A stretch of 64,000 nt of DNA from Saccostrea cucullata (taxonomy: Eukaryota). The stretch spans positions 1-64,000 of the forward strand of contig NW_026938238.1 of assembly GCF_032062105.1 (NCBI RefSeq), read 5' to 3'. The notes beneath the pieces are model-generated. The model was given only the letters and a program-made list of their open reading frames with translations. It did not search any database and had not been told where the DNA came from. Within the stretch, counting starts at the first letter, position 1, and every line of letters starts with the position of its first letter. A program made the translations under genes and the position numbers. This document shows, one piece after another, positions 1 to 64,000 of this stretch.

Positions 1-99
1 GCTTACACAATAACCCTAATACACAATGTCAATTAACAATACTGTAGTTATTTCCATTCTTATGTCGACACGATATATCCAGGTGAGCTTAAAATAAAA

Positions 100-700
100 G
101 ACAACATAGAGTTTGAAACATCTGTTTCATGTATGGATCTGTGCTAGAAAAGGACGTTAATGATTATCCAACAACATACCTTAATGATAAAGGTGATGGC
201 TTTAACTTTTCAATCGTCAACTTCCCTTACTCCTTTGTCACCTGCATACTTTGTTTATATCTCTCAGTTGATTCGATACGGAATTGCATGTTCTACGTAT
301 GAACAATTTCTAAGACGAGGTAAGATGTTGACAAACAAGTTGATAAAACAAGTATATCAGCAGTCTCGATTAAAGTCATCAGTTCGTAAGTTCTATGGTC
401 GATACAATGACCTTATCAGCGAATACAATTTAACATTGAGTCAAATGCTGACTGACTTTTCTCATATATACTGATTGTTAAGACATTATTTACACATCGA
501 CTTGTCCACGGATTTTTTCCAGCTATTTCCCAGTCATGACAAGGAGCACACAGGGGTGTGAACGGTCGACAGGGGATGCTCACTCATCCATTGCATCTGA
601 TTCCACCTCTAATGTTTTGGAGGTCCATGTTTGCTCCGCTCCTATTTATTATCGTTTAATGGACTTTTAAGCTCTAATACTGTTCTTTATTTCATACACA
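100..700 (+). mobile_element. Penelope-like retroelement 3' fragment (C-terminal part of RT), degenerate
   Basis: Translation SPAYFVYISQLIRYGIACSTYEQFLRRGKMLTNKLIKQ..RLKSSVRKFYGRY, followed by a conserved tail (aaggagcacac..ggtcgacaggggatgctcactc). Homologous copies at 13137-13260 and 55503-56040. Family assignment is from recalled motif similarity. Confidence 0.55.
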
Positions 701-1336
701 ATGTCTCCTTTGCTCCTTTTATAATTTTACAAGAACAATTTCGATATAAAATTAATTTCTACACACAGACACACAGCCAAGTTATAGCTTTTGACAAATA
801 ACTTGATGTTACAAGGGTATCAAAGATCGCATTCAGTCAAAATGAATATTCTTTCGGGATTTTTATACAAATAATTGGCTTTTATTTCAATAGTGAACTG
901 ACATCCGTCTGTACACAGTCAAAAGGAAGAGTTTACGGTGGATTTATCAGTTGACAGGGGATACTTACTCCTCCATGCCACCTGGTCCAATCTCTGAAGT
1001 TTACATGATTAATGTTTGTTACATTCATTCTTCAGGTAACAACTATTTCATTTTCTTAAATGTATTTCTACCATATTATCTAGAATTATCAGATTATTAT
1101 AGATGGTTTAGCCAGGGAAACCTAGAAAACGTATTTCTCATAAAATCCGTCCGAAATCACAATACAATATATAGCACCTGAATTCTAGTGATCATTGAAA
1201 TAATTTGGGTTATCCGTCTCTTGCACAATGATGTTGTCTGCATGTACCGCGCTACTGAATTATTCATTAGATTCCTGAAGTTACTTATTAAACTAAGTAC
1301 TTTTAAAACGAATGTGGATAGATGCACATGTACTCG

Positions 1337-4300
1337 CTACTTCCTTTCTTCTAAATTTATCTTAATGCCATATCTTGATCGCATCACTACATCCGGGAAT
1401 TCTTCATAAACATGTCCGTCCACTAAGCTTACTTTAAATCTGTAGACACAGATAGAACAAACGATTAAAACATAAAAATCATAAATAAAAAGATTATAAG
1501 TATGATCTCAGAACATCTGCAGATATACTAGTACCTGTTAAGCAATGATCCGATCATAACTTTCTGCTCATTGAAAGCAAAATTCTGTCCAATGCAGTTT
1601 CTAAAAGATACAGAGTATAAAGGAAGTATGTTTTCTATAAAATAAATTAAGCAAAAACATCAAGTAAGTGATAAATCAGGCTTGAAATATTTACTCCTAC
1701 CTTGGACCAGCAGAAAATGGGAAGTAGCTAAAAGGATCACGTGATAATTTAGCCTCGTCTTCAAATCTCTCTGGTTTAAAATCCTAAAATGACTTAAATA
1801 ATTCAAAACTATTGGATTTTACGCATTTTGAAGCTATATGTATATGCTTCAAAATAAATCATTTAAAAAAAAATACGAAATGCTTTCACCAGGATTCATA
1901 CTCGGTATGAGATGAAATTCCAAAGAGCACTTCTTGTGCTCCTTTGTTAACCGACATGTTTTCTATATACTTATAAAGCAGAATTTACTCTAAAAATGAA
2001 ATTTTGAAAACCCTTGCCCTTTTATTTCACTCGACGAATATATAAACGACGTCTTTATAATAATATATGTACTGCAAGTAGTTATTACACAATGTCATTC
2101 AATAACTCAGAAGTCGACGATATTTATCCAAAATTAGATACAATTAAATAAGTATAAATCTTGAGTTATACCAAACCATGACAAATGGAAAATATTTCCA
2201 TTAAATTCATTATGCAGACATTCATAACAAGTTTTTAAAATTAAGATGAAAGTCCTTCTTGCTTCTAGATTACTTCTTATGTTGTTGTACATATGATTAA
2301 AGTAACATAACGTTTCTTACCATATGGTCAGGCCATACATCTGGATGGTGATTGGCTGCGTGTATGACGACATCTAGAGCGAAATAAGGAGGGATCTCCA
2401 GTCCCTCCACACAGAGGGGCTTCGTTAGATACCGACTCACCGCCGGGACCGGAGAATGCATCCGCATCACCTCCCGTAGAAACATCGACATGTATTTCAA
2501 CCGACTCAAATCATCCCTTTAAAAACAGAGATACCAAAAGAAAATTTTCAAAGTATTAATCTATTTATTTATCTAGATAAAAACAGAAAGCTTTGTCACT
2601 CATCCACTTAGAATGAAATAGAACAGTCTTTCATTTTTCGATGGAAGAAAAAAACTTCATTTACATGTGTAATTAAATAATCCATTCGGACCAAATTTGT
2701 ACAACAAAGAAACTTTGAAATTTGAGCTGAAGGTAATGAAAAAAGTCGGTGTCTCAACATTAAGGTGTGATTGGAATGCAATCGTATATAGAGATGTTGT
2801 TGTAAACGGTATTGAAACCAAGAATGAAATGACAACATGTATAGTCAAGGTCAAGAATTGCTTGAACGGTTGAATTCAATCACTTAGAAATTGAGTTCAG
2901 ACAAAATGTTTCTATTTTCTAAAGATTTATCCTTACCATTGTAGATGCTGTCGCTCGCCTAGGATTTCTACAACTTCTTGATGAACTTTTTCTTGTATTT
3001 CTGGATATTTTGCCAAGGAGTAAATTGCCCAGCTAATGGCGGACGCAGTGGTATCATGTCCTAGAAATATATGTGATGAACATTTTATTTTATTGGCCAA
3101 GTACAAGAACTAATTACAGTGGGGACACTTTTAGCAGTTGGTTACTTATTCTACAATTTAAAATTATCTATTTGGTATAAAAGAATCAATTTATTATAAG
3201 TAGTGAAACAAATTACACAATAAGTATTAACAATTTCAATATTTCTTCAATTAAAACATTGAAATTCTAAATTTCGGAATACATGTAATATTTTATATTG
3301 TACTTTCAAGAACACTTCAAACTATTCAGAACCTTCGAAAAGAAATGTGTCGACTTCAGCCCGGATTTCCTCTGGACTGAGACCTTTGCCATTTTCGTCC
3401 TTTGCTGTTATCAAAATATCCAGAAAATCTTTACGACGTTTGTTGATATGATCCGGATCAAGTTGCTGTTGAAGACAATTAAAAGCAGCTGTGTATGTGA
3501 TGGGCCTTTACATTGTTTAATATACAATGGATCATATCTTACTTCTGGAAGCATACCAATGCTCTAATTCTGGACTGAATTATTTCATCTGCAAATTGAT
3601 GAACACTATCAGTCAGCTTTTTGTTTTCTCTGCCGTCGGCTGTTAATCCATACATAAAATCAGGGTACACCCATGGTGTTCTACAATATGAAATATTTAG
3701 GTCTTTGAACGGCAAACAGCACATACAAAATTGCAAAACCTTATATCTTCTTCCAAAAATTAAGCAGATATTCTTTGAATAATTGATAAAAGTTTCTCTC
3801 ATTTTCCTTTTGGGGAATTATATGGAATATGAAGGTATTTATCTTAAGTTTTTGTTTTCATAGTGCAACTATTTCAGGTTCATGTTGACATAAATTGCTA
3901 AATGAAATATACTCTAAAATTCTATATTAATGGGTAATTTTAAACGGAGACGGCAATAGATTGGGCATGTGATAAGAAACCCGGCCAAAACATCACCAAA
4001 ATAGCTCTTCGATGGACACCAGAAGGGAAGAGAAAACCTGATCGGCCAAAGAACACCTGGCGAAGGACTGTAGAAAAGAAAATGAAAGACCACAAACTAA
4101 TTTTGGGAGAACTGGAGAGAAATGCTCAAGTTATAAACAGAAGTGGAGAAATCTAGTCCATGCCCTATGTGCCCCCGGACAATAACAATGAATAGGTAGG
4201 TAGGTGTAGGTAGGTAAAGGGTAACAGAATGCTCCTTGAAGGAGTTGATCAGATACTAACTTCGCTCTCAATCTGTTTAAAACACAGGGACTGCCTCGGT

Positions 4301-7300
4301 AAAAGTGATTATGACGATGGAACATTTAGCATGTATAGTAAATATGTTTCGCTTTTTGTTAAAGGTCCCTTTTGAAAATGTTTCACTCATATGAAGACCC
4401 CACCACAGTGTATGGCTGAAAATAGACATTAAATCGGCACTCGTGGAACTTTTTTGTCGATCCCAACACCTTCTTCGGCACGGTTAGTTGAGACATGTAT
4501 GGTGTCATCTGAAGTACCGGTTTCCACATCTCACAGTGGATTCGAACCTCCTACAGCTGAGGACATGAAGAGGGATACAGCAACGATTAACTGAAGCGCC
4601 ATCTAGTACCAAACAACAAAACACAGAAAATACCTACCTCCTCCTGAGGAGATGAGGAGGGATACAGCGACGTCAGGTAGAGCTCCTTTCTCTGCGACTT
4701 TAGAGCAAATACTACTATTTTGAAACGTGTACTTACATCATCCTCTTAATGGCTAGAGTAGTCAGTCTGTTGACCTGCTCCACATATGGGTGACTGTCTC
4801 TGAAATTATATGAAGGATACAGTTTGTCAGATATGGATAATGATAACAATTTGTAAAAAAAAAAAACAAACAAACAAAAAAAAAAAAAAAACCTTTTAAA
4901 TGATCTTATTATATGGATTTATGCAATTTCTGTGATCTGTCCCCAGAACTTAAAATAAAATAAAAATGTATATAAAGCTGCACCACTCTATCTTAATTAT
5001 TTTAAGCCTTCTTAAACATTTTATAATTCAGAGTTAAATACACCCATTACTTGTATTTCCCATTCAAGGAAGTTTATGAGCACAATATGATTATCAATAT
5101 TTTGCTGCCTTTAAAGATTTTTCATGAAGAAAACATCTGGTATCACAGTTTAATAATGAAATAAGATTTTAACCCAATTACTACATGATTGGGACTTGAA
5201 ACTTGAAATTAAATTTTTAAAAAAATAGACAAACCCCATTTCCTGAACCCGTTCGTTGTAGGAGAGCGAGCACCGTAACATGGTGTCCAGTGTTGCTAGT
5301 GATACCAGCTTATAAATCTCTATACTCTGGTTAGAGTCACAGGCTTTTTGTAGTTTTTCCTGTAAAATGTTACATATAATTAGTGAAAAGTATTACACAG
5401 AAAAAGTTCTTGAAGAAAAAAGTTACATTTACAATTTGCAACTTAAAAAATAAAAGATATCTAATGCAATACCAAGAAAATGTCTGCAACATCATTGTAG
5501 ATTTGAACATAAGGTTTCAGGATATCAAAATGAAAGGCGGGAGTTAGAAGACGCCGGTTTCTTTCCCATTTCCGGCCGTCTGACAACAGTAAGCCATCGC
5601 CTATAACAAGCACAAAACAGTATATTATCAAAGGGGATTGATGAATTATTAGTATAAGAAACTTATTCGTCTTGAGTAAGGAGGAGGTGGTTAAAGTTAA
5701 TATAACATTCGACTAAATGTGACGTAAAAAGGATAGGATCAATATATAGTATAAACGGTTAACCTGGTCGTCTCATGACAACCCTATCCCGAGCTTTATA
5801 TTCAGGTGAGCTTCTCTTAATTATCTCTTTCCTAAGAGTTCTTGATCGTTCTTGCTTTTGCTTGATTGGCCTCCTGGTAATGCTGTGCCTCATGTTATTG
5901 GTTGAGGGTTTTCGGAAGGTTTGGGACAACCATCCTCAACACCATTGTTGCAATATAATTTCTACAGTTAGCTGGTTTGTCTTTTATCCCTTCTTCCTGG
6001 TCTTTAAGACAACTGAATTTTCTTTTTCCCATATATTTCAATCCTTTCTCTCATTTATCATGTCAAGTTTTTTAATTTGCTATCAACTCTTTATGATGAC
6101 ATTTTTTAGGAATATCTGGCACGCTAAATCGTTGGTAAACAATTGAGATACTATCAGATAAGCATTTCGAACACCATCAACATGGACTACTACTTATCAT
6201 GAGACAAACTAGCAGTATAGACTGAATTCTTGCACATGGCTGTCCCTAACACTTCAACCAGCAACCATCATTATTAATGACAATCCAAGCAAATGAAAGA
6301 GGAAACGACCACAACAGAGTTACATGTAAACAGAGAGGAAAAAGCTCGGACTCACCTGGAAAGAACTTGAAAAGAATGTTCAGGATAGGGACGACTGGAT
6401 AATTTCTGTTGGTGGTCTACTGAGTATATTCCTGAGGGACAGTAGTAGTAAGAACTTTACTTCTAAATTAGTTTGTCACCCGCGTGGCGCAATGGTTAGA
6501 GCGTTTGCTCTAGAGTCGCGAAGTAAGGAGTCAATCCTTAAGTCGCGGGCTCGCTTCCCAATGTGGGACGTGGAGACCGGTCCTTCGGATGAGACTGTGT
6601 CGCAGTAGGTGCTGGTACGAAAATGATCCCTCACTACTCAATGGCCCTGAGTGCCGAATATAGGACAAAATTTCTACCTCTTCACCGGCAAGTGGTGACG
6701 TCTCCATATATGTGAAAAATTCTCGAGAGGAACGTTAAACAATATACAATCAATCAACCAATCTAAATTAGTTACCGGTCACGGTAGCCTAGTGGTAGAG
6801 CGTTCGCTTCGTGATCGGGAGGCCCGGGTTGTTCGATTCTCGTTCGCGTCAAACCAAAGATGTAAACATAGGTAGTGACTCTTCTTTTGCCAAGCCCTCC
6901 TCATTAGAATTGAAAGTCAGAGGTCTCTCGGATATGACCTTGATAACGTAGGTCCCGTGTCACGGTAGGCTTTGGCACGATAAAGAGCCCTCACTGTTCA
7001 ATGGTTCTGAGTGCCGAGTATAGGTCTAAAGTTGAAGTCCTTAAATGTTATCGAATGGGACGTTAAACAATATACAATCAATCTGAATAAGTTCGACCAT
7101 TTGGACATAAGGTCGATAGAATAACTTTGACATATAAAACAATATATCAATGCGTCGAATGCTGACTGAAATTTTGCATATCAATTAGTAGACCCTAAAT
7201 GACATACTGAACCTACTATGGATTCTTCCATTCGCCCGATCACGACAAGTAGCCCACGAAGGGTGAGACTTATTGACATAGAGTGCTTACTCCTCCATGG

Positions 7301-10300
7301 TACCCGACCCCATCTATGATGATTTTAAAGGTTCGTGTTTACTCGACTCCCAGTTTGTATAGTTTTAATTCAGCTTGATGACTGTTAGTTGTCTCATATA
7401 ACATGTTGCCAAACTATGGAAATAACGGATCATATAACTATATTTTAAAAGAAAATAAGGGCCGGAGATAATGTAGTGACTAGTCATATACAATACATGT
7501 ATACAAAGGAATACGAAACCATATAGTTCTCTGACGAAATTCATCACCCAAACACATCAGTCACACTCACGATCTGCATGGGATGCTACTGATGATCAAG
7601 GATGTTGTGCCACAAATTTGCATGCCTCTGAATTGGAAGGTTAAGCCTACCTACAGAAAGACTTTGAAGAGAAAACATAAGATCATCAGTTGTTGAAGTC
7701 GTAAATTAAACAGAGAATATGCGCCTTCTAATACTAGAATGCTACTGGTTGGCACAAGACAGGTCGCTGTAGCATATGCAATGCATGTTTTCCAGTCTGT
7801 TAACAGCATATAATGATCCAAACATCGTGCTACAGGGTCTGTTCAGAATAGACCAAGATCTGGACTACCAAGGGCACTAACTCAGGCTCAGCACAGATTC
7901 AACTACACTATTTCCTTGAGAAATCGTCTGGTCACAACAAATCAGATAAGGTCTCAACTTCAAAGGGATACTGGTTTGGTAGTGAGGGACCAGACCATCA
8001 GGAATCGACTGCACAGATTTCACTTACACGCCCAACGTCCTCTTGTCATTCCCTGTTTGAGGGATCGTCACATTAGGGCTCGACTCCAATGGATTCGTCA
8101 TAATCAAAGGTGGGATAATCGACGGTGGAGCCACGTAATATTCTCAGATGAGTCGAGTTTCACTGTGGACTTACTGTACAGACAAAGGAGGGTTTCGCGC
8201 CGACGTAAAGAACGTTTCCATGACTTTAACGTCATTTGACGTGATCAGTATGGGAATGGAACTGTAATGGTGTGGGGAGGCATCAATGTTGCCGGCAGAA
8301 CATACTTGCATATTGTTACTGGACGTGTCACAGGGCAGTACTACCGGAACAACATCTTGGCACCCCATATTGTGCCGTTTCCATGTCGTTATGGCCACCG
8401 TTTCATTTTTCAAAATGACAATGCCAGATGTTAGGACCAGGGTCATTATCTACAACAGAAGAATATCACCGAATTACTATGACCCGCACTCAGTCCGGAC
8501 TTTTTTTCCTATGCATCGAGCTTGTCTTTGGCATTCTTGGACAGCAGCCACACAAACTTCAATGACCTCCTACCAATGTCCAAGAACTTGAAGCAGCATT
8601 GCAATAGAAATGGAATAACCTTCCCCAAAATAACCTGATCTAGGCGTTTCGTTAGGAGTATGCCACGCTGAATACGAGCTTGTCTGGCCAACCGAGTTGT
8701 TTTACCCGCTACTGACTCTGTTTCACAATGGTGGTAAATTTCCTGTGTGACACTGTGTTTGTGTCAATCCTTATTCTGGAGAATCTGTCCATTTCTGAAT
8801 GTATGCAGAGTTTCGAATAAATTGACAAATGTTTCCTTAATATTTTTTCCTTCCTGACTTCATGGTCTGCATTTCATTGTCATTGTCAACAATATCCCCT
8901 ACGTCTTTTTAATGCCAGTAGTAAAATTACCTTATTCATTTCAATACTTTGAAAAAGTTCCACCGCTATGTATTTGGTGATCCAGTGACATAGGTCTGGG
9001 TGTTTCACGCTGTTGAACATTGCTGTATTACATTTTATTTATTCGATTAACCACACCTTTTTTCAAAGATGACTCTATTAGGTGGTTTATAAAATTTTCC
9101 ATTTACCCGGTTTGCGAAGAAGACACGTTGTCAGGTTACTATTTTAGGGCAAGAAATGATGATTTGAAGCTTCGGTGGTAATGTTGGTTTTGTATCATAC
9201 AGTTCTGGCAATGAACTGTATATAAATAGGAAGGAAATTTCAAGAAGTGTTTCTTAATATTTTTCATTCGAGTGTATAGTAAAATTCGCATAACCGATAA
9301 GAAATCTAAAAGTTCGTTAATTGTCCACATGTAATCAACCTTTAACCATGATGACTTAAATTATTTTGAGATTAAATTTGAAGAAAGAATGCATTGCATA
9401 AGAAATGTAAAAATCCTCTCTTCTGTTATGAAAAATGCATATTTCTGCCGAAATACAAATTATAAGCATGCGCAGTCGATAAACTGAATGCTAAATTGGA
9501 TTTTACCTAACCATGGTAAGAGGAACCTGTAGGATCCGCCCACGCTGTGTCTGGGTTTGGGCTCGGAGGACTTGAGGAGTACTTTAGCCGTGTCTGGGTG
9601 ACACACACCAAAGCTGGGGTAGAAGAACATTGTCCAGCCGTGGAAGAGCTTTGTTCTAGTTTTCTCCTGCGTATCCAAAATGGTCCTGAAGTATCCCTTC
9701 ATGTTATCAAACTTAAGGAAGAAAATACAGTATTCTAAGTCAAATGTTTTAGAAATTCTTTGCATAAGATTTTAAAAAGAGACATTGAACACATCATTGA
9801 AAGGTTTGGGGAGTTCGGAATCTTTTTTTCTGCCTCATATATTTGATCTACTTTGGTTAAGATTTATATATTGTACTTATAAGGAATATTTATATAAAGT
9901 AAAATACTTTACACAAAAGTACATACTGACTACTGAGTATACAAAACACTCATACACCATTTATATGACTCGTGTAACTCAAAAGGTCCCTCGCCGATAT
10001 AAATCCCGTTCGACAAGAATTTATGTATGTATATTTTTGGGATTGATTTTTGGTCCCTCTTAAAACGGTCTATAGCTTGGTTCTTGCAGCGAACAGATAT
10101 CGAGGAGATATGCATGCATATTATTTATAGTCAAGATAAATGTGGTTTTGACTATTCCCATATTTAGCTTTACCTGTACACGGCGAGGCTCGTTACGAGC
10201 ATAATTTCATAAAAACATCTACGTTGATAACATTTTATTTGGTGATAGCAAATTAATTATTATCTTATCGATGGCTCAATACAATCAATATAATTTATAT

Positions 10301-10582
10301 ATTTGCTTAGTTGTGATACAAAAATAGAAATGTAGGTAAAATTCTTTAGGTAAAAAACACACTTGACCATTTAAATGTAGCTGATTATAGGTCAAACTGT
10401 CACGTTTTAAACGTGTTCATGTAAAAACATACCAAGACAAAATGACCCCAGATAGGATGCAGCTTTCCCATTGGAGTAATTTTGGAGGTGAGCTGAATCC
10501 ATTGTCTGTACTGTCGTCCATAATGAATCACAAGAGATAGAAGATACACAAGAAATATCGTTACGATGACCTGAGCGATCAT
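1337..10582 (-). CDS. Cytochrome P450, CYP4 clan (CYP4F/4A-like), paralogue A; 12 coding exons, ~499 aa
   Basis: Hand-spliced exons, all GT-AG and phase-consistent: 10582-10433, 9711-9507, 5600-5473, 5359-5235, 4799-4737, 3680-3557, 3465-3333, 3060-2937, 2516-2321, 1783-1701, 1600-1535, 1439-1337 (1500 nt). Motifs: N-terminal membrane anchor, [29 protein letters not shown]-helix [15 protein letters not shown], ExxR (EVMR), PERF, heme motif FSAGPRNCIG. Confidence 0.95.
3940..4220 (+). mobile_element. RTE-clade LINE 3' end fragment
   Basis: Encodes [32 protein letters not shown] and ends in a (TAGG)n tail. Resembles the 3' end of the RTE copy at 55200-55443. Confidence 0.75.
4345..4550 (-). 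mobile_element. Degenerate SINE fragment
   Basis: Reverse-complement similarity to the SINEs at 6474 and 26235 (tttcactcatatgaagac, ggcactc, cacagtggattcgaacc). Confidence 0.6.
6474..6761 (+). mobile_element. tRNA-derived SINE, long-variable-arm subfamily, with a 12-bp target-site duplication (TSD)
   Basis: A-box-like gtggcgcaatggttagagcg head, (CAAT)n tail, flanked by TCTAAATTAGTT at 6462-6473 and 6762-6773. Confidence 0.85.
6774..7081 (+). mobile_element. tRNA-derived SINE, second subfamily
   Basis: Head gtagcctagtggtagagcgttcgc...gttcgattc (A and B boxes), 3' body shared with the neighbouring SINE, tail aaacaatatacaatcaatc. Confidence 0.85.
7700..8923 (+). mobile_element. Degenerate Tc1-family transposon
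   Basis: Fragmented transposase: helix-turn-helix region (TIRNRLH), [25 protein letters not shown] and a PALSPD-like motif, with stops and frameshifts. Left terminal repeat not identified. Confidence 0.85.
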
Positions 10583-11107
10583 GGCCGTGTGTGTGTATGT
10601 AAACACTATCACTAATCCTCACACGTTTATCCTCTACAGCTGACAAATATTTAAGTGCACGAGTACTAAATTACGCGGTTTACATGCTATAATGTATGTC
10701 CAGATTGACAGCGTTCAACTATATGACATTAAAACTCTCGGAGAATCTTGATCTTTTTTTGTAAATTAATTTTAAACAAATAATGATATCGATTTGTTTG
10801 CGTAATTTAAAAACTTTCAATCTCCTTCTGCTCTAGGTTACTTTGTGTAAATACTGTAACTGCAATGGTGTTCTAGAACATTACCTTACTTTTGCAAGAA
10901 GCACTGACTGTAAGAGTTGACGACAACTCTGACATTTAAACTTGCGTTATGTACGGAGGTACGGAACTAATATTTTTACAGACATTGTAGAAAAATATAA
11001 ATATGGTATTAGGGGCACCAACTTTACTCGTATATACTAACGCAAAAGATGATTTCAGGTAGAATAATAAAATTACTTAAAATACCCTATACGTGAATGA
11101 CAGTATA

Positions 11108-12429
11108 CGAGGGGCGTTCAATATTTTTGTCCAAACCATATTACAGCAACAAAAACAAAATAAAAATTTAAATCATTTAATGCATTCCTTCAAAGTAATC
11201 TCCCTTATATTTAATACAGAGATGAAGTCGTTTAATCCAGTCAAAAAACACTTTTTTGTAAGTTTTTTGTGGAATATACCTTAAATACTGAAAAATAGCT
11301 GATGCCAGCGCTGACCGCGATTAAAAACGCCTTCCAGGGACAGCTTCTTTTAGTTTTGGAAACAAGAAAGTCACAAGGAGAAAGATCAGGTAAATATGCA
11401 TGATGTGGAAGTTCGAAAACTTTGTGACGCTGTAGATATTCTCGAAAAACCTTTGCTTTATGGACAGGAGCATTGTCATGTAGAAGTTTAATTCCTCTCA
11501 AACCAGTATTAGGTCGTCTTTTTTTTTTGTAAAAATTATACAGTCTCGGAAGTATACTTGAAGAATACTATTTCCAGTGACACTTCTGCCCTATGGGACT
11601 GCATATTGGACTACCAAGCCATTAGAGTTGACAAATATTGTGTATAGAGCTTTCTAAGAAGTTTGAGTTCTTTTTGCAATTGTTGGCTTCTTTATGTTCT
11701 TAAGTTTCCAGTCCAAACTTGATTTTTTACTTTTCTTTCTGGCTGGACCCACGTTTCATCACCTGTGACGATCTAACTAAGCTTCCTAGTGTCCATATTT
11801 TAAAACATTTTCAAAAGTCTTTGGCACCTTTCTAAACGATCCATCTTCTGAGCTTTGGTAAGAATTTGTGGAATCCACCTTGCACAAATTTTACGGTACT
11901 TTAATTTAGTTTTTATAATAGTAAAAACACTGCCCGTTGAAATTCCTTCACGTCTTGCTATTTCTTTGACGGTAAATCGTCCATCTGTCTTAAGAATATC
12001 ATGAGTTTTGGAAACATTGCTTTTGGTGACTGCTCTTGGTGGTCTTCCTGAATGTTTGTCGTCAAAAACATCTGTTCTACCACTCTTGAACTTGCTTACC
12101 CATCTGTGAACTGTCTTTTTTGAAATAACAGATCCACCATATATCTGAACAATTTCTTCATATATTTCATTCCGTTCTATACCAATAACACAACGAGCAA
12201 GAATATACTTTCTTATTTCAAGTGACTCCAGACTTCGTGTTTTATCCATGATTGATATCCAGTGTATTCGGGTAGGTCAGTTACAAATGTAAGTCTGTGT
12301 TTCAGAGTGCACGGACTTGTTGACAATGTCAATGAAAGATATATTCATTCATGGATGACCAGATCCCGAATCGAATGATCTAAGTTATATTGAAAGCCAT
12401 AAGGGACAAAAAATATTGAACACCCCTCC
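11108..12429 (-). mobile_element. Full-length but inactivated mariner-family transposon
   Basis: TA-flanked terminal inverted repeats (TIRs) CGAGGGGCGTTCAATATTTTTGTCC / GGACAAAAAATATTGAACACCCCTCC. Transposase pieces 12249-11800 (ARWIPQIL), VTGDETW, LLHDNAPVH, YLPDLSPCDF. Confidence 0.93.
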
Positions 12430-13136
12430 TATCCCTCTCTTCATTTTCCTATGGTAGGATTGTCACATTCCAAAGGAATTCAATAAAGAAGGAAACACAC
12501 TCCGGAAGGAAAACTTGGAAGGAGTTGGTCAAGGTGGGAAGGAGGGGTTGAAGGTAGGATTGTTGTTTCCTTCTATGCTTTAAATGCCAAAAGTTTAGCT
12601 AAATATTCATTTCACAGAAGAACTTCCGTATATATTTCCCTGGTGCAAAGTAAGCTGTCGATTAATTGTAAAAGTCAGCGCCTCTGCAAAAGTCCAGTGC
12701 GATCTGCAAATTAATGCTTCCGGTCTAAACTCCAACTGTGAAGCACCATATCAGCAAGCTCCAAAATTTACAATCACAAAAATATTATGATGGAGAGACA
12801 TGTATACTGTCTTACAACATTTTCAAGAAGTGGTGTAAAACAAATGCTGATCTTTAAAACTCCATGGAACGTACAGAAAATGTTAAAATCACATGATTTT
12901 TCTCAAATCAATAATACTGACGAAATCGTTTGTCTTTTCAACGCTTTATACGTATACAATCATTTTTCCCAGTGTGGTGAAAGATAAGAATTTTTAATAT
13001 CTCGGACAACTTATTTTCAATAAAATGATTTTTTTTCAAAATCTTAAATGTTTTAGTCATACAAAAGTACTTGTTTATCACATAAAAGTATTATGAAGTT
13101 GATATTAAGACTATGCTTCAGTTCCTCATTGATAAT

Positions 13137-13260
13137 ATGCATACGGAGTTTATATATCGCAGTTGGTTCGATACGCAAGAGCATGCTCTACGTATGAACA
13201 ATTTCTAAAACGAGGTAGATCATTGACAAACAAGTTGATGAAACAAGAATATCATCACAA
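13137..13260 (+). mobile_element. Short Penelope-like RT fragment
   Basis: Close match to 243-360 and 55587-55700 (gcatacggagtttatatatcgcagttggttcgatacgcaagagcatgc). Confidence 0.55.
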
Positions 13261-13873
13261 ACAAGTAAATAATTATGCACGTACACCTAAATTTTATTTG
13301 CTGATTTAAAATTAAATCAAGTTAAACAGCGCACAGCAATTTGATAAATGTACACGATAATATCCTTTTTTATTTGTGCTCTTCTATTTCGTTTATCATA
13401 TACTTGAAGAGAAAGCGACTACTTTGTAGTTGTTTTCTTGAATTGAATACAATATCATAAAAATGAAGTTTTACAATATCATAGGTTAATTTTTAACCTG
13501 TAATTTTATAAGTATTCATACTTTACAACAGTACAATTTAAGCTAGAAGAAGGGCAAATTATTGAAATGCCTCATTCTTATTACTATCATGATGTAAATT
13601 TTGAATTTAGGGGGTGGGGGTTAAATGTAAAATTTACATCTTGACAACTGTCAATATTTAATTTTTCTCCCCCTAGTAAATTCAAAATTCACAACATGAT
13701 AAACATATATTTTATTATGTACAAATATAGTACTAGTATTTAAATAAATTACAAAATAATTTACATCAACAAGATTAGTAAATAACAAAAATATCAGGTG
13801 TAAGGTAAACATATAAAATAATTTAAATAACATAGAATTTGTGATGTAGGAGGAACACAAGGTCTAAGGTGTT

Positions 13874-48765: not shown

Positions 48766-49600
48766 AGGTACTTGGACACAGATTTGAAGTTGATCTTTTC
48801 TCTATAATATTACGACTTATATATTTTAATAGCATTTCACACAAAAATTAATTAAAAATCTTATTTCATTTAAAAGTTATTAAAACTTTGAATTTTTTTG
48901 GCGGGTTTGATTGACACATCCTTGCACTTTCACAAATTTTAATTTTACTCTTAATACTTAGGAAAAGTGGCAATCTTGTTGTGTATAAATGAAAAATATT
49001 AATACTGTAAGTTACTTTTTATTCGCGAAAACTTTATTTTCGCGTAATTACGCGAGACAGTGAGCACGCAAAAATTTTATTCTCGCATATAATAGTATTC
49101 CTTAAGATTATATAGAGAAATATTAACAATTCATAAAAATTGTGTCTCGCTTATATAGAATCAATGACTATCTCGCGAAAATAAGGTGTCGCGAAAATTT
49201 AGTGATCTGCAGTACTAAAATCCAGAAAATTCAGAGTAGACATGTTCGAAAGCAAAACAAACACACAATATATACTTAGTCCGTGCAGTTGTGGTGAGCA
49301 GTCTTTTGCAATTGAACGCATCTGGTGAATCGTAAACATCAACAATAAATACAAAAATGTACATAACACGAGTGTGATGATTTGCACACAACACTTTAAA
49401 ACTTTGAAGAAGTTTTGCTTTCTAACATTTCTACTCTGAATAAAATTATTTTTCTGGATTAAAGTTTTAATATTTCTCATTAATACACAACAAGATTAAA
49501 ACATAATTTTGCAAAAAAATTGAAGTTTTAATAACTTTTAAATGAAATAAGAAAAATTTTTGTGTGAAATGCTATTAAATTATATGTCGTGATATTATAC
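48766..49600. mobile_element. Kolobok-like non-autonomous element with long inverted arms and a nested MITE (49003-49214)
   Basis: Starts TTAA|AGG. 48826-48900 is the reverse complement of 49512-49580. Right terminus not found. Nested element has tactgtaagttact / agtgatctgcagta ends and repeated tcgcgaaaa. Confidence 0.6.
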
Positions 49601-49991
49601 GCAAAATAAATACATCATTTTGCCCAGATATTGTAATGAAAATACTATTCTGACTTCAAAACTTTAAAACGTGTACACAACGCACAGAATCTCAGTTGTT
49701 GACCAAATATATCACACAGGAACTTATTCTACTATTGTTTGAAGCTTTTGCAATGCAATCAAAATCCCACGTTTGGATTTTTTTCTACTTTTTTTTCAGT
49801 GAATATGTAAAAGTTGGGTAATGCAGCAAAAAGATGGCTTTTGCTAAAATAAAAATATATATCAAAATATATCTCCAGATATCATTGCATTTACGAGTGT
49901 GATTCACTTTGGGCTTGTAGACTGGTATGATACCAGAATCACCATTTTATTTCCGGTATACTGCTTTGAACAGCTCATCCAGTGCTCAGGT

Positions 49992-52900
49992 CTAGCTCTG
50001 TTCATTGTTTAGGGTGTACACTGGCGTGATAGTAGATTCCGCCATTTTTTGCTCATACACTGCTGTGAACAGCTCATTCTGTGCTACCGTGAACCAGTTT
50101 CTCCAATCTCCCACGCAGCCTACAACATAAAATGAACGTTAGTTTTGGCGCCATACATTGCCAAAAGGTCGTTATGACAGCATGTCAAATAACCACGTCA
50201 AGGGCAGGTCAACCTTACATTCAATGGTTCCTAATTTATTGTATGGTCTATTTCTGTGGTACCAAGTACAGTAATGTAATTGACGAAAAAAAGGAACACT
50301 GCCCAACAATGGACGATTCTAGGACTCCGATAAATACAACTGAAGAAGTATAAGCAAATGTGGAAATTTTTACTTTTAGTTGTTTTTGTTTTGTTTATTT
50401 TTAAAAATTGTTTTAATCGAAAGTAATCTTATAATTTTCACATAAATATAAAAAGAAAGTATCACCAGTCCTTTTTGGGAATAAACCTGAGAAGTTTAAC
50501 AATTTTCATAACAATATTACGTAAATTTCAGGAAGTTCACAAGTTTTTCTTTTTTCAAAAAAACGTTGAAGAGTAAGTATTTCTTTCGTTTTGGAAAAAA
50601 ATGTGGACAAGTTTATGTTTACCTGGACAAGGATGTAAAAAAAAATCTTTTATCCATGAATTCGGAAGGACTTCAATGGTATTGATTTTATTGTTTCTCC
50701 CTTGTAAATAATTTTTTTTTAAATTTTCAAGCCAGGAAAGCTACTAATTTACCTTCTCCGACAGATTTCATCTCCATTACTGTGACATTTCCCCATTTCC
50801 TACCTTTTCAGTACATTCCAGGCTCTCCGTTTCTTTATTTTGTAATATCTCCCATTTTTAACCTTTTCGATACATTCCCGGCTCTTCATTCTGTAGTTGT
50901 TCCCTATTTTTTTTTTACCTTTTCGGCATACATTTTTTGTACATCTTAGGTTCTTCACCTCTGTAATATCCTCTATTTCTTACATTTTCGATACATCCCT
51001 GGCTTGTCATTCTGTTTCATTTTAAATTTGTCCTCTATTTCTTACATTTTTGGTACATTCCTGACTATATATTATTAATAGCGCCCCCCATGCTTACCTT
51101 TTCGGTACATACCTTATACTCTCCATTTGTAGGGTCCCGCATTTCTAAATTTTTCGGTACATTCCTAGCTGGCTCTTCATTCTGTAGTGTCCTCTATTTC
51201 TGACCTTTTTCGTATATTCTTAGCTCATATTATATATATTGTCCTTCATTTCTTACACTTTCGGTACATTCCTGGCTCTTTATTATAAATAGTATCCTCC
51301 GTTTCTTACCTTTTCGGTACATTTTCCTGATTCTGTCCTCTAGTTCTTTCCTTTTCGGCACATCCCCGGCACTCTATTATGCATAGAGTCCTCTATCTTT
51401 TACTTTGTTGGTACATTCCTGTCTCTGTTCTTCATTTCTGACCTTTTCAGTACATTCATGGCTCTTTATTATGTATATTGTCCTTCATTTGTTACCTTTT
51501 CGGAACATTCCTGATTCTCAATTATGTATAGTGTCCTCAATTTCCTTTTCTGTACATTCCTGGCTCTCTATTATTTATAATGTCCTCCATTTCTGACCCT
51601 TTCGGTACATTCCTGGCTCTGTCCTTCATTTCTGACCTTTTCAGTACATTCATGGCTCTATATTTTGTATAATGTCCTCCATTTCTTACCTTTTCGGTAC
51701 ATTCCTGGCTCTCCGTCTTTCCATTCTGTTATATCCTCTAAAGGGTCCTTTTCTTCTTTCATCACCAAGAATGAGCACTGGGCAGAAATATCATGTGACA
51801 GGTCGCTACTGCAACTGACTGCTAAGAATTCTGCCAAGTTTCTGATCTCGTGTTCAGGGGACTAAAAAGACCAATTACAGAACACTATATTGTAGAACCA
51901 GTTTGCTACTTAAAGGATTTCCAGATTAAAAGATGTATTTCCAAGTTTTCCATCTATTTTCAGAGATGAAAAAAAAAATTGCTTCATTCAAAAGCTAGAT
52001 TGAGTGTAAGCTACCACGAATTTCCAGTTAATCCTTTACACAAAAAATGTATAAAATAATTGCCTGATATGTAATTTATCTATTTCGGTTTTAAACTACC
52101 ACCCCTGATCGGAAAAGGGTACCATATGAACAAATCAAGTTCGAGATTGAGTACCTTTGTTTTCTGAAGATAGATACACTGTATAATGCATCTTTGATGT
52201 AGGTTGGCCTAATAAGTTCTGAATTAACATGATTGTACAGAAGTTTAGGATAAACTGAAGTCGTTTTCGAAAGAGTATATGCATTTTAGCTAGAAAAAGT
52301 AAAATTGCTCTTAGATGCTGCCCCCTTACTTTCGTTTTGTAAGGTCGAACACTGGTATATTCCAGATTTTTGACAGTTAATGAGGTCTCTTTTAAAAAAA
52401 AAAAAAAAGAAAAAAAACCTGCTCGTCAATGCAATTTTAAGATGGTAAGTTGTTCCCCTCCTCAACTTTTGAAACCGTTGATACGGGCATGCTTATGACA
52501 GGTTGTCTTAATTCAAGCAATCGTATTCAGTCTATACACAAATAGAGGTTTTGTTAATTCTCGTCTGCTGTCAAGTTTGAAGCATAAGCGCTCCACGTGT
52601 AAGTCTGTAGATGACGAAATGATAGGATTTTGTACAATTGACAGCGGAGATGAGAAGAAACAACCTACATGTGCTGGGAGTTATTGAAAGCAGATGGACT
52701 GATTCAGGAAAATACGTACAACAGCAATTGCAACACTACTGTATTCTGATCAAGAGGATGGACATCATAAAGAGTTTGCAGATATTTCCCAACAAAGAAG
52801 GTTGACAGATCTTTAATGGATCGGAAGCCAATCAGCAGTAGATTGCTAACAGTACGGCTTAGCGGAAAGCAAGACACGTGTCACAAGACACTATTCCAAT

Positions 52901-55900
52901 GCTATGCACCTACTGACGATGCAGATGAAAAGGACAAGAATGCTTTTCATCAACTACTTCAGAAAGAGAAAGAACTAGATAACACATCAGGTAGATTATG
53001 ATGTTGCTATCATCATGGGTAAAATGAATGCCAAATTCGGAGCAGATAATGAACTGGTAATGGGAAACATGGTTGTGGGATCATGAATGAAAGTGGAGAG
53101 ACTGCAGAGTTTTGTACCACCAACAACTATGTATTTGGAGAAACACTACTCCACCATCGAAAGATTCATACGTTAAACTGACAATCTCCAAACATGAGAG
53201 ACCAAAATCAAATTGACCTCATCATGATAAATAGAAAATGGAAACGATCTTTTATGGTATGAGGGTGGAGAGAGTTGCCGATGTAGATAACGATCCCATC
53301 GGCAAACAGCAACTATCAAACTAAATCTAAGGAGCACAGAGATAATTAAAGGACATATGGCAAGAAAGAAATTAGATGTGGATAAACTTAAAGACACCAA
53401 GATACAAAATGAATTCAGTATTATGCTTAGGAATAAGTTTGATGTACAGGGCTGTATTACAAACTTAAGAAGCAGTGGACAACATACATGTAACATCAAT
53501 CGACGAAAAGTGTGGGGAAAATTAACATCTAAACTGAAACAATTGTTAAATGCATTGGTTATAGGCAAAATCAAAGGAGTAAAGACTGGATAACACCTAG
53601 ATGATGGATAATGATTGGCTCAAGGAGAAAAGAAAGTGCATGCGACAAAATCTCCGAGACTTAAAGAGACATCAAAGGGAATTCAGTGAAATAGAGAAGG
53701 GCGTAAAAAGGCTATACGCTCAGACAAGACAGCATCCATACCGTAGGTGCCCTAGCAACAAAAACAGAAATGGCAGTCAACAAAGAAGAGCAAGAAAACC
53801 TTTACAAAATAAACAAAGTCAGTGAGTGGCAGGAATAGACTATCTCCAAAGCTATTTTAATCTAACTGTCAGGGACAAAAGAGGAAAGTTGCTGTCATCA
53901 GAGAAAGAGATGGAGGAACGGTGGACAGCATTTTAAGGAATTCTAAAATAATCCACCTCCAGCTCATGAACCTGACATCAGTGTTCCAGCAGATGTCCTA
54001 AATACCAGCATTGAACCACCACAAATTCAAGAAACCAGGTTATGACAGTCTTTTTAGAATTGTTTACGACAAATCCACTTCTTACGGCCATGATTTTACA
54101 ACCAATTTTCCATGACATCTGGGAAAGCAACAGCATTCAAAATGAATGGAACCATGGAGTAATCATGAAAATACCAAAGAAAGGTAACCTGTATGACTGC
54201 AACAATTGGCAAGAAATACTTCTTTCCATCCCAATTAAGATTATGGGTAAAATCATCATCAGAATATTCGCATCTGTAGATGTCAAAGTGTAAAGAAGCA
54301 GGGTTTAGTCCAGGGCGAGGATGTATTGATCAAGTTTTTACACTAAGAAACATCATTGAACGGTGTAAAGAATGACAACGATAATGATAAATTAATTTTA
54401 TTGATTTCTAAAAAGTCTTCCCAGTATTCATAGAGACGGTACTATATTCTCTGGAAAATTAAGCGGTCCTAGGGCATCCCACAACATCCAATAGATGTCA
54501 TTAAGAGTTTTTGTCAATTTCAGGTGCAGAGTTGGAAACAACAGCATTGGGTTTGACGTTAAAACAGGAGTACGTCAAGGCTGTATAATGTCATCAACAC
54601 TATTCATTATAACCATTGACTTGGTCATGAAGAATACAACATCTGTTATTCCAAGAGGAATCAGATAGGGTACATATACAACACTAGAAGACCTGGACTC
54701 TGCCGATGATATATTCTTTTTCTCTCACTCCCACCAGTGCATTCAAAACAAAACCAGCAGGCTCCACAAATATGCAGGAAGCATTGGACTGAAGATCAGC
54801 ACCAAAAAGATAGAGGTCATGACTCTACATATAAACAACCCACAAGCAATCAAAGTGGAAAATCATATCCTTCCATGCACAACACCTTTTCATACTGGGT
54901 AGCAAAGTAAAACAGATGGTGGATCAGAGACTGACATCAATCAGAGACTATCCAAAGCAAGAGCAGCATTCAACAACCTACAAACTGTCTGGAGATCAAG
55001 TCAGTACACAATAAGAACAAAGCTGAAACTATACAAGAGCTGCATTCTACCTATCCTCTTGTATGGATCAGAGTGTTGGATAATGACAGAGAGTGACCTA
55101 AGCAAGCTGTCGACATTCCATACAAATTCCCTAAGAAGGATCCTAAGAATATTTTGACCAAACACCATCTCAAATCAGGACCTTCTCAACAGGTGCCAGC
55201 AAGAGGACATGGCCACAATTATCATCAGAAGACGCTGGAACTGGATTGGCAATGTACTTAGAAGGGACTCAGTATCATAAAGACAGCTCTCTTCTGGACA
55301 CCTAAGGGAAAACGAAAGAGAGGAAGTCACTTGGTGAAGGACAGAAAGCTGGGGGTACACTCCAAAATGTACCTTGACAGACAAGGACGAGAACCCTGGT
55401 TACTGCCCTATACGCCAAAAGCGCCACGGGCAGTAAGTAAGTAATTAAATTCTCTTAATTTCTTTGTATAATATCATGACTTGTATGTTGTTATAACATT
55501 TCACACGATAAACGTGATGACTTTAACTTTCCTATAGTCAACTTCCCTTACCTATGCAGCAATATACTAGTACCTTAATTCATCACCTGCATACGGAGTT
55601 GTTTATATATCTCAGTTGATTCGATACGCAAGAGCATGCTCTACGTATGAACAATAAAAACGAGGTAAATTATTGACAAACAAGTTGATGAAACAAGAAT
55701 TTCAGCTGTCTCGTTTAAAGTTATCATTTCGTAAGTTCTATGGTCGATACAATGGCCTTGTCAGCAAATACAATTTATCATTGAGTCAAACGCTGACTGA
55801 CGTTTTTCGTACTTATTGTTAGTTCACTATTTATACACTGAATTGACGACGGATTTTTCCGTTATTTCCCGAACATGACAAGGAGCACACGGCGGGTGTG

Positions 55901-58780
55901 ACCGGTCGGCAGGGGATGCTCACTCCTCCATGGCACGTGATCCCACCTCTGATGTTTCGGAGGTCTGTGTTTGCTCTGCTCCTATTTTGTATCGTTTTAT
56001 GGACCTTTGATCTTGAAAACTGTTCCTTATCTCCATATGTTTCACCCGAAATATGATTAAAGCGTGTTCAGTACTAGTGACTTATTTTATCTGGATATTA
56101 TTAAAACTACGACATTCGGGACGCATTAGATTGATACATCTGTGTCCAGGCCCATTGAAGTTTATTGCTTGAGCAGAGTTGTTTTACCTGATGCAGACTT
56201 TCGTATGTCAGGGTATGGAATGGGAGGTCTGGAGACGTCTTCATTGATTTCTCCCAGTGAAGAACGTAGTCGAACCAGGAACCGTAATCAACTGAAAGTA
56301 GAAAAGCTCATCGAGCACTCTTTTAAATCATTACAAGTATACGAGGGACGTTGAATAAATACTAGTAGGTAAAAGATGGTAAAAATAAGACGAGCACAAA
56401 AAGTAGTTTCTTTATAATTTTTATCCCATAAAATATTCCCTGTACCCTTTCAAAACTAAAGATACATGTATGTAAAGTCAGCAAGGGTCAATGTAATTGT
56501 TAACTGAATAAAGACGCATATACATGTACCAAATAGTGCTCAGCCAAAAATCAACCAAATAAACCCGAAAAAGAGGCATAAAACAAATATTATTGTTGAT
56601 CTTCAGTCAGTCAAAAGATTTCAGTAAATTGAATATAATATAGTTATAGAAGATTTTGATGTCAATGGATGGGAAATATAATTATTGGTAAACTAAGATC
56701 AATAGTCAACAAAATAGGTTTACAAACAACAATAACTCCAAAATCAACCAAATGAGCTCAAAGAAATTTTTTACCACTCGTTCAATTTTGTTTTGTTTCA
56801 AAAATATCCATTGAGATGAGAAATCGCATGGTTTGGGATGATCAACAAAAACACGAATGACTCGTCAAATTACACCTCATATTACATGCATTTTCACTGG
56901 TTTCAGAGACCTACTGGTTATAAGTATGTATATTGCATTTGTTTTATATTGTGCCTTTGTAATATTTAAGAACTGGCCACTACATTTTATAGCTTGTTTA
57001 TACTCAGAAGAGGTTAACCGACTAGTATTTCATTACAGAACGTGAGAATGCAGTGAACCACACACACACACACCTTTTCCGTATAGGAATCGTCCCAGAT
57101 ATGACCTCCAACTTCCGGAATACTCGTAGTCGAGTAATCGTACGTGATGATTATAAAAGGAAACGGCCACGTCTTTGGGATTACGAAGCACGTAGATCAT
57201 CTTACATCTTTTGTCAACAAAGTCTTTAGGTATGTCTGAAAATAGCATGTGCGTGTTCAGTACTCTAGGCGATAACATATTTTGCAATGCAAACCCGGAT
57301 CCACATTCCAACATGGCGGATTCTTTCATTGATGGTATTCGAACGGCTTTCTGGTCCAGTATCATCTTCACAATTTCCCAAACCCAATGTGTCCCTGCAA
57401 ATTTAAATAAGGATTAAAACCCAAAAGCCAACTAAAATATTCGAAACAAATATGTTGAAATACGATACATAAAATTCTTTTACGTTTACTCGTAAACATA
57501 TATTGTGGTAAAACGAAACTGAAAATATAGTTTTAACGTCTTAATGAAGGTATCACACCGGTAATTGACCAATCAAAATGTAGGTCCATATATATAAAAT
57601 TAATTTTCTTTTCTTTTGAGGCGTTTTTCTATTTTCTTCCAAGCCATTTTTACAACTTTGGTACCTGTGCCTAGTAAATTTTATGTACTTTGTGAATAAA
57701 TAAAAGTTTTTGACAGGAACTATTTTTTTCAGGGCATAGGAGGCTACTTCCTGTGATGCACTCGAGGTGTTTATAAACAAAGTGAAAACACGTGGATTTG
57801 AGGGTAGCCCTGTTTGCAGATGGAAAAAGTCCGAAAATGCCGTGTGGGTACCCTGTTTTTTGGTGTCAGCTAATGTGACAGGTAATGTTTATCACCTCCT
57901 GCTAAAATTTTTTCTTTAATTTTTACGATTTTTTACTATATAGAATTATATAGTGAAAACATATTTTGCGTTAAAACGAAACTGAAAATATATTGTACAA
58001 TTGAACGTTTGTTGTCACACTATTTATCAGACTGGTAACGGTCAAAAAGTCACCGGGGATTATAAATGTGGTTACTCAACCTGTGTTGATTACGTTTTGT
58101 TTTTTCTGTTTTTTACTGCGGTCTGCCATTTCCGCATTGCACTGTGGTTTTTCTTGTGGTCTGCCGAGCAACTCCTAACTTACATGTATGGATTGTAATC
58201 TCTACGAGTCAAACGTTTTTTGAGCATTAAAAAATGCTTGAAAATTTATTTATTTATTTTTATTAAGAGCTGGGAGAATTTTGTAGTTGTATACTAAAAT
58301 CACCCAGCTGGCTCTGGGGCCATAAAACTGAGACGAGTTCACTTTTGATTTCAGCCTCACCTTTTACCAAAGGGATTAATAGTAGAAAAGTGAGACTGAG
58401 ATCAAAACTGGGCTCATCTAAGTTTTATGACCTCGGGGCCAGATGCAAGTCATACTGATGATTAGTTCGATTACTATCACTTTAATTCTAAAGGATTACT
58501 GAAATAACCTCAAGCTTTACTAGTATAGAACTACTGCGTTTACTTTACCACACTAATTGCTACATTCTATTCAAAAAGATATTCTAAAAACCTGCTATGT
58601 TTTACCTGACTTTGGGTAAGCACAGATGAGAACGTCATCACTCCTAGCTTTCCATGACGTCATATTACGGAGCTCTTCCTCTTGGTCGTGAGGGGTCCTC
58701 AGTATGGGGAAGTATCGCCCGTTGACCTCAAGAAGGGACATCATGTCCCCAGCATCGTCTGCTACCTTAACAATAGGCAT
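49992..58780 (-). CDS. Cytosolic PAPS-dependent sulfotransferase (SULT1-like), 5 exons, ~299 aa
   Basis: Exons 58780-58606, 57394-57074, 56291-56188, 51861-51690, 50119-49992 (900 nt, phase-consistent). 5'-PSB motif AYPKSGTHW, catalytic region LNTH, 3'-PB motif RNPKDVAVSFY, YGSWFDY, and MYRKG-CVGDWRNWFT. Confidence 0.94.
50750..51689 (-). repeat. Minisatellite of ~18 degenerate 40-60-bp units derived from the sulfotransferase exon 4/intron 4 junction
   Basis: Plus-strand unit gtcctccatttcttaccttttcggtacattcctggctct reads AGAGCCAGGAATGTACCGAAAAG|GTAAGAAATGGAGGAC on the minus strand, identical to the real exon end and donor at 51690. Confidence 0.92.
52590..55443 (+). mobile_element. Near full-length degenerate RTE-clade LINE in sulfotransferase intron 3 (antisense to the gene)
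   Basis: Endonuclease remnants (QCYAPTDDA, NQIDL), RT remnants (IPKKGNLYDCNNW, GVRQGCIMS, DLDSADDI, LLYGSECW), (GTAA)n tail at 55433-55445; many stops and frameshifts. Confidence 0.9.
55503..56040 (+). mobile_element. Penelope-like retroelement 3' fragment
   Basis: DKRDDFNFPIVNFPYLCSNI..SPAYGV..SQLIRYARACS..FRKFYGRY plus the conserved tail; paralogous to 100-700. Confidence 0.6.
58313..58442. mobile_element. Small palindromic MITE
   Basis: ctggggccataaaact..ttttgatttcagcctcac / gtgagactgagatcaaaa..agttttatgacctcggggccag. Confidence 0.6.
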
Positions 58781-61700
58781 TTCACTTCTTCAACTTACTT
58801 TCATAAGGCTGCTCTCAAAGTATTCTAGGAGGGCATGGTTACCCTCAACTACTAGTAACTGAATGCAACCAACACAGCCGGACAAAAACTGTACGTAGTC
58901 TATGACTATCTTCAACACCTTTCAGTTCGTACTTTTAGAAGAAGTCTGAGCTTTACTCCAAAAAAGGCCGCCAATATATTGGAAAGTTTCACAGACCTTT
59001 ACATCTCTATAGATTAATGGTACTCGGAAGACTGTCATGTAGAATCGTGGTGTTAAACTACATCGACGATCTCTAGCCCTGGGACTTAATTCTTCTGCAA
59101 CAAATTGATTATTGGAAAAAGACCGCGTTTTGAGCTTATTTTGATTGTAGGTCATTGATTTCAACAAGCAGAATTTGTGTTTAAAGAGCAATAGAATTAC
59201 ATAATTATTGTTGGGGAAAGACATTTTATTGACTCATGCAGCGAGCAAATTAAAAAGGGAATTATAGAAACCCAACACTAGTATTTTATGAGATCATCAA
59301 GTTTAGAGTCTTTATTGTGATTAACAGTAATGTTATACTGTTAAACCAGAGATCCCTGGTGAGGTTAAAGCTCTATTGGCTAGATCGTACACATTTTATG
59401 TCCATAATTCGAAGATTCGGGAATATCGAATATATAGTAGTTATTGCTCTGCCCGTTCGTCCGCATGTGTCCTTGTCCACAAAAAGTTTAACCTTGTCCT
59501 TAACTTATGAAGGTTAAATCTATAGTTTTATTTATATTTCACTTGTGTATTCCTGTAAGAACTTTCTTTGGGCACCAACAAAATACCTTGACTTTTTAAG
59601 ATCTTGAGCCAAAAAGAAGATGGGTGAACATGGCGGGCAAAGTGCCTGTAGTGCGACAAACATGAAATGAAAAATGAATGTCAAAATTTTCTTTGATATT
59701 TTATCTAACATAAAACTTATAAGTATACTTTATGTAAAATCTCTACAATTTACAAAAATTTCACAAAGACTGAAATAAGTTGTCTATGAAATGGCGTACG
59801 CACACTAAATAGGAGGGAAAAAAACATACTTAGTCTCATACTTTAACAATTTCTTTTTCGACATGAGTGGGTCTTCGCTTCATTTTTTAAAATTGAAATC
59901 TAAAAGTTGGCAAAACCATTAGCATGTCATAACTTAATTGCATAAATTTACTTATTTTTTCAATTAGAAATATATCAGATGGAACTGATCATTGAAAAAA
60001 AAAGATGCATCATATTTTGAGCTTACAAACAGATAAACAGACAAAAAATGAACACTTCCAATGCATCGTGCGTCGAACAGTTGAGTGAATTTAGCTTGAA
60101 AAATGCTAGCTGCAGAACTGTAGCTCTCTCACCCGAAAATATATATTCTTATGTTTTCATACAGAAAAAAAATCCTGGTTTTGTCAATTTGTATCAATTT
60201 GGAATTTCCCAATCTATTTTCAGATCAATGTAGAGGAAATACAGTTCAGGTCAATACAACATAGTATTTTTCTAACATAGTTGGATCTCAGCCAATCAGA
60301 GAGATGGAAATTAAAATATAACATTTTATGCATATATTTTGAGAATATTGTGTTTAAAGGCAAAACATGTCTATGTCTAATACATGTATTAACGTCCACG
60401 AATGTTTTATATGGAATTTTACTAGTATTTTTAATCAACATTATTTTATGGTTTGTACATGCCCTTACTCGCGAGAATTATTTGTGTTTACTTCTGTATG
60501 TAAACACAAGTGTTTGTCCTAGTAAATTTTGGTATGACATGGTGAGTGGTCGTAAACTGCCGGACGCTCTCTCACAGAAATGAGCCGTCATGTTGTGATT
60601 GAAATATGGCGTCTTGCAGATGAGTTGATGATTTGACAATCAGAAATTGCGCTACATTGCAATACCGAATGCATAATTTATGACGAATTTCATGGAAAAT
60701 GCAATAACCTGAATCTTTTTACATATAACAAGGCTGAATATATCTCATCTGTCATTCAGTCCTCAAGGCATGACTTAATTAATTCCTGCATTGTATTTTT
60801 TTGTCTTTGTTTCTTTGTTATTTTTTTAAAAATGCAATACGTTTTGTGAAAAGTAAATTAGTTTATGAAATGTTCTTATACCAAAAGGTTTATGAGGTCA
60901 TTTGAAGAGTGTATTGTACATTATACACAATAAAAAAATCAATTGCATTTCCATTGAAAGAAATATTGAAAAACTGTATCATTATCATTGTAACACTTCT
61001 GTGTGGTAGATAAGGGAGATAAAATATGTTTGCGGTATATGTATCCTAAGGAATCTTCTCCTGCGACACGGGTCCTCGATTTACACAATCTCTTTCTCCG
61101 GGGGGTGGGGGGGGGGGGGGGTGTTAAGCATCACTATTCATTGGTCACATCCGCCATGAACTCTATGTATCTGATCAGGTTGAAATTCCTCTAATGATAC
61201 TCGGAGTGTGATCTTGAGCATCTGGAGAGATAAGCACCACATGCAACTGATAACAGAGTATATGCAAATTCCAGGATATAGTTTTTTGGTATAGAATATC
61301 ATTCTTGGTCTAAATTGGCCAGTTTTATTTCACATCAAAAGGACATCATCTTGAAAAAGATAAATTGGTTGTTATATAAAACGAATATAAGGAGCTATTG
61401 GTGGTGTGCTGTAGATGTGTAACGCGATTTAAGTTTGACTTCTTCATTTGGGAGGAGGGGTGTAGTCTAAATCCTTTTTTCTACTAAAATCTTTGTTTCC
61501 AAAACCTAATATTTTTTTCAGCGACTACTGCATTATATTTTCCTTTATATGATTAGCCTTGTACTTGGAGCAACAAGTTTCAGAATTTACTTTTCATTCT
61601 AGAAGACCGATTTGGCGTTTTGGATAAAACCTATTTTTTCGTGATATATTTTAGAAAAAAATTGTTGGTGTCCCAAAGTTGTGCAATTGGGCTTCAGAAT

Positions 61701-61783
61701 TCCAGTTTCATCCGATGCCATTTAAAGACGGAAAACCATGTTTTCAACGAATCCCCATTTATTTATTTTTTTTAATAAAATAA

Positions 61784-62787
61784 TAGGGATGTCAACGAGT
61801 ACCCGGTTAACCGGGTACTCGATCGAACGTCCGAGTATCGAATACTAAAATCAGTACTCGGTTACTCGGATGTATATTTTTGAATATTTCTTAGCTTGTT
61901 TATTAATGCATTAAACAATCTGTTTTAAAGCGTAAAATACTCATTGCACTTGTACATCAGTAATTAGGGTTTCCTACTCCTCTAAATGACCGTTATCGCC
62001 CGGCCGTGGCCGTGTTTTTACTGTAATTATCGTGACAAAGCACCTGTAACCTGGCTTTTCTCACCTTTGGCTGTCTTCTACCCTTATTATTGATTCACTT
62101 TAATTATTTGTTTTCACTGAACATCGTTTAAGGTCTATTATGATTTAATAAATTTGACAATCTTGTTAATTCTGCGAGAAGTCTTTTAAAAATTCTCGGG
62201 AAAAGAAGACCGATGATATTGCCCGCGCGATTGTTGATATGGGTGTGTTTGATTACCTGCCAATACAAATGGTTGAAGACAAAGGCTTAAAAAAACTTAT
62301 GTCCATCATTGCACCAAACTACAAAATACCGTCCCATAATACTAGAAAATCTATGTTCGAAAAGTGTACTAAAACCGTAAATCCGCTCTGTTAGGCGAAC
62401 TTGATCAAGTTCAAGTTAAACTGTACGACTGATACCTGGACGTCAAACGCAACAAAGAGTTACATTACATATATACGGAGCAGATTAATTTTTGAAACAA
62501 GAAATCTGTGAACTACTTATGATTTTATTTCTTGTGTTTATCTGATGAATAAATTGAACATAAACGATGTTATATTGAATTTCACCGGGCACGAAGTGCT
62601 CATCGTTGTTACAACAGAAATACACTAACGGGTAAACCTCCTATCAAAGCATGTGGTTTTATTTCTACAAGAGTTTACAATGTTTACTTGTTCATATTTA
62701 TTTACACTTTTACCGAGTACCCGGGTACTCGATCGGAAAAACGTCCGAGTAACCGAGTATTAAAAATTGACCGATTTGACATCCCTA
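61784..62787 (+). mobile_element. Internally deleted hAT transposon
   Basis: TIRs TAGGGATGTCAA / TTGACATCCCTA, 8-bp TSD TAAAATAA (61776-61783, 62788-62795), subterminal cgagtac/gtactcg repeats. Transposase remnants DYLPIQMVEDKGLKKLMSIIAPNYKIPS and CTTDTWTSNATKSYIT. Confidence 0.92.
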
Positions 62788-63197
62788 TAAAATAATAATT
62801 GTATCCATTGTCCTAGATTATTACATGTATGGATGATCTCTTTCCGGAGAATCTGATGTTGAATTTTATGCCTATTTTTAGTAATTATAGAATACTCTAT
62901 GGGTGGCTACTATACTATTTCATGACAATTTCTTATTTAAGAAGTTATTTTTAAATTTTGTATCTTGATTACTATTTTTTATTTGACAGTTATTAGGGAT
63001 TGTAAGGTTTCGTTACTATTTGATCAAAATAATCTGATAGACTTTATTTTACAGAATGAAGCGTCCTTGATCATGACCTCTTTACCACGATAAGTGTCCA
63101 GAAGCTCAGGTCCAGTGATTTTTGCGGACTTTTGGGGTCTGAGTCAGTGGGATATAATTGGCATTTATAGACCATCAATGCTGATTTATATTGGATT

Positions 63198-63808
63198 ATG
63201 TCACATATCTTTTACGGATTTGTCAATGGTAAACATGCTTTTGGAAATGATCAACTGAATAACTGAATTTGAAATGTGTGACTTACAATCAAACAAGAAA
63301 AACAAAGTGGCAGGTCTAATGGATTTAACATCATTAACAATGCCAGAACTTATAATTTAGTCACCTACATTTATATTCTGAAACCAAATTTCTTACAAAA
63401 ACTTATAGGATCAACATAACCAAGATCCAATATCAGTGGTTTTTAGAGGTACATCAATACCCATGATCCTGCTTGTATAGAGATACGATTATAGAAAGGG
63501 AAGGCTTTATACAAAAATTGTAAAATTAATAATTTTCGCTAATTTTAGCAATAAATATGTGACAAAACGATTCATTATTCTCAATATTTTTTCTCTATGA
63601 TATAGCAGTACTGATATGCTTGCTATCTATCATCGAATACAACCATCGAATACAACAGGGATATGTGTTTTGCCATGAAGTGTTTTCCTATAAACGTCAC
63701 AAAAGCGCAGTGTTGGTTGTCACGGCGTGTGATCCGGATTTAACGCTGGTCAGAGGCTTGATCACTGTATTGCAAGACTCTGCAGGGGATAGTACACACT
63801 GCATACAG
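63198..63808 (+). CDS. Possible first two coding exons of an unidentified gene that runs off the window
   Basis: Candidate exon 63055-63228 (ttttacag acceptor, gtaaac donor, ATG at 63198) joins in phase to 63606-63808 (tatag acceptor, gtgag donor, open frame). Product MSHIFYGFVNAVLICLLSIIEYNHRIQ... No recognisable domain. Confidence 0.35.
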
Positions 63809-64000
63809 GTGAGAACAAATCAGGAAAAAATATTTTTAAAAATCTACCTGTCATAGCAAGGGACTTAATTAATTTTACCTTCAAATATCTAAATTGGACA
63901 AAATATAAATCATTAAGATTTTTCTTTTAAACAACAAATTCTGTAAAATTATTTGATGTACAGTATAATACGCTTATGACAAACATAATTAATTGATGCT

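What the first reader, a model, noticed from the sequence alone, without database searches (positions are those of the whole stretch)
50750..51720. Minisatellite made of amplified splice donors: ~18 copies of the sulfotransferase exon-4 end plus its 5' splice site
Seen: the first ~0.95 kb of intron 4 is a tandem array whose unit is the last ~23 nt of exon 4 (EPGMYRK-G) plus the first ~16-30 nt of the intron. At least two copies keep a perfect AAAAG|GTAAG (near 51093 and 51304); others carry GTCAG, GTAGG, GTAAC or GTAAA. Reading through the real donor gives GKKWRTLYKI then TAG (51660-51658), so any downstream donor would include a premature stop. Established: RKGxxGDW is part of the PAPS-binding site, and here it is split by this intron. 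Inference: the array is a bank of competing or decoy U1 sites that could send transcripts to nonsense-mediated decay (NMD), so repeat number might tune enzyme level. It could also be a neutral slippage product.
Basis: partly seen in the sequence, partly recalled or inferred. Interest (0 to 1): 0.72.

Follow-up and report, generated by a model that had tools for sequence, protein, structure and literature searches.

The report
Repeated splice donor in oyster sulfotransferase
The end of an exon and its splice signal are repeated about 18 times inside the last intron of an oyster sulfotransferase gene; this is a known kind of repeat, likely present at a few hundred other places in the same genome, and the copies have decayed evenly, so they are likely harmless leftovers rather than a control switch.

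Summary
The array is real: the true donor (51689) plus 17 clear copies and one decayed copy. The unit is better read as the last ~50 nt of exon 4 plus ~9 nt of intron. The five-exon model using the first donor equals RefSeq XP_062588049.1, Saccostrea cucullata sulfotransferase 1B1-like. It is an exon-intron boundary minisatellite like human F7, IFI6, CBS, LMNB2, PDGF and the amphioxus 'mirages'; this scan noted the same kind before in other genomes. The donor 9-mer has diverged like the rest of the unit (24 of 153 vs 117 of 694, p=0.81), so there is no sign that decoys are kept. The nearest copy lies 21 nt after the stop, too close for junction-based NMD. No informative RNA was available. Wider result: triple-donor arrays give 3483 genome matches vs 380 for the reversed word, 13 of 16 sampled unit families start at exon-like frames, and acceptor words show no excess. 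The locus is ordinary; the genome-wide donor bias is the better lead.

The parts
58606..58780 (-). Sulfotransferase coding exon 1 (ATG at 58780)
   Evidence: five-exon model identical to XP_062588049.1
57074..57394 (-). Coding exon 2
   Evidence: (Pfam PF00685, E 3.9e-20)
56188..56291 (-). Coding exon 3
51690..51861 (-). Coding exon 4, ends in the RK-G codons; true donor GT at 51689-51688
51681..51739 (-). Inferred founder unit: last 50 nt of exon 4 plus first 9 nt of intron 4 (59 nt)
   Evidence: alignment of copy consensus and of distal copies
50795..51680 (-). 17 tandem copies; donor-equivalent first bases at 51636, 51597, 51544, 51495, 51442, 51403, 51350, 51309, 51256, 51204, 51149, 51097, 51045, 50983, 50918, 50862, 50803; mean pairwise identity 66%
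51310..51689 (-). Younger higher-order duplication (two blocks of about 190 nt, 154 of 184 aligned bases alike; 53+39 nt dimers)
51658..51660 (-). In-frame TAG reached by any read-through of the true donor (267-aa product lacking the GDW half of the motif)
50744..50794 (-). Probable 19th, decayed copy with a donor-like site at 50752
   Evidence: (not significant alone)
49992..50119 (-). Coding exon 5 (last coding exon) to TAG; acceptor AG at 50121-50120

Best explanation
The last 50 bases of exon 4 and the first 9 of the intron are repeated in tandem about 18 times in the last intron, likely as a neutral relic of duplication and unequal crossing-over, and the spliceosome likely keeps using the first, true donor. 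Shown: the unit spans the junction, the array is unique to this locus, copies are old and evenly decayed, and the annotated protein uses the first donor. Inferred: a 59-nt duplication founded the array, a 6-nt shorter variant then spread through the near half, and later block duplications made the 53+39 pattern. Inferred from the human F7 experiments and amphioxus data: the most upstream donor wins, so such arrays are tolerated; at most a small leak to the nearest copy would make a dead 267-aa enzyme. Inferred: the same tolerance explains why this genome holds many donor arrays and no excess of acceptor arrays.
For: Donor 9-mer differs from consensus at 24 of 153 sites vs 117 of 694 elsewhere in the unit, p=0.81; GT changed at 3 of 34 vs 21 of 187 neighbouring exon sites, p=1. 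Copies are 66% alike on average, star-like tree, no coding-frame signature useful as exons. Gene model with the first donor has 0 differences from XP_062588049.1, and the S. echinata and Magallana orthologs keep the intact RKG-x-VGDW junction. 0 of 55 motif-defined donors in paralog loci carry two or more copies, so the array is not a family feature. Arrays of this type are common in the genome. PMC1557585 (abstract, introduction passages, discussion read): identical pseudo-sites in F7 stay silent; only the true donor is used in LMNB2 and PDGF. PMC3087553 (passages): mirages do not appear to disturb regular splicing.
Against: No RNA shows which donor is used: the two runs offered do not cover exons 1-4 or the array, and whether the RefSeq model rests on RNA at this junction is not known. 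9 of 17 copies still score within the range of ordinary donors (31st-93rd percentile), and one (51097) scores above the true donor. In human IFI6 and CBS the nearest pseudo-sites are used. The test of even decay has little power (17 non-independent copies, found by their core), and the core -22..+9 is closer to consensus than the spacer (p=0.0009), which may be ascertainment or mixed spacer types but could be constraint. The scanning rule was shown in mammalian cells, not molluscs.
Confidence: 0.75

Rival explanations
1. Neutral in origin but leaky: the nearest copies (51636, 51597) or the intact ones (51309, 51097) are used in a minority of transcripts, giving a truncated enzyme or NMD, so array alleles change enzyme level as an unselected side effect.
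For: Every downstream donor gives the same 267-aa stop product, and from copy 3 on the junction is 60 nt or more after the stop. Nearest pseudo-sites are used in IFI6 and CBS (PMC1557585 introduction). ABCA7 VNTR length correlates with lower expression and exon skipping (PMC6660495 passages). The Crassostrea angulata ortholog has an annotated isoform with a 59-nt, frame-shifting insert at this same junction (P0035), so the junction is not always spliced one way in oysters.
Against: The two nearest copies have lost +3 A (36th and 9th percentile); intact copies would make exon 4 552 or 764 nt long. No truncated Saccostrea protein is in the cluster of P0004 (2 of 2 members are full-length RefSeq models; weak, as no transcript-derived member is there at all). 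The C. angulata insert begins with Val, not the Gly that read-through of a phase-1 donor gives, so it is probably not donor read-through.
Confidence: 0.18
2. A selected regulatory device: a bank of decoy or competing U1 sites that sets sulfotransferase output through unproductive splicing and NMD.
For: Array begins exactly at a donor that splits the PAPS-binding motif; 14 of 17 copies keep GT; the closest paralog has a 2-copy 53-nt repeat with donor-like sites just behind the same donor, weakly similar to the far end of this array.
Against: No preferential conservation of donor positions; absent from 55 paralog donors; paralog similarity (score 35.5) is matched by background windows (up to 36.5-42); similar arrays sit behind unrelated genes such as Rubicon-, mannosidase-, carboxyltransferase- and 5'-nucleotidase-domain exons, which fits a general mutational process better than a gene-specific device.
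Confidence: 0.05
3. Assembly artefact (mis-expanded repeat).
For: No read data confirmed the stretch (one search shows no cover there).
Against: Copies differ from each other by about a third and in length, which collapse or stutter of reads does not produce; single locus in the assembly.
Confidence: 0.02

Closest known systems
Human F7 intron 7 37-bp VNTR (Borensztajn et al. 2006, PMC1557585; abstract, introduction passages and discussion read)
   Same: [quoted passage not shown]
   Different: F7 unit is 4 exon + 33 intron bases, 5-9 identical copies, polymorphic and tested; here about 50 exon + 9 intron bases, 17-18 diverged copies, polymorphism and splicing untested.
Human IFI6 (6-16) intron 2, CBS intron 13, LMNB2 and PDGF intron 4 minisatellites (known only as described in the introduction of PMC1557585; the original papers were not read, PMC306954 is not held)
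   Same: Similar copy numbers (10-25) and the same layout.
   Different: In IFI6 and CBS the two nearest pseudo-sites are used; here the nearest ones are weakened by mutation and use is unknown.
Amphioxus 'mirages' in Adh3 and globin genes (Ebner et al. 2010, PMC3087553; abstract and passages read)
   Same: Invertebrate tandem duplications of exon-intron boundaries, 81-100% identical units, reported not to disturb normal splicing; suggested to be general in that group.
   Different: Both 5' and 3' boundaries are reported there; in this oyster the word counts show an excess for donors only; this array is more decayed.
ABCA7 intron 18 VNTR (PMC6660495, review passages read)
   Same: Intronic repeat next to an exon whose length could affect expression and splicing.
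   Different: Effect shown in human cells and attributed to factor binding; the passages read do not describe a reiterated donor.

Membership tests
Exon-intron boundary minisatellite (F7-type / mirage) | First unit spans the exon-intron junction | tested here: met
Exon-intron boundary minisatellite (F7-type / mirage) | Head-to-tail copies repeat the donor in the adjoining intron | tested here: met
   17 copies, 14 with GT; at most 2 in 200 shuffles
Exon-intron boundary minisatellite (F7-type / mirage) | Unit is specific to the locus, not a dispersed satellite or transposon | tested here: met
   one match in G000 for the array and for exon 4 DNA; the search may skip common words
Exon-intron boundary minisatellite (F7-type / mirage) | Copy number varies between alleles | not testable with these tools
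   no second allele in the assembly; runs X1, X2 do not cover it
Exon-intron boundary minisatellite (F7-type / mirage) | mRNA mainly uses the most upstream donor | tested here: inconclusive
   RefSeq model uses it; no RNA cover
Regulated unproductive splicing (AS-NMD element) | Alternative site under purifying selection | tested here: not met
   24 of 153 vs 117 of 694, p=0.81; low power
Regulated unproductive splicing (AS-NMD element) | Stop more than about 50 nt before the last junction (rule recalled) | tested here: inconclusive
   21 nt for the nearest copy, 60 nt for the next, 113 nt or more for the rest; UTR introns not examined
Regulated unproductive splicing (AS-NMD element) | Isoform rises under NMD block; conserved in orthologs | not testable with these tools
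   no suitable RNA; ortholog DNA not found
Recursive splice site / intron gain by tandem duplication | AG of a copy usable as acceptor (pyrimidine tract before it) | tested here: not met
   no AG with 9 or more pyrimidines in the 15 bases before it; array is 71% purine; the intron position is shared by 31 paralog donors, so it predates the array
Cytosolic sulfotransferase (Pfam PF00685) | Full domain with PKSGT loop and RKGxxGDW motif | tested here: met
   E 3.5e-57, profile positions 2-254 of 255; sequence

The most novel reading that the evidence does not exclude
5' splice sites are a hotspot for the birth or survival of minisatellites in this oyster: hundreds of genes carry donor ladders while acceptors do not, and their length alleles act as a genome-wide source of heritable variation in splicing and mRNA level, of which this sulfotransferase array is one old example.
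Probability: 0.12. Interest if true: 0.65.

Novelty: new member of a known kind. Interest (0 to 1): 0.27.

Why it matters
As a single locus it matters little: one more exon-boundary minisatellite, old and decayed. What could matter is the side result that such arrays appear to number in the hundreds in this oyster and favour donors over acceptors. The known cases are a handful of human and amphioxus genes; a genome with hundreds would let one test in bulk whether the first donor always wins outside mammals, how often nearby copies leak, and whether the donor bias reflects how arrays arise or which ones are tolerated. Searches for an oyster report (oyster, minisatellite, intron, tandem repeats, splice site; 0 papers) and for a genome-wide survey found none in the library held, which lacks most subscription journals.

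Tried and rejected
RNA evidence: no RNA holder listed; the two guessed-RNA runs X1 and X2 cover intron and transposon stretches and run unspliced across the exon 5 acceptor, with no cover of exons 1-4 or the array; they say nothing on donor use. Donor use at a second, similar array (CoA-transferase gene, L109) remains untested. Ortholog DNA: metagenome scans by protein and by degenerate pattern found nothing. Look-alikes among earlier scan windows: none; the same-genome look-up returned unrelated notes. A first survey of paralog donors from tblastn ends mis-placed several donors and was replaced by a motif-based one (rows L070 and L071 dropped as not sulfotransferases, leaving 55 of 57; near-identical alleles count separately and some first-intron rows may be false). 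Shared ancestry with the short repeat in the closest paralog: 10 in 1000 shuffles reach the score but background windows do too, left open. Recursive splicing and intron gain rejected. PDB sequence searches for two sampled exons gave nothing for L104 and a weak formin hit for L106. The IFI6 paper is not held. No supplements were read; those of PMC3087553 hold mirage alignments that could refine the comparison.

Full report
Observation. On the minus strand, 18 stretches match the 24-nt core around the exon 4 donor between 51705 and 50819; outside the array only three weak matches (6-8 mismatches) exist in the window. Shuffled intron gives at most 2 hits in 200 trials against 17 observed copies. 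Units are 39-65 nt, mostly 52-53. Fourteen of 17 copies keep GT; two keep AAG|GTAAG (51309, 51097). A 19th decayed site lies at 50752.

Gene. Five coding exons (58780-58606, 57394-57074, 56291-56188, 51861-51690, 50119-49992) give 299 aa with 0 differences from RefSeq XP_062588049.1, Saccostrea cucullata sulfotransferase 1B1-like; Pfam PF00685 matches over the whole domain. Intron 4 is the last coding intron. Orthologs in S. echinata, M. gigas and C. angulata keep the same junction motif.

What the unit is. The part that looks intronic beyond +9 is a decayed copy of exon positions about -50 to -23. Three of 17 spacers match it significantly on their own (p 0.002, 0.002, 0.008), the last clear copy is 80% identical to the 59-nt exon-end unit, and the 53-nt consensus aligns to that unit with one 6-nt gap and is identical from -22 to +9. 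So a 59-nt tandem duplication across the junction is the likely founder (inferred). Copies average 66% identity with a star-like tree and no decline with distance; a younger block duplication of about 190 nt sits at the near end (84% alike). The array has one place in the assembly.

Are the donors kept? Against the consensus, the donor 9-mer differs at 24 of 153 sites and the rest at 117 of 694 (p=0.81); against the exon, 24 of 153 vs 21 of 187 for the adjoining exon bases (p=0.26). Against my reading: the spacer is more diverged than the core (72 of 325 vs the -22..+9 part, p=0.0009); mixed spacer types and detection by the core can explain this but I did not separate them. With a weight matrix from 67 motif-defined donors of this genome, the true donor is at the 81st percentile, 8 of 17 copies at or below the 9th, 7 at the 31st-36th, and two at the 81st and 93rd. 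The test is weak because copies are few and related.

What use of a copy would do. All give the same 267-aa product ending before GDW. The stop lies 21 nt before the junction for the nearest copy, 60 for the next and 113-905 for the rest. By the 50-55 nt rule (recalled), the copy most likely to leak would escape NMD, which does not fit an NMD dial. No RNA could test this.

Paralogs. 0 of 55 motif-defined first- and last-intron donors in sulfotransferase loci carry two or more copies; one has a single 8-mismatch hit (40 stretches fetched around a subset of the 52 exon 2 hits, plus loci). The closest paralog (L003) has a 2-copy 53-nt repeat right after the same donor, with weak, inconclusive likeness to the far end of this array.

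Genome context. Three AGGTAAG words spaced 25-55 apart match 3483 times in G000 against 380 for the reversed word, although the two words are equally common in 452 kb of unselected DNA (60 vs 64). AGGTGAG gives 2083 vs 852; the acceptor word TTTTCAG gives 525 vs 1240. Matches overlap within arrays, so these are not locus counts; by contigs in the listed range (up to C1751) it is 17 vs 6 (p=0.035). I fetched all 17 contigs' arrays (19 stretches, 16 unit families): 13 families begin at an open frame of 29 codons or more that ends at the first donor, 2 do not, and 1 start lay outside the stretch (background 43%, p=0.002; the family tally is my reading of those outputs). Four of these frames have clear Pfam hits (Rubicon PI3K-binding, GH38, carboxyl transferase, 5'-nucleotidase) and a fifth gene has a CoA-transferase exon next downstream. 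Rough extrapolation: 260-660 arrays for this one word and spacing, with haplotype duplicates not removed; the sulfotransferase array itself would not match the pattern. One control word per test is a thin control.

Known systems. PMC1557585 describes the F7 intron 7 VNTR, whose pseudo-sites are functional but silent because the most upstream donor is chosen, and lists IFI6, CBS (nearest pseudo-sites used), LMNB2 and PDGF (only the true donor used). PMC3087553 describes amphioxus mirages that do not seem to disturb splicing. PMC6660495 and PMC10078293 (passages only) show that intronic repeat length can affect splicing in humans, which keeps the leaky rival alive. Earlier notes of this scan report the same kind in at least 12 genomes (unchecked AI notes, not counted as evidence).

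Verdict. A real, locus-specific, old exon-boundary minisatellite; new member of a known kind; most likely neutral with the first donor in use (0.75). The decoy/NMD dial is unsupported but untested by RNA. The more promising lead is the apparent abundance and donor bias of such arrays across this oyster genome.

Noticed in passing
G000 genome-wide; L090-L108: Donor-bearing tandem arrays are far more frequent than the reversed-word control (3483 vs 380; 17 vs 6 contigs in the listed range) and mostly start at exon ends of unrelated genes, some with about 60 near-perfect copies (L103, L107, L108); acceptor words show no excess.
   Followed up: partly
L104 / L109 (G000:C1556, about 156850-157070, minus strand): In a CoA-transferase gene the 42-nt donor array (about 9 copies) is in frame and free of stops, so use of downstream donors would add 14-residue repeats instead of a stop.
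   Followed up: partly
P0035 (C. angulata XP_052715319.1): An annotated isoform of the ortholog has a 59-nt insert at the same exon 4-5 junction that shifts exon 5 out of frame; 59 nt equals the founder unit inferred here, but the insert starts with Val, which read-through of a phase-1 donor would not give. DNA not available.
   Followed up: partly
L003:1664-1780 (G000:C18396): Closest paralog has a 2-copy 53-nt repeat with donor-like sites right behind the same donor, weakly like window 50790-50740.
   Followed up: partly
window 49986-49907 (minus strand): The 3' part of exon 5 is duplicated once, degenerate, directly after the stop codon.
   Followed up: partly
window 48061-48440 (plus strand): The neighbouring gene (pescadillo-like by my recall of its sequence; no call confirmed the name) has a 20-bp minisatellite starting about 10-20 nt after the donor of its last intron, without the donor in the unit.
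   Followed up: no
P0038, P0042, P0045: Many Logan contigs of the Magallana ortholog encode a 66-aa form that leaves the frame right after exon 1 (59 contigs for P0038), suggesting frequent intron 1 retention or an alternative site.
   Followed up: no
window 52500-55450 and 55570-56050: Intron 3 holds a decayed reverse-transcriptase-like stretch on the plus strand (by eye) and a high-copy dispersed repeat (very deep).
   Followed up: no
window 23830-25252, 34780-35760, 29951-30161, 33603-34016: Other satellites: 167-bp, 156-bp and 56-58-bp arrays.
   Followed up: no
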